From: a virus
DNA length: 56,602 nucleotides
Virus record (IMG/VR): IMGVR_UViG_3300045988_059190
Direction: 5' to 3' (one strand)
Shown: in pieces, positions 1-56,602 of the stretch
How positions within the stretch are numbered: the stretch's first letter is position 1
How the letters are laid out: every line of letters starts with the position of its first letter
Made by a program: the position numbers and the translations under genes
The notes under the pieces: generated by a model
What the model was told of the DNA's origin: nothing
Seen by the model: the letters and a program-made list of their open reading frames with translations, nothing else
Database searches by the model: none

Positions 1-1
1 C

Positions 2-217
2 GGAGCATCATCAGCGACAGGATACAAAGGAGCATCATCAGCGACAGGAGACTACGGAGCATCATCAGCGACAGGAAACTGCGGAGCATCATCAGCGACA
101 GGAGACTACGGAGCATCATCAGCGACAGGATACAAAGGAGCATCATCAGCGACAGGAGACTACGGAGCATCATCAGCGACAGGAAACTGCGGAGCATCAT
201 CAGCGACAGGATACAAA
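2..217 (+). repeat. Tandem 27-nt coding repeat (8 units: GGAGCATCATCAGCGACAGGA + TACAAA/GACTAC/AACTGC)
   Basis: The 21-nt core is near-perfect at nucleotide level and the 6-nt spacers vary. It continues the array at 56312..56602. Confidence 0.95.
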
Positions 218-469
218 GGGAAGTCGGCAGCAGAAAACCCAAATAGCGTAGCGGTGGCTTGGGGACCAGAAGCAATGGCAAAAGGTGTAAAAGGATCCAC
301 GCTTGTCCTTGCAGAATGGAAACAGATTGATGATGATGCATGGTACTGGAAAGAGGAAGCGTGGGATTTCATAGGATCATTAATGGTTCATGTGGATGGC
401 GAAAAAGTAAAAGAAAACACATGGTACACATTAAAGGATGGCGAACTTGTGGAGGTAGAAGATGAATAA
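2..469 (+). CDS. C-terminal part of tandem-repeat protein (N-terminal part is at 55970..56602); 5' end cut by window edge
   Basis: Frame is open from nt 2. It reads GASSATG+2aa nonapeptide repeats, then a unique tail ..WYTLKDGELVEVEDE, with stop at 467-469. Phase matches the ORF that leaves the window at 56602. Confidence 0.75.
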   Translation, partial: GASSATGYKGASSATGDYGASSATGNCGASSATGDYGASSATGYKGASSATGDYGASSATGNCGASSATGYKGKSAAENPNSVAVAWGPEAMAKGVKGSTLVLAEWKQIDDDAWYWKEEAWDFIGSLMVHVDGEKVKENTWYTLKDGELVEVEDE

Positions 470-1589
470 AAAAGAAGTATTGGAAATCAGAAAGCAGTTC
501 TCACCAGAGAATTGTTCGATAACCCGTATAGCCGGATGCTATGTGGACGGAGAGAAAGAAAAGCGCATGGAAAGGGAAGAAACGTTTCTTTCACTGCCGG
601 AAGAACAGGCATTTAAGTATTTCGACATCTTCAAAAAGACGTTATCCGGGAAAATCGGAAAGAACCTGTTGAACTTGGAATACAAACTGAAAGCAGACAG
701 AAGCGGTGACCCGGAGGGCGAAGAGCATGAACTGTTGATGAATCTGAGGGAAAGTAAGTTGAAAGACCCGGCGTTGTTGGATGAATTCTATGAGAAGATT
801 CTTATGTATTATGACTGTGCCGAAAACTACTATATCGTGCTTATCCATGCGGTATATGACGTACCGGGAAAGACATCGGATGGAGAAGAATTGGAAGATG
901 CATCTGACGAAGTATACGATTTCATTCTTTGTTGTATCTGTCCGGTGAAACTTTCAAAGCCGGGACTTGCTTACAACGGAAAAGATGAACGGATGGAAGA
1001 GAGAACCCGTGACTGGGTAGTAGACATGCCGGATAAAGGCTTTCTATTCCCGGCATTTAATGACCGTCAGACAGATGTACATAGCGCACTCTATTACACC
1101 CGAAAGTCTGCCGAGGTACAGGAAGAAATGGTCAGAGAGGTGCTTGGAATTGATTTGGTGGTATCTGCCGATGAAGAGAAAGACAAATTCGGCAAGCTGT
1201 TAGAGGACGTGCTTGGAGAAGATGCGGACTGCAAAACAGTGAAAGACATTTATGAGGGCATATCCGAAGAGATGGAACGCCACGCAGAAGACCCGGAACC
1301 ATACAAAATGAGTGAGAGAGAACTGGAAAAGATATTCAGCAGCAACGGCGTACCGGATGAACAGATGGAACTGTTTGAGGATTCCTACCGGGAGAATATC
1401 GGGGATGAACCGATTATGGCAAGCAATATTTGCGACAACAAGGTAGTCAATATCCAAGTACCGGAGGGAAAGATAACTATCGATGCAGATTTCATTAGCA
1501 ATCTTGAGATTAAGAAAGTTGACGGAAGAAAATGCATGGTACTGCCAGTAGACTATGTAGAAGTTAACGGAATTTCAACGAAAGCGTAG
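462..1589 (+). CDS. DUF4317-family protein
   Basis: 375 aa. Recognised blocks: MNKKEVLEIRKQFSPENCSITRIAGCYV, FKKTLSGKIGKNLLNLEY, EEHELLMNLRESKLKD, ILCCICPVKLSKPGLAY, GFLFPAFNDRQTDVHSALYYTR. Family call is from recall, not a search. Confidence 0.7.
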   Translation: MNKKEVLEIRKQFSPENCSITRIAGCYVDGEKEKRMEREETFLSLPEEQAFKYFDIFKKTLSGKIGKNLLNLEYKLKADRSGDPEGEEHELLMNLRESKLKDPALLDEFYEKILMYYDCAENYYIVLIHAVYDVPGKTSDGEELEDASDEVYDFILCCICPVKLSKPGLAYNGKDERMEERTRDWVVDMPDKGFLFPAFNDRQTDVHSALYYTRKSAEVQEEMVREVLGIDLVVSADEEKDKFGKLLEDVLGEDADCKTVKDIYEGISEEMERHAEDPEPYKMSERELEKIFSSNGVPDEQMELFEDSYRENIGDEPIMASNICDNKVVNIQVPEGKITIDADFISNLEIKKVDGRKCMVLPVDYVEVNGISTKA

Positions 1590-1598
1590 GTGAGGAAG

Positions 1599-2183
1599 AT
1601 GAAATATAAGGTTGGAGATAAGGTAAAAATCAAAGAAAATCTGATTACTGGAAATATGTATGGTGGTTTATATCTGTATGGTGGTGCTACGAGACATATT
1701 GGAGAAGAAACGATAGTAACAAAAGTTGAAAAAGAACGCTACAGGTTAGCCGTTGATAATTCTTCGAGAATCTGGACATACGAAATGCTTGAACCAGTAG
1801 AAGAAATGAGTGCGGAAGAAGCAATTAAATTATCTGGTGAAATGTGCTCAAGTTCGGCTTGTTATGAATGCCCGGTTTTTAAGTCACGAGAAAAATACAG
1901 TGAAATGTGTAACGTGTTTAGAAAAGAACACGCCGAAGAATATCTTGAAATCCTTAAGCAGTGGAAAGCAGACCATGAGAAAAAGCCGATTGAGACAAAA
2001 AGCGTTTATATTATTCGTGTGATCGAAAATACAGATGGAATGGAAAAATGCGTATACAAAGAAAAAAAGAAAGATTCTGAGGGTTCTCAAGAGGCAATGG
2101 AAAGAGTTCTGAAAGAATATTGCAAAACACATGAGGGCAGGTCCTTTACGGTAGCGGAGTGGACTTGCCAGGTAAAGGAGTAA
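1599..2183 (+). CDS. hypothetical protein
   Basis: ATG at 1599 follows GGTGAGGAAG. The track ORF starts at GTG 1590. No recognisable motif. Confidence 0.6.
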   Translation: MKYKVGDKVKIKENLITGNMYGGLYLYGGATRHIGEETIVTKVEKERYRLAVDNSSRIWTYEMLEPVEEMSAEEAIKLSGEMCSSSACYECPVFKSREKYSEMCNVFRKEHAEEYLEILKQWKADHEKKPIETKSVYIIRVIENTDGMEKCVYKEKKKDSEGSQEAMERVLKEYCKTHEGRSFTVAEWTCQVKE

Positions 2184-2256
2184 CCCATGAATACAGGAGA
2201 AAAGATAGATTACATGATTCAGTGCTTACAGGTGGCAAACGAGGTGAAGTGATGAT

Positions 2257-3024
2257 ATGGGAAAGAGAAAGATAAATTGCACTAACAGTTCTTGTAAGCA
2301 CAATATAGGAGAAAATGGATGTGATACCTGTATAACCATTGACTATTCGGGGAAATGCCAGTCATTTGAAAAAGGCTTTCCTTATTATTTTCACATTGTA
2401 TGGGATGCATTAGGAGATTCGAATTACATTGATATGATAAAAATCAAGATGGATCCAGATTTGAGAATCGGGTTGTATTATGTGATGGAGTGCTATGGAC
2501 TTGGATTTTCCGAAATGGAATGGGGCACATGCCGGATGGTGATGCTAAAAGATAAAGAAGATGGAAAGGGACTGAAATATGAGGAAATTATAAAAAGAGA
2601 AATGGATATGGAAAAGTTCCAGAAGTTTTTTGATGATTTTAAAAACGGAATAATGCCAGGACCAGAACAAAAAGAAAAGGAACAGACAAATACTGAACCA
2701 AAAGAGTTTGGATGGCTGTCACCAACTGGCGATTTTATAGAATCACCGTTTGGAACCCATGAAGAATCGGCATCTGAAATATGCAGAAGCAAGGGATTTG
2801 ATGATGAATATCGAAAATGGAGAGATGAGAACGAAGATACTGTTCATCTAAAAAGAGATTTCTTGCAAGAAGTAAAAGGATATTGCTTGATACATAATCC
2901 GTATGGAAGTGGTGGATATATTGTGACAAACATGAGAGAACTGACGAAGAAACAAAAAGAATTCCTATATGGATATTTTATTGATATGGGAGACAGATTC
3001 AAAGCGGAACAATTTATTGATTAA
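2257..3024 (+). CDS. hypothetical protein with N-terminal Cys motif (DUF1540-like)
   Basis: N-terminus is CTNSSCKHNIGENGCDTCITIDYSGKCQSF. The rest is unrecognised. Confidence 0.55.
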   Translation: MGKRKINCTNSSCKHNIGENGCDTCITIDYSGKCQSFEKGFPYYFHIVWDALGDSNYIDMIKIKMDPDLRIGLYYVMECYGLGFSEMEWGTCRMVMLKDKEDGKGLKYEEIIKREMDMEKFQKFFDDFKNGIMPGPEQKEKEQTNTEPKEFGWLSPTGDFIESPFGTHEESASEICRSKGFDDEYRKWRDENEDTVHLKRDFLQEVKGYCLIHNPYGSGGYIVTNMRELTKKQKEFLYGYFIDMGDRFKAEQFID

Positions 3025-3085
3025 AACAAACAGAAAGGAGACGGAGCTCCGGCCGGGCAAAGATATATCGGCTCCTTTCGAGAAG

Positions 3086-4120
3086 ATGTATATACAAGAA
3101 GATGATTTGAAACTAAATGATTGGCAGTTCGCCCAAAGAAAGTATCTTCCTTATGAAACAAAGCTCCGGCTTACAGAGACACGCATAAGAGAATGGCATT
3201 ACAACTGGGCGGGGCAAGTGTATCTAAGCTATTCGGGTGGACTTGATAGCACGGTACTGCTACATATGATTCGAAAAGAATTAGGCGATGATGTTCCGGC
3301 TGTCTTTTCCAACACGGGTTTGGAATTCCCGGAAATCGTGAGATTTGCAAGAAAAGCACCGGGAGTGTTTGAAGAAATCTATCCGAGAGATAAAAACGGC
3401 AAAAGGATCACTTTTAAACAAATTGTGGATCAGCACGGTTTCCCGCTGGTCTCGAAAGAAACGGCGGCGAAAATTGAAAAGTTGAGACACGGAAAGCTGA
3501 GTGAGAGGTATCGCAATTATTTGCTGAATGGTGATGAACGAGGGAAATTTGGTATGCTCCCTAAAAAGTGGAGATTTTTGCTTGATGTTGAATTCGATAC
3601 ATCTCAGAAATGTTGCGACAAGATGAAAAAGAAGCCGTTTAAGGAATATGAAAAGATGACTGGAAGAAAGCCATATGTAGGCACAACACAGGACGAGGGA
3701 TTCATGCGAGCGCATCTATACGCAAGCACAGGTTGTAATGTGTATGACGGGAATAAAATCAAGTCGCAGCCATTAGGATTCTGGAACAGACAGGATGTAT
3801 TAAGATACGTGGTCGAAAATGATGTGGAAATATGCTCTGTGTATGGAGATATTAAGCAAGATCAGCAAGGCAACTATTATACGACAGGAGAACAACGAAC
3901 AGGATGCATGTTCTGTGGATTCGGAGCGCACCTGGAAGAAGAGCCAAACAGATTCCAGAGAATGTCCGTAACACACCCGAAATGTTATGAAATCTGCATG
4001 AACCTTGAAAGCAATGGAGTGAAGTACAAAGATGCGTTAGAAACGTGCGGAATTGGTACAGAAACATGGGAGCAGATGGGACAAATGGATATATTTGATT
4101 TTATTGGAGGTATGCAGTAG
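3086..4120 (+). CDS. PAPS reductase-like PP-loop ATP pyrophosphatase family protein
   Basis: PP-loop YLSYSGGLDSTVLLHMI and C-terminal Cys cluster TGCMFCGFG. The alternative upstream ATG at 2969 would overlap the previous gene by 56 nt. Confidence 0.8.
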   Translation: MYIQEDDLKLNDWQFAQRKYLPYETKLRLTETRIREWHYNWAGQVYLSYSGGLDSTVLLHMIRKELGDDVPAVFSNTGLEFPEIVRFARKAPGVFEEIYPRDKNGKRITFKQIVDQHGFPLVSKETAAKIEKLRHGKLSERYRNYLLNGDERGKFGMLPKKWRFLLDVEFDTSQKCCDKMKKKPFKEYEKMTGRKPYVGTTQDEGFMRAHLYASTGCNVYDGNKIKSQPLGFWNRQDVLRYVVENDVEICSVYGDIKQDQQGNYYTTGEQRTGCMFCGFGAHLEEEPNRFQRMSVTHPKCYEICMNLESNGVKYKDALETCGIGTETWEQMGQMDIFDFIGGMQ

Positions 4121-5487
4121 TGAAAGACTTAATTGTGGATTGTTTCGCTGGTGGTGGCGGGGCATCAGTCGGAATTGAAATGGCACTCGGCAGACCGGTA
4201 GATATTGCAATTAACCACGATCCGGATGCCATATTGATGCATAAGACCAACCACCCGGATACACTACATCTGACAGAAGATATTTTCAAGGTCAACTTGA
4301 AGAAATATGTAAAAGGACAGCACGTGGCTCTTATGTGGGCGAGTCCAGACTGTACAAGCCATTCCAAAGCAAAGGGCGGTAAGCCGAGAGAAAAAGGCTT
4401 GAGAATTCTTCCGTGGGCGGTATATAAGCACGCAAAAGCTATTCTGCCGGATGTAATTCTTATGGAGAACGTAGAAGAAATACAACAGTGGGGTCCGCTG
4501 GATGAAAAAGGATATCCAATTCCAGAGAGAAAAGGCGAGGATTACAAGAAATTTATTACGGCAATGAAGAGTCTTGGATATATATTTGAGTGCCGGGAAC
4601 TGGTAGCTGCGGACTACGGAGCACCGACCACAAGAAAGAGATGGTATGCAGTATTCCGTAGAGATGGACGGGAAATCAGATTCCCAAAGCAGACTCACAG
4701 TGCGGACGGCATTGGCTTTAAGAAGTGGAAACCTTGTGGAGATTATATTGACTGGTCAGACCTTGGCAGTTCGATATTTGACCGCAAGAAGCCACTTGCA
4801 GAAGCTACACAGAAGAGAATTGCGAACGGCATCAAGAAATATATCATCGATGCAGAATCTCCTTATATCGTGAGGAACGGCGAAGCACTGGCATACATCA
4901 TCCAGTATCACGGAGAGACAAGAGCCGGTGATTCAAGAGGACAGCTTTTAACCGAACCAATCAAGACGATTGATACATCAAACCGGTATGGACTGGTTAC
5001 GGCATTCATCACGAAGTATTACAAGACTGGCATAGGTCAAGGCTGTGACGAACCACTTCATACGATCACAACATCTCCAGGACACTTCGGATTGGTATCT
5101 GCATTTCTGATTAAGTATTACGGCGGTGGCTGTGGACAGACTTTGGATAGGCCGCTTGATACGATCACCACAAAAGACAGGTTCGGACTGGTGAATGTGA
5201 TTCTGGATATCAAGGGCGAGAAGTACATCATATCTGATATCTTTTTGCGGATGCTGAAACCGGAAGAGCTGAAAGTAATGCAAGGGTTCCCGAAAGATTA
5301 CATTATCGACAGGGATTATAACTGGAAGAAATACCCGATTGCAAAACAGGTAGCAAGGATCGGGAACAGCGTAGTACCGATTATGGCGCAGAAGCTTGTA
5401 GAAGCGAACTGTCCGTATCTCAAGGTCGGCGAGAGAGTACCGAACTTGATTATAGATGATACACAGGAACAATTAAGATTTGCGTAG
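4120..5487 (+). CDS. DNA (cytosine-5)-methyltransferase
   Basis: Motif I DCFAGGGGASVG, motif IV variant WASPDCTSHSKAKGG, motif VI LMENVEE, APTTRKRWY, motif X IGNSVVP. Target-recognition region holds three copies of a ..PL.TITT...FGLV.. unit. GTG start follows GGAGGT. Confidence 0.9.
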   Translation: MKDLIVDCFAGGGGASVGIEMALGRPVDIAINHDPDAILMHKTNHPDTLHLTEDIFKVNLKKYVKGQHVALMWASPDCTSHSKAKGGKPREKGLRILPWAVYKHAKAILPDVILMENVEEIQQWGPLDEKGYPIPERKGEDYKKFITAMKSLGYIFECRELVAADYGAPTTRKRWYAVFRRDGREIRFPKQTHSADGIGFKKWKPCGDYIDWSDLGSSIFDRKKPLAEATQKRIANGIKKYIIDAESPYIVRNGEALAYIIQYHGETRAGDSRGQLLTEPIKTIDTSNRYGLVTAFITKYYKTGIGQGCDEPLHTITTSPGHFGLVSAFLIKYYGGGCGQTLDRPLDTITTKDRFGLVNVILDIKGEKYIISDIFLRMLKPEELKVMQGFPKDYIIDRDYNWKKYPIAKQVARIGNSVVPIMAQKLVEANCPYLKVGERVPNLIIDDTQEQLRFA

Positions 5488-5496
5488 GTGGAGAAA

Positions 5497-5562
5497 ATGG
5501 ATGATAAAAAAATATTAGATGTAACGTGCGGATCACGAACGATCCGCTTACTGCATGGCTGA
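5497..5562 (+). CDS. 21-codon leader ORF (MDDKKILDVTCGSRTIRLLHG) with the only good RBS upstream of the radical-SAM gene
   Basis: GGTGGAG RBS sits 6 nt before ATG 5497. An A7 run lies at 5506-5512. It is in a different frame from 5526..6344. See findings. Confidence 0.3.
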   Translation: MDDKKILDVTCGSRTIRLLHG

Positions 5563-6344
5563 ATCCGCCAGACAGAGTATATATGAGCAAGGTATTTACA
5601 TTCACGGAAGATTATCCTCATCCAGTGTGCGCTGGAGAAATAATCAAAGGCGGTACGGGTTATGAATATCCGTCTGGTGGCAAGCCATTACCGGAAGAAA
5701 TCGAGCATATCTATCCTGATTACAGCCCATATCCTGAACTTTGCAATGACACAGCTTATGGATTTCTGACAAGGGGATGCCCGAGAGGTTGTGATTTCTG
5801 CATCGTGAAAGACAAAGAGGGGCAGAAAAGCCACAAGGTATCTGATTTGTCTGAATTTTGGAATGGACAGAAAAATATCGTTTTGCTGGATCCAAATATG
5901 TTCGCTTGCAAGGACTGGGAAAATCTGAGCCAACAACTTATTGATAGCAAGGCTTGGATAGATTTTTCGCAAGGTTGCGACATTCGGATTATGACCAAAG
6001 AAAAAGCGGAATATATCAAGCAGATGAAGATTAAGCAGATACATTTTGCGTGGGATAGATACCAGGATAAAGACAATATAGTGCCAAAATTTAAGATGTT
6101 TCAAAAGTTAACTGGATGGAACAGAGGGAAGATGACGGTGTATGTCTTGTGCGGATTCGATACAACATTAGAACAAGACCTTGACCGGATATACACACTC
6201 AGAGATTTGGGATATGCCCCGTACGTGATGATCTATGACAAATACAAATTAAAGAAGCGTGATCAGCTGAAAAGAATGCAGAGATGGGTAAATTCCAGAT
6301 ACGCATTTATGGCATGTGAGCGGTTCGAGGATTATACAGGGTAG
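5526..6344 (+). CDS. radical SAM domain protein
   Basis: CX3CX2C motif in FLTRGCPRGCDFCIV, followed by a TIM-barrel-like pattern (VLLDPNMF, DFSQGCDIR, HFAWD, YVLCGFDTTLEQD). The start is uncertain: GTG 5526 and ATG 5583 both lack an RBS. Confidence 0.8.
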   Translation: MRITNDPLTAWLNPPDRVYMSKVFTFTEDYPHPVCAGEIIKGGTGYEYPSGGKPLPEEIEHIYPDYSPYPELCNDTAYGFLTRGCPRGCDFCIVKDKEGQKSHKVSDLSEFWNGQKNIVLLDPNMFACKDWENLSQQLIDSKAWIDFSQGCDIRIMTKEKAEYIKQMKIKQIHFAWDRYQDKDNIVPKFKMFQKLTGWNRGKMTVYVLCGFDTTLEQDLDRIYTLRDLGYAPYVMIYDKYKLKKRDQLKRMQRWVNSRYAFMACERFEDYTG

Positions 6345-6353
6345 GTGAAAAGA

Positions 6354-6749
6354 ATGAATATTGAATTAAAAGAGATAGACAAAGACACATTAAAAGTCGG
6401 GGATTGGGTTGGAGTTGCGAGAGTGGTGAGCTGTGGATGGGGTTCTACATTCCGGCATCAGTTAATTACTCCGGCAAAAGTTACAAGAATTACTCCAAAA
6501 CGGACAAAATTCTTTACGGATAAATTCGGAGAACATGACAAAAAGGAAATTTTTTATGAGCTTGATGGTGATGCCGGAAACGAAAATTATTTAGCTAAAT
6601 CATTCAAGTGTTTATCTGACGGAATATATAAGATGGAGGAATTGAAAAGAACTGATCGTTTAAGGGAAATCAGTGATGAAGATTTGCCGGAAGTAGCGGA
6701 ACACATGAAAGCAATTACAGAGATTTTGGAGAAATACAAAGAGAAATAG
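6354..6749 (+). CDS. hypothetical protein
   Basis: ATG follows AGGTGA. No motif recognised. Confidence 0.6.
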   Translation: MNIELKEIDKDTLKVGDWVGVARVVSCGWGSTFRHQLITPAKVTRITPKRTKFFTDKFGEHDKKEIFYELDGDAGNENYLAKSFKCLSDGIYKMEELKRTDRLREISDEDLPEVAEHMKAITEILEKYKEK

Positions 6750-6849
6750 AGTAGCAGCTAAAAATAGCAGCTACCACACCTTGACAATTGAATATTGATG
6801 GTTGGAATGGCTGTCAGTATTCGAATGTTGGGAGAAAGGAAAGAAAATT

Positions 6850-7278
6850 ATGGGAGTAACAATAAATAGCAAAAATCACAAAATTGTTCTGAGCTATTCC
6901 GGGTTCTACCGGATTCGTGTAAAAGTAGCGGAGTTAACTGCACCAGATATCTATGAACATTATAAAAAACTTAATGATTGGAGATATGTACTGGTTAGCA
7001 AAGGAGAGAACTTTTCCGCAGAGTATGACAAGAAAATCGTGGAACTTGATAAAAAGTACGATGGAAAATATACACAGATCCTTGAATTCTTATACACGAG
7101 CGACAGTCACGGAGAAGCTGATGCAGAACACTGCAAATCTGTATACGAAATTATAAAAGAATATGATGATGATATTATCTATGGATATCGTAGCAGTATA
7201 GAAGCTGTACTATTCAAAAATTTTAAACAGTTGATAAAAGATGGTGCAGATACAGGAACTGGGATTGAATGGTATTAA
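6850..7278 (+). CDS. hypothetical protein
   Basis: ATG 6850 follows AAGGAAAG. The track ORF begins at TTG 6802. Confidence 0.6.
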   Translation: MGVTINSKNHKIVLSYSGFYRIRVKVAELTAPDIYEHYKKLNDWRYVLVSKGENFSAEYDKKIVELDKKYDGKYTQILEFLYTSDSHGEADAEHCKSVYEIIKEYDDDIIYGYRSSIEAVLFKNFKQLIKDGADTGTGIEWY

Positions 7279-7292
7279 GAAAGGGGGAAATT

Positions 7293-7589
7293 GTGAAAAC
7301 GGTATTTACTATTTGCGTGATTATTATGTTATGTGTCTATATAGCAGTGGAAGAAAGAGAGATAAAAGTAACAAAGGAAGAAGCATATCGGGACGGATTT
7401 CGAAAAGCACTAAAAGAATGTGGAAAACTTCCGACACGACCGATTATCTTGGATGATTCTACGGAAGATATTGATTATAAATGCTCACACTGTGGAAAGG
7501 AATACATAGTGCCGAAAGATAACAAACCGAAATACTGTAGTGAATGCGGAAGAGAGATTGACTGGGAGGACAAAGCCTGTGGGATGTAA
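7293..7589 (+). CDS. membrane-anchored zinc-ribbon protein
   Basis: GTG follows AAGGGGGA. N-terminal hydrophobic helix VFTICVIIMLCVYIAV. Ribbon motif CSHCG..x..CSECG. Confidence 0.55.
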   Translation: MKTVFTICVIIMLCVYIAVEEREIKVTKEEAYRDGFRKALKECGKLPTRPIILDDSTEDIDYKCSHCGKEYIVPKDNKPKYCSECGREIDWEDKACGM

Positions 7590-7746
7590 ACAGATATGTA
7601 GTGTAGACCCAGGCATCCACAAATGCTGTCTGGAATGTGAGAAGTACAAAGAATGTAATATTCTGTGTGACGATTTAGACCAGTATGAATACATGGAAGA
7701 ATGCCCGGATTATGTAAAGGAGGATGAAGACAATGAGAATAATTAG
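7579..7746 (+). CDS. small Cys-rich acidic protein
   Basis: GTG follows GGGAGGA. Sequence is CKQIC..HKCCLECEKYKECNILC followed by an acidic tail. Confidence 0.45.
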   Translation: MGCKQICSVDPGIHKCCLECEKYKECNILCDDLDQYEYMEECPDYVKEDEDNENN

Positions 7747-7984
7747 TCAAGATGGATGTTATGATATGCCTTATGAAGAAGTGGCATTAAAAAGAAATGG
7801 GTGTAATATTTGCGCACTAAATCAGTACTTGTCATCGGGTTTTATTATTGGGCTTGCGGAATATTCTACCGAAGAGAAAGCAATTAAGGCTATGGATATG
7901 TGCAGAAAATATTACGATAACAGATCTTCAATGTTAGAACCTAAAATTTTTCAGTTTCCAAAAGATGAAGGGGTGATATTATGA
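7724..7984 (+). CDS. hypothetical protein
   Basis: 86-aa ORF, translationally coupled to its neighbours. Confidence 0.55.
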   Translation: MKTMRIISQDGCYDMPYEEVALKRNGCNICALNQYLSSGFIIGLAEYSTEEKAIKAMDMCRKYYDNRSSMLEPKIFQFPKDEGVIL

Positions 7985-8301
7985 GCAGAAACAGATCATT
8001 AGAAGAAATACAGGAAGATATCAGAACTCTGACAAGAGTACCATCCGAATTTATCCATGCAAAGTTGGATGAATTATCAAAAGAAGTTGGTGAGTTAGCA
8101 AAACAAAAGTGGATTCCGTGTAGCGAGAGATTACCGAAAGAAACAGTGCTCTGTTGCGATGAGTATGGCAATATGCTGATTGGAGATATTAGCAAAGGCA
8201 AAAAGGGATATATAGCGGAAAATGACGATGACTATTTTTATTGTGATGCCTGGTTGCCGTTACCGGAACCGTATAAGGAGGACGGACAATGGGAAGACTG
8301 A
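7981..8301 (+). CDS. hypothetical protein (DUF551-like WIP..ERLP motif)
   Basis: KWIPCSERLPKE motif. ATGA overlap with the upstream gene. Confidence 0.5.
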   Translation: MSRNRSLEEIQEDIRTLTRVPSEFIHAKLDELSKEVGELAKQKWIPCSERLPKETVLCCDEYGNMLIGDISKGKKGYIAENDDDYFYCDAWLPLPEPYKEDGQWED

Positions 8302-8591
8302 TTGATGCGGACAAGCTTATAAGAAGAATGAGAATTGATATGGACCGTATGAAATACCAATACAATCTTGATGTTATAGAGGGAATGAGCTTTGCAATAG
8401 GATACATAGTTGGAAGTCAGACAGCCTATGATCCAGATAAGGTTATCGAAAAGTTACAAGTACTATCCGATAAGGCAGATGATGATATAGCCGTCTGCGA
8501 AGCGAATACGTGCCAGTATTATGACGGATACGGAGATGGACTGGATAGAGCCATTGAAATTGTGAAACGAGGTGGAAGAGATGAAGAATAA
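8289..8591 (+). CDS. hypothetical protein
   Basis: 100-aa ORF with coupled overlaps on both sides. Confidence 0.55.
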   Translation: MGRLIDADKLIRRMRIDMDRMKYQYNLDVIEGMSFAIGYIVGSQTAYDPDKVIEKLQVLSDKADDDIAVCEANTCQYYDGYGDGLDRAIEIVKRGGRDEE

Positions 8592-9039
8592 AGAAAAGTA
8601 CGCAGAGCAATTATTATCTTTTGCGTGTGCCAAATATGATAGTTTCGGTGTTTACGAAGGAACGGACGAAATGGAAAGTTGCAAGATAATGACTTGCGAG
8701 GAATGTGCATTTTTTAGAATGAAAAATAGTTGTCACACGGAAAAGCTTAAATGGCTTGACCAGGAGTACATTAAAAAGCCGGTGATAAGCAAGAAAGATA
8801 GAGCGTTTTTGGAGTATCTTGGAAAAGATTTGAAATACATTGCGAGAGATAAAAGCGAAGCTTTGTTTACCTATGAACGTGCAATCGAAAAAGGAAAGTA
8901 TGGCTGGGTATATGATTCTGGCGTTCTTAAAAATCTCCGTGGGTTTTCCGTAGACCTCCCAATGGTCAAATGGTCAGATGATTCACCGTGGCTTATCGAG
9001 GACTTGAAGCAGTTGGAGGTAGTTGACAACTATGAGTAA
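8572..9039 (+). CDS. hypothetical protein
   Basis: 155-aa ORF. Confidence 0.55.
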   Translation: MEEMKNKEKYAEQLLSFACAKYDSFGVYEGTDEMESCKIMTCEECAFFRMKNSCHTEKLKWLDQEYIKKPVISKKDRAFLEYLGKDLKYIARDKSEALFTYERAIEKGKYGWVYDSGVLKNLRGFSVDLPMVKWSDDSPWLIEDLKQLEVVDNYE

Positions 9040-9178
9040 AGAAAATGATATTAAAGGATGCGCTTAAGGATGAATGCATTGGAAGAAAAAACAAAGGAGA
9101 AGACAGTAAAAAGAAAGAAAAACTACTATTTGGTCAAAAGTGATGTATTAGGGTATGCGAAAAGGAAGGGATTAATTA

Positions 9179-9562
9179 ATGGCCGGAGTAAGAGACAAAT
9201 ATCTGAGAGGGGCACATAAAGACATCTACTACATAAGTGAAGAGGATGAAAAAAAGATGTTGAATGAGTGTCAGAGGATGCGTGGAAACGATCAGCTTGA
9301 ATTACTGAAATGGTGTCAAAATGCGAATAATGACTTGTCGGGGATATTGTTCTTCTCACTTATCACGGGAATCGGATACGACTATATAAGCAAGCGTTGC
9401 TGGATCCCGATTGCAAGAAAAGACTTCCAAGGGTATCGGAGGAAAGTCTTGGACGAAATGTATAGGTGGATACTTTGGGGAGAACATGACGATGGAAAGA
9501 TGGCTGAAAGGTTATTTGGAATAAAAAGGCACAAACACGGGAATACTACCGAAAAGGAGTGA
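9179..9562 (+). CDS. hypothetical protein, possible sigma-70 region-4-like HTH
   Basis: RBS is AAGGAAGGGA. The segment SLITGIGYDYISKRCWIPIARKDFQGYRRKVL resembles region-4-type HTH regulators. The match is weak. Confidence 0.5.
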   Translation: MAGVRDKYLRGAHKDIYYISEEDEKKMLNECQRMRGNDQLELLKWCQNANNDLSGILFFSLITGIGYDYISKRCWIPIARKDFQGYRRKVLDEMYRWILWGEHDDGKMAERLFGIKRHKHGNTTEKE

Positions 9563-9567
9563 TGCGG

Positions 9568-9684
9568 ATGGTAAGAATCTTTGTGAACGGTAAACAGGTG
9601 ACAAAAGAAGAACTTTCCAAATATGAAATCCATAACAAGGCGGTAAAAAGGATTCTTTCAGAAAAGTTGACAAAAAATAAGTGA
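9568..9684 (+). CDS. small hypothetical protein (38 aa)
   Basis: AAAAGGAG sits 8 nt upstream. It ends just before the hairpin at 9691. Confidence 0.35.
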   Translation: MVRIFVNGKQVTKEELSKYEIHNKAVKRILSEKLTKNK

Positions 9685-9690
9685 TATTTT

Positions 9691-9728
9691 AGAATTGACC
9701 TTGATAGAATCTTGGTCAATTCTTTTTT
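9691..9728 (+). terminator. intrinsic terminator-like hairpin (or recombinase-related dyad)
   Basis: Perfect 10-bp arms AGAATTGACC / GGTCAATTCT with a 13-nt loop, followed by a T6 run. Confidence 0.5.
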
Positions 9729-9747
9729 AATTGAAAGGAGAATTGAC

Positions 9748-11103
9748 ATGAAAAAATTAAATGTAGGTTATATGAGAGTGTCTACAGAAGCACAGACCGA
9801 AAAGTATGGTCTTGATGTCCAAGAAGACAAGATAAAGGAACTTGCCAAGAAAAGGGGCGTGAAGATAGCCAGATGGTATGTGGACGGGGGATATTCCGGG
9901 AGCAATATCCAAAGGCCGAACATACAGAAACTTCTGGAGGATGCAGAAGCCGGAGAAATCCGGGCAGTATACATCTATAAGCTCGACAGAATGAGCCGTG
10001 ATGTTGTAGATACTCTTACGCTTGTGAGTAAGCTCTTGCCGAAATACAATGTAGAGGTGGTATCAGCTACAGAGGATTTGCGGAATGAGACACCTATGGA
10101 TCGTGTGATGTTGGGCGTTAATGCTGTCATGGGGCAGTATGAGCGTGAGGTTATCTATATGCGTACAAGAGCCGGTATGGTGGAACGTGTAAAGCGTGGA
10201 CTGTGGATGGGTGGCGGTACGATACCTTATGGATATAGGTACGACAGGAATGACGGGATATTACATATCATCCCGGAAGAAGCAGAAAAAGTAAAAGCTG
10301 TCTTTCAGATGTTCCGGGACGGGTATTCGTGCGATAGGATTCAAAAAATTCTCGGGATGCATTCGGAGAAGTTGGTATCTAACATCATTAGGCGAATAGC
10401 CTATGTAGGTAAGATACAGTACAAGGGGAAAACATACCAAGGCTTGCACGAACCAATCATAGACGAAAAACTATTCTACGAAGTACAGGAAGAGATAAAA
10501 AAGAGGTCTACAAATGCTTATGTGAGCAACAAATATATGCTTACCGGGTTGTGCTACTGTGGAAAGTGCGGTACTAAAATGCGGATGCAGAAGTGGGGAA
10601 AGTATACCAAGATAGTATGCTACTCACAGTATAAGGACAAGAAGTATATACCGCAAGGCCCGGAACCGTGTAAAAACAAAAAGGTGAGGGCAGACATAGT
10701 AGAAAAAGAGGTAGAGGATTGCTTTAAACGATTTATCGTTAATGTGGAAGAGAAAGAGAATGAATCTGAAAGTACAAGAAAGATGATAGAAAAAGAGATA
10801 TCACTAAGTGAAGCAAAACTCAAACGCCTATACACATTGTACGCAAACGGAAACTCTGGTACAGATACGCTTTTAGACGTTATCCAGGCAGAAGAAAAAA
10901 CACTAAAAAACCTCCGGGAAGAATTAAAGGCAGAAGATATCCGGGAGAAAGCCGGACAGCAAGAAAAAATAGAGAAAATAAAAGAGATGTCCAACGTGTG
11001 GGATACACTGACGGATTCAGAGAAAAACAAGGTGCTAAAAGAGTGTGTTGAAAAGGTAGTCATCACAGGGGATGATATAGACATACATTTTAGCATATAT
11101 TAA
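9748..11103 (+). CDS. int: large serine recombinase (phage integrase type)
   Basis: Catalytic N-domain YMRVSTEAQ..YGLDVQ, YIYKLDRMSRD. Recombinase domain, zinc ribbon CYCGKCGTKM..C..C and C-terminal coiled coil. RBS is GAAAGGAG. Confidence 0.9.
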   Translation: MKKLNVGYMRVSTEAQTEKYGLDVQEDKIKELAKKRGVKIARWYVDGGYSGSNIQRPNIQKLLEDAEAGEIRAVYIYKLDRMSRDVVDTLTLVSKLLPKYNVEVVSATEDLRNETPMDRVMLGVNAVMGQYEREVIYMRTRAGMVERVKRGLWMGGGTIPYGYRYDRNDGILHIIPEEAEKVKAVFQMFRDGYSCDRIQKILGMHSEKLVSNIIRRIAYVGKIQYKGKTYQGLHEPIIDEKLFYEVQEEIKKRSTNAYVSNKYMLTGLCYCGKCGTKMRMQKWGKYTKIVCYSQYKDKKYIPQGPEPCKNKKVRADIVEKEVEDCFKRFIVNVEEKENESESTRKMIEKEISLSEAKLKRLYTLYANGNSGTDTLLDVIQAEEKTLKNLREELKAEDIREKAGQQEKIEKIKEMSNVWDTLTDSEKNKVLKECVEKVVITGDDIDIHFSIY

Positions 11104-11280
11104 TAGGTACTTTCTCGTGTTCCAACCATCATCCCAACAGCGGTAGGAAGTGGAGAAAAGGAAGAAAAGACCAAGATTCTATTATATGGTTAAGAAAAAC
11201 AAAGACGGGAGTCAGAAATATAAACAGATAGATTAAGAGAAAAAGATTTTGAAAATAATTGAAATCTTTTATTTTTTTAC

Positions 11281-11309
11281 TTGACTATTGGTTACCAATA
11301 TAGTATAAT
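11281..11309 (+). promoter_or_regulatory. near-consensus sigma-A promoter with palindromic operator in the spacer
   Basis: TTGACT-N17-TATAAT. The spacer holds a perfect dyad ATTGGT-T-ACCAAT at 11287-11299. Confidence 0.65.
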
Positions 11310-11351
11310 AAAGACAGTTAAGAGAGGAACACATCACAGGAGGTAAGAAAG

Positions 11352-11585
11352 ATGAAAGAATGGAAATTTGAAAACGGTATTGAAGTATATGAGAAAGAAT
11401 ATGATTATGACGCACATTGTTTTGAGGTGTACAATGAGGATGAATATCTCGGAACTGTATACACAAGCTCTGGCGAGGATACAGCGGAGTGCATCGAGAG
11501 ACTGGATGATGGATTTGACCCAATTTCTGACAACTGGGAAGATGGAATGGGAAATAGTTGTACATTAAATGGATGGGGAGAATAA
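11352..11585 (+). CDS. small highly acidic protein
   Basis: 77 aa with 22 D/E versus 4 K/R. RBS is AGGAGG. It is the first gene after the consensus promoter. Confidence 0.65.
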   Translation: MKEWKFENGIEVYEKEYDYDAHCFEVYNEDEYLGTVYTSSGEDTAECIERLDDGFDPISDNWEDGMGNSCTLNGWGE

Positions 11586-11590
11586 AAGAA

Positions 11591-11770
11591 ATGAGAACAA
11601 TAGAAAGAAACATAATATTCGGGAAAGCCGGAGGAAACGCCAGTAAAAACGCATATAGTTGTAAAGTTTCGCTTCCGGCAGACGCTATCGAAGCATTAGG
11701 CGCCACACCGGAAGACAGGGGCGTGATAATGAGGATAGAAGAGGGAAAAATAATTATAGAAAAAGCATAG
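11591..11770 (+). CDS. AbrB/SpoVT(MazE)-like looped-hinge DNA-binding protein
   Basis: The pattern KVSLPADAIEALGATPEDRGVIMRIEEGKIIIEK is typical of the SpoVT-AbrB fold. RBS is GGGGAG. Confidence 0.5.
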   Translation: MRTIERNIIFGKAGGNASKNAYSCKVSLPADAIEALGATPEDRGVIMRIEEGKIIIEKA

Positions 11771-11879
11771 TTTTTGTGGTAAAATATAAGTATCGAAACA
11801 GTAATAAAATTAAATAACGGGGACAATGAAATAGCACTTCTGACGGTAAGATGTAATTATCGTGGGAGGTGCTATTTTT

Positions 11880-12509
11880 ATGTATAGAGAAAATATGAAT
11901 TATGAAAATCAGCAACGAATGATATTTGACATGGTAAATGAGTTCGGGATACCAGAGATACAACCTACAAAGTATGAACCGTGTGAGTTTATCGGATTCA
12001 ACCAAGCTAAGACATGCAAAGACAGAGCCGGGAAAGGCGTGCATTTCTTTCTTGACGATTACCAATTCCAAAGATTATGGAATAAGCCAGATGCTTACAT
12101 AAACATGCTTTCACAGTTTCGATTTATTATGTCACCAGATTTTAGCACTTATACTGATTTTCCAAAAGCATTACAGATTTACAACCACTTTCGCAAACAC
12201 TGGGTAGGTGCATATATGCAGATGTACGGTATTGACGTGATACCTACAATCAGTTGGAGTGACAGAGAATCGTTTGAGTGGTGCTTTGATGGTGAGCCAG
12301 TAGGCGGTGTGGTAGCAGTATCCAGTGTGGGAGTGATGAACAGCAAGGAGCGGAAAGCACTGTTCGTGGACGGATATAATGAGATGTTGAAAAGATTGAA
12401 ACCCGAGACGGTACTATTTTACGGACAGGTGCCGGAAGAATGCACAGGAAACATCGTAAAGATTAAGTCGTTCGGAGAAGAACTGACGGAAAGGAAAAGA
12501 GGTAAATAA
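11880..12509 (+). CDS. DUF4417 domain protein
   Basis: GVHFFLDDYQFQRLW..MSPDFSTYTDFP..QIYNHFRKHWVGAYMQ..GIDVIPTISW. Confidence 0.7.
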   Translation: MYRENMNYENQQRMIFDMVNEFGIPEIQPTKYEPCEFIGFNQAKTCKDRAGKGVHFFLDDYQFQRLWNKPDAYINMLSQFRFIMSPDFSTYTDFPKALQIYNHFRKHWVGAYMQMYGIDVIPTISWSDRESFEWCFDGEPVGGVVAVSSVGVMNSKERKALFVDGYNEMLKRLKPETVLFYGQVPEECTGNIVKIKSFGEELTERKRGK

Positions 12510-12614
12510 AATGGGAGGGCGCGGAAGTGTAAGCTCATTGAATTCCGGGACACCATATGACCAATTCAAAAAAACGGAGTACTTATCCATGAAGAAGACT
12601 TAAAAGGATTAAAT

Positions 12615-13136
12615 ATGACGCTTGTTAATAAAACACTAAAGGGAATGCAAGATACTTTAAAAGAATTTGGACTTCCGATATCTACTATACATGGTATAGG
12701 AATAGCAATGGCAAAAGATGCAATGGCAAGCGTTAACGGATTTCGAGATTTGAATTTTGGGAGAAAAAGCTATTCACAAAAGGAAAATGAATTCAAGAAG
12801 AGGAATGACATTGTAGACAGCACGGCATATGGGGCGGGAACGCATGAAGCTGGACATGCGATTGTAGATTACGCAATGCATAAGCATAATCAAGGAATGT
12901 CTGTACTTGAATTATCAAATCTGAGACGATCAAGAAAATTCGATAGAGAGATACTGAAAAAGGCGAAAAAGATAAATGGTGGTCATTTGAATGCTATTTC
13001 GAAGTACGGGAGTAGTTCGAGAGGGAAAGCTTCAGCGGAATTAATAGCTGAGGGCGTTTCGGAATATATGAGAAAAAAAGGAAAAGCGAGTGCATCCAGT
13101 AAAGCTATAGTAAAAGCATTAAAAACGTATTTGTAA
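12615..13136 (+). CDS. hypothetical protein with HExxH motif
   Basis: GTHEAGHAIVDY. C-terminal segment is ASAELIAEGVSEYM. It is preceded by a 30-codon ORF, 12511..12603 (MGGRGSVSS..), in another frame. Confidence 0.55.
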   Translation: MTLVNKTLKGMQDTLKEFGLPISTIHGIGIAMAKDAMASVNGFRDLNFGRKSYSQKENEFKKRNDIVDSTAYGAGTHEAGHAIVDYAMHKHNQGMSVLELSNLRRSRKFDREILKKAKKINGGHLNAISKYGSSSRGKASAELIAEGVSEYMRKKGKASASSKAIVKALKTYL

Positions 13137-13145
13137 GGTGATTAT

Positions 13146-13403
13146 ATGGCAAATCTAAATAGCATTGCTAAGAAGTTACAGAAAGCAATACTACAAAAAG
13201 GATTAGTTGTTAAGATGGGGACAAGTCAGTTTTATTCCGTGGAGCAAAATAGACTTATCACCATGTACGCCCTATCTACCAGAGTATTAGAGCGAAAGAA
13301 AAACGGGGAATGGAAATATTATGATTATGAAATTCTCCGAACAGCATCACAGATAGAGATTGTAAATTGTTTAAATGATATATGGAGGGTGGTGAAAGAA
13401 TGA
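13146..13403 (+). CDS. hypothetical protein
   Basis: 85-aa ORF. Confidence 0.55.
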   Translation: MANLNSIAKKLQKAILQKGLVVKMGTSQFYSVEQNRLITMYALSTRVLERKKNGEWKYYDYEILRTASQIEIVNCLNDIWRVVKE

Positions 13404-13720
13404 TTGAGACTTATGCGGAAGCAACAGAAAACATGATTAAAGAAGAAATGCAGAAGAAACTCAGTGACATGATTACAAAGAATGAAAAGCTGAAAGAAAA
13501 GAATGAGTATCTGCAAAAAGAGGTAGAAGACGCAAAGGCTGTCGGAGAACGGGCACTGTGCGAAGTAAAGGAACTTATTGAAAAGAATAAGAGACTGGTA
13601 GAAGAACACAACAGACAGAATGGAACGATACAGGCACTCAATATTGCGCTGGATGTCATTACAGACAGGTACAGCAACCTTAGAAAGAGACTGTGTAGAA
13701 CAGGTAAAGGCGGTGAGTAG
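13400..13720 (+). CDS. coiled-coil protein
   Basis: ATGA coupling to the upstream gene. K/E-rich heptad-like sequence. Confidence 0.55.
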   Translation: MIETYAEATENMIKEEMQKKLSDMITKNEKLKEKNEYLQKEVEDAKAVGERALCEVKELIEKNKRLVEEHNRQNGTIQALNIALDVITDRYSNLRKRLCRTGKGGE

Positions 13721-13751
13721 CATGGATGGATATATGGAAGAGGGTGGGTAG

Positions 13752-14216
13752 ATGCCGAAAGGGAAAGAACCTACTCCGAAACAGAAAGCGTTTGCTGATG
13801 AATTCTTAAAGTGCGGGAATCAGACAGAAGCTGCAAAGAGAGCCGGATATAGCGAGAAGACGGCGCGGCAAGCCGGAGCGGAGAATATGAAAAAACCTGT
13901 CGTTTTGGAATATATACAGAGACGACAGAAACAAATAGAGGATGCTCGTATCGCAGATATCACGGAAGTTATGCAGTATCTTACATCTGTTATGCGTGGA
14001 GAAGTGAAAGATCAGTTCGACTTAGACGCTCCATTATCCGAACGCACAAGGTGTGCACAAGAATTACTCAAACGCAATATGGACGATAGACGAATGAATA
14101 TCGAACTTGCCAAATTAGAAGCACAATACAAAGATTCTACACCAGAGGAAGAAAGCACTGACAACTTCTTGGATGCCTTAAATGCAACAGCGAGCGAGGT
14201 ATGGACGGATGAGTAG
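13752..14216 (+). CDS. terS: terminase small subunit
   Basis: MPKGKEPTPKQKAFADEFLKCGNQTEAAKRAGYSEKTARQAGAENMKKP is a classic Terminase_2-type HTH N-terminus. Confidence 0.9.
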   Translation: MPKGKEPTPKQKAFADEFLKCGNQTEAAKRAGYSEKTARQAGAENMKKPVVLEYIQRRQKQIEDARIADITEVMQYLTSVMRGEVKDQFDLDAPLSERTRCAQELLKRNMDDRRMNIELAKLEAQYKDSTPEEESTDNFLDALNATASEVWTDE

Positions 14217-15531
14217 CATTGAGAACAGAATACATAACATCCGGCAAAGCATTATGAAGCATGCAGTTGCCATGAAAGAAAAGGCTAAGAAGCAAGGATT
14301 TGAGTTCAAGCCTTTTTCTGTTAAACAGAAGAAAGTACTTACCTGGTGGTGTGAATCCAGTCCTGTAAAGAACAAAGAGGGAATCATAGCTGACGGAGCT
14401 ATCCGAAGCGGTAAGACACTGTGTATGTCACTGTCTTATGTTTTGTGGGCAATGAGCACATTTAATCAACAGAATTTTGGTATGGCCGGAAAGACTATCG
14501 GATCATTTCGGCGTAATGTGCTGTTCTGGCTGAAACTGATGTTAAAAAGCCGTGGATATACGGTGGTAGACCATCGGTCGGACAACCTTATTGTGGTCAG
14601 CAAGGGTAATGTGCAGAATTTCTTCTACATATTCGGCGGTAAAGATGAACGTTCTCAGGACTTGATACAGGGAATCACACTTGCCGGAATGTTTTTTGAC
14701 GAAGTGGCATTGATGCCAGAATCGTTTGTCAACCAGGCAACAGGCCGTTGTTCAGTGACAGGTTCTAAATACTGGTTCAACTGCAACCCGGACGGACCTC
14801 GACACTGGTTCAAAGTCAACTGGATCGATAAGTGCGAGCAGAAGAATATCCTGTATCTGCATTTTACGATGGATGATAACCTGTCTCTGTCTGAAGCAAT
14901 TAAGAAGAGATACCGAAGCATGTATGTAGGTGTATTCTTCAAACGGTATATCTTAGGATTGTGGTGTGTGGCTGAGGGACTTGTCTATCAGATGTTTGAC
15001 GAAGAGAAGCACGTAGCACACGAACACATGACGGGAGCAAAAGAATACATCGTATCTATTGACTACGGTACAGTCAATCCGTTCTCTGCCGGGCTGTGGG
15101 CGTTCAACGGACGCACGGCACAGAGAGAAGCAGAAGTGTATTATAACAGCCGTGAGACCGGTAAGAGAGTGGATGATGAAGCATATTATAAGATGCTGAA
15201 AGAGATGATAGGTGATAGAAAGGTGTATTGCATCATCATAGACCCGTCTGCTGCATCATTCATTGAAGTCATTAAGAAATATGAAGAATATACAGTAAAG
15301 AAAGCAGATAATGATGTGCTTGACGGTATACGTGTGGTTACAACCATGCTAAACAAAGGCATGCTTAAGATATACAAAGACTGTAAAGACTGTATTAACG
15401 AATTCGGCATGTACCGGTGGGATGAAGAAAAGAGTGAGGATGCAGTTATTAAAGAAAATGACCACGCTATGGATGATACAAGGTATTTCTGCTACACATT
15501 CTTGCGCAGACGCTTAAGATGGCAATATTAA
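14209..15531 (+). CDS. terL: terminase large subunit (PBSX-like)
   Basis: Walker A DGAIRSGKT, Walker B-like MFFDEV, and a C-terminal nuclease-type acidic motif. It overlaps terS by 8 nt. An alternative ATG lies at 14182. Confidence 0.9.
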   Translation: MSSIENRIHNIRQSIMKHAVAMKEKAKKQGFEFKPFSVKQKKVLTWWCESSPVKNKEGIIADGAIRSGKTLCMSLSYVLWAMSTFNQQNFGMAGKTIGSFRRNVLFWLKLMLKSRGYTVVDHRSDNLIVVSKGNVQNFFYIFGGKDERSQDLIQGITLAGMFFDEVALMPESFVNQATGRCSVTGSKYWFNCNPDGPRHWFKVNWIDKCEQKNILYLHFTMDDNLSLSEAIKKRYRSMYVGVFFKRYILGLWCVAEGLVYQMFDEEKHVAHEHMTGAKEYIVSIDYGTVNPFSAGLWAFNGRTAQREAEVYYNSRETGKRVDDEAYYKMLKEMIGDRKVYCIIIDPSAASFIEVIKKYEEYTVKKADNDVLDGIRVVTTMLNKGMLKIYKDCKDCINEFGMYRWDEEKSEDAVIKENDHAMDDTRYFCYTFLRRRLRWQY

Positions 15532-15543
15532 TGGAGTGAAACA

Positions 15544-16941
15544 ATGAGACTGATAAAAAATATTAAGGCGGTATGGAATAAAATGGTTAAAGTAAATGAC
15601 GCTAAAAACATATTCGGAATTGAAACAGGGCGGTCTTCTGATATGGATACCGCCCTGTCACTGTATAAAAGCATGAGATCTGGTGTACCAAAGTGGTGTA
15701 CCAGTGGGAAGATAAAGCCAACAAGGTTTTCGAATGTGATTTGTCGTGAGATAGCAAACCTCACACTGTTTAATGCGGATATCAATATTACAGGGAATAA
15801 TGAACTACAAAAGAGATTTGACAGAGTAATGAACACGTTACAGGAGAAGCAAGAGGAAAGCTGTGCGACCTGTGGAATGATGGTCAAGAGCAACGGTGAT
15901 GATGTAGAATTTTTGGATCCGGATTACTTTCTGATTACAGACACCAACACGGACGGGGATGCGTTAGCAGCTATCTTTTTCTCCTACCTTAAGAAAAACG
16001 ACAAATACTACACAAAAGCTGAGTATCACAGATTTGAGGATGTCGGACTGGAACGTGTATACCATATATCCAGTAAGGCCTATAAATCAGACAACGAAGA
16101 TATGATCGGGACAGAGATCACGCTTGACAGGGTGGATGAGTGGAAAGACATTGAGCCGGAAGTGTACGTACATGGGTTAGAATATCCACTGTTTGTCTAC
16201 TGGCGAAATCCTTACGCAAATGCGATTGACAAGGAATCTCCACTGACTGTTCCGGCGTTTTCGGAATGCATCGAAGAATTGAGATGGTTGGATATTGCCC
16301 TTAGCAAGATGGGAGACGAACAGGAAGACAGTCAGCACATGACATTTGTATCACAGTCTGCTATACAATTCGCAAACGCACAGGGGATTGAGCTACCAAG
16401 ATTTGTGAGCGGATTGGAGCAAGGGATAAATGAAGACAATACCATTCATGAACATGTGCCTACTCTACTTGTAACAGATAGAGTGAGTGCTATTAACTTC
16501 TACCTATCCATCATCGGATACAAATGCGGATTCTCAAACGGATATTTCTCTTTCGACCAGAATCAAGGCATACAGACAGCAACACAGGTAGAATCTGACG
16601 ATAGACGTACACTACATACTATCCAGGCATTCCGAAACATTTTGGACGGAAAGAATCATGATGGAGTACTGCACAGAATCATCTATATCCTGTATGCGGT
16701 CGGCACAGCAAACGGAACCATCCCGTTGACGAACTACCAAACAGCATGCGATTTTGAAGACCTTGTATATAACTTAGAGGATGATCGTGCACGGTGGTGG
16801 AACTATGTTTTACAGGGCAAGGCTCCGGCATGGATGTATTTTGTGAAATTTGAGAGCATGACCGAAAGTGAAGCAAAAGCAATGATTAAAGAAGCACAGG
16901 AGCAAAACAAACCAGACAGTGGATTATTCGGGGAGGAATAA
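15544..16941 (+). CDS. portal protein (SPP1 Gp6-like)
   Basis: 465 aa directly after terL. C-terminal pattern is TATQVESDDRRT..DFEDLVYNLEDD..MTESEAKAMIKEAQ. Confidence 0.8.
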   Translation: MRLIKNIKAVWNKMVKVNDAKNIFGIETGRSSDMDTALSLYKSMRSGVPKWCTSGKIKPTRFSNVICREIANLTLFNADINITGNNELQKRFDRVMNTLQEKQEESCATCGMMVKSNGDDVEFLDPDYFLITDTNTDGDALAAIFFSYLKKNDKYYTKAEYHRFEDVGLERVYHISSKAYKSDNEDMIGTEITLDRVDEWKDIEPEVYVHGLEYPLFVYWRNPYANAIDKESPLTVPAFSECIEELRWLDIALSKMGDEQEDSQHMTFVSQSAIQFANAQGIELPRFVSGLEQGINEDNTIHEHVPTLLVTDRVSAINFYLSIIGYKCGFSNGYFSFDQNQGIQTATQVESDDRRTLHTIQAFRNILDGKNHDGVLHRIIYILYAVGTANGTIPLTNYQTACDFEDLVYNLEDDRARWWNYVLQGKAPAWMYFVKFESMTESEAKAMIKEAQEQNKPDSGLFGEE

Positions 16942-16944
16942 CGT

Positions 16945-18648
16945 ATGAATACTGTACGTGCAAATATAACGAGTAGCAGATATGCGGAAACAAATAGCAT
17001 TTTCCAATATGATACGGGTAGAAAACTGGAAATATATGGATGCAATCTACCGAAGTCTGTAGAGGTACAATTTTCTACAGACAAAGAAAAAGGAAATACG
17101 ATAACTCGTGTCGGGAACACAAACAATGGTGTCACTACAACAATAATTCCTAATCAGCTTTTAAACGATAGTGAAAAAACAAGCAATTTCTGCATTTTTG
17201 CATTTCTGTATAATGTTGATAACGATGGAGGAAGAACGGAATACGTGATTAAAATACCAGTAGTTGCCCGTCCAAAACCAGAGAATCCATCCGAAGAACC
17301 ATTGCCAGAGCCGAATATATTTCACGAAACTGTAGTAGCAGTAAATGCCAGTGCAGATCGGGCAGAGAAAGCGGCGTCTGATGCAGAAGATATCCGAGAT
17401 AACCTGAATCTTGATTTGTCTGAAAAGATTACTCGTCCTCAGACAGCGGAGGTGGGACAGGTTCTGGCTGTCAAAGAAATTGATGAAAGTGGAAAACCTA
17501 CCGTATTCGAAGCAGAAGATGTCAAAGTACCAACGAAAACTTCTGAATTAGAGAATGACAGCGGATTCCTTACGGAGCATCAGGATATAAGCGGAAAACT
17601 GGACAAGGAGAAACTTCCGGAGGCGATAGATGATGCATTGGCACAGGCGAAAGAAAGTGGGGAGTTTAACGGAAAGGACGGAGCACCTGGAGAAAAAGGT
17701 GAGAAGGGAGATCCTGGAGAAACTACATATGTGGAAAATCCATACGATGATACGGAGATTAAGAAAGAAATCGCTGCTAAGGTAGGGTATTCAGAAGTGG
17801 TAGGCAACCAGTTGTTGATGTATGCAGACGATACGAAGGAAAAGTTGCTGGCAACATTGAAATTGCCGAGTGGCGGAAGTAACTTAGACATCCAGATTAA
17901 CGGACAGAGCATAGTTAGAGATGGGGTTGCGGAGATACCACTAATCAAAGAAAGTAGTCCGGGGTTGGTATCGGTTGATTATTATGCAACAACGGGAGGC
18001 CTTACGAAAGCTAACGAAAAAACTGGTCTTATACGTGTATTTTCAGCGAGAAAAACTGAAATCAATAATCGTTCTAATGATTGTCTTCCGATTACATCAC
18101 CACTTCTCGACTACGCCGTAAAAGCTGCCATGTGTGATGGAAAAGGTGGTGCGTGGACAGCCGAGGAACAAGCGAATGCTAGAGACAGGATTGGAATTGA
18201 TGAGTATGAAGATGTTTTAGACGTGACACTTGAAGAAGATAGCTCATTTTCCGCAGATTTTGAACATGAATACAAACAACTGTATATCTACATTGACCAA
18301 TCAGGAGTTACGGAAAAAATATATGGTGTGATATTTCTGTATCCGTATTCATACGTCGACGGTGAAGGTAAAAAGATAAACACTTTTTGTAGTTATTACC
18401 AGCCTACTTCCAAAGCATATTCTAATGTAGCATCCGTTTGGAAAAGTTATGGAAAAGTTGCTACAAGAATCGCAAGTGTTACTAACGATCAAAAAAATAC
18501 AACAGGCAATCAAACAACTTGTTTAAAAGTTTGGGATACAAGTATGTCTAATATAAATGGAATTGGAGATTCGTTCAAAGGTATCTATCCAAGTACTACT
18601 ATTTTCAAAGCTGGAACCAGACTTGTTGTGAAAGGGGTGAGAGCATGA
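16945..18648 (+). CDS. collagen-like fibre protein with BppU-N-like N-terminus
   Basis: Six G-X-Y triplets, GKDGAPGEKGEKGDPGET. The N-terminal ~60 aa is paralogous to the remnant at 42690..42900. Its position next to the portal gene is atypical. Confidence 0.65.
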   Translation: MNTVRANITSSRYAETNSIFQYDTGRKLEIYGCNLPKSVEVQFSTDKEKGNTITRVGNTNNGVTTTIIPNQLLNDSEKTSNFCIFAFLYNVDNDGGRTEYVIKIPVVARPKPENPSEEPLPEPNIFHETVVAVNASADRAEKAASDAEDIRDNLNLDLSEKITRPQTAEVGQVLAVKEIDESGKPTVFEAEDVKVPTKTSELENDSGFLTEHQDISGKLDKEKLPEAIDDALAQAKESGEFNGKDGAPGEKGEKGDPGETTYVENPYDDTEIKKEIAAKVGYSEVVGNQLLMYADDTKEKLLATLKLPSGGSNLDIQINGQSIVRDGVAEIPLIKESSPGLVSVDYYATTGGLTKANEKTGLIRVFSARKTEINNRSNDCLPITSPLLDYAVKAAMCDGKGGAWTAEEQANARDRIGIDEYEDVLDVTLEEDSSFSADFEHEYKQLYIYIDQSGVTEKIYGVIFLYPYSYVDGEGKKINTFCSYYQPTSKAYSNVASVWKSYGKVATRIASVTNDQKNTTGNQTTCLKVWDTSMSNINGIGDSFKGIYPSTTIFKAGTRLVVKGVRA

Positions 18649-18947
18649 GAATAACAGAATACAAACAAGTCGACACAAAAACAGAAGAATACACAGTGAC
18701 CATTCCGGCCGAGTACGATAACGAAGGTAACATCATCTCTGAAGAACATGAAGAAACCCGCACCCGTGAAGTACCGGTCATGGGAACGGTCTACAGAGAT
18801 ATGACAGCAGAAGAAATCGCTGAGGCAGAAAAACTTCAGGCGGATATGCCAGAACCAGAACCAACACCAGAAGAACGACTGAACACATTGGAAACCACAA
18901 CAGACGACATCGTACTGATGTTAGCAGATATTATAGGAGGAGAATAA
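18645..18947 (+). CDS. hypothetical acidic protein (fibre-associated)
   Basis: ATGA coupling. Ends ..ERLNTLETTTDDIVLMLADIIGGE. Confidence 0.55.
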   Translation: MRITEYKQVDTKTEEYTVTIPAEYDNEGNIISEEHEETRTREVPVMGTVYRDMTAEEIAEAEKLQADMPEPEPTPEERLNTLETTTDDIVLMLADIIGGE

Positions 18948-18951
18948 TAAT

Positions 18952-19107
18952 ATGAAGACATTAAGTGGAATCAAGTTAAAAATCATGGTAAGAGCATTCA
19001 GAATCCGTATTAAGAACGGAGAGAAATTCGAAGACATCGCAGCGGATTATCCGGCATTAACGACCGACGATCTGGAAGCAATCAAGGAAGTGCTGAATAC
19101 TAATTAG
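18952..19107 (+). CDS. small protein in XkdX-like position
   Basis: 51 aa after a GGAGGAG RBS. It lies between the fibre genes and the holin, as XkdX does in PBSX-like elements. Sequence similarity was not established. Confidence 0.45.
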   Translation: MKTLSGIKLKIMVRAFRIRIKNGEKFEDIAADYPALTTDDLEAIKEVLNTN

Positions 19108-19232
19108 CAGGAACAACCATCGTGGAGAACGATGCAGACTGCTACATGGAATGTACTTATAAGGCTAGTGGAAATGAGTAGGGGACGCTTGCACAAACAG
19201 AAAAATATAGAATGAAGAAAAGGAGTGATATT

Positions 19233-19526
19233 ATGACACAGATTATTAATTACGTAAAGCCAGAACTGGTGGTAGTATCTATCGCACTTTATTTTCTGGG
19301 AATGTGGATGAAAAATTCCAAGAGAATCAAAGACAATGATATTCCTATTTTTCTCGGTATAGTTGGAATTATTATTTGCGGTCTGTATGTGATTGCGACA
19401 TGTGACTTGTCTGGAATGCAGAGTATTTCGATGGCATTGTTTACGGCTGTTGTACAGGGGATTCTTGTAGCCGGACTTAGTACATACGTCAATCAGATTA
19501 TTAAGCAGATTGGAAAGGACGAATAA
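19233..19526 (+). CDS. holin (phi LC3-like family)
   Basis: Three hydrophobic segments. Family-like motifs are VKPELVVVSIALYFLGMWMK, DIPIFLGIVGIII and GILVAGLSTYVNQIIKQ. RBS is AAAGGAG. Confidence 0.75.
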   Translation: MTQIINYVKPELVVVSIALYFLGMWMKNSKRIKDNDIPIFLGIVGIIICGLYVIATCDLSGMQSISMALFTAVVQGILVAGLSTYVNQIIKQIGKDE

Positions 19527-19528
19527 GC

Positions 19529-19612
19529 ATGGCAACAAGTACGATTAATATTATTGTAATTTGCGTTTTTCTGCTTCTGATAACGAAGATTCCAAACAGA
19601 AAGGATAAATAA
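19529..19612 (+). CDS. 27-aa hydrophobic peptide downstream of holin
   Basis: MATSTINIIVICVFLLLITKIPNRKDK. RBS-like GGAAAGGA. Its stop overlaps the ATG of the next gene. Confidence 0.35.
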   Translation: MATSTINIIVICVFLLLITKIPNRKDK

Positions 19613-20844
19613 TGCTTACGCCGGAATATCTCTTTCATGTGACCGAGGGAGCGGAACAGATAACATCGGATATGCATAAGAACATCATGGACATGATCGT
19701 TGATCGTATAATGGTGCGTATAGGTCGTGGGGAAGATTATCTCCTTACGGCTACGGACAGGTGGCAGATACAGGTGTTACAAGAATCCGGGTACTTACTG
19801 GAAGACATACAAAAAGAGATTGCTGACAAAACGAAGAAGCAAGAGAGCGAGCTTAAAAGCGCATTTGAAGAAGCTGGTATAAAAGCTATCGAGAGAGACG
19901 ATGCGATATATAGGGCGGTAGGACTATCACCTACGCCCTTATTGCAATCTCCGGCATTGCTCAGAATACTGGAAAGAGATTATAACGCTACGTGCGGAGA
20001 ATGGAGAAACCTTACACGAACAACGGCAGATGAAGCACAGAAATTGTTTTTGAAAGAGGTCGACACAGCTTACCGCATGACATCAAGCGGTGCCGTATCA
20101 TATACACAAGCTGTCAGAAATGCTGTTGACAGGATGATAAAGCAAGGCGTTAAAGTATCGTATCCGTCCGGCAGAGAAATGAGCATTGAATCAGCCACAA
20201 TGATGACTGTACGCACAGGGATAAGCCAGTGTTCCGGAGCAATCGCACTAAAGCGAATGGAAGAATTGGGATGGGATACCATCTTAGTATCTGCACATGT
20301 GGGTGCACGAATTGGTGATGGTGGCAACAACCCAACGAACCACTTTTGGTGGCAAGGAAAATTCTATTCCCGGACAGGCAAAGACAAGAGATTCCCGGAC
20401 TTCCGAACATCAACAGGCTACGGAACGGTGACAGGGTTGTGTGGCGTGAACTGCCGACACTCTTTCGGATCCGGTGACGGTGAAAACAATCCGTATGCAG
20501 ATATTAACCTGTCGAGCGAAGACAATATAAAAGCGGAAGAGCGTGCGAAAAAGCAACGGCTTATGGAAAGGCGCATCCGCAACAGCAAGAGAGAGATTCA
20601 GAATTTGCAGACTGCTATAGATGCAAGCGGAGATGACAAGCTTAAATTCGAATTGCAACAGGCATATGACCGAAAATCAGCGGTACTCAGACGGCAGAAT
20701 AAGCAATACCGTGAGTTCTGCAAAGAAAATGGACTTAAAGAATATTCGGAACGTCTACGGGTAGCACAGTGGGATAGGTCGCAGGCTGTGAAGTCTGCAA
20801 AAGCAGCACAAAGATATCTTAATGCGAAAGGTGATGCAAAATGA
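19612..20844 (+). CDS. head morphogenesis protein (SPP1 gp7 / Mu F family)
   Basis: The core motif GLCGVNCRHSF and the long basic coiled-coil C-terminus are typical of the family. Confidence 0.8.
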   Translation: MLTPEYLFHVTEGAEQITSDMHKNIMDMIVDRIMVRIGRGEDYLLTATDRWQIQVLQESGYLLEDIQKEIADKTKKQESELKSAFEEAGIKAIERDDAIYRAVGLSPTPLLQSPALLRILERDYNATCGEWRNLTRTTADEAQKLFLKEVDTAYRMTSSGAVSYTQAVRNAVDRMIKQGVKVSYPSGREMSIESATMMTVRTGISQCSGAIALKRMEELGWDTILVSAHVGARIGDGGNNPTNHFWWQGKFYSRTGKDKRFPDFRTSTGYGTVTGLCGVNCRHSFGSGDGENNPYADINLSSEDNIKAEERAKKQRLMERRIRNSKREIQNLQTAIDASGDDKLKFELQQAYDRKSAVLRRQNKQYREFCKENGLKEYSERLRVAQWDRSQAVKSAKAAQRYLNAKGDAK

Positions 20845-21113
20845 GTGGATTGACAAGAATGGCAAAAATGTGCAGAGAGTGTCCGTTTAAAGACAAGTGC
20901 AAGAATAAGCGGTTGGAGAAAGAAGCGTATCTTACACCTTTTACCTCACCGATTATTGAAGATATGGCATCACCTGTATTAAAGGCTCATGATTACAGAA
21001 ATGTAAAGGTTGCAGAAAACACGACAATCACTATTGATGTAGAGGAACTGAAAGAGAGAATGCGAAAAGAAATATACAGGCAAGCCGGAATCGGATTGAA
21101 TTATGGAGCGTAA
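20841..21113 (+). CDS. hypothetical protein
   Basis: 90 aa with N-terminal CRECPFKDKC. Confidence 0.5.
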   Translation: MSGLTRMAKMCRECPFKDKCKNKRLEKEAYLTPFTSPIIEDMASPVLKAHDYRNVKVAENTTITIDVEELKERMRKEIYRQAGIGLNYGA

Positions 21114-21116
21114 CAC

Positions 21117-21476
21117 ATGGAACTAATAACACAGATACTTGCTATATGCGGTGCTATATCTGTTATCGGTGGTGCTGTTGCGGTGCTTTCCGGGTGGTAC
21201 AAATCATGGAAAGCACCAAAAGAAAAACAGGATAACCGCATAGAACAGATTGAAAAGCGAATAACGAACATTGAAACATCTATCACAGGGATTAATCAGA
21301 AACTTGATAACGATTATAAGAACATAAGGAATACGAGGGATGATATGAATCTATTAATGAGAAGTATGTTTAATTTGATTGAAAACAAAATCACAGGGAA
21401 TAACATTGAGGGTTTAAAAAAAACTCGGGAAGAGCTTGTAAATGCTATGACGGACAAGAAACCAAAGGAATTATGA
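21117..21476 (+). CDS. membrane-anchored coiled-coil protein
   Basis: N-terminal TM segment ILAICGAISVIGGAVAVLSGW. Confidence 0.5.
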   Translation: MELITQILAICGAISVIGGAVAVLSGWYKSWKAPKEKQDNRIEQIEKRITNIETSITGINQKLDNDYKNIRNTRDDMNLLMRSMFNLIENKITGNNIEGLKKTREELVNAMTDKKPKEL

Positions 21477-21673
21477 AAATATACTCTTTTACACGACCAG
21501 AACTTGACTATTTTGAGTTAGAATGCAACTTTACATCGGATGAATTGAAACTGTTTCGGCTCCGTGCTAAAGCTATGCCTTTAGAGGACTGTGCGGAAGA
21601 AATGAATGTGAGTGTGTCTACAGTCAAGAGATTGAGTAGAAGAGTGAATGATAAGATTGAAAGGGTGGTATAA
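21473..21673 (+). CDS. small HTH protein (sigma-70 region-4-like)
   Basis: LKLFRLRAKAMPLEDCAEEMNVSVSTVKRLSRRV. Confidence 0.5.
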   Translation: MKIYSFTRPELDYFELECNFTSDELKLFRLRAKAMPLEDCAEEMNVSVSTVKRLSRRVNDKIERVV

Positions 21674-21677
21674 GGTT

Positions 21678-22112
21678 ATGTATGAAATGTATTTAGGCTT
21701 TGGCTACAATGAAATTAGAAAAAGAGAAGAAGAAAGAAAACGCTACGAAAAAGAATTTGAAAAAAGACTTAAAAAATATGTCAATAAAATAGCCAAGACA
21801 TGCAGGTGGCCGAAAAAGAAAAAAGAAAAAATCTTTGATTTTATTCTCAGACATAGTTCGCTACATATACTTGAAGAAACATATGAAATTATTCCATCTC
21901 CTTTTATTGAATATTATTTAAAAAAAGAAAATGGACAATGTCCTGTTCTTCTTACATGTATTGTATTTCAAAATTATGGCAAACGAACTTGGGTAAAATT
22001 TTATTTTGATGAATACGGGGACATGGTATTCAAGCAAGAGATTGCCGAAAAAATCAAAAAATATTATGAAGAATATGATAGATACAACGACTTTGATATT
22101 ATTTTTGGTTAA
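21678..22112 (+). CDS. hypothetical protein
   Basis: ATG 21678 lies just after the upstream stop. K/E/Y-rich and AT-rich coding. Confidence 0.5.
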   Translation: MYEMYLGFGYNEIRKREEERKRYEKEFEKRLKKYVNKIAKTCRWPKKKKEKIFDFILRHSSLHILEETYEIIPSPFIEYYLKKENGQCPVLLTCIVFQNYGKRTWVKFYFDEYGDMVFKQEIAEKIKKYYEEYDRYNDFDIIFG

Positions 22113-22140
22113 AACGTAAGAGCGAAAGGGTTGTATAGGT

Positions 22141-22479
22141 ATGTGGATTGAAGATATAAAACCTTGTAAAGCGTACATCGAAGCAACTGGTCAAGAAGTA
22201 TCGGGCGTACTTGGGATCGGTGAAATAAGTTTTTACTCTGGTTTGATTATTGACGAAAAAGGAAGAAAGAAATATAAGTATGGACATACAACGCATATTC
22301 CTGTTTTTAAAACTGCTGAATTTGTAAAACCTTTTGAGTATTTTTCGAATGTCCATACAGAAAAAATAGATTTCCAAGCATATTACGGATCAAGTGCTGA
22401 AACTAATACATTTTGCTTAGTTGGAGCAAAACCAATATCTGAAGAAGAACACAACAAAATAACAGGTACAAATGGATGA
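22141..22479 (+). CDS. hypothetical protein
   Basis: 112-aa ORF. Confidence 0.5.
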   Translation: MWIEDIKPCKAYIEATGQEVSGVLGIGEISFYSGLIIDEKGRKKYKYGHTTHIPVFKTAEFVKPFEYFSNVHTEKIDFQAYYGSSAETNTFCLVGAKPISEEEHNKITGTNG

Positions 22480-22505
22480 TTATATGATTGAAAGGGGATA
22501 AAGAT

Positions 22506-23132
22506 ATGAACTTCGGAGAAGCCATAAAATGTATGAAAAATGGAAAGAAAGTTACACGTAATGTATGGAAAGAAAACTTTTTTAATGGGAGAAAACAGTT
22601 TATTTTTATTGGAAGAAACAAAGGTTTAACGACAAAAACGTTTCTTTCACTTCCACCAGAAGATGAACAATTCTCGGACTGCATTATGGGTTACACACGA
22701 AAAGGAAGCTTTCAGCCAAACTGGACACCAGCGCAAGAAGATATGCTTGCTGAGGATTGGGAAATGTATCCGGCAGAGGAAACGGTAGTCGATGAAACGC
22801 CGAACATGACGGCAGATGAAATGATTGATCTCAAAAACCGTATTGGGTGGAATATTAAATTTTATTCTACCGGGGAAACAATTATTTCTGAGCACATGGA
22901 CTATCAAAAACTCTTAACCGTGGCAGAAAGTACATATATGCTGTCGTTTGTTGTCCCTGAAAAAAGCCTTTATGGTTTGTCAATGACAAATAAATGCCAA
23001 AATGTTATTGTTTCTGGACTTTTATTCAAAGTATATGCTTCTAGGAATATTGCTGACGATAGCCTTTGGCTCGTGACTGAAAGTGCCTTATCTGAAAAAG
23101 AATTTCACACAATTATAAGATTGGAGAGGTGA
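22506..23132 (+). CDS. DUF2829 (Tad2-like) domain protein with unknown C-terminal extension
   Basis: MNFGEAIKCMKNGKKVTRNVW ... PNWTPAQEDMLAEDWEMY matches the start and end signatures of DUF2829. About 120 further residues are unassigned. RBS is GAAAGGGGA. Confidence 0.7.
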   Translation: MNFGEAIKCMKNGKKVTRNVWKENFFNGRKQFIFIGRNKGLTTKTFLSLPPEDEQFSDCIMGYTRKGSFQPNWTPAQEDMLAEDWEMYPAEETVVDETPNMTADEMIDLKNRIGWNIKFYSTGETIISEHMDYQKLLTVAESTYMLSFVVPEKSLYGLSMTNKCQNVIVSGLLFKVYASRNIADDSLWLVTESALSEKEFHTIIRLER

Positions 23133-23136
23133 TTCT

Positions 23137-23598
23137 ATGATACCTAAGATTTTTAAAATAAGTGGATATCTCATAGACCCGACAGGCAGACTTGAACCAC
23201 ACCACATTAAGGCGAAAATGCTTTACGGCTGTGGATTTCCACTTGTAGGACAGCACATTCACGTACAGAAAGCAGAGATTAAGAAGCTGGATGAAAAGCA
23301 TCCACTCATGAGAGAGAACTGTGATTTGGCAGAATGCGAGAAGTATTTCAATGACGAACCTCCGACAGTGAGCAATAGAAAAGTTGAACCCGGACAGGTG
23401 TACAGGCACTTTAAGGGCGAGACAGTAAAAGTCCTGTATATTGCACAGGATAGCGAAATGCCGGGACAGTTCAAGGTAGTTTATGAATGCTCTAATGGCG
23501 TGTGGTGCAGACCTTACGGAATGTTTGTGAGTGAGGTAGACAGGAAGAAACACCCGGATGTGAAGCAGAAGTATAGATTTGAGTTAGTGGAGGAATAA
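23137..23598 (+). CDS. protein with C-terminal DUF1653 domain
   Basis: PGQVYRHFKGETVKVLYIAQDSE...VVYE...WCRPYGMF...RFELV. Confidence 0.65.
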   Translation: MIPKIFKISGYLIDPTGRLEPHHIKAKMLYGCGFPLVGQHIHVQKAEIKKLDEKHPLMRENCDLAECEKYFNDEPPTVSNRKVEPGQVYRHFKGETVKVLYIAQDSEMPGQFKVVYECSNGVWCRPYGMFVSEVDRKKHPDVKQKYRFELVEE

Positions 23599-23919
23599 AT
23601 GCAAAAAGTAAATATTCTTGGAACGGAATACGAAATAATTAGAGAAGCGTTTGAAGAAGAAACGATTGATGGTTTTTGCGACTATACAGCGCATGTAATC
23701 AAAATCAGAAACAATAATGTAAGCGAAGTTGGTGATTTTGAAAAACTTATGAAAAAGCAATTAAGGCATGAAATCATACATGCTTTTCTTGCTGAAAGTG
23801 GATTACAGGCAAACTTTGAACATTATAAACAGTTCGGACATGAAGAAACAATCGTTGACTGGTTCGCCATTCAATTTCCTAAAATCATGGAAGTGTTTGA
23901 AGAACTGGGAGTACTGTAA
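23599..23919 (+). CDS. small HExxH-motif protein (putative metallopeptidase-like)
   Basis: QLRHEIIHAFLAESGL. Confidence 0.5.
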   Translation: MQKVNILGTEYEIIREAFEEETIDGFCDYTAHVIKIRNNNVSEVGDFEKLMKKQLRHEIIHAFLAESGLQANFEHYKQFGHEETIVDWFAIQFPKIMEVFEELGVL

Positions 23920-23937
23920 GAAAGGACATAGAAAAAT

Positions 23938-24084
23938 ATGAAAGATTATGTAGAAGTAAACGAAGAAAAATGTGGTGAAGTCCATAATTGCATGTGTGTA
24001 AAAGAAAAAGATGGTAAAATGTACTGCCGTGGGTGCGGTAGTGTCATTGCGGAACATATTAAAAATTCAAAACGCGCAAAATAA
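23938..24084 (+). CDS. small zinc-ribbon-like protein (48 aa)
   Basis: C..x..C.C ... CRGCG. Followed by a terminator. Confidence 0.4.
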   Translation: MKDYVEVNEEKCGEVHNCMCVKEKDGKMYCRGCGSVIAEHIKNSKRAK

Positions 24085-24099
24085 TAAGTGATACTTTTT

Positions 24100-24134
24100 A
24101 GAGACTTTAACGAACTGTTAAGGTCTCTTTTTTA
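24100..24134 (+). terminator. intrinsic terminator
   Basis: 12-bp stem AGAGACTTTAAC / GTTAAGGTCTCT with one G-T pair, followed by T6. Confidence 0.75.
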
Positions 24135-24189
24135 TGCGTAAAATGAAAGCATAGAGAACAACAAATGCTAATTTACAGGAGGTATGAGT

Positions 24190-24615
24190 ATGAATCCATA
24201 TATGTCATATACACCGTACATGCCACAGGATGCTTATATGCAAGACCAGATGGCATTACGACAACGGATAGACAACTTATCACAGGCTCAACAGCAATAC
24301 AAGACACAGCCACAGCCGAATGTGAACTGGATACAGGTAGCCGGAATTGACGGGGCAAGAAATCAGATTGTACAGCCGGGAACAACGGCTTGGATGATGG
24401 ATAACAATGCGCCATACTTTTATGTTAAATCTGTTGACGGCGTGGGAAGTGTTACGTTTAAAGCTTTTGAATTCCATGAGGTACAGGCGAACAATCCACA
24501 ACCTGTAGTGGAAAATATGGACGCTAAGTACGTGACAAGAGAAGAATTCAACAAATTACTGGATACATTGAAAACTCAACCGGAAGAACAGAAAGGGGAG
24601 ATGACACATGAGTAA
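24190..24615 (+). CDS. orphan protein with Y/M/Q/P-rich N-terminus
   Basis: AGGAGG RBS. MNPYMSYTPYMPQDAYMQDQ..QAQQQYKTQPQPN, then a globular part NWIQVAGIDGARNQIVQPGTTAWMMDNNAPYFYVK. Confidence 0.6.
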   Translation: MNPYMSYTPYMPQDAYMQDQMALRQRIDNLSQAQQQYKTQPQPNVNWIQVAGIDGARNQIVQPGTTAWMMDNNAPYFYVKSVDGVGSVTFKAFEFHEVQANNPQPVVENMDAKYVTREEFNKLLDTLKTQPEEQKGEMTHE

Positions 24616-24862
24616 TCCATTAATGGGAATGATGGGCGGTATGCCGGGTGGCAACAGTCCATTCGGAATGATTCAAAGAATGATGGGGATGGTGCAGAGT
24701 ACACAGAACCCCGGAGCAATGTTACAGAATATGGCGCAGAGCAACCCGAACATCAAAAAGGCTATGGATATGTGCCAAGGAAGAAACCCGAAAGATGTAT
24801 TTATGGAGATGTGCCAGCGAAATGGCATGAATCCAAACGACATTATAAATAAAATAAAGTGA
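24608..24862 (+). CDS. orphan Met/Gly/Asn/Pro-rich low-complexity protein
   Basis: 84 aa: GMMGGMPGGNSPFGMIQRMMGM..QNPGAMLQNMAQSNPNIKK..GRNPKD..GMNPNDI. Confidence 0.55.
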   Translation: MSNPLMGMMGGMPGGNSPFGMIQRMMGMVQSTQNPGAMLQNMAQSNPNIKKAMDMCQGRNPKDVFMEMCQRNGMNPNDIINKIK

Positions 24863-24914
24863 TATCCGGACGGAGTGCACACGTCTTGATAAATAAAAGA
24901 AAAGGAGAACCAAC

Positions 24915-25583
24915 ATGAACGAGGGATTAAACACACTTAGTGCTGCCGATGTAGCAGCAGTCACAAGAAACAACGATGGAAACATGTGGGGTGACGGTGG
25001 ATGGTTCTGGATCATTATTCTTGCTTTCCTGTTTTGCGGTAACGGATGGGGAAACAACAACGGAGCACAGGACGCTTTTATCTCTGACGAATTTGTGAAA
25101 AGAGATATCTTTAATACAAATCAGAATGTGTCTAACACAGCTTGTGAGACACAGAGAGACGTATTAGAGAACCGCTATAACACACAGCTCGGCTTGCAGA
25201 ACTTACAGGCTCAGCAGTCTCAGTGTTGCTGCAACACACAGAAAGAGATCTTACAGAGTAGATATGATGCGGCATTACAGGCACAGAACATGCAAGCACA
25301 GATGGCTCAGTGTTGCTGTGATATCGAAGAAAAAATCCTGGCAGATGGACAGGCTACACGCCAGTTAATCCAGGATAACACGATTCAGAACTTGAGAGAT
25401 AAGCTTGCTGATCGTGACAGAGATTTGCAGACAGCATACTGGCAGATCTCACAGGTATCACAGACCAATAACATTATTGATGCAGTGAGACCGACACCAA
25501 AACCGGCTTATATGTCTTGCAGTCCATACTTTGCGTATAACGCATTTGGCAATGGTTGCTGTGCAAGTGGGAATGTGATGTAA
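24915..25583 (+). CDS. orphan membrane-anchored Q-rich protein with CCC triplets
   Basis: Hydrophobic segment GGWFWIIILAFLFCGNGWG. Two repeat units, QAQQSQCCCNTQKEILQSRYD and QAQMAQCCCDIEEKILADGQ. C-terminus is GNGCCASGN. Confidence 0.6.
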   Translation: MNEGLNTLSAADVAAVTRNNDGNMWGDGGWFWIIILAFLFCGNGWGNNNGAQDAFISDEFVKRDIFNTNQNVSNTACETQRDVLENRYNTQLGLQNLQAQQSQCCCNTQKEILQSRYDAALQAQNMQAQMAQCCCDIEEKILADGQATRQLIQDNTIQNLRDKLADRDRDLQTAYWQISQVSQTNNIIDAVRPTPKPAYMSCSPYFAYNAFGNGCCASGNVM

Positions 25584-25790
25584 GTGAACGATATATCACT
25601 ACTTGACTTTCTGACAGTGTACGGAGTTGCTTTACAGATTGCGAATTTTAACAGTGATCTATCACAGGCGAGTAATTCTGACATTGAAAAACACTTGCAC
25701 GAGCAAGACAGTAAGTACTTTTTAAAAATAATTGAAAACCAAAACAAAATCATAAGCATGTTGGAAGAATCCATATCTACAAAAAAGTAG
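25584..25790 (+). CDS. hypothetical protein
   Basis: GTG start abuts the upstream stop. 68 aa. Followed by a terminator. Confidence 0.45.
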   Translation: MNDISLLDFLTVYGVALQIANFNSDLSQASNSDIEKHLHEQDSKYFLKIIENQNKIISMLEESISTKK

Positions 25791-25805
25791 TCTTGCGAAG
25801 ATTAA

Positions 25806-25836
25806 AGAGAGTAGGCATGCGCTTGCTCTCTTTTTT
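25806..25836 (+). terminator. intrinsic terminator
   Basis: Stem AGAGAGTAGGC / GCTTGCTCTCT, loop ATGC, then T6. Confidence 0.7.
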
Positions 25837-25853
25837 AAGAAAGGAGAAAAAAT

Positions 25854-26282
25854 ATGTTAAATTCTATTGCTAAAAATGCTCAGACAGTAGCAACAAATCA
25901 GAATGTATTATTTACAGAAACAAGAGTGAAAAGCCGTAGATGTGCTTGTAACACAGGATGGCTTGCACATGACAACGGCAGTGGACTTTTTGAAATCACA
26001 AACCGTGGAAATCTGCCAATGGCGGTCGAAGTTGAGTTTAACGGAAACGTTACGGCATCTGCAATAGGAGCGGTAGCGTTATCTATCAAACAGAACGGGG
26101 AACCGGTTTCTGGTACGGAAATGGACTATACAGTAGCAACGGCAAATGTGTATCAGAATGTCGGTGCAGCTACATTGATTGCAGTTCCGGCTGGAAGTAG
26201 TGCCACTATATCGGTTGGCAACGTTGGCACAGTTGACACATTGGTTAAGGATGCGAATATCATCATCAAAAAGCTCTCATAG
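25854..26282 (+). CDS. orphan all-beta protein, BclA-C-terminal/C1q-like pattern
   Basis: The alternating strand pattern GLFEITNRGNLPMAVEVEF..ALSIKQNGEPVSG..ATLIAVPAGSSATISVGN..DANIIIKKL resembles BclA_C jelly-roll domains. The call is weak and made by eye. Confidence 0.55.
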   Translation: MLNSIAKNAQTVATNQNVLFTETRVKSRRCACNTGWLAHDNGSGLFEITNRGNLPMAVEVEFNGNVTASAIGAVALSIKQNGEPVSGTEMDYTVATANVYQNVGAATLIAVPAGSSATISVGNVGTVDTLVKDANIIIKKLS

Positions 26283-26299
26283 AAAAGGGGTGAGTTTCT

Positions 26300-26890
26300 A
26301 TGATTGATTTTAAAAGCAACCTAGATGTTAAAACTCCGAAAGAAATCTTTGCCGGAATTAATGAACGGTTTATCGGAGCGGTCATGATGCACGGACAGTT
26401 TGCGGACTACTTCGATTTCCTTGGCTTAAAAGGCTTTAAGCGGATGCATGAGTACCAGCACATTGAGGAAAGCTTGGAACGTAGGAAAGTGTGCCGATAT
26501 TTTATAAACCATCACAATCAGCTTATTGATGATGCATTTGAGGGAAAAGTGAATGTTATCCCGGATGCGTGGCGAACGGCCAAACGGTTAAGCGTTGGAA
26601 AAAGTACAAAGCAGAAAGCCGTAGAAGATGGATTTGTTGAGTACCACAATTGGGAATCCGAAACAAAGGAAGTGTACGAACAGTACGCACACACGCTAAG
26701 AGAAAACGGTCATGTGGCTGATGCTATGTTCGTGGAATGTTTGGTAGAAGATGTAAGCGAAGAATTAAAAACTGTAGAATGTATGATTAACGACCTCATA
26801 TCTGCCGGATACGACATGGTATACATCACAGAAATTCAGTCGGAGATTCACGACAAATACAAAAAGAAAATGAAAGGAATCGAGGTGTAA
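26300..26890 (+). CDS. orphan helical protein, ferritin-like four-helix pattern
   Basis: GAVMMHGQFADYFDFLGLKGFKRMHEYQHIEESLERRK and MFVECLVEDVSEELKTVECMINDL resemble ferritin A/B and D helices. Metal ligands are incomplete. Confidence 0.5.
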   Translation: MIDFKSNLDVKTPKEIFAGINERFIGAVMMHGQFADYFDFLGLKGFKRMHEYQHIEESLERRKVCRYFINHHNQLIDDAFEGKVNVIPDAWRTAKRLSVGKSTKQKAVEDGFVEYHNWESETKEVYEQYAHTLRENGHVADAMFVECLVEDVSEELKTVECMINDLISAGYDMVYITEIQSEIHDKYKKKMKGIEV

Positions 26891-26893
26891 TAA

Positions 26894-27316
26894 ATGAGCG
26901 AGATCAAAAAGATTTTGGAAGAACAGCTTGAACGTGAGAAAGCATCTGCAAAGAAAGACTTAAATATGTCTAACTTACAGGCAATGTACATGATTACATC
27001 TACATTGTGCAATATGAAATCTTTGGAATGTGAAAGCGTACCGGGGATGATTGCGGATGCATCGGAAAACCTTATCAAGAAATACAGTAACGGAAAGTAC
27101 GACAAAAACATTGATGCGCTATACGACCAGTACATTATGGCGAAAGAGATGTATCAACAGAACGGAGATCAAGCGCACAGAGACAAACTGATGGAAAGTG
27201 TCGGGAAACTTATGGTAGAAGTTTACGACATGCTTTCCTCTATGGTGATGGATTCAGATTTTGCGGAAGAACGGAAAGAGATTCAAAGGCAAATCAAGAA
27301 GCTTGCGGAAATGTAA
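26894..27316 (+). CDS. orphan helical protein
   Basis: 140-aa ORF closely spaced after the previous gene (3-nt gap). Confidence 0.55.
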   Translation: MSEIKKILEEQLEREKASAKKDLNMSNLQAMYMITSTLCNMKSLECESVPGMIADASENLIKKYSNGKYDKNIDALYDQYIMAKEMYQQNGDQAHRDKLMESVGKLMVEVYDMLSSMVMDSDFAEERKEIQRQIKKLAEM

Positions 27317-27399
27317 AAACATGGGTACGGAGTACTATGTATATTAATGTTACGATATATACGGTGAATCACATAGGACATTTCCCTTTCTTGCTTGAT

Positions 27400-27696
27400 A
27401 CACCTCCTTTCAATAAAGCCTAATAGCGGAATGCTGATTAAAGGGCGGTCAAACGCCCGTTAGGCTTTCCCCTAAGGTTGCGGACTTGGGGAACCGTCAT
27501 CTTATGTTAGCTCCTAAAGATATAATATGATAAATTTTCATTCCGCAAAGGATAGTGCACAGTATGGTGCATGGATTCATGTCCGGCTATCCTTTTTCTG
27601 TATAGAGTTAGTTACGGAACAATATGCAGATTGACCGTCAAATAGCCGTAACAGTGGTTGGAACTGTATAGAGGGAACACTTGCACCAACCACTAA
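27400..27696 (+). ncRNA. candidate large structured RNA (class unknown; ROOL/GOLLD-like context)
   Basis: No RBS-led ORF. Helices are 27415-23/27460-68 (9 bp) enclosing 27443-47/27454-58, then 27467-72/27488-93, then 27550-55/27587-92 enclosing 27556-60/27567-71, then 27611-17/27646-52 (7 bp), then 27653-61/27686-94 (9 bp). Boundaries are uncertain. Confidence 0.45.
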
Positions 27697-27786
27697 CGGG
27701 ATATAGTTCAATGGTAGAACGCAGATGTTTCCTCTTTCGTTACATAATAGCATCTGAGACATGTGGTTCGAATCCGCAGAACCCGA
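27697..27786 (+). tRNA. tRNA-like element / aberrant tRNA with expanded anticodon loop
   Basis: D arm GTTC-AATGGTA-GAAC and T arm TGTGG-TTCGAAT-CCGCA are canonical. The acceptor pairs at only 5 of 7 positions. The anticodon stem CAGATG/CATCTG closes 23 nt instead of 7. No CCA is encoded. Confidence 0.35.
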
Positions 27787-27867
27787 TTACCCCGGCAGAG
27801 GTTCATCTGTCTGAATCCCTACCGCAGACGAAGCGGTTAATAAATGACGTTGAGGAGGATATGCAAC

Positions 27868-28476
27868 ATGAAAAATATTATTCAGATTATCAAAGATTCT
27901 GGTCTTGAAATTACAGATGAGCAGAAAAAGACAATCGAAGATGCAGTGAAAGAGAATTACAAAAGCGTATCTGACTATGAAAAGCAGACACGAAAAGTAG
28001 AAACTCTGACACAGGAACGTGACAACTTTAAAACGCAGTATGAAACAGCGAAAGAGACTTTGGACGGGTTCGAGGGAAAAGACTTCGATGCGATCACAAG
28101 AGAACGTGATGAGTGGAAGACGAAAGCCGAGAACGCAGAAAAAGAATGGAAAGACAAGCTTGATGCCAGTGAAAAAGAGTACAACCAGAAGATTGAAGAA
28201 AGAGACTTCAACGATGTTCTGAAAAAAGCTCTTGCGGGCGAGAAATTCAGTTCTGATTTTGCAAAAACAGGAATCATCAACATGATTAAAGACAAGGGCC
28301 TGAAACGTGAGGGTGAAAAGATTCTCGGTCTTGATGATTACATGAAAGAGCTGAAAGAATCTCAGAAAGATGCTTTCGTGACGGATGGTAAGACACCGCC
28401 AGTATTCACTACACCTACAGAAAAAGGCAGAAGTGAACAGAAAGCAGAGCCGTTTGTTCCTGGAACTGTTTGGTAA
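27868..28476 (+). CDS. scaffolding protein (GP20-like)
   Basis: GAGGAGG RBS. K/E-rich coiled coil ending in GLDDYMKELKESQKDAFV. Lies immediately upstream of the capsid gene. Confidence 0.75.
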   Translation: MKNIIQIIKDSGLEITDEQKKTIEDAVKENYKSVSDYEKQTRKVETLTQERDNFKTQYETAKETLDGFEGKDFDAITRERDEWKTKAENAEKEWKDKLDASEKEYNQKIEERDFNDVLKKALAGEKFSSDFAKTGIINMIKDKGLKREGEKILGLDDYMKELKESQKDAFVTDGKTPPVFTTPTEKGRSEQKAEPFVPGTVW

Positions 28477-28491
28477 AACCATACTGTTATC

Positions 28492-28536
28492 CGGCTATTG
28501 ATAGGAGATAGTCGTTGACCTTAAAGAATTAAAGGA
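28492..28536 (+). promoter_or_regulatory. bipartite stem-loop element upstream of capsid gene (copy C)
   Basis: CGGCTAT/ATAGTCG hairpin, then TTGACC, then a second hairpin overlapping the RBS AAAGGAG. Same architecture as 31617.. and 33276... Confidence 0.45.
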
Positions 28537-28544
28537 GAACAAAA

Positions 28545-29396
28545 ATGGCAGAAACAACAAGAATTACATCGTTAAACATGTTACTTGACCCAACCGGAAA
28601 AATGCTTCTTGCAGAAGAGTACGGAAAGGTCATTGAAAACGTCCAGAAGAACACTATTTCTGGAAAAATGAAGAATACCGAACTTTCCGGTGATCCGTCA
28701 GCCGGAACCGTAGAAGCAAAACGATTCGCAAATGCGACATCTAAGAATTACGGAACCGCTAGAGGTGCATCTAAAGGTGATGGAGTAAAAGGAAAGCCGG
28801 TTACGATTCCGATTGATGTTGATAAGGAAATCGTAGAAGAGGTTGAACAGAAAGACGTATCACTTCTCGGAGTAGAGGGGCTTATTGCAAAAAGAACAGC
28901 GAACCATGCGCTTAGAATGATCGCAGAACTCGACACTGAGTTCTTCAAAGTTGCCGGAACAGATGCAACGGAAGTTGATCTGACAGGCGTTACAGCTATT
29001 GAGGAACAGGCTGAAACAATGATTCAGCAGTGCGAAACTACCAAGAATGAATATGTGGACGGAGTACCACGTTCTATGATGAACATGATCTGCACACCAA
29101 AATTCTATGGAAAAATCCGCACATATCTGGACAAGGTTACAGTGCCGGGGGTTGGCGTAGCTGACGAAGAGTTCTATGCTTATCATGGTGTAAAAACATT
29201 CTCATGCGTACACATGCCGACAGACGTTGAGGTGATCGTAATGGTGGATGGAGCTATCGCACAGCCGGTTAAATCCACACCATACAGCGCTGAAAAGATT
29301 CCTCTTTCAGAAGCATACGGTATCGAACTCTTCTACCATTACGGAACAAAGTCTGTAATGCCAGACCTTATCTTCAAAAACAAGAAAGGTGAGTAA
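28545..29396 (+). CDS. major capsid protein
   Basis: 283 aa, directly after the scaffold gene, with strong RBS AAAGGAG. Assigned by position and size. Confidence 0.7.
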   Translation: MAETTRITSLNMLLDPTGKMLLAEEYGKVIENVQKNTISGKMKNTELSGDPSAGTVEAKRFANATSKNYGTARGASKGDGVKGKPVTIPIDVDKEIVEEVEQKDVSLLGVEGLIAKRTANHALRMIAELDTEFFKVAGTDATEVDLTGVTAIEEQAETMIQQCETTKNEYVDGVPRSMMNMICTPKFYGKIRTYLDKVTVPGVGVADEEFYAYHGVKTFSCVHMPTDVEVIVMVDGAIAQPVKSTPYSAEKIPLSEAYGIELFYHYGTKSVMPDLIFKNKKGE

Positions 29397-29398
29397 AA

Positions 29399-29551
29399 GT
29401 GAGACAGTTTGAAGACTTAGAAACAGGAAGAATCTTATCAACTGAGCATGAGACGAGTGCTCAGTTGATGGAGAATAACCCGAACAAATACAAAGAGATC
29501 AAAGACGTAAACAAAGGCAGAAGATCTACAACCAAAGCAGATCAGAAGTAG
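29399..29551 (+). CDS. small hypothetical protein (50 aa)
   Basis: GTG start follows GGTGAG and fills the gap between the capsid and connector genes. Confidence 0.35.
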   Translation: MRQFEDLETGRILSTEHETSAQLMENNPNKYKEIKDVNKGRRSTTKADQK

Positions 29552-29562
29552 CGGGAGGTATC

Positions 29563-30039
29563 ATGGCATACACAGATTATGAATTTTACAAAAACAAATT
29601 CTATGGTGATACTGTGCCGGAAAGTGACTTCCTCAAGTATGCAGAGCGTGCCAGTGATCGCATAGACCAATATACTTTCGACCGCCTTGTAGACGGACTT
29701 CCAGAAAATGAGCGAGCTAAAACGAAAGTACAAAAGGCTGTCTGTGCGGTTGCTGATGAAATGTATAAAGTTGATCAAGCTAGAAATGCCCTTATGGACA
29801 ACATAGGGACTATACAGAGAGAAGATGGGACGGTCGTAAATAAGACCGTCTCTTCTATTTCTTCAGGGAATGAAAGCATATCCTACGTTGCAGGCAGTAA
29901 TGCATTTGCCAACAATAAGTATGTAGAACTTGCAACAGATCCCAAAAAAGAAAGTGAACACTACTTGCAAAAAGCAGTGGAATATCTCTTGAACACTACT
30001 GACGACAACGGCATACATCTTTTGTATGCCGGACTGTGA
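29563..30039 (+). CDS. head-tail connector (gp6-like adaptor)
   Basis: MAYTDYEFYKNKFYGDTVPESDFLKYAERASDRIDQYTFDRL, plus its position after the capsid gene. Confidence 0.6.
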   Translation: MAYTDYEFYKNKFYGDTVPESDFLKYAERASDRIDQYTFDRLVDGLPENERAKTKVQKAVCAVADEMYKVDQARNALMDNIGTIQREDGTVVNKTVSSISSGNESISYVAGSNAFANNKYVELATDPKKESEHYLQKAVEYLLNTTDDNGIHLLYAGL

Positions 30040-30046
30040 GGTTAAT

Positions 30047-30187
30047 ATGTTAAAAATTATGAAAAGATTGTTATGCAAACATGAAAAGAAAGTTCATGCC
30101 GGAACGTATCTTGAAGATGTAGGCAATGGCATCAAAGAAACACGGCACATCTGGAAGTGTGAAAAATGCGGTAAGAAGTTTTATTAA
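30047..30187 (+). CDS. small zinc-ribbon protein (46 aa)
   Basis: LCKHE...WKCEKCGKKF. RBS is GTGAGG. Confidence 0.35.
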   Translation: MLKIMKRLLCKHEKKVHAGTYLEDVGNGIKETRHIWKCEKCGKKFY

Positions 30188-30202
30188 CGAGAGGTGATAC
30201 CA

Positions 30203-30655
30203 ATGTATGACAAAACCATAACGGTATTTAACAAATACGTGAACCAGACGGATGAAATATTTTGGTATCCGACCGTAATTAAAGGTGTTCAACTCATTGT
30301 TGACAAATCCGCAAACATCGAAAAGACAGGACTTGATACGGCTGACACGGCAACACTCCATGTTTTGTATCACATGGCATCTGATGAAAAAGTAGTAGCT
30401 GACAAAAAGTATCTTGAGCCTAAAAAATGGGCGAAACAGATCAACGATACGCTTGGACATACCGTTACATTTGCAAGTGGTGACTTTTTCATTGAGGGCG
30501 AATATGACGAAAGACTGATATCAGATGAAGACTATCAGAGCCGGAGAGACGGTGGTTTTTATGATTACATGAATAAAAGCCACGACAATGTATTCTTAAT
30601 CACAAATGTCGGAACATACACACTTATCCCACATTTTGAGATAGGGGGAAAGTAA
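30203..30655 (+). CDS. head-tail joining / minor capsid family protein
   Basis: ATG follows GAGAGGTGA (the track ORF starts at GTG 30194). First of three genes before the major tail gene. Confidence 0.55.
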   Translation: MYDKTITVFNKYVNQTDEIFWYPTVIKGVQLIVDKSANIEKTGLDTADTATLHVLYHMASDEKVVADKKYLEPKKWAKQINDTLGHTVTFASGDFFIEGEYDERLISDEDYQSRRDGGFYDYMNKSHDNVFLITNVGTYTLIPHFEIGGK

Positions 30656-31114
30656 ATGGCACGTAGCAGAATGTTTCACTTCCCAAATATTTCGATAGTT
30701 GAAGCTGACATCAAAGTGAATGTGAATCTTAATCGATTCGAAAAGCAATTCCAAGATGCTCAACTATGGTTAGATGAACAGGTATGGACAGGCACAAAAA
30801 AGTATATTCCACAAAGAGACGGGATGCTGATTGATACTACTAGTACGCAGAATGAATCCTTGAAAGGTAGCGGAAAAGTATATGCCGGTTATGGACCTTA
30901 CGCAAGATTTTTGTACATGGGAAAAGTCATGGTTGACCAGGAAACTGGTTCTCCGTGGGCGAGACCGAAAGCAAAAAAGGTAGTAACAGACCGTGATATC
31001 CAGTTTTCGAAAGTGCCAAATCCTTTTGCAACAGACCATTGGTTTGATTCTGCTAAGGATGAATTTTGTGATACATGGGTAAAAGGAGTGAAGAAACGTG
31101 CAGGCGGTGGATAG
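30656..31114 (+). CDS. head-tail joining / minor capsid family protein (HK97 gp10-like)
   Basis: YAGYGPYARFLYMGKVMVD..NPFATDHWFDSAKDEF. Confidence 0.55.
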   Translation: MARSRMFHFPNISIVEADIKVNVNLNRFEKQFQDAQLWLDEQVWTGTKKYIPQRDGMLIDTTSTQNESLKGSGKVYAGYGPYARFLYMGKVMVDQETGSPWARPKAKKVVTDRDIQFSKVPNPFATDHWFDSAKDEFCDTWVKGVKKRAGGG

Positions 31115-31616
31115 TAAAAAAACAGTGAAATACGATGTTGACGGATACGACATTGTAACAAATGCACTTAAAGATTTGCTGAATGAGTATCCTGGGTTGG
31201 AAATCGGAGAAGTGTTTAAGTTTTCCACACTCAAAGAAGACGATGGAATGGCGTTCTACCCGGTATCTGGTGCGGTGATTGCACGGGAGAAAAAATCGGT
31301 AACAGGCAAGGTGAATCAGCTTTGCAACTACCCGTTCTATATCGTGTACAGGACATCCCGTGATTCTCCGAACACAAAAGCGGATATCAAGGAATTTCTT
31401 GATAGTGTAGGTAAATGGTTGGAACGACAAAGCATCGTAATTGATGGCGAAAAACATAAGCTTACATCTTACCCAACACTTACAGAAGAGCGAAAAATAG
31501 AAGAGATTACAAGAATCACACCATCATATCTTGACAAGACTTACGAAAACAATGTGCAGGACTGGGTGATTAGTATGTCTCTTAAATACAGAAATGTATT
31601 CATAAGAACTAATTAA
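31098..31616 (+). CDS. tail completion / minor capsid family protein
   Basis: GTG follows AAAAGGAG. Assigned by position. Confidence 0.5.
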   Translation: MQAVDSKKTVKYDVDGYDIVTNALKDLLNEYPGLEIGEVFKFSTLKEDDGMAFYPVSGAVIAREKKSVTGKVNQLCNYPFYIVYRTSRDSPNTKADIKEFLDSVGKWLERQSIVIDGEKHKLTSYPTLTEERKIEEITRITPSYLDKTYENNVQDWVISMSLKYRNVFIRTN

Positions 31617-31670
31617 CCGGACATCAATTGGAGATGTTCGCTGACCGTAAAAAGTTAACGGTAGAAAGGA
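31617..31670 (+). promoter_or_regulatory. bipartite stem-loop element upstream of major tail gene (copy A)
   Basis: CGGACATC/GATGTTCG hairpin, CTGACC, ACCGT..ACGGT hairpin, then AGAAAGGA RBS. Near-identical layout to copy B, with compensatory changes. Confidence 0.55.
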
Positions 31671-31677
31671 TTTTAAT

Positions 31678-32214
31678 ATGGGAAATCTTAGTAGAGAAGC
31701 ACTCGCACATTATCTGGACTATAGTTTCAAACAGACAGTATCAAGTGCTACGTGGGAAATCCTTGGTGATGACATCGACGATATGTCGGTTGATCTGAAC
31801 CCGGATACAGAGACGAAGAAGAACATTCTTGGTCAGACCAAAACAACAGATAATGGATATGAACCGTCTATGGATGCAGATACATACTATGCAAACCCGG
31901 ACAAAAAGTTGTATCCAAAGATTAGGGATATTGCAATGAAACGATTGAAAGGAGCGGACTGCAAAACACTTATGTTGGAAGTCCTTGTAGAAGATACAAG
32001 TGCAGAAAACCACCTTGCCTATGTCGAAGAGGTTATGGTAAAACCTCAGTCTTATGGTGGTGATACATCTGGTGTAAACATTCCGTTCAAGGTGTCTTCT
32101 GACGGGAAGAGAACAGAGGGATATGTAAGTGCCACTTCGCTTGCTTCTGGAAATCCGGAATTTACAGCCGGGGCAGTTCCACACAGCCTGTCTACAGGAA
32201 AAGCAGTGCTTTAG
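31678..32214 (+). CDS. major tail protein
   Basis: 178 aa. ..ATWEILGDDIDDMSVDLNPDTETKKNILGQT.. is typical of siphoviral major tail proteins, and the position fits. Confidence 0.7.
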   Translation: MGNLSREALAHYLDYSFKQTVSSATWEILGDDIDDMSVDLNPDTETKKNILGQTKTTDNGYEPSMDADTYYANPDKKLYPKIRDIAMKRLKGADCKTLMLEVLVEDTSAENHLAYVEEVMVKPQSYGGDTSGVNIPFKVSSDGKRTEGYVSATSLASGNPEFTAGAVPHSLSTGKAVL

Positions 32215-32238
32215 CATTTAATTAGTAGGAGGAATAAT

Positions 32239-32685
32239 ATGAGTAACAAGTTGCCGAAAAAAAGAAACAACAATCAACTTTGTATTTCGGTTGATTCCGG
32301 AAAAATTGAAGTACCAATTATAGACAAACACACACATGAAAAACTGGGGCAGTTGGTATTTGCACCGAATGACACAAACATTGTCGAAAGATATGAAGAG
32401 GTTGTATCTTTTTGGAAAAATTACAAGATGCCAGAAGAAGACAGTTTAGAAGCTGTGAAGAAAGCGGAAAAAGAAATTTCGGATCAGCTTTCGTATTTAA
32501 TTAATGCGGATGCGGAAAAAGCTTTCTTTTCTATTCTTGGCCCTTTCTCTCCTATGGATGATGGAAAAATCTTCATGGAACAGGTGCTTGATGGTGTAGC
32601 ACAGGTTATTGAGAAAACTTTGAATACCAACGTAACAAAGGTACAGCGCCGTGTAAATAAGTACGTGGCCAAGTACCATAACTAA
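32239..32685 (+). CDS. tail assembly chaperone
   Basis: Lies between the major tail protein and the Gp15-like/TMP genes. Confidence 0.55.
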   Translation: MSNKLPKKRNNNQLCISVDSGKIEVPIIDKHTHEKLGQLVFAPNDTNIVERYEEVVSFWKNYKMPEEDSLEAVKKAEKEISDQLSYLINADAEKAFFSILGPFSPMDDGKIFMEQVLDGVAQVIEKTLNTNVTKVQRRVNKYVAKYHN

Positions 32686-33275
32686 TGGATGTCTGGAAAC
32701 TCCCGAAATCTGTTAAAGTAAACGGCAAAGAATATCGAATACGCTCAGATTACAGAGCCGTGTTAGATATTCTTTGTGCTATTAATGATCCCGACATAGT
32801 AGCCGGAATGTCCGAGGAAGAAAAAAACTTGGAGATATACACAACGATTCTGGCTATATTTTACGAAGACTTTGATGATCTTCCAATGGAAGACTGGGAA
32901 GAAGCTTTAAAGACGGCGAAAGAGTTTATTGACTGCGGATTTAATGGAGATAAGAAAAAACCACAACTTATGGATTGGAAAAAAGATGCAAAGATTCTGA
33001 TTCCGGCCATTAATAAAGTTGCGCACGAGGATATTCGTGAGAAAGAGTACTTACATTGGTGGACATTCATGGGACTTTTTATGGAGATTGGAGAATCTCT
33101 ATTCAGCACTATCACTAACATTCGTGAAAAAGTCTCGAAAGGGAAGAAATTGGATGGTTGGGAAAAAGAATTCTATTCTAGCAACAAAGAACTTGTTGAC
33201 CTTAAAGCGACACCAGAGCGAAGCGAAGAAGAAAAAGAAGAACTAAGAAGAGTATTCGGACTCGTAAATAATTAA
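32685..33275 (+). CDS. Gp15-family tail assembly protein
   Basis: LPKSVKVNGKEYRIRSDYRAVLDIL matches the Phage_Gp15 N-terminal pattern. Confidence 0.65.
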   Translation: MDVWKLPKSVKVNGKEYRIRSDYRAVLDILCAINDPDIVAGMSEEEKNLEIYTTILAIFYEDFDDLPMEDWEEALKTAKEFIDCGFNGDKKKPQLMDWKKDAKILIPAINKVAHEDIREKEYLHWWTFMGLFMEIGESLFSTITNIREKVSKGKKLDGWEKEFYSSNKELVDLKATPERSEEEKEELRRVFGLVNN

Positions 33276-33329
33276 CCGGGTATCATGTGAAGATACCCGC
33301 TGACCGCAAATATTTAGCGGTAGAAAGGA
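33276..33329 (+). promoter_or_regulatory. bipartite stem-loop element upstream of tape measure gene (copy B)
   Basis: CGGGTATC/GATACCCG perfect hairpin, CTGACC, ACCGC..GCGGT hairpin, then AGAAAGGA RBS. Confidence 0.55.
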
Positions 33330-33335
33330 CAATAC

Positions 33336-36092
33336 ATGACAGAAGATGGAAGTATTGTTATTAACACAAAAATCAGAACTGATGGTGTAAAGGCGGGTGC
33401 ACAAGAAATTGAAGCCGGATTGCGAAGAGCAGCAGACAGGGTGGACAATTTGGGGGCGTCTGCAAAAAACGCCATAAATAAGCAAATAGACGCTTTCGCA
33501 AAACTGAATAACGAATACAGCGCACAAGAGCAAAAGGTAGAATCGTTACGGCAAAAGGTAGCATCCTATGCAAATCAGCGCATCCCAACTACTGAATACA
33601 AGGAAATATCCGACCAAATTTCAAAAGCAGAAGCAAAACTCAATCAGCTTATGTCATCACAGGAACGTTTTATAGCAAACGGAGGAAAAAAGAACACTTC
33701 GACTTATAAAAAAATGCAGTATGACATAGATGACCTTGCGAACACTATTAAATACGCACGGTCGGAGCTTATTGACCTGGAAGTTTCTGGAAAAGCCTTT
33801 TCGACTGGTGTGAACACCAAAGAAGCACAGGCAGACATGGAAAGACTTGCGAGTGCAGAAAGAAGACTTGCTGATATGCAGAACCGATTAAACACATCGT
33901 ATTCTGGCATTAAAAGCAAACTTGCAAGTTACGGTACTGGTTTAGTTTCCTTGAAAGAAAAACTTTTTGGAGTAAACAGTGCTAATAACAAAACTGCAAA
34001 TTCCAATTCAAAACTGAGTAGGTCATTTAAAGACGCTAGTAAATCAGCCGGATCAGCACGAATGAGTATCGGAAGAATGCTTACAATGTCTCTATTGTTT
34101 AGCGGTGTTTTTCGAATTCTTAGTGCTCTTACACAAGGGATTATTGGTGGATTTAACAATTTGGCTCAATATTCCAAAACCACAAACGCAAATATATCTA
34201 CTTTGTGGGGAAGCCTTGTAAGGTTGCAGAATGCATTTGCTACAGCATTTAACCCTATATTGACCGTTATCACACCGATACTGTCACATTTTATTGACCT
34301 TATCAGTACTGCAATAACCTATGTAGGAATGTTTTTCGGGTATCTTGCCGGGAATAAGACGTACACAAAGGCATTAGCAGTGCAAAAAGATTATGCTGCC
34401 AGTCTGGACAAGACTGCCAAGTCTACGAAGAAAGCCACAAAAGCAGCGAAAGACTACCTGTCACCGCTCGATGAAATTAATCGGTACACAACAAATAAGG
34501 ATACCGACACAACACCATCTGGATCCGATGTAAACGGAACACCGATCAGCAAAATGTTTGAAGAGGTTCCGATAGATGCACCACCGATTTTCGAAAAAAT
34601 CAAGGATGTACTGGGGCAGATATTCCAACCGTTCAAAGAAGCTTGGGAGCGTGAGGGAAAGAATACAATTGATGCTGCTAAGTATGCATTATCGGAACTT
34701 GGAGCACTGGCGAAGAGTGTCGGCAGTAGTATGTTGGAAGTCTGGACAAACGGTACAGGTACACAGATACTGTCTACTATGCTTCAGATCGCACAGGGAC
34801 TGCTTACAACGATTGGAAACATCGCAAGGCAATTAGATATAGCTTGGAATAAAAACGCCGTAGGAACGGCCATTATACAGGCTATAGCAGATGCTTTCCA
34901 AAAGGTACTTGATATCATCAATCGTCTTGTGTGGGATACGGCTCAGTGGGCGGGATCGTTGAACTTTTACCCGTTACTTAATTCGATTAAGAATTTGTTT
35001 GAATCTATGTCACCGCTGATAGAAGCTATTGGAAGTTTCTTAGAAAGATTGTATACGAACATTATATTGCCGGTGCTTACATGGCTGATAGAGAGCGGTC
35101 TTCCGGCACTTATTAATGTACTTGCTGGCTTGTTTAATTTCCTCGGCGAACATCAGTGGATTGTTGATGCCATTGGGACAGCATTAGTTACAGCGTTTGC
35201 TACATCAAAGATAGTTCCTTTAATTGCAACTATATCAAGCGCAGTTCTTGGATTTGCTGGACACATAGGAACATTAATTGACATTTTAAAAGGTGGCGGT
35301 GGACTTGTTGGAGCTATTAGTTCATTGGTAACTACGTTTGGAATCGTTCCAATTGCGATAGCAGTTGCTGTAGCAGCGATTATATTGATAGCTACTCACT
35401 GGGATCAGCTTAAAACCACAATGTCAAATCTTATGAACTGGATAAAAGGAGTATTTGCCACTGACTGGCACGCTCAATTCGGAGTATTTGGAGATGTAGT
35501 GGAAGTTTTTCTTAACAGCTTTAAAGGGATTTTTAACAGCATTAAACAGATATGCTCTGGATTTGTCACATTTTTAAAAGGAGTATTTACAGGGAATGTA
35601 GATATGGCACTAAAAGGAATACTAAACATACTCCGTGGAGCTGCTAACTTAATCTACTCAATTTTTAAAGCACCTGTAAATATGGTTATCGCCCTATTTA
35701 ATGGATTGAATCGAGCGATTATTAATGCAATTAACGGTTTGGTAGACGGACTGAATCACATTAAAGTACCGGATTGGGTTCCAGGTATCGGCGGTAATGG
35801 AATTAATCTTTCCCATGCAAATTACACCAGAATTCCATATCTTGCACAAGGGGCAGTTATTCCGGCCGGAAATCCGTTCTTGGCGGTGCTTGGTGACCAG
35901 ACAAAGGGAAACAACTTGGAGATGCCGGAAAATCTGTTAAGAAAAATCGTAAGTGAAGAAAGCGGTAAAGGTACAGGAATGATAAAACTTGTGGTAAATC
36001 TGGACAGTAGAACGGTACTTGAACGGCTTATTAATACAGCAAAAGAGATGCAGATGTCCAATGGACAGAATGTATTTGAACTTGGGAGGTAG
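33336..36092 (+). CDS. tape measure protein
   Basis: 918 aa with an N-terminal coiled coil and central hydrophobic/Gly-rich segments. Canonical position. Confidence 0.9.
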   Translation: MTEDGSIVINTKIRTDGVKAGAQEIEAGLRRAADRVDNLGASAKNAINKQIDAFAKLNNEYSAQEQKVESLRQKVASYANQRIPTTEYKEISDQISKAEAKLNQLMSSQERFIANGGKKNTSTYKKMQYDIDDLANTIKYARSELIDLEVSGKAFSTGVNTKEAQADMERLASAERRLADMQNRLNTSYSGIKSKLASYGTGLVSLKEKLFGVNSANNKTANSNSKLSRSFKDASKSAGSARMSIGRMLTMSLLFSGVFRILSALTQGIIGGFNNLAQYSKTTNANISTLWGSLVRLQNAFATAFNPILTVITPILSHFIDLISTAITYVGMFFGYLAGNKTYTKALAVQKDYAASLDKTAKSTKKATKAAKDYLSPLDEINRYTTNKDTDTTPSGSDVNGTPISKMFEEVPIDAPPIFEKIKDVLGQIFQPFKEAWEREGKNTIDAAKYALSELGALAKSVGSSMLEVWTNGTGTQILSTMLQIAQGLLTTIGNIARQLDIAWNKNAVGTAIIQAIADAFQKVLDIINRLVWDTAQWAGSLNFYPLLNSIKNLFESMSPLIEAIGSFLERLYTNIILPVLTWLIESGLPALINVLAGLFNFLGEHQWIVDAIGTALVTAFATSKIVPLIATISSAVLGFAGHIGTLIDILKGGGGLVGAISSLVTTFGIVPIAIAVAVAAIILIATHWDQLKTTMSNLMNWIKGVFATDWHAQFGVFGDVVEVFLNSFKGIFNSIKQICSGFVTFLKGVFTGNVDMALKGILNILRGAANLIYSIFKAPVNMVIALFNGLNRAIINAINGLVDGLNHIKVPDWVPGIGGNGINLSHANYTRIPYLAQGAVIPAGNPFLAVLGDQTKGNNLEMPENLLRKIVSEESGKGTGMIKLVVNLDSRTVLERLINTAKEMQMSNGQNVFELGR

Positions 36093-36096
36093 GTAA

Positions 36097-36471
36097 ATGG
36101 CACAGCAAGTGATTAAGATTAATGGCCGGACTATTCATCAGCCAGACACATTCAAATTCAGCTTTGCCACTACCTCTACAGAGGTAACAGAGCGATTAAT
36201 GAGTGGCGTTATGTGCAACGAACCAATGTTCACGGTAGAATCTTACGCTTATGAGGGGAGTGACATAAGCATATCGGAAATGTCAAGCCTTTTGCAGATG
36301 ATTGTAAATCAAAGGCAAGTGCGGTTATATTATTTTTCTGTATATTACGGAAGATGGAGAGAAGCACCGTTTTACGTTACACAAGGAAGTGTAGATATCG
36401 GGACATTAAAAGAGGGAGAAGAAAAGTATAAATCCCTTAGTTTTAACATAATTGGGGTGAATCCACTATGA
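36097..36471 (+). CDS. small distal-tail-like component
   Basis: 124 aa directly after the TMP gene. Smaller than a classical Dit. Confidence 0.5.
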   Translation: MAQQVIKINGRTIHQPDTFKFSFATTSTEVTERLMSGVMCNEPMFTVESYAYEGSDISISEMSSLLQMIVNQRQVRLYYFSVYYGRWREAPFYVTQGSVDIGTLKEGEEKYKSLSFNIIGVNPL

Positions 36472-38741
36472 TACACATTAGCAATGCATATAAGAAAGCT
36501 ATATACGGACGTAGTGACTGGTATCCATCTGCAAGGGTTACTTTCTTGGATGGCACAGTGTTAAATCTTGGAAAATCTGAATTTCTAATATCCGGGAATA
36601 ACATTGTAGATGGTGCCGGAACACAGAGTTTACCGCTCGGAAATGTGGTATCAAGAAAAATATCTGTAAAATTATACAATGCCGATGATCGCTATAAGAT
36701 ACACAGCTTTCTCGGTGCGAAAATATCTTTGTACAAGACCATAAGTACGGAAAACGGGGATTTGAGTATAAAAAGCGGTACATATACCGTTATTGATCCA
36801 GAAAGCTATGGAGATACCGTAAGCTTTTCTGCTTATGATGATGCGTATAAGCTTGATCGTGATTATACAACGCATTTAAAATATCCACTCAAACTGTCTG
36901 AAATATTGATAGATTCTTGCAGAACGTGCGGAGTGCAGTTAGACACAGTGCATTTTAACGGAGAAGATATAACCGTAAAAGAAGCACCGACAAACACTAC
37001 TCACAGACAGGTTATTGGATTGATATCCATGATCGCTGGTGGCAATGCCTGGATGAATGCAGACAACCATTTACAGATTACAGATTACGACATGACACTT
37101 TTTGATGGAATGACCGATCTTGACGGTGGGTGGTTTGATGATCCAAGACAGAGTTATGACGGCGGTCAATTTGAGACAGACGTTATCACCGAAAAGTATG
37201 TGACATATTCCGATATGACTGGTGGAAGTTTTGGTGATGATATTAACGAATTTTTTTATGATGATCTCGACTGGAACAAAGAAAAGTATGCAAGCGGTTC
37301 CGACATGGACGGTGGCTATTTTGACAATGGATTAGAACTTTTAACAGATGATTCTTATGGGATTATGTATCGTTCAGTAGAACGAAAACAGAGAAATCCT
37401 TATCACTTAATATCAAAGCAACATGATGGATTCCGGCTCAGAGACGGACGTACATTAGGCGTTCATTCGGTAGATACGGAAGAGGCAAGCGGATATATTC
37501 TTTCCGATGCCACTACTTACTACACAAGTGGAAACAATGCCGATGATGGAACATTTGAGTTAGCGGATAATTTCCACTTTTTAACACAGTGGAAAATCGG
37601 GTTAACAACCGGAGTTGAAAACATTAAGATTACAGGCGTGCAAACAACGGATAATGAGAACACATATACTTACGGCACTGATGGGTACGTTTTGGCAATA
37701 GAAAATTCGCTTATTGAAGATAAAAATCTTCTTGTAAATACAGTTGGGGCAAAGCTTGTAGGATTAACATTTATGAATTTTTCTGGTGAACATTTATCTT
37801 ATCCTTTGGCAGAGTTTATGGATCTTGCCTATGTGATTGATCGTGCCGGAAAGACGAACAGGACGATCCTTACAGACATTACATTTAACTTCCTTGGATT
37901 TACTCAGCTTAAATGCTCGGCTGAAAATTCTGTGAGAAACAGTAGTAAATATGTAAGCGCAGAAACCAAAGCTATTCAAAAATCTTCGAAAATTACTGAA
38001 AAAAAAATTAGTAAATATGATGAAGCCGTTCAGTCCCTAACAGCCTTAATGACACAGGGAATGGGATTTTTTAAGACCGAAGAAATCAAAGAAGATAAAT
38101 CAGTTATATTTTATCTCCATAACAAAGAACGGTTGGAAGATTCGAGCATTATCTGGAAAATGGTTGGTGATGCATTTGCAGTGTCTACAGATGGTGGGAA
38201 GACATGGAACGCCGGTTTGGATTCTAATGGCAATGCAGTAGTTAATGTACTTTCCGCTGTAGGTATTAACTGTGACTGGATACATTCTGGAACTCTGACG
38301 CTTGGTGGTTACAACAACACAAACGGGCATTGCGCTATCGAAAATGCGAGCGGTAAAGTAGTCGGAACATTGGGAGTAAACGGATATTACTCAAATGATC
38401 CGAGTGACAAATATGCCATCAGGATAAACAATGGACATGTTGAAATATATGGTGGTAAAGGTACACTGGTCGGAATAGTAGAATATGTAAAAGGTTCAAG
38501 CGATGGCGCAGAAGGATTGAGCTTATATGCGTATGGTGGTAGTGGGCATTCTTCAATCATACTCAAGAATAATGGTTCCGCTGAAATATTTGGAAATTCT
38601 ATTAACATTGCAACCGACAAACTCTTAACAGGAGGGATACAAACAAAAACCGGACGCGCAGTATTTTCGGACGGAAGTTACTTGGATTACAAAAACGGAA
38701 AATTGGTCAGTGGAAGAACAGCAAGCGGTACAACATTTTAA
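36468..38741 (+). CDS. tail-associated (Tal-like) minor structural protein
   Basis: 757 aa after the Dit-like gene. The N-terminal region is typical of phage minor structural / endopeptidase-tail proteins. Confidence 0.7.
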   Translation: MIHISNAYKKAIYGRSDWYPSARVTFLDGTVLNLGKSEFLISGNNIVDGAGTQSLPLGNVVSRKISVKLYNADDRYKIHSFLGAKISLYKTISTENGDLSIKSGTYTVIDPESYGDTVSFSAYDDAYKLDRDYTTHLKYPLKLSEILIDSCRTCGVQLDTVHFNGEDITVKEAPTNTTHRQVIGLISMIAGGNAWMNADNHLQITDYDMTLFDGMTDLDGGWFDDPRQSYDGGQFETDVITEKYVTYSDMTGGSFGDDINEFFYDDLDWNKEKYASGSDMDGGYFDNGLELLTDDSYGIMYRSVERKQRNPYHLISKQHDGFRLRDGRTLGVHSVDTEEASGYILSDATTYYTSGNNADDGTFELADNFHFLTQWKIGLTTGVENIKITGVQTTDNENTYTYGTDGYVLAIENSLIEDKNLLVNTVGAKLVGLTFMNFSGEHLSYPLAEFMDLAYVIDRAGKTNRTILTDITFNFLGFTQLKCSAENSVRNSSKYVSAETKAIQKSSKITEKKISKYDEAVQSLTALMTQGMGFFKTEEIKEDKSVIFYLHNKERLEDSSIIWKMVGDAFAVSTDGGKTWNAGLDSNGNAVVNVLSAVGINCDWIHSGTLTLGGYNNTNGHCAIENASGKVVGTLGVNGYYSNDPSDKYAIRINNGHVEIYGGKGTLVGIVEYVKGSSDGAEGLSLYAYGGSGHSSIILKNNGSAEIFGNSINIATDKLLTGGIQTKTGRAVFSDGSYLDYKNGKLVSGRTASGTTF

Positions 38742-38753
38742 GGAGACAAGTAT

Positions 38754-39278
38754 ATGACAAAAACAGAAAGTGCGGTTCAATGGGCAATAAATATCGCCAA
38801 CGACAACAGGCATGGTTACAGCCAAGCGAATCGGTGGGGAAATCCAGATTATGATTGCTCGTCTCTTTTAATATCAGCATGGCAACAGGCCGGAGTTCCG
38901 GTCAAATCAAACGGTGCCACATATACCGGGAATATGTACAACGTTTTTCGGGCGTGTGGCTTTTCCGATGTTACATCAAGCGTCAATCGTTCAACAGGTG
39001 CCGGTATGCAACGAGGGGATGTCCTTTTGAATGTAAAGTATCATACAGCTATGTATATTGGTGGAGGGCAGATGGTACAAGCTTCATCCAGTAGAGGACA
39101 CACGGAATCAGGAGATCAAACGGGCACAGAGATATGGGTGTGTAAGTATTACAATTACTCAAAAGGTTGGGATTATGTACTACGATATACTGCTGGGGGA
39201 GATTCGGGCGGCAGTGGAGGACAGGGACCAATACAACCGCCATCCGGAGTTTCGTTTGTACAGTGGATTCCTGGATAG
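38754..39278 (+). CDS. NlpC/P60-type cell wall peptidase (virion-associated lysin)
   Basis: Catalytic Cys context PDYDCSSLLISAW, His context KYHTAMYIGGGQMVQAS, and a G/S-rich tail. Confidence 0.8.
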   Translation: MTKTESAVQWAINIANDNRHGYSQANRWGNPDYDCSSLLISAWQQAGVPVKSNGATYTGNMYNVFRACGFSDVTSSVNRSTGAGMQRGDVLLNVKYHTAMYIGGGQMVQASSSRGHTESGDQTGTEIWVCKYYNYSKGWDYVLRYTAGGDSGGSGGQGPIQPPSGVSFVQWIPG

Positions 39279-39292
39279 AAAGGAGAAGATAT

Positions 39293-39712
39293 ATGGCAAT
39301 TCAAATGCGTAGGGGACAATTAAAAGATTTCGATGCAAATAAGATGCTTCCTGGAGAATTTGCAGTTACTATAGACGAAGCTGTAGAAAACCAAAAAGTT
39401 TTTATGTGCTTTTCCGCAGGAACAGTAAAAGAATTGGCCACAAAAGAAGATTTTGAAGCTGATTTGAAAAGCATACAACAAGCCATAGAAGATGCGAATA
39501 ATGCATCAAAAAAGGCACAAGATGCTATAGACAAAGCTAATCAAATTGTGGCCGGGAAAGTTGGTATCGATGACACGCAGACCAGTGCATCAACTGTATA
39601 TTCTTCACAGAAAAGTGATGAAATATATGTAAAGAAAACAGATTACGATAATCTTGTAAAAAAAGTAGAGACGTTGGTAGATGATTTGTCTGACGCAATA
39701 GTAAGTAGGTGA
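39293..39712 (+). CDS. tail fibre-associated protein (QxRRG N-terminal motif)
   Basis: MAIQMRRGQLKDFDANKMLPGEFAVTIDE resembles the N-termini of HylP/Mtd-N-type fibre proteins. RBS is GAAAGGAG. The track ORF starts at 39167. Confidence 0.55.
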   Translation: MAIQMRRGQLKDFDANKMLPGEFAVTIDEAVENQKVFMCFSAGTVKELATKEDFEADLKSIQQAIEDANNASKKAQDAIDKANQIVAGKVGIDDTQTSASTVYSSQKSDEIYVKKTDYDNLVKKVETLVDDLSDAIVSR

Positions 39713-39716
39713 TAAA

Positions 39717-42401
39717 ATGGCAGATGTATATATAGAAGAATTAAATAAAGCAGATAGTCTTTCGGATGACGATGTTGTCTTGCTCCACACCAAAACGGAA
39801 GATTTGCAACTAACTATCGGAATGCTGAAAGCATTAATGATAGTAGAAAAAGCCATAAAGCTTGCTACTCCGTTTTCGGTATCTATAACAGGAGATGCGA
39901 TCGGGAATGGAAATACAGATGGCAGAGAGATTCTCTCGATTGAATTATCGAACATAAAAGCTTCAAGGTTGAAGAATAGCATTAAAATTAATGGAACGAA
40001 TTTCGACGGAACAGAGGGAATTACTACAGAACGATGGGGAGCAGAAAGAACTGTAACGATCGGTGGATGTAAAAGGAAAGTAAACGGAGAAACAGATGTT
40101 AACTTTCCGGCAAATGAAGTTTTCTCCGGATCCGGACAACCTTATGTCCCGACAGCCGGAGGGGTTATGACGGGCAACCTAAAAAGGGAAATAAACGAAA
40201 CAAGTTATAATTTGTTTGAAGCAACTACAGAAAACGAAGAATCCGGCGTTTCTGTAAAATTAAAATTTGGTGATATTAATGCAAACGCTATTATCCAAAG
40301 TCTTTCACAACCTTATTGGCATAATGGAGTAAATTTAAAAAAATTACTTACAGGAGATGATATCTATGAGCTTGAACGACGAACTTCAGAACTCGAAAGT
40401 ATGGCTACACAAACATTTAAAAATCCGTATAAAAACAAGACAATTGTAGCATTTGGCGATAGTATCATTGCTGGCTGGGGATGGAAAGAGGGAACAGGAA
40501 TCATCCAGCCATTAAAAGAAAAGTATCCGGATGCTACGTGGATCAACAAGGCGGAATCCGGGGCGAATATGGCAGTGACATCCAATCCGTCACATACACC
40601 AATTGTTAACCAGATTACATCATATACCGGTGCTGCGGATGCGATAATTTTCGACGGTGGAGTTAATGATATCAATAACAGCATCCCGGTCGGCTCTATC
40701 GAATCCGGATATGATGCATCATATAACACAAGTACATTCTGCGGTGCATTGGAAAGATCATTGCAATACATCATGGACAGGTATCCTCTGGCGGTTAAAT
40801 TATATATTATTCCACACAGCTTCGCAAAAGACAACTCTTACGTGGACAGCATCTATTCAAAAGCAATTGAAATCTGTGATAAATGGAATACGCCATACCT
40901 TGATATGAGAAAATACTCACAGATCGCCATGACTTCTGCCAATAAGGAAGCATACACCTATAATCCGAGAAGCAAGAAAGGTGACGGTGTGCACCCGAAC
41001 GAAACCTGGTATCGTACATTCTACTGTCCGGTAATCGACCAGGCATTACAGTATCAGGGCATTGGCTCTATTACAGCGTCCGAAGCACCAGAGGTCGTAG
41101 CGGTTACAGGAGTTAAACTCGACCAGACAACACTGACGCTGAATGCCGGAGAATCTGCACAGATTACAGCTACGGTATCACCAAGCAATGCGACCAATAA
41201 GTCGGTTACATGGAGTGCCAACAACAGCAATGTATCTGTATCTGGTGGAAAGGTCACAGCCAAGACAGTCGGATTAGCAGTCGTAACGGTAACTACCGCA
41301 GATGGTGGATACACAGCACAGTGTAATGTTAATGTTAAGCAGACGGAAACAGAGGTTGTGTCAGATGAAATTATTATGCCAGATATGTATAACACAGGCG
41401 TTGAAAATAGTATTCAATTGAAAGAAATAAACACTTCTTCTCTTTCAGGTGCCACACGATTACAGATGACACAGCAAATGGCTGATAATTTCTGTAGTTC
41501 AGATGGAATTATTAGCAATTATCATTTTAACGGAATATATGTTGATTTTAACAAATCAATTACGCAAACTGTTACTTTTAAAAATTGCAAATTCACCGGT
41601 GATGATAATATAGCTTACGCTGTTGTAGTTAGCACGTATGGAGTTGATAAAGGAATAAGCTTTGAAAATTGTGAATTTTCTCATTATAAATCTGCTGTCT
41701 CGTCAGGTACATGGAAAGCTACATTTAACAAGTGCTATGTGCATAATATGATGCAAGACGCATTTAAGATTAATCATTCTGACATTTATCTTAAAAATAG
41801 TTATATTCACTCGTTAGGAATAGATACAACCTCCCACGCCGACGGAGTGCAGATTGAAAATAATACTACAGAAGTAACTGTGCATATATATAATTGCAGA
41901 TTTGATCAGCCTTACACATCTGGCAATACAGAAAATGCGGCTATTTTCGCAAAGTGCAAAAATGCAAATATAATTTTAGACGTTCAAAAATGTTATGCAA
42001 CAGGTGGGAATTATACTATCTATGCTTTGGACAGTGATACTGCAAAAGCGTCTGGAAAAGTAGAGTGTGTAGTTGGTTGTAGTAGCCGATATGGAATCGC
42101 AAATATAGCAGATGGCGTTGAACAAAATGTTGTATCTGCTGATAGCTTGCTAGTGAGCACTGTTCAAAACAGTAAATTATATGTAACAAATTACACGAAT
42201 AAAGAAAGAACATTGAAAATAGTTACAGATATCGAAGAAAAGACCATAACTATTCCAAAATCACCTACTTACGATGAAAATCACACACAAGAGTTTTCAG
42301 TATATCCATATAATGTTGCCGTAGAATATTCGATGGAAGCGAAATGGGTAAAATGTTACGAGAATGAAAATCTTATAAGAACACAGAAATTAGAAAAATA
42401 G
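39717..42401 (+). CDS. tail spike: SGNH esterase + Big_2 + beta-helix domains
   Basis: SGNH blocks VAFGDSIIAGWG, GGVNDI, DGVHPNE. Big_2 is VTGVKLDQTTLTLNAGESAQITATVSP..VTWS. C-terminal repeats NCKFTG/NCEFS/NKCYVH suggest a parallel beta-helix. Confidence 0.8.
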   Translation: MADVYIEELNKADSLSDDDVVLLHTKTEDLQLTIGMLKALMIVEKAIKLATPFSVSITGDAIGNGNTDGREILSIELSNIKASRLKNSIKINGTNFDGTEGITTERWGAERTVTIGGCKRKVNGETDVNFPANEVFSGSGQPYVPTAGGVMTGNLKREINETSYNLFEATTENEESGVSVKLKFGDINANAIIQSLSQPYWHNGVNLKKLLTGDDIYELERRTSELESMATQTFKNPYKNKTIVAFGDSIIAGWGWKEGTGIIQPLKEKYPDATWINKAESGANMAVTSNPSHTPIVNQITSYTGAADAIIFDGGVNDINNSIPVGSIESGYDASYNTSTFCGALERSLQYIMDRYPLAVKLYIIPHSFAKDNSYVDSIYSKAIEICDKWNTPYLDMRKYSQIAMTSANKEAYTYNPRSKKGDGVHPNETWYRTFYCPVIDQALQYQGIGSITASEAPEVVAVTGVKLDQTTLTLNAGESAQITATVSPSNATNKSVTWSANNSNVSVSGGKVTAKTVGLAVVTVTTADGGYTAQCNVNVKQTETEVVSDEIIMPDMYNTGVENSIQLKEINTSSLSGATRLQMTQQMADNFCSSDGIISNYHFNGIYVDFNKSITQTVTFKNCKFTGDDNIAYAVVVSTYGVDKGISFENCEFSHYKSAVSSGTWKATFNKCYVHNMMQDAFKINHSDIYLKNSYIHSLGIDTTSHADGVQIENNTTEVTVHIYNCRFDQPYTSGNTENAAIFAKCKNANIILDVQKCYATGGNYTIYALDSDTAKASGKVECVVGCSSRYGIANIADGVEQNVVSADSLLVSTVQNSKLYVTNYTNKERTLKIVTDIEEKTITIPKSPTYDENHTQEFSVYPYNVAVEYSMEAKWVKCYENENLIRTQKLEK

Positions 42402-42444
42402 ATATGGAAAAAGAGACTAATATAGTACAACTGTAGCTACAAAT

Positions 42445-42678
42445 GTGATAGATTCGTTTGAAATTAGCAGTCCGTATTATCTAGGAAATATGAGCAAGAA
42501 CGGAGCACCAGCTGGAACAGGCGTGACAGGCAAGATCTACTATGCACAGATCTATTCCGGGGATACATTGGTAGCGGATATGATCCCGGTTAAAAAGTCT
42601 GACGGAACATTATGCTTGTATGATAAGGTGCGCAAGAAGTACATCTACAACGCCGGAACAGGCACGTTAACAGAATAG
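42445..42678 (+). CDS. C-terminal fragment of a fibre-like protein (probable gene remnant)
   Basis: GTG start without an RBS. The frame is open from a stop at 42418-20 with no ATG. Ends ..GKIYYAQIYSGDTLVADMIPVKKSDGTLCLYDKVRKKYIYNAGTGTL. Confidence 0.35.
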   Translation: MIDSFEISSPYYLGNMSKNGAPAGTGVTGKIYYAQIYSGDTLVADMIPVKKSDGTLCLYDKVRKKYIYNAGTGTLTE

Positions 42679-42689
42679 GTGGTGACAAG

Positions 42690-42900
42690 ATGAACAATAT
42701 TATTGAATGCAAATTAGAATCGACTCACAAATAAATATTCACCGGTCTCTGGCAGTATGATTGCGGTCAAAAAACTGCGAATTACTGGTGGGGACTTTCC
42801 AGAAGCCGTAGAGATACAGTTTTCCTTAAACGAAAAGAGTGGTAGCGTAATAACAAGGATAGGAACAACAAAGGACAATGGATTGTTCGGGGAGGAATAA
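42690..42900 (+). pseudogene. decayed N-terminal fragment of a paralogue of the 16945 fibre gene, ending in a copy of the portal 3' end
   Basis: MNNIIECKLESTHK-stop, then QYDCGQK, then a frameshift at an A6 run, then KLRITGGDFPEAVEIQFSLNEKSGSVITRIGTTKDNGLFGEE-stop. Compare MNTVRAN..QYDTGRKLEIYGCNLPKSVEVQFSTDKEKGNTITRVGNTNNG in the intact gene. Confidence 0.7.
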
Positions 42901-42978
42901 AAATGAAAGATGTAATACAGAAAACACTAACAGCCGGTACGAAGACAGAATTTTAGAGAGAAAAGGGGGATGATGTAA

Positions 42979-43548
42979 ATGGCTAATGAAAATTTAAAAG
43001 CGCAGAAAATATACGGAAAATACATAAAAGAACTTCCACAAGTCACAGAAGTGAACGATACGGATGATATTATCATAGAAGATTCCACTCCAATAACAAG
43101 CAGGGCGAAATTAGGAGTGCTGTTTGATTCCATTAAAAAAAGAATTGCATCTACTTGGAGGTTTTCAGAACTAAACAACCGAACTATCGTGGAATATGCT
43201 AGTGAGTTAAATATGAATATAATTAAAAATACAGACGAACAGCAAATATACACTCTATATGGCGGTCGTTTTAAGGTAGTATCTGGCACGATGGTAGTTA
43301 ACATTGCCATGAACATTGGGTATGCGAAACTGTTTTCTGTCGAGCAATTAAAAAACTGGTTTGGAGATGACTATGCTACATCACGGCTTAGCATAAAAAC
43401 GTACAATGGAGACGATGTGGCACAAGAAGTGCATTTATACGCCCCGGAAATATGGAATGGTGAAATATTCCAGTATTTCTATCCAACCAATAAAGAAGGA
43501 AGTATGCGTGTTAATTACAGGTTGGAATATGTATATCCATTCACTTAA
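42979..43548 (+). CDS. putative receptor-binding / fibre protein
   Basis: ELPQVTEVNDTDDIIIEDSTPITSRAKLGVLFDSI resembles N-terminal anchor motifs of phage fibres. Confidence 0.45.
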   Translation: MANENLKAQKIYGKYIKELPQVTEVNDTDDIIIEDSTPITSRAKLGVLFDSIKKRIASTWRFSELNNRTIVEYASELNMNIIKNTDEQQIYTLYGGRFKVVSGTMVVNIAMNIGYAKLFSVEQLKNWFGDDYATSRLSIKTYNGDDVAQEVHLYAPEIWNGEIFQYFYPTNKEGSMRVNYRLEYVYPFT

Positions 43549-43785
43549 TAAGTAAGCGTATACTTCTACGGTTGACGAAAAAGAAACTGCAAACTGGATT
43601 TGTCCAGTATGCTCTATCTTATACTTTGCATTTTTTGAAAAGATATAAGAGTTTCTTGCCTTTTAACAGAGGGTGAGCAGGCTATATTTTTATTTAATTC
43701 AGAAAAACACGGGAACGATATTTTTCTGAATTTTTCCCATAATTATAGTATCTTATAGAAAGGAAATTAAGTAATTACGGAAAAA

Positions 43786-43962
43786 ATGAGCGAAGAAACC
43801 ATTTGCGAAGTAGTCAAAAGCTGTGCCTACGACTACACGGTAGACGAATTGGCAGAACACTACGGCATGGAAAAAGCAGATGCAGAAAAGTTTGTGAAAG
43901 ATCATGCATCAGAGATTACAGAAACGAAAGAGCACTTAAAACAGGAGGGGTATATTGAATAG
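43786..43962 (+). CDS. small acidic protein (58 aa), no TM segment
   Basis: Overlaps the endolysin start by 8 nt. It is not holin-like. Confidence 0.4.
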   Translation: MSEETICEVVKSCAYDYTVDELAEHYGMEKADAEKFVKDHASEITETKEHLKQEGYIE

Positions 43963-44944
43963 GGTAGTCGATGTTTCTGAGCATAACGGAAACATCGACT
44001 GGGCGAAAGTAAAAGCATCCGGCATTGTAGGAGCTATCATCAGATGCGGATATGGACAAGATCAGACCGGACAGGATGATAAAAAATGGCTGAGAAATGT
44101 ATCTGAATGTGAACGTCTTGGCATCCCTTACGGTGTGTATCTGTATTCTTACGCAAAGACTACAGGTGCGGTACGGGGAGAAATCAACCACGCATTAAGA
44201 CTTCTAAAAGGACATTCTCCGGCATGGCCTGTATATTTTGACAGCGAACAGCCGGGAACACAGGGCGTTGCAAAAGCCAATGCAAAAGCATTTTGTGACG
44301 CAATGGTGGCACATGGCTATAAAGCCGGAATCTATGCATCTACATCTTGGTACAAGAACTATATCGGTCAGACATGGGGATATTCTCTGTGGATTGCATC
44401 TTACGGCTCTAAATCTGCCGGAGTAGACGGAATCGACATGTGGCAGTACACATCAAAATGCTCTATTCCTGGAATCCCTGGAAATGTAGATGTGAACTAT
44501 GTTTATAAGGACTTTGGCGGTACGGTAACTCCAGTACAGAAACCGACTGCATCACCGGCACCTAAACCGGTAGATGAATCTTGGAAAGGTGACAAGCGGT
44601 ATTATCTTAACAATTCCCGTGTTGGAGAATGGCAGAAAGCCATGAACAAAGGGTTTGATACCAACGCACTGTCTGTTGATGACAAATTCGGTGTCGGCTC
44701 ACAGAATTTTGCTAAAACGCATATCTTGTGGTCCGGCCAGACACACAACTGTATCACGGCTATCAGATGGCTGAGACGCACCCTCAGAGACGTATATGGC
44801 TTTACGAAGCTGTCTTACGATGGTGGATGGACAGACTACCTTGGGAAGTGTGTAGAAGTATTCCAGAGGAACAGAGGACTTACACCGGATAGAAAAGTAG
44901 GACTTGACACAACCTACTGGCTATTATTGGGTGTTGTAAAATAG
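43955..44944 (+). CDS. endolysin: GH25 muramidase + peptidoglycan-binding domain
   Basis: VVDVSEHNGNIDWAKVKASGIVGAIIRCGYG..GVYLYSYA, a P/K-rich linker, and C-terminal ..FQRNRGLTPDRKVGLDT. TTG start follows AGGAGGGG. Confidence 0.9.
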   Translation: MNRVVDVSEHNGNIDWAKVKASGIVGAIIRCGYGQDQTGQDDKKWLRNVSECERLGIPYGVYLYSYAKTTGAVRGEINHALRLLKGHSPAWPVYFDSEQPGTQGVAKANAKAFCDAMVAHGYKAGIYASTSWYKNYIGQTWGYSLWIASYGSKSAGVDGIDMWQYTSKCSIPGIPGNVDVNYVYKDFGGTVTPVQKPTASPAPKPVDESWKGDKRYYLNNSRVGEWQKAMNKGFDTNALSVDDKFGVGSQNFAKTHILWSGQTHNCITAIRWLRRTLRDVYGFTKLSYDGGWTDYLGKCVEVFQRNRGLTPDRKVGLDTTYWLLLGVVK

Positions 44945-44975
44945 AATAAGATCATTACACTTTTCATACAATACT

Positions 44976-45019
44976 AAAAATCCCCACTGCTGATTACTCG
45001 CCAGTAGTGGGGATTTTTT
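44976..45019. terminator. bidirectional terminator between convergent genes
   Basis: AAAAATCCCCACTG ... CAGTAGTGGGGATTTTT with A/T runs on both sides. The right arm overlaps the 3' end of the minus-strand gene. Confidence 0.65.
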
Positions 45020-46058
45020 CTTTTTCTATAAAATGATAGATTGGGAGCAAAATTCCGATATATCCTTTTTTGTACATGACATTCATTAGTGATTTCATTC
45101 CAATTGCGCTTTCAATAGAACTTTGAATGGAAATTACGTCATTTATCTTGGTCCCATGCATCGGTTTTAATTTTAGAATAACATATTGATTTGTGCATAA
45201 TGAACCATCTATCATAACCATTAATCCAATTTCGCTATACACATGCAATATTTTATCAGAAACTTCTTTAATTTTTTCATCTGATACTATTTGACTTATG
45301 ACAGAATCGTTTGTAAGATTATCAAATCGTTTTTCGTTATATTTTACGTTTCCTCCAGTAACATCGTCTGTATAATTTTGCTCTTTGTCCAGTTCACAAT
45401 TTGCAACACACAGAGAAGCGAAAGCAGTAGAAAAATCCTTTATATGTTCATTATCCCGCTTCTCACTTTTGTTAATATGTTCAGATGGAATTTCTATATT
45501 ATCTATCTTAATTTCTTTTTCTGAAACAGTTTTTCTTTCGACATTCAATTTGTTTAAGTCTTCGACAAGAGTTTTGCACTCACGTTCAAGAACAGCATTG
45601 GCACGATCGGTTAGAGATTTTTCTTTTGCAAGATGATATATACAATTATCAAATTGCAAAGTGTCAGTGTCTTTTTTCTTGTCTTTTTTTATCAAATATG
45701 AGAATAGATATGTTAACCCGCCAAAAAATGCTATATTTATTATGAATAAGAATATAGTACCAATTATACCATTTTCTTTCACATACTTTGTCCAGTTTGC
45801 AAAAAAATTAATCGTCTGAAAGAGCGTTAATATTCCAAATAAAATTTCCGCCAATACAAGCAATGTAATTTTAAAACCAGGAGAATCATGTTGGCCAGAA
45901 GCTTTCTCTAAATTCTTTTGAAAAGTATAGAGCTTTTTTCTCCTGTTTTTCTTCCTAAGTTCTTTCTTGCGCTTTTTAGCACGTTTCTTCTGCATTTTTC
46001 GGTTGTAAGCAGTTCTTGTTACAGCACGCTTTATATAATGATATTGGCTCGGACGCAT
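44994..46058 (-). CDS. membrane protein (basic N-terminus, ~3 TM, cytoplasmic C-domain)
   Basis: RBS is AAGGAG. KKRAKKRKKELRKKNRRKK, then hydrophobic segments. The C-terminal ..VILKLKPMHGTKINDVISIQSSIESAIG..KGYIGILLP vaguely recalls an FtsK-alpha-type pattern. Confidence 0.6.
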   Translation of the reverse strand: MRPSQYHYIKRAVTRTAYNRKMQKKRAKKRKKELRKKNRRKKLYTFQKNLEKASGQHDSPGFKITLLVLAEILFGILTLFQTINFFANWTKYVKENGIIGTIFLFIINIAFFGGLTYLFSYLIKKDKKKDTDTLQFDNCIYHLAKEKSLTDRANAVLERECKTLVEDLNKLNVERKTVSEKEIKIDNIEIPSEHINKSEKRDNEHIKDFSTAFASLCVANCELDKEQNYTDDVTGGNVKYNEKRFDNLTNDSVISQIVSDEKIKEVSDKILHVYSEIGLMVMIDGSLCTNQYVILKLKPMHGTKINDVISIQSSIESAIGMKSLMNVMYKKGYIGILLPIYHFIEKEKIPTTGE

Positions 46059-46100
46059 TTCAACAGCTCCTTATTATCTTTTTAAGAAGTATATAGTATG

Positions 46101-46835
46101 CTATCTTCTTAATACCGCAATCACAACTCCAAACCTTACCCATTGTTCCATGTCTTCAAAACTATTCGGATCAACTTCTATGACATCACCGAAGCCGTTG
46201 ATCGGGACTAACTTTGTCTTACTTCTCTGTACATACCGCCTTATATACGCACGTCCTGTTTCTTTGTGTATAATAATCACGGTATCACCGTTTCTTGGTA
46301 CTCTTTTGGATATGCAAATGATATCACCATTTACATATACAGGGAGCAAGTGGTTGCTCGTTATCTTTATACCACAATGTAACGTCTCACCGTACTTTTT
46401 TATGTATTCCGGGCAGTATATCCGTTCTTCGTGTGAGGAATCCAATATCATACCGTCAGCCATCTCACCAGTGGGGCATAGAACATCCAACATGTTTTCT
46501 GGATCCGTTTCCGACACTTTCATAGAGATTTCATAATCCATCTTGCCAAGAATATACGCACGTTGTCTGTCAGTCAATTGCCTGTACTTTCCCAATACCT
46601 CGTATTCCTTTGAAGAACACCCTAAGAGATCAGGGATAGGTTTATGCGTTAGCTGTGACAACCTTAGTGCTAAGAAAACGTCAAGATTATTAGTCTTCCG
46701 TGAAACAATGTTTTTGTATGTGGACACAGATACACCCAGCATCTTAGAAAAGAGAACTTGCGTAATATCAAGGTTTTTCCGCTCTTCTTCGATGTTATGT
46801 GCAAAGTTATCCAACATTTCGTTTTTCGTTAGCAT
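46101..46835 (-). CDS. CI-like repressor: XRE HTH + S24/LexA-like C-terminal domain
   Basis: HTH is LDITQVLFSKMLGVSVSTYKNIVS. C-terminal beta-domain is NGDIICISKRVPRNGDTVIIIHKETGRAYIRRY. The canonical Ser/Lys dyad is not obvious. Confidence 0.75.
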   Translation of the reverse strand: MLTKNEMLDNFAHNIEEERKNLDITQVLFSKMLGVSVSTYKNIVSRKTNNLDVFLALRLSQLTHKPIPDLLGCSSKEYEVLGKYRQLTDRQRAYILGKMDYEISMKVSETDPENMLDVLCPTGEMADGMILDSSHEERIYCPEYIKKYGETLHCGIKITSNHLLPVYVNGDIICISKRVPRNGDTVIIIHKETGRAYIRRYVQRSKTKLVPINGFGDVIEVDPNSFEDMEQWVRFGVVIAVLRR

Positions 46836-47016
46836 TTTGTCACATCCTGTCGAAAAGGCTAATATCTTGGCTGTTTTTCATTCTTTTTGTAAGAAAAATA
46901 CGATATTTTAGCCAACATCTTGACTATAGTTTCGAGTTATAATCTATGTAGGTATTACAATGTATTATTATAAGACAAAAATGGCACTTGTCAAGCCATT
47001 GATAGGAGGTAATCTA

Positions 47017-47175
47017 ATGGGAAAGGACGAAATGAACAGCAAGAGCAACAAAACATGGACTGATACTTATGAAAGCGAAATCAAGCGGATGATAAAAGGC
47101 ATCCGTGACCCTCGCCTAATGCGGTACATCTATCTTATAGTAAAAGATGCTATCAGTGAAAATATTGACAGATAA
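47017..47175 (+). CDS. small hypothetical protein (52 aa)
   Basis: AGGAGG RBS. Contains ..EIKRMIKGIRDPRLMRYIYLIVKDAI... Confidence 0.5.
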   Translation: MGKDEMNSKSNKTWTDTYESEIKRMIKGIRDPRLMRYIYLIVKDAISENIDR

Positions 47176-47243
47176 CAAACATATGTTCTATAATGTAGGT
47201 AATCGCTACTGGAATGACGTGTCGGGATATTGGAGGGATTTAT

Positions 47244-47354
47244 GTGGACGAAATTAAATGGTATCAAGAAGAAATAACGAAAGTTGTAAACGGTCAAAAG
47301 AATCTTACGTGGTTAAAGCTTGTATATATATACGTAAGTCGATTAAAAAAATAA
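47244..47354 (+). CDS. small hypothetical protein (36 aa), weak paralogue of 47017..47175
   Basis: GTG lies 6 nt after GGAGGG. Contains ..EEITKVVNGQKNLTWLKLVYIYVSRL. It ends at the terminator. Confidence 0.4.
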   Translation: MDEIKWYQEEITKVVNGQKNLTWLKLVYIYVSRLKK

Positions 47355-47405
47355 GTAAAAGAAAAGTCAAGGGTTTGCGCATTGCCCTTGACTTTTCTTT
47401 TACTT
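47353..47405. terminator. bidirectional terminator, perfect 21-bp inverted repeat
   Basis: AAGTAAAAGAAAAGTCAAGGG - 11 nt - CCCTTGACTTTTCTTTTACTT, between convergent genes. Confidence 0.8.
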
Positions 47406-47786
47406 TCCTTCTGAAATCATATCAATCAGTTTTTCTAGATTATCCCACCCGTCAGAATCTAATTTTGATAGAGCAGCTACTAATCTATATTTGAAATTAG
47501 ATTCATCCATACTTTGAATATCTGCCAACATCGCAGTGATTTGTTCGTCTTTTGTTTGGGTGGCAAACATTGGCTTTTTGCCACTTCTGAACCATTCTTC
47601 TCTAACTGTTTTTCCATTCCAATTTTCCAAACAAATTATTCTGAAAATTTTGTCTGTAACATCACGATCTCCTTTTTCTATCTGAGATAAATATGCTTGC
47701 GCAACGCCGATCCGTTCTCCAAAAGTTTTCTGATTCATTTCAAGAGCTAATCTCAATTCTTTTACTCTTTGGTTTATTGACTCCAT
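47400..47786 (-). CDS. XRE-family HTH transcriptional regulator
   Basis: QRVKELRLALEMNQKTFGERIGVAQAYLSQIEKGDR. RBS is GAAAGGAGG. Confidence 0.85.
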   Translation of the reverse strand: MESINQRVKELRLALEMNQKTFGERIGVAQAYLSQIEKGDRDVTDKIFRIICLENWNGKTVREEWFRSGKKPMFATQTKDEQITAMLADIQSMDESNFKYRLVAALSKLDSDGWDNLEKLIDMISEGK

Positions 47787-47827
47787 GTAGAACCTCCTTT
47801 CTGTATATAAATGATAACATAAAAATA

Positions 47828-47891
47828 TCGCAAATGCAATATCTTTCTATTGACAAATAATTGCAAATGATATATTATGATATTGCAAACG
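47828..47891. promoter_or_regulatory. divergent promoter/operator region: three TTGCAAA-type boxes and a TTGACA-N17-TATTAT promoter
   Basis: Boxes are TCGCAAATG (47828-36), TTGCAAATG (47861-69, inside the spacer) and TTGCAAACG (47883-91). The -35 is at 47850-55 and the -10 at 47873-78. Confidence 0.6.
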
Positions 47892-47914
47892 AAATACAGG
47901 AGGTGATAGCAAAA

Positions 47915-48106
47915 ATGATAACTGCATCGGTTATTTTCACGGTATACGGGATAACTGCATCGATTGTGGCATGTATCGTATTAAAACTTGAAAAACCGTT
48001 CTGGTTGTTCTTGAGAGTGCCATATTTGACTTGCAGTTCTCAGATGTCAATAAATATGGCAATGGCATTACTTTTGTTTTATTACATTGGACAAGTCAAT
48101 GCATAA
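47915..48106 (+). CDS. small membrane protein (63 aa)
   Basis: AGGAGGTG RBS. Two hydrophobic segments. Confidence 0.55.
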   Translation: MITASVIFTVYGITASIVACIVLKLEKPFWLFLRVPYLTCSSQMSINMAMALLLFYYIGQVNA

Positions 48107-48439
48107 AACATCAAAAAGTGATTTTGCCGTATTAATCTGTTGCTTTTGAATGCAGATATCTAACTCATTTATTTGCTTGTGTAACTTCTTCGGAACATAC
48201 AGATAAAGCATTCCTTTGGCTTTATTGTATTGAGAAAGATTTACACGAGAACATAATTCAAGACAATTTCCAACAGATTCAATATAGGCTTCAATGACGG
48301 AAAATTTTTTATTGAGAGTAAAATCTAATTTTCGCATTTTGATTTGATGCCGATTGTTTGCGATTGTTGTTAGTGTTGGCAGAACAAGAGAACAAAGAGT
48401 TATCAAAAGAGCAAGATTTATCGTAAAGTCAAATTTCAT
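48068..48439 (-). CDS. membrane-anchored hypothetical protein
   Basis: GGAGGAA RBS. N-terminal TM segment INLALLITLCSLVLPTLTTIA. Confidence 0.55.
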   Translation of the reverse strand: MKFDFTINLALLITLCSLVLPTLTTIANNRHQIKMRKLDFTLNKKFSVIEAYIESVGNCLELCSRVNLSQYNKAKGMLYLYVPKKLHKQINELDICIQKQQINTAKSLFDVLCIDLSNVIKQK

Positions 48440-48489
48440 TTTATTCCTCCTTTCCAAAGGAAAGTATAGCACAGAAAGGAAGTGAGTGC

Positions 48490-48639
48490 ATGAGTGAGAA
48501 AGAGAAAAAGATAGTTGAGAAGATTAAAAAGGCAATGCCGAACTTATCCGAATTTGACAAAGGTTATTTTCTCGGCAAAGTAGAAAGTCTGGCAGATGAA
48601 GCAGAAAAGAAGCCGGACACTCCGGCGAAGAAAACATAA
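48490..48639 (+). CDS. small hypothetical protein (49 aa)
   Basis: RBS is AAAGGAAG. MSEKEKKIVEKIKKAMPNLSEFDKGYFLGKVESLADEA... Confidence 0.45.
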   Translation: MSEKEKKIVEKIKKAMPNLSEFDKGYFLGKVESLADEAEKKPDTPAKKT

Positions 48640-48682
48640 GGGATGCCGGAACCATAACAATTAAATACAGGGAGGTGACACA

Positions 48683-48988
48683 GTGAAAGTATTCGAGCCA
48701 CGATGGGTTGTAAGGATTTGCATTCATAAGAATCCAGATAAAAGTGATATGGATAATTTACAGCATTTAAAAGAGGGATATTTCTTTTACTGGAATGCAA
48801 GGAAAGAGAAGAAAAGACTTTCTGGTATCCCTGTAATTTCAGTCCAAATATGCCACATCCCATTTAGAAAAAGGCACCCATATTTTCCGCTATGGCTTTC
48901 AATATTTGCTTTAATAGCCGTAACAATGAATATAAGATTGGATTCTTGTATATGTCATATCCTCCAAATAATGCAAGTATGGAGATAA
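48683..48988 (+). CDS. hypothetical protein
   Basis: GTG follows GGGAGGTG. The 3' 125 nt overlap the convergent ORF 48864..49226, so the true end is uncertain. Confidence 0.4.
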   Translation: MKVFEPRWVVRICIHKNPDKSDMDNLQHLKEGYFFYWNARKEKKRLSGIPVISVQICHIPFRKRHPYFPLWLSIFALIAVTMNIRLDSCICHILQIMQVWR

Positions 48989-49226
48989 GAGTAGGAACGA
49001 TGAATCTTATTTTATCTTTCCTCTTGTATCGGAGATACATTTTCGCACGGTTATTTAGTACATAATTAGTACTTTTAGATGAACGGCAAATTAAGTTCTG
49101 TTCTCTGAGAAAATGGTATTTATCCTCGAAGAATTTCTTTTGTGATAAACCGAAGAATTGTATTTTTCGAAGACACATATTTTCTGAAAAAGATAAATCT
49201 AATTCTCGATGTGAAACCTGTGACAT
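48864..49226 (-). CDS. hypothetical protein with C-terminal TM segment
   Basis: ATG follows GAAAGGAA. Hydrophobic segment FIVPTLISILALFGG. Confidence 0.5.
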   Translation of the reverse strand: MSQVSHRELDLSFSENMCLRKIQFFGLSQKKFFEDKYHFLREQNLICRSSKSTNYVLNNRAKMYLRYKRKDKIRFIVPTLISILALFGGYDIYKNPILYSLLRLLKQILKAIAENMGAFF

Positions 49227-49688
49227 GGTTAATATTCCTTTCTGGATTACTCGGCATGTCAGTGCCTGTATGAACAGTATAGGAGAATCCAGAAGAAAAT
49301 ACAACATGCAATGGAAGAGCCAAGAGGTGAAAGGCTATGGAGCTGAAATGTTAAGCACTGAATGTAACTGAGACGGAAGCGAATGGCAGAGACTTGAAAA
49401 GAAATGATATGGCTTTGTGACGCTTAGCACGGATAAGAAAAGTAGCAGATCAGCATGAACAGACACGAAAAGATAAGGAATTGAAGAGAGAAGTTCTGAA
49501 ACGGAGGTGCGTGGAAAGGTGAGGCTTTGCATGGAAAAGGAAAGGAAACGAAAGGCGAGACGAAGAAAAGGAACGGCATGGAACGGTGATGATTGGCTAA
49601 GGAAACGAATGGCTTGGTGGAGAAAAGGAAACGAAGAGTGTAGAGTAGTAAAGCAACCAAAGAAAATTGAAAAGGAGAAAACAGTATC

Positions 49689-50360
49689 ATGAAAGAATTA
49701 AAAGTAAGAATTACGTTCACTGAGGAAGTATTAGGTTCACAGTGTGCGGATAAGGAGATTCACCGGACTTATATTGCATCCAAAGCACCGGACGCACCGT
49801 CCCGTGAGGACGAAGTAGCAACACTGGGTGTAGATGCAGTGGAAGAGAAATCAATGACGATTTTCCACAAATACGAAGACGGAAAGCCGTTCGTATATGA
49901 CTACCAGGTAAAAGGAATGTTCAAAGATTCATGCGGAATGCTCCGCAAGGTTAAAGGTAGTGAATCATCAAAAATCAAAGCGTACAAAAAGGAGATTGAC
50001 GGTCTTATTTTTGTGAAAGAGCGCAAAATTCCACTGATTTTTGACGGGGATATGGGAACGTGTCAGAGACCGCTCCGGGCAAACACACCACAGGGAGAAA
50101 GAATATCCCTTGCATGTTCAGAGACCGTTCCGGCCGGAACAACAATGGAATTTACTGTTCAATGTACGGTAGACAGTCATGTAAAACTTATAAAAGAATG
50201 GTTTGACTACGGAGAATTGAGAGGGTTTTCACAGTGGCGAAACTCAGGTAAAGGGCGCTATGTTTGGGACGAACTGGACAAAAACGGGAACATCATTGGC
50301 GGTAATAACGTACATAAAAAGGTGAAAAAAACAGGTACGAAAGGCAGTAAAAAAGCCTAA
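49689..50360 (+). CDS. hypothetical protein with basic C-terminal tail
   Basis: RBS is AAAAGGAG. 223 aa. Contains G-rich loop RGFSQWRNSGKGRY and tail HKKVKKTGTKGSKKA. Lies directly upstream of the iteron array. Confidence 0.65.
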   Translation: MKELKVRITFTEEVLGSQCADKEIHRTYIASKAPDAPSREDEVATLGVDAVEEKSMTIFHKYEDGKPFVYDYQVKGMFKDSCGMLRKVKGSESSKIKAYKKEIDGLIFVKERKIPLIFDGDMGTCQRPLRANTPQGERISLACSETVPAGTTMEFTVQCTVDSHVKLIKEWFDYGELRGFSQWRNSGKGRYVWDELDKNGNIIGGNNVHKKVKKTGTKGSKKA

Positions 50361-50433
50361 AAATATTTATTTTTCAATGTATTCAAATTATTGGAAAGGT
50401 AAATGCGAAAATGGTAGTTGATTTTTGGTCAAA

Positions 50434-50689
50434 TCGCAAGCCACTTAGCAAGCCACAACCCTTGAAAAATAAGGGCAAAACGGCAACTGGTCGCAAGCCA
50501 AACGACACTCAGATAACAATCAATTGACAAGCCAAAATTAAAGAAATTTTCAAAAAATCGAAAATTTTGACAAGCCAGTTGACAAGCAAATGACAAGCTA
50601 AAACCCTTGAAAAATAAGGCAAAACTGCTTGTCAAGTGAAAACGGTTAGCAAGCTACATAACAATCAATTAACAATCAATTCGCAAGCC
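50434..50689. repeat. iteron array (10 copies of TTrrCAAGCy, one inverted) with two longer repeats; origin-like
   Basis: Copies at 50434, 50445, 50491, 50524, 50567, 50579, 50590, 50627 (inverted), 50646 and 50680. AACCCTTGAAAAATAAGG(G)CAAAAC occurs twice. ATAACAATCAATT occurs 2-3 times. An A-rich tract follows at 50693-50747. Confidence 0.75.
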
Positions 50690-50913
50690 AGTTAACAACA
50701 ATAGAAGAATATAAAGAAGAATAAGAATAAAAAGAATATAGATATATGTCAGACACAATCGGTCTGACGATAAAAGGGACATAAAAAGTGCCCCGCTGGT
50801 ACTGGCATACCAGACAGGGCGGTGTACCGCTAACGAACACTTAGCGAATACAGGTTGATTATAACACATTCTCCTGTAATTCGCAAATCTGAAGAACAGG
50901 AGGAAAAGCACAC

Positions 50914-51021
50914 ATGACAATGGCAACAGAGATCATCCGCAAGTTGAAAAGAAAATTAATCTTTTGGCGTTGCTTATGGTTCGTCACATTCATCGCAATG
51001 CTGACACTTATGATCGGGTAG
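50914..51021 (+). CDS. 35-aa hydrophobic peptide
   Basis: Strong RBS AGGAGGAA. MTMATEIIRKLKRKLIFWRCLWFVTFIAMLTLMIG. Confidence 0.45.
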   Translation: MTMATEIIRKLKRKLIFWRCLWFVTFIAMLTLMIG

Positions 51022-51033
51022 GAGGTAGAGAGC

Positions 51034-51117
51034 ATGGAAGACAAGCTTAACTACTACAGGATAGCACTTGTGATAACGCTATACGCATTGGCGGTTATGA
51101 TAGCCGGATGTGTATAA
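51034..51117 (+). CDS. 27-aa hydrophobic peptide
   Basis: Strong RBS AGGAGG. MEDKLNYYRIALVITLYALAVMIAGCV. Confidence 0.45.
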   Translation: MEDKLNYYRIALVITLYALAVMIAGCV

Positions 51118-51199
51118 AAAAAGAGTGCTGATGGAAAATCCAATCAAGCACTCAGAAAAACATTCAAGAAAATTATAACACATGAAAGGAGATTTGAAC

Positions 51200-51382
51200 A
51201 TGGGAGAAGAGAAAAAAGATAGCTTACAAAGCGTAATAGATGCGGTAGCAGACGTTGTTGAAGATTACGGAGAAGTTGTGGAGGAATATGCATACCAGAA
51301 AGCGCAACTGGATACGTTGAAAAGATTTGTCCGCAAAAACAGCTATGTTGAGCGAGACATGATTTTAAAACTGATGGGGTGA
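51200..51382 (+). CDS. small acidic protein
   Basis: RBS is AAAGGAG. 60 aa. Confidence 0.5.
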   Translation: MGEEKKDSLQSVIDAVADVVEDYGEVVEEYAYQKAQLDTLKRFVRKNSYVERDMILKLMG

Positions 51383-51389
51383 GATGAAG

Positions 51390-51593
51390 ATGGAAAGCAT
51401 TAAAGGCTATGACCATTGGAAGACCATACCGCCGGAGCCGGAAGAAGAAAAACAGGAATACTGCACATGCTGTGGAAGACTTGTATACAGTGGTGACAGC
51501 TTACACACATTTGACGGACAGACGCTATGTGAAGAATGCGTGAAAGAGATCACAGGAGGGAAAGAAGATGGCAGAGATATGGATGATCTGTAA
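51390..51593 (+). CDS. small zinc-ribbon protein
   Basis: CTCCG...x...CEEC. Confidence 0.5.
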   Translation: MESIKGYDHWKTIPPEPEEEKQEYCTCCGRLVYSGDSLHTFDGQTLCEECVKEITGGKEDGRDMDDL

Positions 51594-51720
51594 ACCGGAC
51601 TTGGAATACCGTATCGGGGCGTATGCCTATGAAACAGATATGGACAAGGCTTATGTGCATAAGCTTGCCGACAAGGTAGCAGAAAAAAATAAATGCAAAA
51701 CAATCGTGAAAGAACTTTAG
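51568..51720 (+). CDS. small hypothetical protein (50 aa)
   Basis: RBS is AGGAGGG. Fills the gap before the DUF1351 gene. Confidence 0.4.
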   Translation: MAEIWMICKPDLEYRIGAYAYETDMDKAYVHKLADKVAEKNKCKTIVKEL

Positions 51721-51729
51721 GAGGGTGAA

Positions 51730-52647
51730 ATGCAGAAATTGGAATTGACCATAAATCAGACTATGGGAGTTATCACTGGAAACTTTGAAGACATAAAGAA
51801 ATCTCTTGAAACAGAGATGGCAGTGTATGAGACAAAGCAGTTTGCAGAAGAGGACAAGCAGAAAGCCAAAGGTGATTTGGCAGACCTCAGAAAGCTGAGA
51901 AAGGCAGTGAACGACCGCAAGGTTGAAGTGAAGAAAGATTACATGAAGCCTTATGAAGTGTTCGAGGGCAAGGTGAAAGAACTGATCGGAGTGATTGATA
52001 AGCCTATCGCACTGATTGACGGACAGGTGAAAGAGTTTGAAGCGAAGCGTGTGGAAGAGAAAAAAGCAGAAATCCAGAACCTGTACAACGAATTGGTGGA
52101 AGAAGAACTGCATGACTACATGCCGTTGGAAAAAATCTACGGTGAGAAGTGGACAAATGCATCCACCACAATGAAAACTATCCGGGAAGAGATAAACTCA
52201 AAGGTTATGCAGACCAGACAGGATATTGCAACCATTAAGGCCATGAAGTCTGAAAAAGAGGAACAGGCGTTGAACCTGTACATGGAGAACAACAACCTTG
52301 CTCTTGCTATCCAGATGATTAACCGCTACGAACAGGAAAAAGCGGAAATCTTACGGAGAAAAGAGAAAGAGGAACAGGAAAGACGTGATCGTGAACTCGA
52401 AAGAGAACGTGAGCGTGTAAGAGAAGAAGAACGTGCCAGAATCCGTGAAGAGGAAAGACTTAAGGCAGAAGCAGAACAGAAAGCCATCGACCAGATCAAG
52501 GCGGTGGACGAAGTGAAAGCAGCGGAACTTACCACGGAAGATTCGAAGACAGTAGTATTTACGGTTAAGGCTACGGATGCCGAACTGGAAGAAATTGAGA
52601 TGGCATTAACTTCTCTCGGTGTCTACTTTGAAAGGAAAGATGTGTAA
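51730..52647 (+). CDS. DUF1351 protein (recombination-module partner)
   Basis: ITGNFEDIKKSLE..AKGDLADLRKLRKAVNDRKVEVKKDYMKPYEVFEGKVKEL, plus an E/R-rich coiled coil. Lies upstream of ERF, as is typical. Confidence 0.75.
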   Translation: MQKLELTINQTMGVITGNFEDIKKSLETEMAVYETKQFAEEDKQKAKGDLADLRKLRKAVNDRKVEVKKDYMKPYEVFEGKVKELIGVIDKPIALIDGQVKEFEAKRVEEKKAEIQNLYNELVEEELHDYMPLEKIYGEKWTNASTTMKTIREEINSKVMQTRQDIATIKAMKSEKEEQALNLYMENNNLALAIQMINRYEQEKAEILRRKEKEEQERRDRELERERERVREEERARIREEERLKAEAEQKAIDQIKAVDEVKAAELTTEDSKTVVFTVKATDAELEEIEMALTSLGVYFERKDV

Positions 52648-53309
52648 TGGCAGAAGAGAAGAAAGAACAGGGCAAGCGAGAACTCGACATCGAAGAAAAG
52701 CTTTCAGAAATCCAAACAAAAATGAATGTCCCGAAAGACAAATATAATGATTTTGGCAATTACGCTTACAGAAGCGCAGAAAGCATCTTGGAAGAGTTCA
52801 AAAAATATAGCAGAGAATACAACGTACTGTTGACCATACATGACGAGATAACGGAGATAGCCGGAAGAGTGTATGTAAAAGCTGTTGCGGTATTTACAGA
52901 TTGCAAAACAGGTAAAAGAATCTCTGTTCCTGGATATGCAAGGGAGCCAGAGACAAAACCAAAGATGGATGAATCACAAGTGACGGGATCAGCATCAAGC
53001 TATGCGAGAAAATACGCAATGAACGCACTGTTTCTTCTGGATGATGTAAAGGATCCTGACACGAACGAATACGCAAAGCAGACGGGAGCCGATAAAAAGA
53101 GCGGTGGAAAGAAAGAACAGAAAGCCAATGACGGAAAGATTACACAAGGGCAGATAAAAGAGCTTCGGAAGATATTTGAAAAAAACAAAATTGATGAAGT
53201 AAAGGCTATAGCCGGATACAAAGTACAGAAGATTGAAGAACTGACACAACAACAGTACGGATGGTTCCGGGATAATCAGGAAGAAGCCAGAAAGATGTTT
53301 GGTGCGTAA
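52647..53309 (+). CDS. erf: ERF-family single-strand annealing protein
   Basis: FGNYAYRSAESILEEFK..YVKAVAVFTD..GYAREPETKPKMDESQVTGSASSYARKYAMNALFLLDDVKDPD. Confidence 0.9.
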   Translation: MAEEKKEQGKRELDIEEKLSEIQTKMNVPKDKYNDFGNYAYRSAESILEEFKKYSREYNVLLTIHDEITEIAGRVYVKAVAVFTDCKTGKRISVPGYAREPETKPKMDESQVTGSASSYARKYAMNALFLLDDVKDPDTNEYAKQTGADKKSGGKKEQKANDGKITQGQIKELRKIFEKNKIDEVKAIAGYKVQKIEELTQQQYGWFRDNQEEARKMFGA

Positions 53310-53870
53310 ATGGACTATACAGGGACTTTTGATAGCTTAGCGGTGGATTTTGCCACCAACAAGCAAAAAGCCAGTCTGACGCTAAATGAAGACGCAAGAC
53401 AGGCATTTGAGAACCTTAGAGGTAAGCAGATTACAATAACGATTAAGGCATACAAGAAAAAAAGAAGTCTCGATGCAAACTCTTACTTTCATGTACTGGT
53501 TGGAAAGATTGCAGATGCGACCGGGAACAGCAAGGTGTACATAAAGAATAAGTTAATAGCGGAATACGGACAGTATGAAACCATTAACGGTGCATTAGTT
53601 CCGCTCCCGTTGGACGATGATATAGATGCATACAATGTGGAATTTGTTCATCTACAACCTACATCGAGGACAACCACCAATCAGAAAGGGAAAGTATTCC
53701 GGGTGAATCTGGTAATGCGAGGTTCACATACTTACGATACCGATGAAATGTCAAAACTGATTGACGGGACTGTGTACGAAGCAAAAGAACTTGGTATAGA
53801 GACTATGACACCGAACCAAATTAACGAAATGAAAGAAAGATGGGGTGTGAAGATTGGCAAAAAGACTTAA
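53310..53870 (+). CDS. hypothetical protein, possible NinB/Orf-like recombination mediator
   Basis: KKKRSLDANSYFHVLVGKIA parallels the NinB RSLDQN..W..LG motif. The match is weak. Confidence 0.5.
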   Translation: MDYTGTFDSLAVDFATNKQKASLTLNEDARQAFENLRGKQITITIKAYKKKRSLDANSYFHVLVGKIADATGNSKVYIKNKLIAEYGQYETINGALVPLPLDDDIDAYNVEFVHLQPTSRTTTNQKGKVFRVNLVMRGSHTYDTDEMSKLIDGTVYEAKELGIETMTPNQINEMKERWGVKIGKKT

Positions 53871-54150
53871 GAGTGTATTCACTGACGATATGGATCACTG
53901 TTACTTTACAGGAAGCCCAAACTGTCACAGACATCATATTTTCTATGGGGCATATAGAAAAAAATCGGAAGAATATGGATTCGTGATTCCTCTTGCACCA
54001 CAATTGCATGAATTTATGCCAATGAGCGTACATGGGAACCCGAATAAGGGATTAGACCTAACGCTTAAGCAGATGGCTCAGACATACTTCGAGGAACATT
54101 ATGGAACAAGAGAAGAGTTCATACAGATCTTCGGAAAAAACAGGTTGTAA
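53854..54150 (+). CDS. small His/Cys-motif protein (HNH-like?)
   Basis: CYFTGSPNCHRHHIFYG..SVHGNP..FIQIFGKN. TTG start. Function uncertain. Confidence 0.45.
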   Translation: MAKRLKSVFTDDMDHCYFTGSPNCHRHHIFYGAYRKKSEEYGFVIPLAPQLHEFMPMSVHGNPNKGLDLTLKQMAQTYFEEHYGTREEFIQIFGKNRL

Positions 54151-54288
54151 CAAATTAACATAGATTCAAGTGGCACAGGGAACTATTAACAGGTTCTAAC
54201 GCATATCATCTCAGCCATTCGATATGCATAGCACAAGATATTGTATCACGGCCGGAGGAGCCACACTCCGGCAGAAAGGAGAAAAGCG

Positions 54289-54651
54289 GTGGGAAAGAAT
54301 AATAGAGAGATAGCAGAGAGTTATTTCGCCCGAATATCAGACGGACATAGGAATGCAATACAACGTCCAGCAGACCCAAATGTAGATAGAATTTTGCGAA
54401 GAATGATAGAAAAAGCAAACTGTGATGGCGATTGCATTGTAAATACAGGAAAAGGGATATTCAGACCAATACCGAGTGACCCAATAGACACAAGTATGTA
54501 TCATGAATATGTCAATAAAGACTTATCAAGGGCGAGGGCGACACTTAAAAAAAGAAAATGTATGTCACAGACATTCGAAAGTTGGAAAGATGCGGGGGAA
54601 TACAATGCATTACATACTAATCATAAAGGGCAGACTGAACAACATGAATGA
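54289..54651 (+). CDS. hypothetical protein
   Basis: GTG follows GAAAGGAG. The track ORF starts at TTG 54241. Confidence 0.5.
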   Translation: MGKNNREIAESYFARISDGHRNAIQRPADPNVDRILRRMIEKANCDGDCIVNTGKGIFRPIPSDPIDTSMYHEYVNKDLSRARATLKKRKCMSQTFESWKDAGEYNALHTNHKGQTEQHE

Positions 54652-54976
54652 TTATATTCGTGCACTTAATGCCAGTAGATATAAGGGTGCGAAAATGAAA
54701 AAAAATGATGAATCTCGTGTAAAACAAGCCATATATGAGCAATTCGGAAGATTACGAATAACCAGAAAGGTGCGGATACACTATCGGTGGTATGAGCCTA
54801 CAAAGAAACGGGATATGGATAATGTAAGCGCATTCGGGAGAAAATGCATCCAGGATGCACTGGTAGATACCAAAGTCTTACAGGACGATGGATGGAAAAA
54901 CATAGTGGGATTCACGGATGAATTCTATGTTGATAAGAAAAATCCGAGAATTGAGGTGGATATTGAAGAGGTGTGA
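54605..54976 (+). CDS. rusA: RusA-like Holliday junction resolvase
   Basis: LIIKGRLNNMNDY..KKRDMDNVSAFGRKCIQDALVDTKVLQDDGWKNIVGF..RIEVDI. Confidence 0.65.
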   Translation: MHYILIIKGRLNNMNDYIRALNASRYKGAKMKKNDESRVKQAIYEQFGRLRITRKVRIHYRWYEPTKKRDMDNVSAFGRKCIQDALVDTKVLQDDGWKNIVGFTDEFYVDKKNPRIEVDIEEV

Positions 54977-55695
54977 GCGAGAATTACATAAAACTTAGCA
55001 GAAAAATACTGGAATGGGACTGGTATACAGACGTAAATACATGCCATCTGTTCTTGCACATGCTATTAAAAGCGAATTGGAAAGACGCAAGCTATCGTGG
55101 CGAAGAGATAAAAAAAGGATCATTTGTTGCATCGATAGACAAATTGGCAAAAGGAACAGGAATGAGCGAAAGCAAGGTAAAGACAGCATTAAAGCACCTG
55201 GAAAAGACGGGAGAAATCACATGCAAAAGTACCAACCGATATACCGTATACACTGTGAATAACTACGCAAGATACCAGACCGAACAGAAGAATGAAAAAA
55301 AAGATAAGCCGACCAGACAGGAAGAAAAGCCGGAGAAAGACGATGGATCCATTGAAGCTGTCATAAAAGCCTGGAACGATTTGGAAAGCTATGGGATAAA
55401 ACCTGTAAAGAAGATAGAAAAGACTTCCAAAAGATACCAGAACTTGCAAGCAAGATTAGAAAGCAACGGTTTGGATGATGTCTTGAAAGCAGTGGACAAT
55501 GTGAAGAAAAGTAAGTGCTTACAAGGGAAAGTAAAAAACTGGAAGATAACATTCGACTGGTTTGTGTTACCGAACAACTTCACAAAAGTGTCTGAGGGAC
55601 AGTACGAGGATAGCGGACAAGAGAAAAAAGGATTTAATAATTTCAATGGCCGGAACTATGACATGAATGATTTAGAGAGAAAGCTTATCACATAG
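54973..55695 (+). CDS. replication protein (wHTH replisome organiser, conserved phage C-terminus)
   Basis: YIKLSRKILEWDWY..HLFLHMLLKANW..SIDKLAKGTGMSESKVKTALKHLEKTGEI. C-terminal region is ..WNDL..KSKCLQGK..NWKITFDWFVLPNNF. Confidence 0.7.
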   Translation: MSENYIKLSRKILEWDWYTDVNTCHLFLHMLLKANWKDASYRGEEIKKGSFVASIDKLAKGTGMSESKVKTALKHLEKTGEITCKSTNRYTVYTVNNYARYQTEQKNEKKDKPTRQEEKPEKDDGSIEAVIKAWNDLESYGIKPVKKIEKTSKRYQNLQARLESNGLDDVLKAVDNVKKSKCLQGKVKNWKITFDWFVLPNNFTKVSEGQYEDSGQEKKGFNNFNGRNYDMNDLERKLIT

Positions 55696-55706
55696 GAGGA
55701 ATAAAC

Positions 55707-55859
55707 ATGGCAACACCGGATGGATGCACTTATCCAAACTGTTTTATCTGCCCTTTGGAGGACTGTAGTTGGGAGAGTGCTAAAGCTGAATTACCAGGAG
55801 AAACAAAGAAAAAGCGGAGAATAGTAAGACGTAGCAAAAAGAATGATGTTCGGAGGTGA
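55707..55859 (+). CDS. small Cys-containing basic protein (50 aa)
   Basis: RBS is AGGAGGAA. CTYPNCFICPLEDC, then a basic tail. Confidence 0.4.
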   Translation: MATPDGCTYPNCFICPLEDCSWESAKAELPGETKKKRRIVRRSKKNDVRR

Positions 55860-55969
55860 CTTTGTGACAAGACAGGAACTGGAAGACAAAGAGCAAGAGG
55901 AATATCTTGCAGAGTGGTTAAGAAAAAAGAAAGAGAAAAAGAAGAAATTTAATTTTAGGAGGAACAAAA

Positions 55970-56602
55970 GTGGGAGAAGTAATAAAAGCTTATAAAGGAT
56001 TCAACAAAGACATGACTTGCAGAGGTTTCCGGTATGAAGAGGGGAAAGAATACGAAGAAGAAAGAGCCGGAGCGTGCAACTGTGGATTCCATGCATGCGA
56101 GCATCCGTTAGATTGCCTTGGATATTATGCTCCGGCACACAGTGTATATCACGAAGTCGAACAGAGTGGAGAGATATCGAAAAAATCTGATGATACGAAA
56201 GTAGCATCTACGAAGATTGGAGCAAGAGTGAGCATTGCCGGATTGGTACAGGCTGCTATCGAATATACGAAAGAAAGAGTTAAGCCAGAAGCAGAAGCTA
56301 ATGAGGACTGCGGAGCATCATCAGCGACAGGAGACTACGGAGCATCATCAGCGACAGGATACAAAGGAGCATCATCAGCGACAGGAGACTACGGAGCATC
56401 ATCAGCGACAGGAAACTGCGGAGCATCATCAGCGACAGGATACAAAGGAGCATCATCAGCGACAGGAGACTACGGAGCATCATCAGCGACAGGAAACTGC
56501 GGAGCATCATCAGCGACAGGATACAAAGGAGCATCATCAGCGACAGGAGACTACGGAGCATCATCAGCGACAGGAAACTGCGGAGCATCATCAGCGACAG
56601 GA
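55970..56602 (+). CDS. N-terminal part of tandem-repeat protein (DUF7666-like head); 3' end leaves window
   Basis: GTG follows AGGAGGAA. KAYKGFNKDMTCRGFRYEEGKEYEE..CNCGFHACEHPLDCLGYY, then GASSATG(DY/YK/NC) repeats with no stop before 56602. Confidence 0.8.
   Translation, partial: MGEVIKAYKGFNKDMTCRGFRYEEGKEYEEERAGACNCGFHACEHPLDCLGYYAPAHSVYHEVEQSGEISKKSDDTKVASTKIGARVSIAGLVQAAIEYTKERVKPEAEANEDCGASSATGDYGASSATGYKGASSATGDYGASSATGNCGASSATGYKGASSATGDYGASSATGNCGASSATGYKGASSATGDYGASSATGNCGASSATG
56312..56602 (+). repeat. Tandem 27-nt coding repeat (about 11 units), continuation of 2..217
   Basis: Same 21-nt core. The order of the 6-nt spacers gives an 81-nt super-period. Positions 56500-56602 are identical to 1-103. 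Confidence 0.95.

Follow-up and report, generated by a model that had tools for sequence, protein, structure and literature searches.

The C-terminal domain of BclA, ExsFA/BxpB and F-BclA (PF18573) are TNF/C1q-like trimers of the Bacillus exosporium, and ExsFA/BxpB is a stand-alone version without a collagen region. Prokaryotic 24-mer ferritins (Ftn and BfrB of M. tuberculosis) are built on a four-helix bundle followed by a short fifth helix. Phage morons, of which HK97 gp15 is an example, are self-contained units lying between conserved phage genes. The i-spanins, such as lambda Rz and P2 LysB, combine an N-terminal hydrophobic anchor, a helical region and conserved cysteines, and are often encoded near lysis genes. 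Finally, several spore-surface proteins are rich in cysteine (ExsY/CotY, CsxA, CdeC/CdeM), and CsxA and ExsY are self-assembling, disulfide-cross-linked spore proteins (PMC7333573).

A cassette that resembles each of these systems in part was analyzed in a viral DNA of 56,602 nucleotides (IMG/VR record IMGVR_UViG_3300045988_059190), referred to here as the window. It comprises the following features:

24100-24134, + strand: intrinsic terminator found by the terminator scan, a 12-13 bp hairpin (24100-24128) and a T-run
24134-24160, + strand: promoter-like motif ATGCGTAAAAT-N6-GCATAGAGAACA, comprising a TRTG/extended -10-like element and, after it, a conserved start region
24190-24615, + strand: p1, ATG 24190 preferred, alternative ATG 24184
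24608-24862, + strand: p2, its start overlapping the p1 stop
24915-25583, + strand: p3, the signature protein
25584-25790, + strand: p4, GTG start, beginning directly 3' of the p3 stop codon
25804-25839, + strand: internal hairpin (about 25804-25833) and T-run between p4 and p5
25854-26282, + strand: p5, predicted BclA-C/ExsF/C1q-TNF-like jelly roll
26300-26890, + strand: p6, predicted ferritin fold
26894-27316, + strand: p7, a 140-aa helical protein

The p5 protein shares the jelly-roll fold and size of the exosporium proteins and, like ExsFA/BxpB, stands alone at about 140 aa (no collagen-like stalk was seen on reading its translation), but it is phage-encoded, one or two genes 3' of the predicted membrane protein p3. 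The predicted p6 structure has the four-helix bundle and short fifth helix of ferritins, together with a weak YFDxxGLKGF motif, but its ferroxidase positions are occupied by R23, H31, E57 and E60. As in morons, the cassette is a self-contained unit with a 5' terminator and a promoter-like element; its usual site is the lysin-integrase junction, its presence is polymorphic and it encodes a predicted membrane protein. Unlike morons, it contains five to seven translationally coupled genes instead of one, is retained in about 90% of its clade and also occurs in apparently virulent phages. The cysteine content of p3 recalls the spore-surface proteins, suggesting disulfide cross-linking, and p3 is likewise paired with a BclA-type knob. 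However, it has no detected sequence similarity to ExsY/CotY or CsxA, it is distinguished by a TM-like anchor as well as a Q-rich helical region, and the p3 family reaches phages of non-sporulating Bacteroidota. The likeness of p3 to i-spanins extends to its anchor, helical region, cysteines and frequent proximity to lysis genes, whereas most of the carriers identified appear to infect Gram-positive hosts, a lipoprotein partner is lacking, the cassette is set apart from the lysis genes by a terminator, and the cr125_1 locus has a separate LysB-like gene.

Layout and Transcription Signals

The seven co-directional + strand ORFs within 24135-27316 and both terminator hairpins were present as claimed in the preliminary description. 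The p1 start at ATG 24190 was preferred over ATG 24184 because AGGAGG is located 7 nt before the former and 1 nt before the latter. None of the seven proteins reached the Pfam or NCBIfam thresholds in profile searches, all of their PHROG matches were labelled "unknown function", and no obvious N-terminal signal peptide was seen in any of the translations, which were read by eye without a prediction tool.

In the window the cassette is located downstream of the gene for minor capsid protein 2 (19612-20844) and upstream of that for the scaffold (27844-28476), although some 3.3 kb of variable small genes, one of them Tad2-like, also intervene. The GH25 lysin of the window is 17 kb away. The phage encodes a CI-like repressor and has a relative that is a prophage in Coprococcus comes; on these grounds it is temperate.

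The upstream terminator hairpin folds at -15 kcal/mol (z -4.7), an equivalent hairpin with a T-run precedes p1 in 15 of 20 other lineages, and the element is predicted to insulate the cassette against upstream transcription. The promoter-like motif occurs once in the window. Both Lachnospiraceae phages and the C. perfringens phage HMD-PC1 keep it 5' of p1; the cassette proteins of the latter are only about 22-38% identical. In other lineages the upstream hairpin is followed by a T-run and then by a TGnTAnnAT-like element, and an extended -10-like promoter element is also present in several lineages. The conserved motif probably functions as a promoter. Sigma-E and sigma-K promoters have a conserved CATA-type -10 and an ATA or AC -35 (PMC3789822), neither of which was found in the motif upstream of the cassette; by its sequence, this signal resembles a vegetative promoter of the extended -10 class and not the mother-cell type with its CATA -10.

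The internal hairpin, which was overlooked by the terminator scan, folds at -18.4 kcal/mol (z -3.6) and is kept between p4 and p5 in 10 of 10 lineages with differing stem sequences. It is predicted to be an attenuating terminator or an RNA-stability element. The scan of the window detected no terminator 3' of p7; transcription might thus continue into the scaffold and capsid genes, which would entail late co-expression.

Proteins Encoded by the Cassette

From its N-terminus, p3 (phrog_16490) consists of an acidic tail, a Gly-flanked hydrophobic TM-like segment of W/F/I/L composition, a Q-rich helical region and a Gly/Cys tail. The composition previously noted for p3 and p2 was correct: the Q-rich region of p3 contains two CCC triplets, in QSQCCCNTQKEIL and MAQCCCDIEEKIL, the protein ends in GNGCCASGN, and p2 is Met-rich. 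GCGC motifs and the motif NTIQxLRD...RPxPxPAY.xCSPY were also found in p3. Its hydrophobic core spans about 12-18 residues, with a mean hydropathy of 1.58 across 17 residues. The family is large, with 885 clusters at 50% identity and at least 6,966 unannotated clusters at 90% identity, and some homologues have been named "viral fiber" or "spike" by other annotators. Homologues occur in C. perfringens, Bacteroides and crAss-like phages, with the same architecture in the last two; therefore, the p3 family is not specific to spore formers. In distant contigs, p3 adjoins a BclA_C protein.

The earlier proposal of a BclA-C/C1q-like pattern in p5 was borne out. The protein matches Pfam BclA_C (PF18573) at E 1.6e-5, under the gathering threshold, and the same domain was matched by 15 of 20 diverse family members (best E 1.5e-11). 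The 15 best Foldseek PDB matches of its AF2 model (pLDDT 85.6) are BclA, ExsFA/BxpB and F-BclA, with TM 0.55-0.67 and 21-22% identity to BclA. Finally, the family profile matches the F-BclA C-terminal domain (PDB 9h38) at E 1.6e-6. On its modelled structure, p5 is thus a stand-alone jelly roll of the BclA-C/ExsF/C1q-TNF type, and by analogy with those proteins it is expected to be trimeric.

The AF2 model of p6 (pLDDT 84.2) gave ferritins or bacterioferritins as all of its best 50 Foldseek PDB matches, with TM up to 0.84, and the p6 profile matches ferritins at E 0.026. The ferritin part of the earlier assignment was thus upheld, but its CotJC/Mn-catalase part was not, as these fold matches were all of the ferritin type and no Mn_catalase match was obtained in Pfam. 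Pfam gave no ferritin match either. When helices A and B were aligned, ferritin Glu17, Tyr24, Glu50 and His53 corresponded to R23, H31, E57 and E60 of p6, and R23, in place of the ferroxidase Glu17, is invariant. According to the model, p6 (phrog_17879, common to the C. perfringens and Dulem cassette versions) is a ferritin fold in which the canonical ferroxidase residues of helices A/B are replaced.

In p1 (phrog_21718), a Y/M/Q/P-rich N-terminus is followed by a Q-rich helix, a small beta domain and a C-terminal helix, and neither p1 nor p7 had a PDB match. The 84-aa p2 is rich in Met, Gln, Asn and Pro (16 Met, 11 Asn, 10 Gly) and had no family match in searches that included Pfam, NCBIfam and PHROG; a chaperone role for it would be a guess. 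The N-terminal helix of the 68-aa p4 is hydrophobic and a helical region comes after it; p4 homologues occur in a C. perfringens phage (E 4e-7), Dulem virus 36 and L165. The p7 protein is confined to the cassette version of this clade and is not a DUF7841 protein (hhalign probability 0.2%).

Conservation, Position and Loss Among Phages

The core operon, p1-p2-p3-small beta protein-(p4)-(ferritin-like p6 or DUF7841), was kept in order and strand in more than 20 phage lineages. In a first set, restricted to loci long enough for the whole cassette, all seven genes were found in order in 159 of 159, including loci with an unrecognisable major capsid protein and a scaffold 30-43% identical; in relatives the genes thus occur together as a unit. 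A further set of 80 diverse loci from 20 p3 lineages contained p3 in 80, p1 (5' of p3) in 77 and p2 (between p1 and p3) in 72. A beta protein directly followed p3 in 76 of these 80 loci, and then came p6 in 27 and DUF7841 in 39. Many lineages have an unrelated beta protein in place of p5 and DUF7841 in place of p6, and p6 is missing from most cassette versions. When present, p5 is always one or two genes 3' of p3.

In most lineages the operon is located 3' of the endolysin gene and 5' of the integrase or early genes, usually behind its own terminator. This junction is the customary slot for lysogenic-conversion genes. A lysin gene (Amidase_2, M15 or C39-like) was found 0.8-1.7 kb upstream in six lineages; downstream there is a reverse-strand tyrosine integrase at 210-272 nt in four lineages, and elsewhere an SNF2 helicase or a primase. 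Other placements were also observed. Only in the wider clade of the window phage is the cassette inside the head operon; in L176 it comes 3' of the major capsid gene, and Dulem virus 36 has it 3' of a gene for a receptor-binding protein. In a Bacteroides phage, L165, L166 and the C. perfringens phages, its neighbours are early or recombination genes. The cassette lies 3' of holin/GH25 genes in L175, directly 5' of the lysin in L238 and convergent with the lysis genes in L166; in C. perfringens phages, about 3 kb separate it from the preceding amidase and holin genes. The p3 locus of cr125_1 follows a holin and a LysB-like gene and adjoins virion structural genes.

Among 67 relatives found via the minor capsid gene and keeping the flanking minor capsid and scaffold genes, seven lack the cassette, and two of these seven retain a truncated p1 remnant. 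All carriers are phages of gut or faecal anaerobes, the Clostridia hosts identified being Coprococcus comes, other Lachnospiraceae and C. perfringens. Carriage of p3 or the complete cassette extends to virulent-looking phages, namely crAss-like and some C. perfringens phages.

Possible Function of the Cassette

The seven genes form a genuine operon, equipped with transcription signals of its own, mobile among gut phages and subject to loss; it probably has no part in capsid assembly and is not demonstrably a spore module. No described counterpart was found in family/profile and PADLOC searches, which fits the earlier suggestion of a system of that kind. Our tentative explanation, with a probability of about 45%, is that the cassette acts outside capsid assembly as an accessory operon of the moron or lysogenic-conversion kind, autonomous and horizontally mobile, and encodes a membrane-anchored, cross-linkable stalk-and-knob complex built in the host cell. 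Its transcription by the host RNA polymerase would not depend on the late operon and might also occur in lysogens, and the internal hairpin would lower the expression of p5-p7 relative to p1-p4. The N-terminal hydrophobic segment would take p3 into the cytoplasmic membrane, where p3 would form a helical, probably trimeric stalk, with its CCC triplets and Gly/Cys/Tyr tail serving for covalent cross-linking or metal binding. A p5 trimer contacting p3 would be the knob or docking platform, as modelled on the ExsF/BclA-C trimers of Bacillus exosporium fibres; the Met-rich p2 and the small p4 may assist handling of the hydrophobic segment, and p6 would be a non-catalytic partner. In infected or lysogenic cells, the complex may alter the envelope, for instance to keep other phages out or to remodel the cell surface. 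Against this explanation, both the roughly 90% retention and the unusual conservation of p3 are atypical for morons, the short p3 core has no clear flanking positive charge, the C-terminal tail of p3 shows no covariation with the beta-protein type, p7 has no terminator behind it, carriers include virulent-looking phages, and PADLOC gave no support for a defence role.

It is unlikely that p3 and p5 form a late-expressed, disulfide-hardened head or neck fibre or decoration with p1, p2 and p4 as assembly chaperones, as would suit the decoration role once proposed. Trimeric jelly-roll knobs and coiled-coil stalks are typical of phage fibres, and such a module would agree with the "viral fiber" and "spike" annotations, the apparent lack of signal peptides, the site between minor capsid and scaffold genes with an open 3' end, and the structural neighbours in L176, Dulem virus 36 and cr125_1. 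However, the operon is mostly found post-endolysin behind its own terminator or in an early/recombination setting, relatives with the same flanking genes lack it, and neither a TM-like segment nor a ferritin-fold protein is usual among decoration proteins. An accessory role in lysis timing, membrane disruption or release through the wall is quite unlikely. Proximity to lysin, holin or LysB-like genes in the lineages listed above and the i-spanin-like features of p3 argue for it, against the intervening terminator, the distant lysin of the window, hosts without an outer membrane, the missing o-spanin partner, the LysB-like protein already present in cr125_1, and a jelly-roll knob and ferritin-fold protein without precedent in lysis.

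The spore-surface palette of the preliminary description would imply that a lysogen expresses the cassette while sporulating and that p3, p5 and p6 become part of the coat or exosporium, with an effect on spore properties. The exosporium matches of p5, the Cys/Gly/Tyr-rich composition that p3 shares with CsxA and ExsY (PMC7333573), the Clostridia hosts and the moron architecture in temperate phages are consistent with this; yet it is distinctly improbable, as p3 homologues of the same architecture occur in phages of non-sporulating hosts, the upstream signal is vegetative-like and departs from sigma-E/sigma-K promoters (PMC3789822), p5 and p6 are often replaced by unrelated proteins, and the profile search of p1-p7 gave no CotJ, Mn_catalase or CotZ match. 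Sequestration of iron or other metals, or buffering of oxidants, by p6 and the Cys-cluster p3 in an anaerobic host would suit the fifth helix typical of 24-mer cages, the metallothionein-type CCC and GCGC motifs and the gut origin of all carriers. This is highly improbable, given the replaced ferroxidase ligands (including Glu to an invariant Arg), the lack of p6 in most versions, its exchange for DUF7841 and the absence of a significant metal-related family match.

Adjacent Elements

Joint action with the neighbouring RNA region had also been suggested. In relatives this region contains tRNAs and RAGATH-21, along with the scaffold gene's GP20-b leader, and four distant cassette-bearing loci had no Rfam RNA match; judged by these matches, the region and the cassette appear to be unlinked. 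The gene at 16945, previously described as a collagen-like fibre, contains just about six GXY triplets.

The gene set and its putative transcription signals

The window is a temperate siphovirus-type genome, in which small and large terminase and portal genes were recognized together with the landmark genes listed below. Close relatives of this phage were found by the hundreds in human-gut viromes. One of them resides as a prophage in Coprococcus comes MSK.16.63 (96-kb contig), and homologues in databases bear names from C. comes and Lachnospiraceae. The cassette under study, consisting of the genes p1 to p7 (24135-27316), lies between the minor capsid protein 2 and scaffold genes. This gene set is conserved, appears to carry its own transcription signals, is mobile and can be lost.

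19612-20844, minor capsid protein 2
24100-24134, upstream terminator hairpin with T-run, found by the terminator scan (fold -15 kcal/mol, z -4.7 against shuffled sequences)
24184/24190-24615, plus strand, ORF p1 (AGGAGG spacing favors the 24190 start)
24608-24862, plus strand, ORF p2
24915-25583, plus strand, ORF p3
25584-25790, plus strand, ORF p4
~25804-25839, internal hairpin with T-run, missed by the scan (fold -18.4 kcal/mol, z -3.6)
25854-26282, plus strand, ORF p5
26300-26890, plus strand, ORF p6
26894-27316, plus strand, ORF p7
27697-27786, tRNA-like element (Rfam tRNA, 37 bits; 23-nt insert in the anticodon loop; no ARAGORN call)
27844-28476, scaffold (PF06810)
43955-44944, GH25 endolysin
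46101-46835, minus strand, CI-like repressor

The seven co-directional ORFs of the preliminary description were all found, both of its hairpins were recovered, and its statements on the composition of p1, p2 and p3 were correct on the translations. The internal hairpin was present in 10 of 10 lineages despite differing stem sequences, which indicates that the structure is under selection. Upstream of p1, a hairpin with a T-run was observed in 15 of 20 other lineages, and no terminator was detected by the scan 3' of p7 in the window. In several lineages, the upstream hairpin is followed by a TGnTAnnAT-like element resembling an extended -10 promoter. This motif is conserved but falls outside the two-hexamer criteria of the scan; it occurs once in the window, and it is recognizably common to the window and a Clostridium perfringens phage whose cassette proteins are only about 22-38% identical. 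A sporulation-sigma promoter was considered for the GCATAGAGAACA/GTATAGAAAACA element and rejected, since no CATA-type -10 with an ATA or AC -35 was found; the C of the element is unconserved and a ribosome-binding site follows immediately 3' in some relatives. Directly 3' of the p4 stop codon and ahead of the conserved hairpin, at 25790-25803, a conserved GTAGTCTTGC motif was also noted; of the ten lineages examined, nearly all have it.

Conservation of the gene set

Co-occurrence of the genes in relatives was confirmed, as all seven were present, in order, in every locus of a first set long enough to hold them (n = 159), including loci with an unrecognizable major capsid protein and a scaffold only 30-43% identical. 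The most conserved of the seven was p3, with 74-78% identity where the minor capsid protein had about 57%. A seven-gene array of similar sizes was also found between an antirepressor gene and Gam/recombinase genes in the C. perfringens phages HMD-PC1, vB_CpeS-17DYC, PMQ04, CPD1 and XP41-N3. Its genes are homologous to p1, p2, p3, p4 and p6, and PHROG families are common to both arrays for p1, p3 and p6.

A second set of 80 loci, representing 20 p3 lineages, was then compared, and gene order and strand were invariably the same. The position directly 3' of p3 was taken by one of two kinds of beta protein, and many versions of the cassette had no p6, with the family DUF7841 standing in for it in many lineages.

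Table. Cassette genes in the second set (loci of 80)
p3: 80
p1: 77
p2: 72
Beta protein directly 3' of p3: 76 (BclA_C-like, 32; unrelated CxxC type, 44)
p6: 27
DUF7841: 39

In two related contigs (L052 and L139, ~7267-7950), a mosaic breakpoint was observed within the cassette: p2 to p7 are 95-99% identical to the window, against 68% for the divergent p1 and 70% for the divergent minor capsid gene. This break in identity indicates recombination at the p1/p2 junction.

Features of the encoded proteins

The all-beta protein p5 had been described as BclA-C/C1q-like, and this description held. Against Pfam BclA_C (PF18573) it scored 25.2 bits (E 1.6e-5), under the gathering score of 38 bits. Of 20 diverse homologues, 15 matched the same family at E <= 0.01, the strongest at 1.5e-11, and in the databases some homologues have a precomputed PF18573 match or bear the name "BclA C-terminal domain-containing protein". 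The AF2 model of p5 (pLDDT 85.6, pTM 0.80) was compared with the PDB by Foldseek, and the top 15 matches were BclA, ExsFA/BxpB and F-BclA (E 4e-6 to 1e-4, TM 0.53-0.67), followed by TNF and C1q proteins. The predicted jelly roll thus superposes on solved BclA/ExsF/C1q-type domains, and the modeled fold belongs to the BclA_C/C1q superfamily. A first profile, built from close relatives only, gave no match in the PDB; only the profile of 20 diverse homologues reached the F-BclA C-terminal domain (9h38, E 1.6e-6). The CxxC beta proteins (type B) were considered as divergent BclA_C domains, and no relation was detected.

The ferritin-like four-helix pattern reported for p6 was likewise reproduced. 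Its AF2 model (pLDDT 84.2) is a four-helix bundle with a short fifth helix (residues 13-40, 44-72, 101-135, 139-169 and 173-192), the top 50 matches of a fold search of the PDB were all ferritins or bacterioferritins, and ferritins ranked first in the sequence profile search (E 0.026). The predicted fold belongs to the ferritin superfamily, in which the di-iron ligands of the ferroxidase center lie on helices A (Glu), B (ExxH), C (Glu) and D (Glu/Gln). When p6 was aligned with archaeal ferritins by HMMER, the Glu of helix A corresponded to an invariant R23, the conserved Tyr to H31, and the ExxH of helix B to E57..E60 (ExxE). Because of these replacements, p6 appears to be a ferritin fold without the canonical helix A/B ferroxidase residues; the comparison covers helices A and B, as helices C and D could not be reliably aligned. 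Assignment of p6 to the CotJC/Mn-catalase type was not supported, since no Mn_catalase, CotJA or CotJB match was found in Pfam at E <= 1 and no Mn catalase was among the top 50 fold matches.

The signature protein p3 has an acidic N-tail and a W/F/I/L hydrophobic segment flanked by Gly; further features are a Q-rich helical region that carries CCC triplets, the motif NTIQxLRD...RPxPxPAY.xCSPY, and a Gly/Cys/Tyr tail. At 50% identity its family forms 885 clusters, and at 90% identity at least 6,966; all are labeled hypothetical, and none has a name or a Pfam domain. Crass-like phages and the Bacteroides uniformis phage C3_41T2LP encode full-length homologues of the same architecture, which have been annotated as "viral fiber" or "spike". 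A neighboring gene in the Bacteroides phage was examined as a p1 homologue and this was unsupported, so that in Bacteroidota phages only the p3 homology stands. One crAss-like phage locus (L173, cr125_1) showed many in-frame stops in standard-code translation, consistent with stop-codon reassignment. Across loci, no co-variation was detected between the C-terminal tail of p3 and the type of beta protein, which was used as a proxy for docking.

For p1, p2, p4 and p7 no relative of known function was detected, and identity of p7 with DUF7841 was rejected (hhalign probability 0.2%). Searches of Pfam, PHROGs, NCBIfam and PADLOC with p1 to p7 and the C. perfringens phage versions returned only the sub-threshold BclA_C match and PHROGs of unknown function, and PDB sequence and profile searches returned none for p3, p1, p7 or the type B beta protein. 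As PADLOC gave no significant defense-system match for either group of proteins, the cassette is, judging by sequence, not a known defense system.

Genomic position and dispensability

The cassette occupies at least five distinct genomic positions across lineages and is outside the structural operon in most lineages other than that of the window. In Dulem virus 36 the array lies directly 3' of a receptor-binding protein gene, in two loci (L165, L166) among replication genes, in L176 3' of the major capsid gene, and in L175 5' of a capsid-like gene. A lysin gene was found 0.8-1.7 kb upstream of the cassette in six lineages. On the downstream side, a reverse-strand tyrosine integrase gene lies at 210-272 nt in four lineages, and an SNF2 helicase or primase gene follows in the others. 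The lysin-integrase junction is the usual site of lysogenic-conversion genes in temperate phages of Gram-positive bacteria. In one lineage of IMG/VR contigs (L184-L210), many independent assemblies end about 1 kb from the cassette, suggesting that defined genome termini lie beside it.

Dispensability was analyzed in relatives retrieved through the minor capsid gene, which avoids ascertainment through the cassette genes. Among the 67 loci with enough downstream DNA, 60 carried the cassette between the minor capsid and scaffold genes and seven were without it. In five of these seven, about 0.5 kb separates the two flanking genes; in the other two, a truncated p1 is all that is left (L283, 2328-2702; L301, 10867-11094), and these remnants look like deletion scars. 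Since all seven retain the minor capsid and scaffold genes, the capsid genes do not need the cassette in order to persist. Presence/absence polymorphism and differing insertion sites among related phages, as seen here, are the pattern of morons and lysogenic-conversion cassettes, and the genetic architecture of the cassette resembles that of morons.

Proposed function and alternatives

We favor, tentatively and with a probability of about 0.45, the reading of the cassette as an accessory operon that acts in the cell and builds a membrane-anchored complex. The protein p3 would anchor in the cytoplasmic membrane and form a helical, probably trimeric, stalk, which could be cross-linked through its Cys/Tyr-rich parts, and p2 and p4 would handle its hydrophobic segment. 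Trimers of ExsF and BclA-C anchor or tip the spore fibers of Bacillus (PMC12357932; PMC7333573), and p5 may analogously serve as a trimeric knob or docking platform, with p6 or DUF7841 as a possible interchangeable cytoplasmic partner. No obvious signal peptide was seen when the translations of p1 to p7 were read by eye, and the simplest placement of the complex would therefore be the cytoplasmic side of the membrane.

The preliminary description had allowed for decoration of the virion. A virion fiber or decoration now seems unlikely, as loci without the cassette keep both flanking capsid genes and most other lineages carry it away from the structural operon. A role as a lysis or egress accessory is considered quite unlikely. 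The link to spores that had been drawn from the protein composition was not supported: the promoter-like element is not of a sporulation-sigma type, and p3 homologues in Bacteroides and crAss-like phages show that the family is not specific to spore formers. Remodeling of the spore surface is very doubtful. Metal or redox handling is highly improbable. A more far-reaching proposal, in which the cassette is a widespread phage-borne kit for a covalently cross-linked exosporium-like fiber or layer on lysogenic gut anaerobes or on their spores, is distinctly doubtful as well. Such a kit would combine p3 as lattice or stalk, a BclA-C/ExsF-type knob and a ferritin-fold cage. If it were true, temperate phages would use a class of lysogenic conversion not known before to reshape the surface properties, transmission or oxygen survival of their hosts.

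The operon has the genetic hallmarks of cargo acting on the host and not on the particle. No account of it or of the p3 family came up in Pfam, NCBIfam, PADLOC, the annotations of PHROGs or the literature searched, and searching that literature for BclA_C in phages, DUF7841, ferritin of phages together with exosporium, and the virion proteomics of C. perfringens phages turned up nothing on the cassette genes. The operon is therefore rated as a system without known counterpart, as one of the options raised earlier had it. The finding is more general than a sequence-only reading could show: the p3-centered operon is among the commoner unannotated gene sets of gut phages, occurring in dozens of lineages that infect Clostridia, and p3 itself reaches Bacteroides and crAss-like phages. 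Solving its function would give annotations to thousands of genes in the still unannotated fraction of gut viromes and would explain why phages recruited Bacillus spore-surface folds together with a ferritin fold whose canonical ferroxidase residues in helices A and B are replaced. It could possibly also reveal a new route by which temperate phages alter dominant gut anaerobes in their envelope, their persistence or their susceptibility to phages. The C. comes MSK.16.63 prophage and the C. perfringens phages HMD-PC1 and vB_CpeS-17DYC provide cultured entry points.

The adjacent RNA region and other genes of the window

Joint action of the cassette with the RNA region next to it had also been suggested. 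The stretch from p7 to the scaffold gene was seen in relatives to contain normal tRNAs, RAGATH-21 and GP20-b, the last being a known scaffold-gene leader; examples of such RNAs in this gap are L080 10513-10607 and L063 10710-10772. In the window the tRNA-like element is the only match. No Rfam RNA match was found at four distant cassette-bearing loci. The link was rejected because relatives have these RNAs in the gap and none was matched at the four distant loci.

On the other side of the cassette, a stretch of about 3.3 kb separates the minor capsid gene from p1, and its small genes differ between relatives that are nearly identical. A Tad2-like gene (Thoeris anti-defense 2, PF11195, E 7.7e-17) was detected in this stretch at 22488-23132, and it is present, absent or divergent across relatives otherwise 95-99% identical. 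A small ORF at 21117-21476, far from the GH25 endolysin, gave weak matches to XhlA (hemolysin/lysis-associated) and to the DUF7365 coiled coil (E ~8e-4). The 567-aa ORF at 16945-18648, earlier called a collagen-like fiber, contains only about six GXY triplets (GKDGAPGEKGEKGDPGET), and its N-terminus matches phrog_16164 (unknown function). Finally, the tail region encodes an 894-aa protein (39717-42401) with GDSL lipase/acylhydrolase and Big_2 domains, which is probably a receptor-modifying esterase.

Follow-up and report, generated by a model that had tools for sequence, protein, structure and literature searches.

In plant mitochondria, non-canonical cloverleaf structures, the t-elements, guide RNase P and RNase Z in the formation of mRNA ends (PMC1920247). 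In Bacillus subtilis, RNase Z cuts precursors that lack CCA on the 3' side of the discriminator and is blocked by CCA; where the 5' leader is long, RNase P acts first (PMC1874595). Immediately upstream of GP20 genes, six further candidate RNAs have been reported within 25 nt, beside the GP20-a and GP20-b RNAs (PMC10690425).

We analysed a stretch of 56,602 nt (hereafter, the window) from the phage IMGVR_UViG_3300045988_059190, whose late genes are all located on the + strand. Related prophages, the only source of information on the host, identify it as a predicted member of the Lachnospiraceae/Clostridia. The + strand late-gene region contains a gap of approximately 550 nt (27317-27867) which, as the initial annotation had pointed out, lies in front of the scaffold and capsid genes; the start codon at 27868 opens a scaffold gene of PF06810 and PHROG 194 (Table 1). 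Among the INPHARED phage records, neither the gap (blastn) nor the capsid protein (tblastn) had a match, and a scan of viral contigs with a capsid alignment recovered the same close relatives and no others. Comparison with about 460 related loci, the leader-bearing sequences of which were grouped into 41 clusters, shows the gap to be this phage's version of a modular and conserved non-coding cassette placed before the GP20-family scaffold gene; by the same comparison, the cassette is shown to belong to a large group of gut Clostridia phages. We propose, with a probability of roughly 0.45, that the tRNA-like element of this cassette acts, by analogy with t-elements, as an RNase P/RNase Z cleavage signal that would determine the 5' terminus of the scaffold-capsid mRNA before a stabilising or regulatory leader.

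Table 1. Features of the cassette and of the genes downstream of it, with positions in the window.
Feature	Position	Strand	Details
CU-rich tract	27389..27414	+	contains CACCUCCUUUC (27401-27411); resembles 16S rRNA 3' end (anti-Shine-Dalgarno)
Three-way-junction ('Y') element	27415..27468	+	outer stem 27415-23/27460-68
'Y' element hairpins	27425-27/27433-35; 27443-47/27454-58	+	loops GGAAU and GUCAAA, respectively
Hairpin UUCCCC/GGGGAA	27467..27493	+	loop UAAGGUUGCGGACUU; CG changes to UA in 12/46 relatives
Branched terminator-like stem and U5	27550..27597	+	outer helix 27550-55/27587-92
Inner helices of branched stem	27556-60/27567-71; 27573-75/27582-84	+	
Two long-loop hairpins	27598..27696	+	27611-17/27646-52 and 27653-61/27686-94
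tRNA-like element	27697..27786	+	Rfam tRNA RF00005, 37.2 bits (gathering score 29), model positions 1-71
Acceptor stem	27697-703/27779-85	+	5/7 pairs; A:A and A:G mismatches
D arm	27706-09/27717-20	+	loop AAUGGUA
Anticodon-position stem	27722-27/27751-56	+	23-nt loop on 6-bp stem (25 nt on 5-bp stem)
T arm	27762-66/27774-78	+	loop UUCGAAU; GGTTCGAATCC, 5-bp stem
Discriminator	A27786	+	followed by UUA, not CCA
Leader	27787..27867	+	5' UUACCCC; ~80 nt; start codon at 27868
Leader hairpin 1	27794-99/27806-11	+	loop GGUUCA
Leader AAUCC	27814-18	+	
Leader hairpin 2	27822-25/27833-36	+	loop AGACGAA
Shine-Dalgarno	27852-59	+	GAGGAGGA
Scaffold protein gene	27868..28476	+	PF06810 Phage_scaffold (formerly Phage_GP20), E = 1.5e-19; PHROG 194 head scaffolding protein
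Major capsid gene	28545-29396		downstream of scaffold gene

The helices that had been proposed for the gap were all found in place, namely AAAGCCTAA/TTAGGCTTT, GGGCG/CGCCC, TTCCCC/GGGGAA, GTTACGG/CCGTAAC and AGTGGTTGG/CCAACCACT, as was GGATAG/CTATCC, which encloses TGCAC/GTGCA and has T5 after it. Of the cells of these helices, 95.7% are paired in a set of 46 close relatives, as compared with 36-41% in slid controls, and their G:U pairs occur exclusively in the + strand reading. Nine helix pairs show double (compensatory) changes among the relatives, whereas the stems at 27611-52 and 27653-94 are invariant and provide no covariation support. The elements of the gap are 2-8 times less variable than the third codon positions of the flanking genes, and the stability of its fold is modestly above that of shuffled sequence (z = -2.7) on either strand. 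The gap holds no conserved ORF, in agreement with the initial annotation; a conserved small ORF was rejected as a candidate, since in close relatives the short ORFs are broken by indels of 1, 2 and 4 nt, which are not multiples of three.

This ORF-free sequence had been attributed either to the large ornate RNAs of the GOLLD/ROOL kind or to a phage RNA of a kind not yet described that contains a tRNA-like module. A single RNA of such size, of the GOLLD/ROOL type or of a new class, would agree with a helix-rich gap of ~550 nt adjoining a tRNA-like element in a Firmicute phage; however, the tRNA was the sole family with a match at E<=10 in an Rfam search of positions 27200-27950. At this threshold GOLLD, ROOL, raiA, tmRNA, T-box, the known self-cleaving ribozymes and group I/II introns had no match in the gap; GOLLD and ROOL likewise gave none at gathering score in the whole window, and ARAGORN detected no tmRNA. 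Moreover, the cassette consists of separable modules, in the order CU-rich tract, three-way-junction element, lineage-specific hairpins with a terminator-like stem, tRNA-like element and two-hairpin leader, and the 550 nt are not kept as a unit. Relatives with an 87% identical capsid have a gap of 317 nt with three modules in common, more distant relatives share the last ~80 nt alone, and the L066/67 group lacks about 230 nt and has the modules at different spacings. No long-range pairs link the modules in minimum-free-energy or consensus folds. A single ornate RNA is for these reasons very improbable. The idea of an undescribed phage RNA came closer to the truth, except that several of the modules, which are separable, belong to kinds already known: elements derived from tRNAs, an equivalent of RAGATH-21, and a leader from the class that precedes GP20 genes.

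The cloverleaf noticed at 27697-27786 is real, with 5 of 7 acceptor pairs, a match to the Rfam tRNA model at 37.2 bits and 23 + 2 nt replacing the 7-nt anticodon loop. When introns were allowed, as had been advised, ARAGORN called the element with an 'intron'; otherwise it made no call, and it found no functional tRNA anywhere in the 56,602-nt window. These 'intron' calls differ between alleles. A tRNA containing a group I intron (>200 nt) was rejected, the insert being of ~16-18 nt and matching no intron model. The element keeps the features of the tRNA 'top half' and elbow (U8, the GG of the D loop, the T arm, G53:C61, the acceptor stem and the discriminator); it does not have the 7-nt anticodon loop, with U33 and a purine at position 37, that decoding requires. 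It is therefore predicted to be unable to decode, because a 23-nt loop sits at the anticodon-loop position. Among the close relatives there are three alleles of the 3' two-thirds of the element, one of them called as tRNA-Lys(UUU); all alleles have the same 5' half and a swapped 3' part, and the window allele looks recombinant or chimeric. In the majority allele the acceptor stem is fully paired (7/7) and the loop varies in length (22-28 nt), and across 33 distinct variants all four stems are intact while the loop drifts. Diversity in the 5' half is low (pi = 0.015 vs 0.09-0.12 at third codon positions).

The position of this element follows a rule. In 37 of the 41 clusters the leader starts exactly at the end of a tRNA or tRNA-like element that has a perfect 5-bp T stem and a TTCRANT loop, its acceptor 3' strand and discriminator abutting the (Y)UACC of the leader. 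These assignments rely on the T arm, the position and ARAGORN, given that a search for acceptor stems over 200 nt yields chance 6/7 matches. Approximately 29 of the 37 clusters lack CCA, and 8-9 have CCA plus 0-5 nt before the leader. In the remaining four clusters the position is taken by RAGATH-21 or by a three-way-junction element, each ending in a long closing stem. ARAGORN returned canonical tRNAs for 21 clusters, calls with 'intron' only for 6 and no call for 14. About half of the elements are normal tRNAs, and the others keep the acceptor and T arms, with the anticodon arm expanded, shrunken or missing. Among the aberrant forms, nearly all without CCA, are some with inserts of 16 to >60 nt, one with a hairpin capped by a GCAA tetraloop (L268) and minihelices made of the acceptor and T arms (L066/67 and L402). 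Several clusters carry tRNA arrays at this position.

Canonical tRNAs in 21 clusters, and arrays in several, would also be expected if the site were a hot spot for tRNA-gene insertion and the element of the window a decaying remnant, deprived of its anticodon loop and without a role of its own, in which case only the leader, and perhaps the upstream elements, would be functional. The 5/7 acceptor stem and chimeric origin of the window allele point in the same direction, as do the lack of a functional tRNA call and the varying loop length of the majority allele, which is expected without constraint. Even so, neutral decay is disfavoured because it does not predict that independent lineages that lost or replaced the anticodon arm should have kept the T arm perfect and the junction with the leader exact; furthermore, all stems of the majority allele remain intact in its distinct variants, and the 5' half is constrained like first and second codon positions. 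We regard a decaying tRNA as unlikely, albeit an explanation to be taken seriously. The scenario named beforehand as a refutation, ordinary terminators of the upstream operon plus a decayed tRNA, was right about one terminator-like stem and a tRNA-derived element, but leaves unexplained the strong purifying selection and the family-wide, exact abutment of the tRNA-like elements to the leader.

The enlarged loop might instead be released on its tRNA scaffold as an abundant late RNA, a trans-acting small RNA or decoy whose CU-rich, anti-Shine-Dalgarno-like loop would pair with mRNAs or titrate tRNA-binding host factors or defences. Several independently expanded loops are indeed CU-rich (window UUUCCUCUUUC, L411 GUUUCCUUCCUUGA, L333 UUCCUCU, L382 CACCUCCCC), and the L066/67 group has kept a hairpin homologous to the one at the anticodon position of the window allele. 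However, the sequence and length of the loop vary even in close relatives, in other lineages the loop is shrunken or replaced by long inserts of unrelated sequence, and the duplexes predicted between the loops and the local Shine-Dalgarno sequences are no better than those of shuffled loops, so that we give a role in trans a slim chance. The same duplex energies led us to discard the enlarged loops as anti-Shine-Dalgarno sequences for the scaffold ribosome-binding site.

The leader downstream of the element is a well-supported RNA motif absent from Rfam. In an alignment of 57 distinct sequences from the 41 clusters, collected with patterns that included no tRNA sequence, 95.9% of the cells of the leader hairpins are paired (slid controls, 30-57%) and 7 of the 11 pairs show double changes, values reached by none of 500 shuffles; the G:U pairs fit the + strand alone. 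RNAalifold indicated an extra pairing of AUCC with the GGAU of the Shine-Dalgarno region. The covariance model R1 scored the window at 88 bits and found L157, L179 and L161 independently of the search pattern, and the diversity of the leader is also reduced (pi = 0.037 vs 0.09-0.12 at third codon positions). Positions 27805-27828, which had been taken for a degenerate second copy of the tRNA 3' half, turned out to be the 3' strand of hairpin 1 and the linker rather than a decayed tRNA; hairpin 1 is conserved in phages with unrelated tRNA anticodon stems. Like GP20-a (RF02991) and GP20-b (RF03003), the leader is a structured candidate cis-regulatory RNA directly before a PF06810 gene; unlike them, its fold consists of two short hairpins with loops GGUUNA and GACG, and neither model had a match in the window. 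GP20-b occurs at the same place in 7 more distant prophages of the same capsid family. The leader may coincide with one of the six models of PMC10690425, e.g. DNAVirus_56 or DNAVirus_6837; that report makes no mention of a coupling to tRNAs, unlike what is seen here.

Together, these results led us to favour the cleavage-signal model. The cassette would be co-transcribed with the + strand late genes, since no sigma-70-like promoter was found in 26800-28300; in several relatives fewer than 15 nt separate the upstream terminator from the tRNA, and therefore there is no room for a promoter. Host RNase P would cut at the 5' end of the tRNA-like element and RNase Z just 3' of the discriminator A27786, because UUA and not CCA comes next, according to rules taken over from B. 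subtilis that may not be those of the Lachnospiraceae/Clostridia host. These cuts would part the scaffold-capsid mRNA from the upstream transcript and give it a defined 5' end at U27787. Folded at the new end, the leader would shield the mRNA from 5' decay and/or gate the access of ribosomes through the pairing of AUCC with the Shine-Dalgarno GGAU, the expected outcome being that the two head proteins made in greatest abundance are highly expressed, independently of the upstream genes. The model is favoured because the tRNA-like element abuts the leader in 37 of the 41 clusters, because the top half alone is conserved across clusters with variable anticodon arms, because selection (low pi) has kept the majority cloverleaf perfect while its loop varies in length, and because the leader covaries strongly, with G:U pairs in the + strand only. 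Indirect support for the predicted processing ends comes from the conserved leader starting exactly after the discriminator, with UUA instead of CCA following it.

Some observations speak against the cleavage-signal model. The 8-9 clusters with CCA would need a different 3' processing route, because CCA blocks RNase Z in B. subtilis; the distant leader-like L179 and L161 directly follow a terminator with no tRNA, so that a tRNA is not obligatory for the leader; and the ordinary-looking tRNAs, about half of the elements, could be genes in a well-expressed spot. The recombinant-looking window allele, with its two acceptor mismatches, may be processed less readily than the majority allele.

Upstream of the tRNA-like element, the branched stem was not called on the + strand by a scan for consensus terminators. 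Its inner hairpin shows a compensatory CG to UA change in 4 sequences, and the equivalent place in L155, L264, L268, L439, L444, L446 and L457 is occupied by simple terminator hairpins. The stretch that follows (27598-27696) is restricted to this lineage and is less diverse than any other part of the 3-kb neighbourhood (pi = 0.012; third codon positions, 0.09-0.12); the stems of its long-loop hairpins are invariant in 46/46 relatives, and a direct repeat, CTGTATAGAG, brackets these hairpins at 27598-27607 and 27664-27673. The stretch could act as RNA or as DNA. If control were exerted on DNA or transcription, positions 27598-27721, with the two direct repeats and the inverted repeats, would be a late promoter, an operator or an anti-termination site, conserved through protein binding and not through RNA folding, a reading compatible with processing further downstream. 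The minimal diversity and invariant, non-covarying stems fit such a site, as do the terminator-like stem directly upstream and the repeat being unique to this place in the window; yet no sigma-70-like promoter was found, the repeat is absent from the other operon starts of the window, and the stretch is lineage-specific, unlike the tRNA position and the leader, which extend across the family. Control at this level appears quite unlikely. As a genome-wide promoter or operator motif, CTGTATAGAG was rejected, exact copies being present at the two local sites alone in the window.

With respect to the 5' modules, CACCUCCUUUC has a single exact copy in the window. It was rejected as a minus-strand ribosome-binding site, as no start codon or ORF comes after it on the minus strand, either in the window or in the relatives. 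At related loci, a terminator and then the same CU-rich tract lie directly 5' of RAGATH-21 in 13/13 copies; the L066/67 group and L418 likewise have the tract before their three-way-junction element, and L414 has a CU-rich variant. In the window, CACCUCCUUUC is placed directly before the 'Y' element, which occupies the RAGATH-21 position and in L418 directly adjoins the leader. The outer stem of the 'Y' element carries a compensatory GC to AU change among close relatives, and there are further compensatory changes with respect to the versions of L066/67, L414 and L418. In relatives RAGATH-21 (RF03097) lies within this cassette, in the same orientation, after the terminator and the tract CACCUCCUUUCUU and upstream of the tRNA position; its covariance model matches these relatives at 71-86 bits and has no match in the window at E<=10. 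The window resembles these relatives in having the same tract followed by a multi-stem element, with CCUAAUAG and an AGGUUG..CGGA loop in common, but differs from the four-stem RAGATH-21 in presenting a three-way junction plus a separate hairpin; the shared context shows a common position and not family membership. The loop of the hairpin at 27467-27493 resembles the RAGATH-21 core GAGGUUGAAAAGCGGA, which is a lead only. ACCUCC is complementary to GGAGGU inside RAGATH-21, with both sides invariant, which raises the idea of a pseudoknot.

A broader reading, possible but on balance doubtful, is that the fixed pre-scaffold position takes interchangeable structured RNAs (real tRNAs, tRNA mimics devoid of an anticodon, minihelices of acceptor and T arms, RAGATH-21 and its variants) as a phage 'tRNA punctuation'. 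Their closing stems would be shown to host RNases, and the late polycistronic transcript would be cut at a defined nucleotide before the leader.

The phage element shares with the plant mitochondrial t-elements (PMC1920247) a cloverleaf that departs from the canonical form but has its T arm (GGTTCRANYCC) intact and adjoins an mRNA end, in the phage a predicted one; this T arm and an acceptor stem are present in the window and in 37 of the 41 clusters. As in t-elements, the anticodon region is dispensable, and the action of RNase P and RNase Z is proposed here. It differs from them in belonging to a bacterial virus and not to an organelle or nucleus, in that its cleavage is a prediction, in its fixed junction with a conserved structured leader, and in being interchangeable with real tRNAs and RAGATH-21 across relatives. 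A further analogue of t-element-type signals is mascRNA, at the 3' end of MALAT1. As with ordinary phage tRNA genes, the element descends from a tRNA and stands at the site of genuine tRNAs in sister phages; unlike them, it has no 7-nt anticodon loop, receives no ARAGORN call, has a 5/7 acceptor stem and is predicted not to decode.

For genome annotation, tRNA matches of this kind should not count as decoding tRNAs, and the cassette offers a testable context for RAGATH-21 and for 'odd' phage tRNA predictions with enlarged anticodon loops. If 'tRNA punctuation' were true, RAGATH-21 would acquire its first proposed role, as a processing signal, and the placement of phage tRNA genes would be explained. 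If the cleavage-signal model is true, the tRNA-like mRNA processing signals of organelles and eukaryotic nuclei would extend to phages of Firmicutes, and it would explain how abundant gut phages set the levels of their scaffold and capsid proteins apart from those of the neighbouring late genes.

Every helix that the initial annotation had named upstream of the scaffold gene was present where it had been placed, and its cloverleaf with an oversized anticodon loop was recovered by the Rfam tRNA model (37.2 bits), with 23+2 nt replacing the 7-nt loop. Across all 56.6 kb of the window it was the sole Rfam match above gathering score, and ARAGORN called neither a tRNA nor a tmRNA. In a permissive Rfam scan of 27200-27950 (E<=10), no other match was credible, and GOLLD, ROOL, raiA, T-box, ribozyme, intron, GP20-a/b and RAGATH models gave none. 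The gap folded only modestly better than shuffled sequence, on both strands (z about -2.7). In a group of related loci whose capsid is 87% identical (L066-L080), the gap spans just 317 nt and lies directly 3' of a minor-head gene orthologous to that of the window (66% identical). Retained in these loci are the CU-rich tract with the three-way-junction element, in which compensatory changes occur, a homologue of the anticodon-position hairpin of the window, and an acceptor plus T-arm minihelix that precedes the last ~80 nt; some 230 nt of the window's gap (27494-27696) is restricted to its own lineage. The absence of a GOLLD or ROOL match in Rfam and the piecemeal retention of modules led us to reject the proposed GOLLD- or ROOL-type RNA and, as far as sequence comparison can tell, the gap is not one large RNA.

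Features of the gap and its surroundings in the window, with nucleotide diversity (pi) over 59 relatives
Feature	Coordinates	pi	Remark
Minor-head gene	19612-20844		
Small + strand ORFs, function unknown	20844-27316		~6.5 kb between minor-head gene and cassette
Gln/Cys-rich repeat protein with CCC motifs	24915-25583		inside the small-ORF block
140-aa ORF, function unknown	26894-27316		upstream neighbour of gap
Non-coding gap	27317-27867		between 140-aa ORF and scaffold gene
CU-rich tract	27389-27414		
Three-way-junction element	27415-27468	0.030	pi taken with the following hairpin
Hairpin	27467-27493	0.030	
Terminator-like stem	27550-27597	0.044	
Two hairpins	27598-27696	0.012	
tRNA-like element	27697-27786	0.015	pi of 5' half
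Leader	27787-27867	0.037	
Linkers		about 0.065	
Scaffold gene	27868-28476		PHROG 194; Pfam PF06810 Phage_scaffold, formerly Phage_GP20
Major capsid gene	starts 28545		downstream of scaffold gene

INPHARED held no sequence similar to the gap or the capsid. In IMG/VR, well over a hundred gut-phage contigs carry a capsid 98-99% identical to that of the window, with gaps 88-99% identical. When the annotated helices, the cloverleaf and the leader hairpins were scored on 46 distinct gap versions, 95.7% of the cells were paired, against 36-41% in slid controls, and compensatory double changes occurred at nine pairs. Both hairpins of the leader contribute such changes, as do the T stem, the CCCC/GGGG hairpin, the 5' element (outer stem) and the terminator-like stem (inner hairpin); the G:U pairs are compatible with the + strand only. 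The diversity of the non-coding elements shows purifying selection well beyond that at third codon positions, which set a roughly neutral level of 0.09-0.12. Part of this constraint may reflect a role at the DNA level of the invariant stretch 27598-27721. A conserved ORF in the gap was ruled out by indels of 1, 2 and 4 nt among relatives.

The leader proved to be a module in its own right. In Lachnospiraceae prophages from metagenome-assembled genomes (capsids 61-67% identical), a low-scoring tRNA lies directly before the scaffold gene, and the homologue of the leader comes next after it. Search patterns free of any tRNA sequence retrieved about 200 further loci from viral contigs and metagenomes, forming 41 clusters at 92% identity. 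The 57 distinct sequences aligned share a layout of 5' (Y)UACCCC, hairpin 1 (loop GGUUNA), NAAUCC, hairpin 2 (loop GACG), the Shine-Dalgarno sequence GGAGGAU and AUG. The two hairpins are 95.9% paired, with double changes at 7 of 11 pairs and five pair types at one of them; none of 500 shuffles matched the observed values, and slid controls paired 30-57%. RNAalifold adds a pairing between AUCC and the GGAU in the Shine-Dalgarno region, a suggestion only, because these columns are invariant and partly fixed by the search pattern. The leader covariance model, R1, scored 88 bits on the window and found three loci independently of the pattern (L157, L179 and L161). Within Rfam, the collection compared, no model matched the leader. 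Two distant versions (L179:2764-2850, 48 bits; L161:2808-2895, 34 bits) lie directly 3' of a terminator hairpin without a tRNA, which shows that the leader can occur apart from the tRNA position.

In 37 of the 41 clusters, a TTCRANT loop on a perfect 5-bp T stem is positioned such that the acceptor 3' strand and the discriminator adjoin the leader. CCA is absent from about 29 of these, which pass straight into UUACC, CUACC or UACC; it is encoded in 8-9 clusters, followed by 0-5 nt before the leader. In the other four, the same exact place is taken by RAGATH-21 (three clusters) or the three-way-junction element (one). ARAGORN called canonical tRNAs in 21 clusters (Met, Ile-UAU, Thr, Gln, Gly, His, Pro, Lys and Ala types), required an "intron" for a call in 6, and called none in 14. 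Aberrant forms retain the acceptor and T arms, and the remainder varies: anticodon loops of 14-28 nt, inserts of >60 nt, a 5-nt loop, a GCAA tetraloop hairpin, or loss of both D and anticodon arms. Conservation has therefore fallen on the portion of a tRNA that RNase P and RNase Z recognize rather than on the decoding portion. Tested against shuffled loops, the proposal that the enlarged loops serve as anti-Shine-Dalgarno sequences did not hold up. In three elements (L412:353-466; L384, ~2127 back to 1947 on the minus strand; L422, ~115-250 of the extracted region), the acceptor, D and T arms are perfect and the anticodon arm is replaced by inserts of 61 to ~80 nt, none of which matched an Rfam family at E<=1. 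Three Lachnospiraceae prophages carry a "tRNA-Thr(CGU)" by ARAGORN (L155:2705-2778, L156:2711-2785, L158:2733-2806) with mismatches 1:72 and 27:43, G32 and U37 in the loop and low Rfam scores (39.1 bits in L155, 40.8 in L158); these may be tRNA mimics rather than decoders.

Among close relatives the tRNA-like element exists as three alleles, identical in the 5' acceptor strand and D arm. That of the window has the 23-nt loop and 5 of 7 acceptor pairs; the majority allele differs in its anticodon-position stem, which is compensated, and has a loop of variable length (22-28 nt), a perfect T stem and 7/7 acceptor pairs; the third has a normal 7-nt loop and is called tRNA-Lys(UUU) by ARAGORN. A recombination breakpoint lies just 3' of the D arm (27697-27721 vs 27722-27786). 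Past it the alleles are unrelated, and the 5' half is invariant in the window and the same columns of the related loci L001-L153; one allele travels with a diverged leader and scaffold N-terminus. The main rival explanation, by which a decaying tRNA occupies a tRNA hot spot, accounts for the canonical tRNAs and for the chimeric allele of the window, but leaves unexplained the repeated, independent retention of the top half alone at the exact junction.

RAGATH-21 (RF03097) occurs regularly in this intergenic cassette among relatives, on the same strand, either upstream of the tRNA position (L276, L280, L297, L338, L384, L387, L388, L390, L402, L404 and L412) or directly against the leader (L403, L405 and L421). 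A terminator and the tract ...CACCUCCUUUCUU, similar to the 16S rRNA 3' end, stand 5' of each of the 13 copies examined. The ACCUCC of this tract is complementary to an invariant GGAGGU within RAGATH-21, both sides being invariant; the two could form a pseudoknot or a 5' extension outside the Rfam model. The window carries CACCUCCUUUCUU at 27401-27411, its only exact copy there, directly 5' of the three-way-junction element, and the loop of its next hairpin, UAAGGUUGCGGACUU, is reminiscent of the RAGATH-21 core GAGGUUGAAAAGCGGA. The shared tract, position and loop led us to read 27389-27493 as a positional counterpart of RAGATH-21, although not as a member, since the covariance model has no match there. 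Skipping-rope RNA (RF02924), originally described as associated with nearby protein genes, with no function given, adjoins tRNAs in this cassette, 5' of the scaffold gene (L154:159-238, L157:2388-2476, L276:10362-10445). Another element, ...CAUAUGCGGUCGCGGUAUAUGCGCAA...GGGAAUCGCAC..., shared by L338, L388 and L404 about 60-150 nt 5' of the tRNA position, matched no Rfam family at gathering score.

The cassette pieces are of known kinds: tRNA-derived elements, RAGATH-21 with its surroundings, and cis-regulatory RNA candidates upstream of GP20 genes, for which GP20-a, GP20-b and six further unnamed models have been reported (PMC10690425); GP20-b sits immediately before the scaffold gene in more distant Oscillospiraceae prophages. 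In the literature searched, three features appear undescribed: that a tRNA or tRNA-like position is coupled exactly to the leader, that anticodon-less mimics form a family at this junction, and that RAGATH-21 shares the cassette.

Sequence comparison establishes the anatomy of the cassette, its homology, covariation and selection, and the constant junction at which the tRNA-like element meets the leader. We propose, at somewhat less than even odds (about 0.45), that the tRNA-like element is a processing signal for the scaffold-capsid mRNA. This reading draws on three lines of evidence. In B. subtilis, precursors that lack CCA are cleaved by RNase Z immediately 3' of the discriminator, the enzyme is blocked where CCA is present, and RNase P acts first on precursors with long 5' leaders (PMC1874595). 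The t-elements of plant mitochondria, which are non-canonical cloverleafs, direct RNase P and RNase Z to form mRNA 5' and 3' ends (PMC1920247). In the window, the three bases after discriminator A27786 are UUA, the first of them also the first base of the conserved leader, and a promoter scan detected none at the gap. In several relatives <15 nt separate an upstream terminator hairpin from the tRNA, which requires that upstream RNA be co-transcribed with the tRNA and the scaffold gene. Cuts by RNase P and RNase Z at the tRNA-like element would leave an upstream mRNA that ends near a 3' hairpin and a scaffold-capsid mRNA that begins at the leader, whose 5'-proximal hairpin, together with the possible AUCC:GGAU pairing, could control stability and translation.

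Follow-up and report, generated by a model that had tools for sequence, protein, structure and literature searches.

A probable composite recombination scar with remnants of five genes behind the tail spike gene of a gut siphophage

The side tail fibres of P2, Mu, P1 and lambda are reportedly subject to gene exchange and domain swapping, and lambda PaPa is said to carry a frameshift in stf. The comparison of HK97 with HK022 reportedly revealed mosaic joints and gene remnants, and the capture of defective-prophage DNA is said to proceed by relaxed homologous recombination. In siphophages, genes for receptor-binding proteins (RBPs) are normally not located between the portal gene and the minor head gene. 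Phage mosaicism is described as a mixture of homologous and illegitimate joins, in keeping with a model of illegitimate and homeologous recombination (Martinsohn, Radman & Petit 2008, PMC2327257; Moura de Sousa et al. 2021, PMC8136500).

The locus described here lies in a viral DNA of 56,602 nucleotides (IMG/VR record IMGVR_UViG_3300045988_059190; the whole stretch is called the window, and coordinates refer to it) from a temperate gut siphophage of the Lachnospiraceae type, for which the only organism that can be named is a Dorea MAG with a prophage carrying a related RBP–fibre cassette. The window has the look of a complete genome. Positions 1-327 and 56203-56602 consist of one tandem repeat with a 27-nt unit, which encodes 9 aa in an open frame, as though a circularly closed assembly had been cut within a repeat-containing gene. 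A BLAST search of positions 39000-45000 against the INPHARED phages returned no match. Behind the 894-aa tail spike gene, 577 nt without a credible gene are followed by gene B (189 aa), a 58-aa gene and a GH25 endolysin gene. These 577 nt (42402-42978) very probably represent a non-coding composite scar, made of the leftovers of five genes, at a receptor-binding hot spot.

All the features of a mosaic-junction scar were found at this locus, namely sources in matching order and spacing, disabling mutations, sharp presence/absence borders and a joint with identity in GAC only. As in known phage mosaic joints, module borders are sharp, gene pieces are decaying and the whole block is present or absent among relatives; one side of the exchange lies in common sequence (the modules B_N and S of Table 1), and at the other side the joined partners have 3 nt in common. 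Unlike the usual mosaic joint, five successive fragments are lined up here within 580 nt, and the source of each is recognisable, so that the direction of transfer (portal to tail) can be read and decay can be ordered across six independent copies. Like the tail fibres of P2, Mu, P1 and lambda, these genes keep their N-terminal anchors, exchange distal domains at linkers and tolerate broken fibre genes, whereas the cassettes here occupy two genome sites, one of them between the portal and minor head genes. The prophage-like contig L183, which carries a tract of portal end, K and RBP, would be a plausible kind of donor in the sense of defective-prophage capture, although the parallel is one of analogy only.

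Fragments behind the tail spike and the empty site of relatives

The fragments, all of which lie on the + strand, are listed in Table 1 with the resident portal end, the phage's own fibre gene and the lesions; alignments demonstrate both what they consist of and from which genes they derive.

Table 1. Features of the scar region and the post-portal locus (window coordinates), and lesions in the copies of the scar
Feature	Position	Strand	Remark
A, N-terminal anchor (233 codons) of the 894-aa tail spike	39717..40417	+	homology to relatives runs to 40417, resumes 42959
S, SGNH/GDSL esterase + Big_2 spike module	40418..41338	+	Pfam PF13472, PF02368
H, putative beta-helix C-terminal spike module	41339..42401	+	own stop TAG 42399-42401
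25-nt filler between spike stop and L'	42402..42426		matches neither flanking source
L', headless last 84 codons of lectin-like C-terminal domain of displaced RBP	42427..42678	+	stop TAG 42676-42678
Native 11-nt RBP–fibre spacer GTGGTGACAAG	42679..42689	+	includes RBS of F
F', codons 1-62 of F-type fibre gene	42690..42876	+	phrog_16164 N-domain
GAC, sole bases common to fibre and portal sequence at the F'–P' joint	42874..42876		
P', last 8 portal codons (..NGLFGEE-stop), 24 nt	42877..42900	+	in-frame fusion to F'; GGGGAGGA RBS inside
K, stub ORF	42903..42986	+	codons 1-18 from a 91-aa gene, then 9 codons native to the 5' flank of B
B 5' flank + B_N	42959..43139	+	RBS + first 54 codons of gene B (189 aa, 42979..43548)
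Resident portal 3' end (..DSGLFGEE-stop)	16915..16941	+	25/27 identical to 42874-42900
F2, the phage's own intact post-portal fibre, 567 aa	16945..18648	+	
Lesion: extra A in A-run	42769-42774		window, L182, L185
Lesion: TAA in F'	42732-42734		window, L182
Lesion: TAG in K	42954-42956		window alone
Lesion: 75-nt deletion in F'			L028, L031, L186

The initial annotation had proposed that a fibre–holin cassette was moved away from here or replaced, and a move away finds no support in the closest relatives with the same anchor: in 22 of 22 IMG/VR relatives carrying A (G001 and G002 included), the site is empty, position 40417 being joined to 42959 with 6 nt between, and the entire 2,541-nt block, scar included, is present in this lineage only. 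In these relatives A is a stand-alone 244-aa gene (A-short) that is joined directly to B, with its stop overlapping the start of B. A-short, which lies at about 6001-6735 in those of the loci L156-L177 that include the whole left flank, amounts to an anchor protein without a distal domain.

Module S also occurs in the lectin-type RBPs of more than 40 other phages (80-89% nucleotide identity). The esterase module begins at the same residue (KNPYKNK; SPYKDK in L024) behind the anchors A, B_N and BppU_N (window 40417/40418; L046 1339; L024 4767), and this border is a recurrent natural point of domain swapping. On the other side of the scar, hypervariable sequence makes up the C-terminal half of B and the spacer behind it (43214-43686): homology to relatives covers 42959-43213/43228 and starts again at 43683, and several unrelated C-termini occur between. 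B thus has the appearance of another small receptor-binding protein, one whose distal part can be exchanged.

Sources of the fragments

The open frame 42445..42678, described initially as a headless C-terminal fragment of another fibre-like gene, does encode such an end, namely the C-terminal 77 codons of the domain that closes intact RBPs; it has no ribosome-binding site (RBS), and the DNA homology covers 84 codons, starting at 42427. A scan with the 77-aa ORF found 44 IMG/VR contigs, and a scan of species genomes added two loci, one of which is the prophage of the Dorea MAG (L179); where the gene was read out (L024, L031, L046 and L179), the segment forms the C-terminus of a full RBP. The 697-aa RBP of L024 is composed of BppU_N, a GDSL esterase, Big_2 and a lectin-like end, BppU_N (PF10651) being confined to the RBP and absent from the L024 fibre. 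L' is 82-88% identical in nucleotides to the intact genes of L024, L031 and L183.

From the end of Big_2 to the point that matches 42427, relatives have 295 nt versus 1,088 nt in the window; the latter comprise the H module, its stop and the 25-nt filler, and supplant 295 nt of the lectin domain. The alignments thus demonstrate that the distal domain of the spike was replaced, leaving the last 84 codons of the old domain stranded behind a new stop. The only relative of the H module is the C-terminus of an RBP in L178 (70% nucleotide identity), where homology stops at the stop codon; behind this RBP, too, lies a fibre of the F type.

The L024 RBP is followed by the 11-nt spacer GTGGTGACAAG and an intact 468-aa fibre, beginning MNNIIECKLESTYKEIFTGLWQYDYGQKLRITGG, and positions 42427-42876 of the window form a single unbroken 450-nt match to this RBP-end/fibre-start junction (87.6%). 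The same spacer stands ahead of the intact fibre in L029, L030 and the Dorea prophage L179 and, with one substitution, in L046. The initial identification of a fibre-like fragment interrupted by an in-frame stop and a frameshift is confirmed: tblastn of the 567-aa fibre matches 42769-42885 (46% over 39 aa, with E = 1.9e-8 coming from a small search), and relative to the intact orthologues a GAA codon has become TAA and one A has been added in the A6 run. F' was, however, taken for a relative of this genome's own fibre at 16945, to which it is only 62% identical in nucleotides; it is the orthologue of a fibre of other phages, agreeing with the intact L024 fibre in 175 of 187 nt (93.6%) and with the fibre start of L183 at 81%. 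As F' is L024-like but L' is closer to L183 (88%) than to L024 (82.5%), the cassette itself is mosaic, with no one donor accounting for all its parts.

An intact fibre stands directly behind the lectin-type RBP in the ancestral cassette (L024, L029, L030, L046 and L179), in agreement with the earlier statement that a fibre gene originally lay here, although it was not the resident one. Independent and differing fibre stubs lie behind the same RBP end in L044, L035 and L011/L013; intact fibres in some phages and independent stubs in others indicate that the fibre has been lost repeatedly downstream of this RBP type. Residues 4-149 of F2 match phrog_16164 (4.4e-32); neither F2 nor the L024 fibre has a Pfam match, and no PDB sequence matches F2. 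The body of F2 (17273-18194) is 90% identical to the fibre behind the post-portal RBP in L183.

The fragment F' is closed by the 21-mer GGATTGTTCGGGGAGGAATAA at 42880-42900, which, as first reported, agrees with the portal gene end at 16921-16941 in 20 of 21 positions; the match extends to 25 of 27 (42874-42900 against 16915-16941). The 21-mer is not a common string, as self-comparison with up to three mismatches finds just these two sites in the window, and such a pair is not expected by chance (0 expected; 100 shuffles, up to three mismatches). Looser similarity upstream of it, also reported initially, is present but weak (about 13 of 27, ungapped) and is found already in intact fibre genes, so that it reflects A-rich sequence, not copied DNA. 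The identical 21-mer also closes the portal gene of the more distant L063, and most family members encode the same portal-end residues with other codons.

The copied tract runs on rightwards, which the initial annotation overlooked: K and the start of gene B belong to the same imported block. In L183 and L187, the portal end is followed by an intact 27-aa K and by an RBP made of B_N, esterase and Big_2, after which L183 continues with the lectin domain and an intact fibre; the L187 locus ends within the esterase/Big_2 module. Positions 42852-43139 of the window align at 87% to the part of L183 and L187 that spans P, K and B_N, and the post-portal RBPs of L183, L187 and L046 begin with a repeat of the B_N anchor. 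The complete 53.5-kb genome of the relative G002 (92-95% identity) has a real portal gene that ends in GLFGEE-stop and is followed by the same K start; this portal locus agrees with window 42874-42938 (P' to K codon 12) at 62/64.

Because P', K and B_N are thus contiguous behind real portal genes (L183, L187 and G002), the 21-mer is the end of an imported flank, and the view that it served as microhomology at the breakpoint is contradicted. The joint itself reads ..ACGGAC/GGTG on the fibre side and ..CCAGAC/AGTGG on the portal side, with GAC alone in common, and intact fibre genes have no 21-mer at codon 62. The 21-mer is probably a hitch-hiking donor flank, which would serve as a provenance tag for the portal locus and would have no present function.

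The last nine codons of K, which are native to B, also form the 3' end of A-short in the empty-site relatives, and the 91-aa gene opened by codons 1-18 is intact in L181. K has been interrupted in the window by a premature TAG and is intact (27 aa) in L031, L182, L185, L183 and L034. Exact and degenerate IMG/VR searches for a full-length gene beginning like K returned the four known contigs only, and no leftover of K codons 13-27 was found near the holin/minor-head junction. The first nine residues of K fit the pattern M-x-[ND]-[IV]-I-[EKQ]-x-x-[ILF] of F-type N-termini, but K as the start of a third fibre allele was rejected, since in L181 its 18 codons open an unrelated 91-aa gene.

Several side observations concern the same tract in other contigs. 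K lies between direct repeats AAGGAGGATG in L034 (5780-5915), and is absent from L046 (1160-1190), where one copy of the repeat is present; this gain or loss of K appears to be an insertion or deletion mediated by the RBS-like sequence. L034 also carries an additional scar (5890-6020), in which the first ~12 codons of B_N run, out of frame, into a mid-portion of the lectin domain. L183 (OHAU01000174.1, 1-7200) looks like a degraded or truncated prophage: its portal has no N-terminus, its terminase is mostly gone, and bacterial genes, for an RNase J-like MBL-fold protein and a sigma factor, adjoin.

Copies of the joint, proposed history and alternatives

The F'–P' joint is also found in five more contigs, namely L028 and L031 (both IMG 3300045988), L182 (UPSY01), L185 (OGCN01) and L186 (OLRU01). 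The lesions of the six scar copies are nested (Table 1), by which alignment demonstrates a single origin of the joint and the order of its decay, and their distribution would reflect one ancestral event followed by neutral erosion. Coding capacity is not conserved among the six, which variously carry the frameshift, TAA, TAG or the 75-nt deletion. In L031, an intact 722-aa RBP of the type A2-S-L (anchor, esterase, Big_2 and lectin) is followed by the F' stub, P', K and B, which corresponds to the precursor state.

The comparisons show that the ancestral cassette consisted of an RBP (N-terminal anchor, SGNH, Big_2 and lectin domain L) followed by an F-type fibre gene, an arrangement still intact in other phages and in the Dorea prophage. 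In one ancestor, the fibre was cut after codon 62 and fused in frame to the last 24 nt of a portal gene, the K stub and B_N, a tract that is unbroken behind the real portal of relatives with a whole RBP–fibre cassette at that site (portal, K, B_N-S-L, F). The tract may have entered by recombination anchored in B_N, which is present at both loci; the exchange would have proceeded leftwards through K and the portal end and finished within the fibre gene, where an illegitimate join at GAC would have removed the rest of the fibre. Later, in the lineage of the window, a putative beta-helix module with its own stop displaced the first part of the lectin domain, of which only the last 84 codons were left behind, and the relics then gained a frameshift and two nonsense mutations in nested order. 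The alignments themselves demonstrate that transfer ran from portal to tail, and the explanation as a whole, a composite scar of cassette shuffling that includes the B_N route, is held with considerable confidence. Two intermediates predicted by these schemes, a tail locus with A-S-L, full fibre and B, or one with A-short, B_N-S-L, F'–P', K and B, were not found in any genome, and the order and number of events are therefore inferred.

A different route to the same joint, which is possible though on balance doubtful, starts from a tandem duplication or a looped-out circle of [portal end, K, B_N-S-L, F(1-62)], in which the connection of F(62) to the portal is the novel junction; a single Campbell-type crossover or unequal exchange in B_N would have inserted it, and an in-frame deletion would later have fused A to S. 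The order at the tail, S-L-F(1-62)/P-K-B_N, is indeed an exact cyclic permutation of P-K-B_N-S-L-F in L183, and S, L' and P'-K-B_N are each ~85-88% identical to L183, as expected of a common donor. However, F' does not follow this pattern, being nearer to L024 than to L183, the deletion between A and S is an extra requirement, and the predicted intermediate is absent among the 22 A-bearing relatives.

The initial annotation's own version, in which the fibre–holin cassette was excised here and moved to the portal site in this lineage with the 21-mer as microhomology, is improbable. It draws on the canonical prophages L024 and L179, in which RBP, fibre, small gene, holin and endolysin form one run that is collinear first with the scar region and then with the window's post-portal cassette, and on G002, whose post-portal fibre is preceded by the last six codons of a lectin RBP, which makes a tail-type context the origin of fibre DNA in the family as a whole. 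For the window itself, the same version is opposed by the divergence of F' from the resident fibre, which hence was not copied from it, by the GAC-only identity at codon 62 of intact fibres, by the arrival of the 21-mer with K and B_N as one portal-locus tract, and by the empty site of the closest relatives. What stands is a recombination scar that links the tail locus with the post-portal fibre/holin locus, with the direction reversed.

Retention of the fragments for a function, whether they encode small peptides (from K or the 47-aa ORF 42757..42900) or provide B with a platform for translational coupling or an RBS, is very improbable. P' does place a strong RBS (GGGGAGGA) ahead of K, the stop of K overlaps the start of B as that of A-short does in relatives, K is open in five of the six scar copies, and the 75-nt deletion (L028, L031 and L186) has reopened F' as a 42-codon frame, so that residual translation of small peptides is conceivable. 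Yet both F' and K are interrupted by stops in the window, where B nevertheless retains an RBS of its own, the disabling lesions accumulate in a lineage-specific way, the 22 empty-site relatives manage without the block, and the 77-aa ORF has no match in Pfam or PHROG. Scans of the scar region for terminators, promoters and Rfam families gave nothing above chance (promoter matches at shuffle level, no terminator and no Rfam match). An assembly chimera, in which the assembler bridged the junction through a k-mer common with the portal end, gains some appeal from a 21-27-nt repeat at two loci but is practically negligible, because such a bridge needs a 21-mer native to both sides, which intact fibre genes do not have, and because the same joint recurs in five further contigs that are 3-16% divergent by segment and differ in their nested secondary mutations.

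Other types of element were also considered and rejected. No second copy of 42427-42678, as a diversity-generating retroelement would have, occurs among the 20 largest direct-repeat families listed. An invertible tail-fibre switch of the Gin/Cin/Min shufflon type does not fit fragments that are all on the + strand, inverted repeats that are only short and at chance level, and a sole large-ORF recombinase candidate ~30 kb off. A recoded gene with programmed frameshift or readthrough is contradicted by intact orthologues, which have CAGAAA or CAGATA versus CAAAAAA in the window, and by the lineage-specific stops.

Cassette travel between the portal and tail sites

The stretch from the portal to the minor head gene (PF06152; window 16926-19237) is a swappable cassette site, with at least four unrelated fibre-like cassettes among 80 relatives. 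In these relatives (L076-L155), homology is lost in the final ~20 nt of the portal gene, beyond which several unrelated cassettes lie; the MEYLIID type accounts for ~44 and the MFKNCVLK type for 16, the portal gene ends differently in 19, and the K type is rare. A conserved Hol44-type holin gene (19212..19526) lies at the right end of the post-portal cassette, 24 kb from the endolysin. The collinearity of L024 and L179 with both loci implies that the fibre/holin block was relocated from the tail end to the portal at family level. A deletion running from GCCGGTACGG in K to GCCGGAACGG at the end of the RBP would turn the L183 arrangement into that of G002.

This kind of object is well known, an ordinary phage recombination scar; the instance is new and unusually legible. 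It is a worked example and not a new mechanism, in which relic tags (the portal end, the RBP end, the start of the 91-aa gene in K and the end of A-short) record the travel of cassettes between two sites. For annotation, it means that 42445..42678, 42757..42900 and K are not to be called genes. The locus further provides precise natural borders of RBP module exchange, one where the esterase begins (KNPYKNK) and one where Big_2 ends, and it draws attention to the unusual place, between portal and minor head gene, of the RBP, fibre and holin genes of these gut phages. It is also conceivable, though not likely, that the phages possess a two-site cassette system, in which B_N is kept both next to the portal gene and where the tail module ends, and in which ectopic recombination, also with B_N-bearing prophages, would repeatedly shuttle RBP–fibre cassettes and leave scars as by-products. 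Such shuttling, if true, would bear on host-range variation, and the scar would not be a one-off accident.
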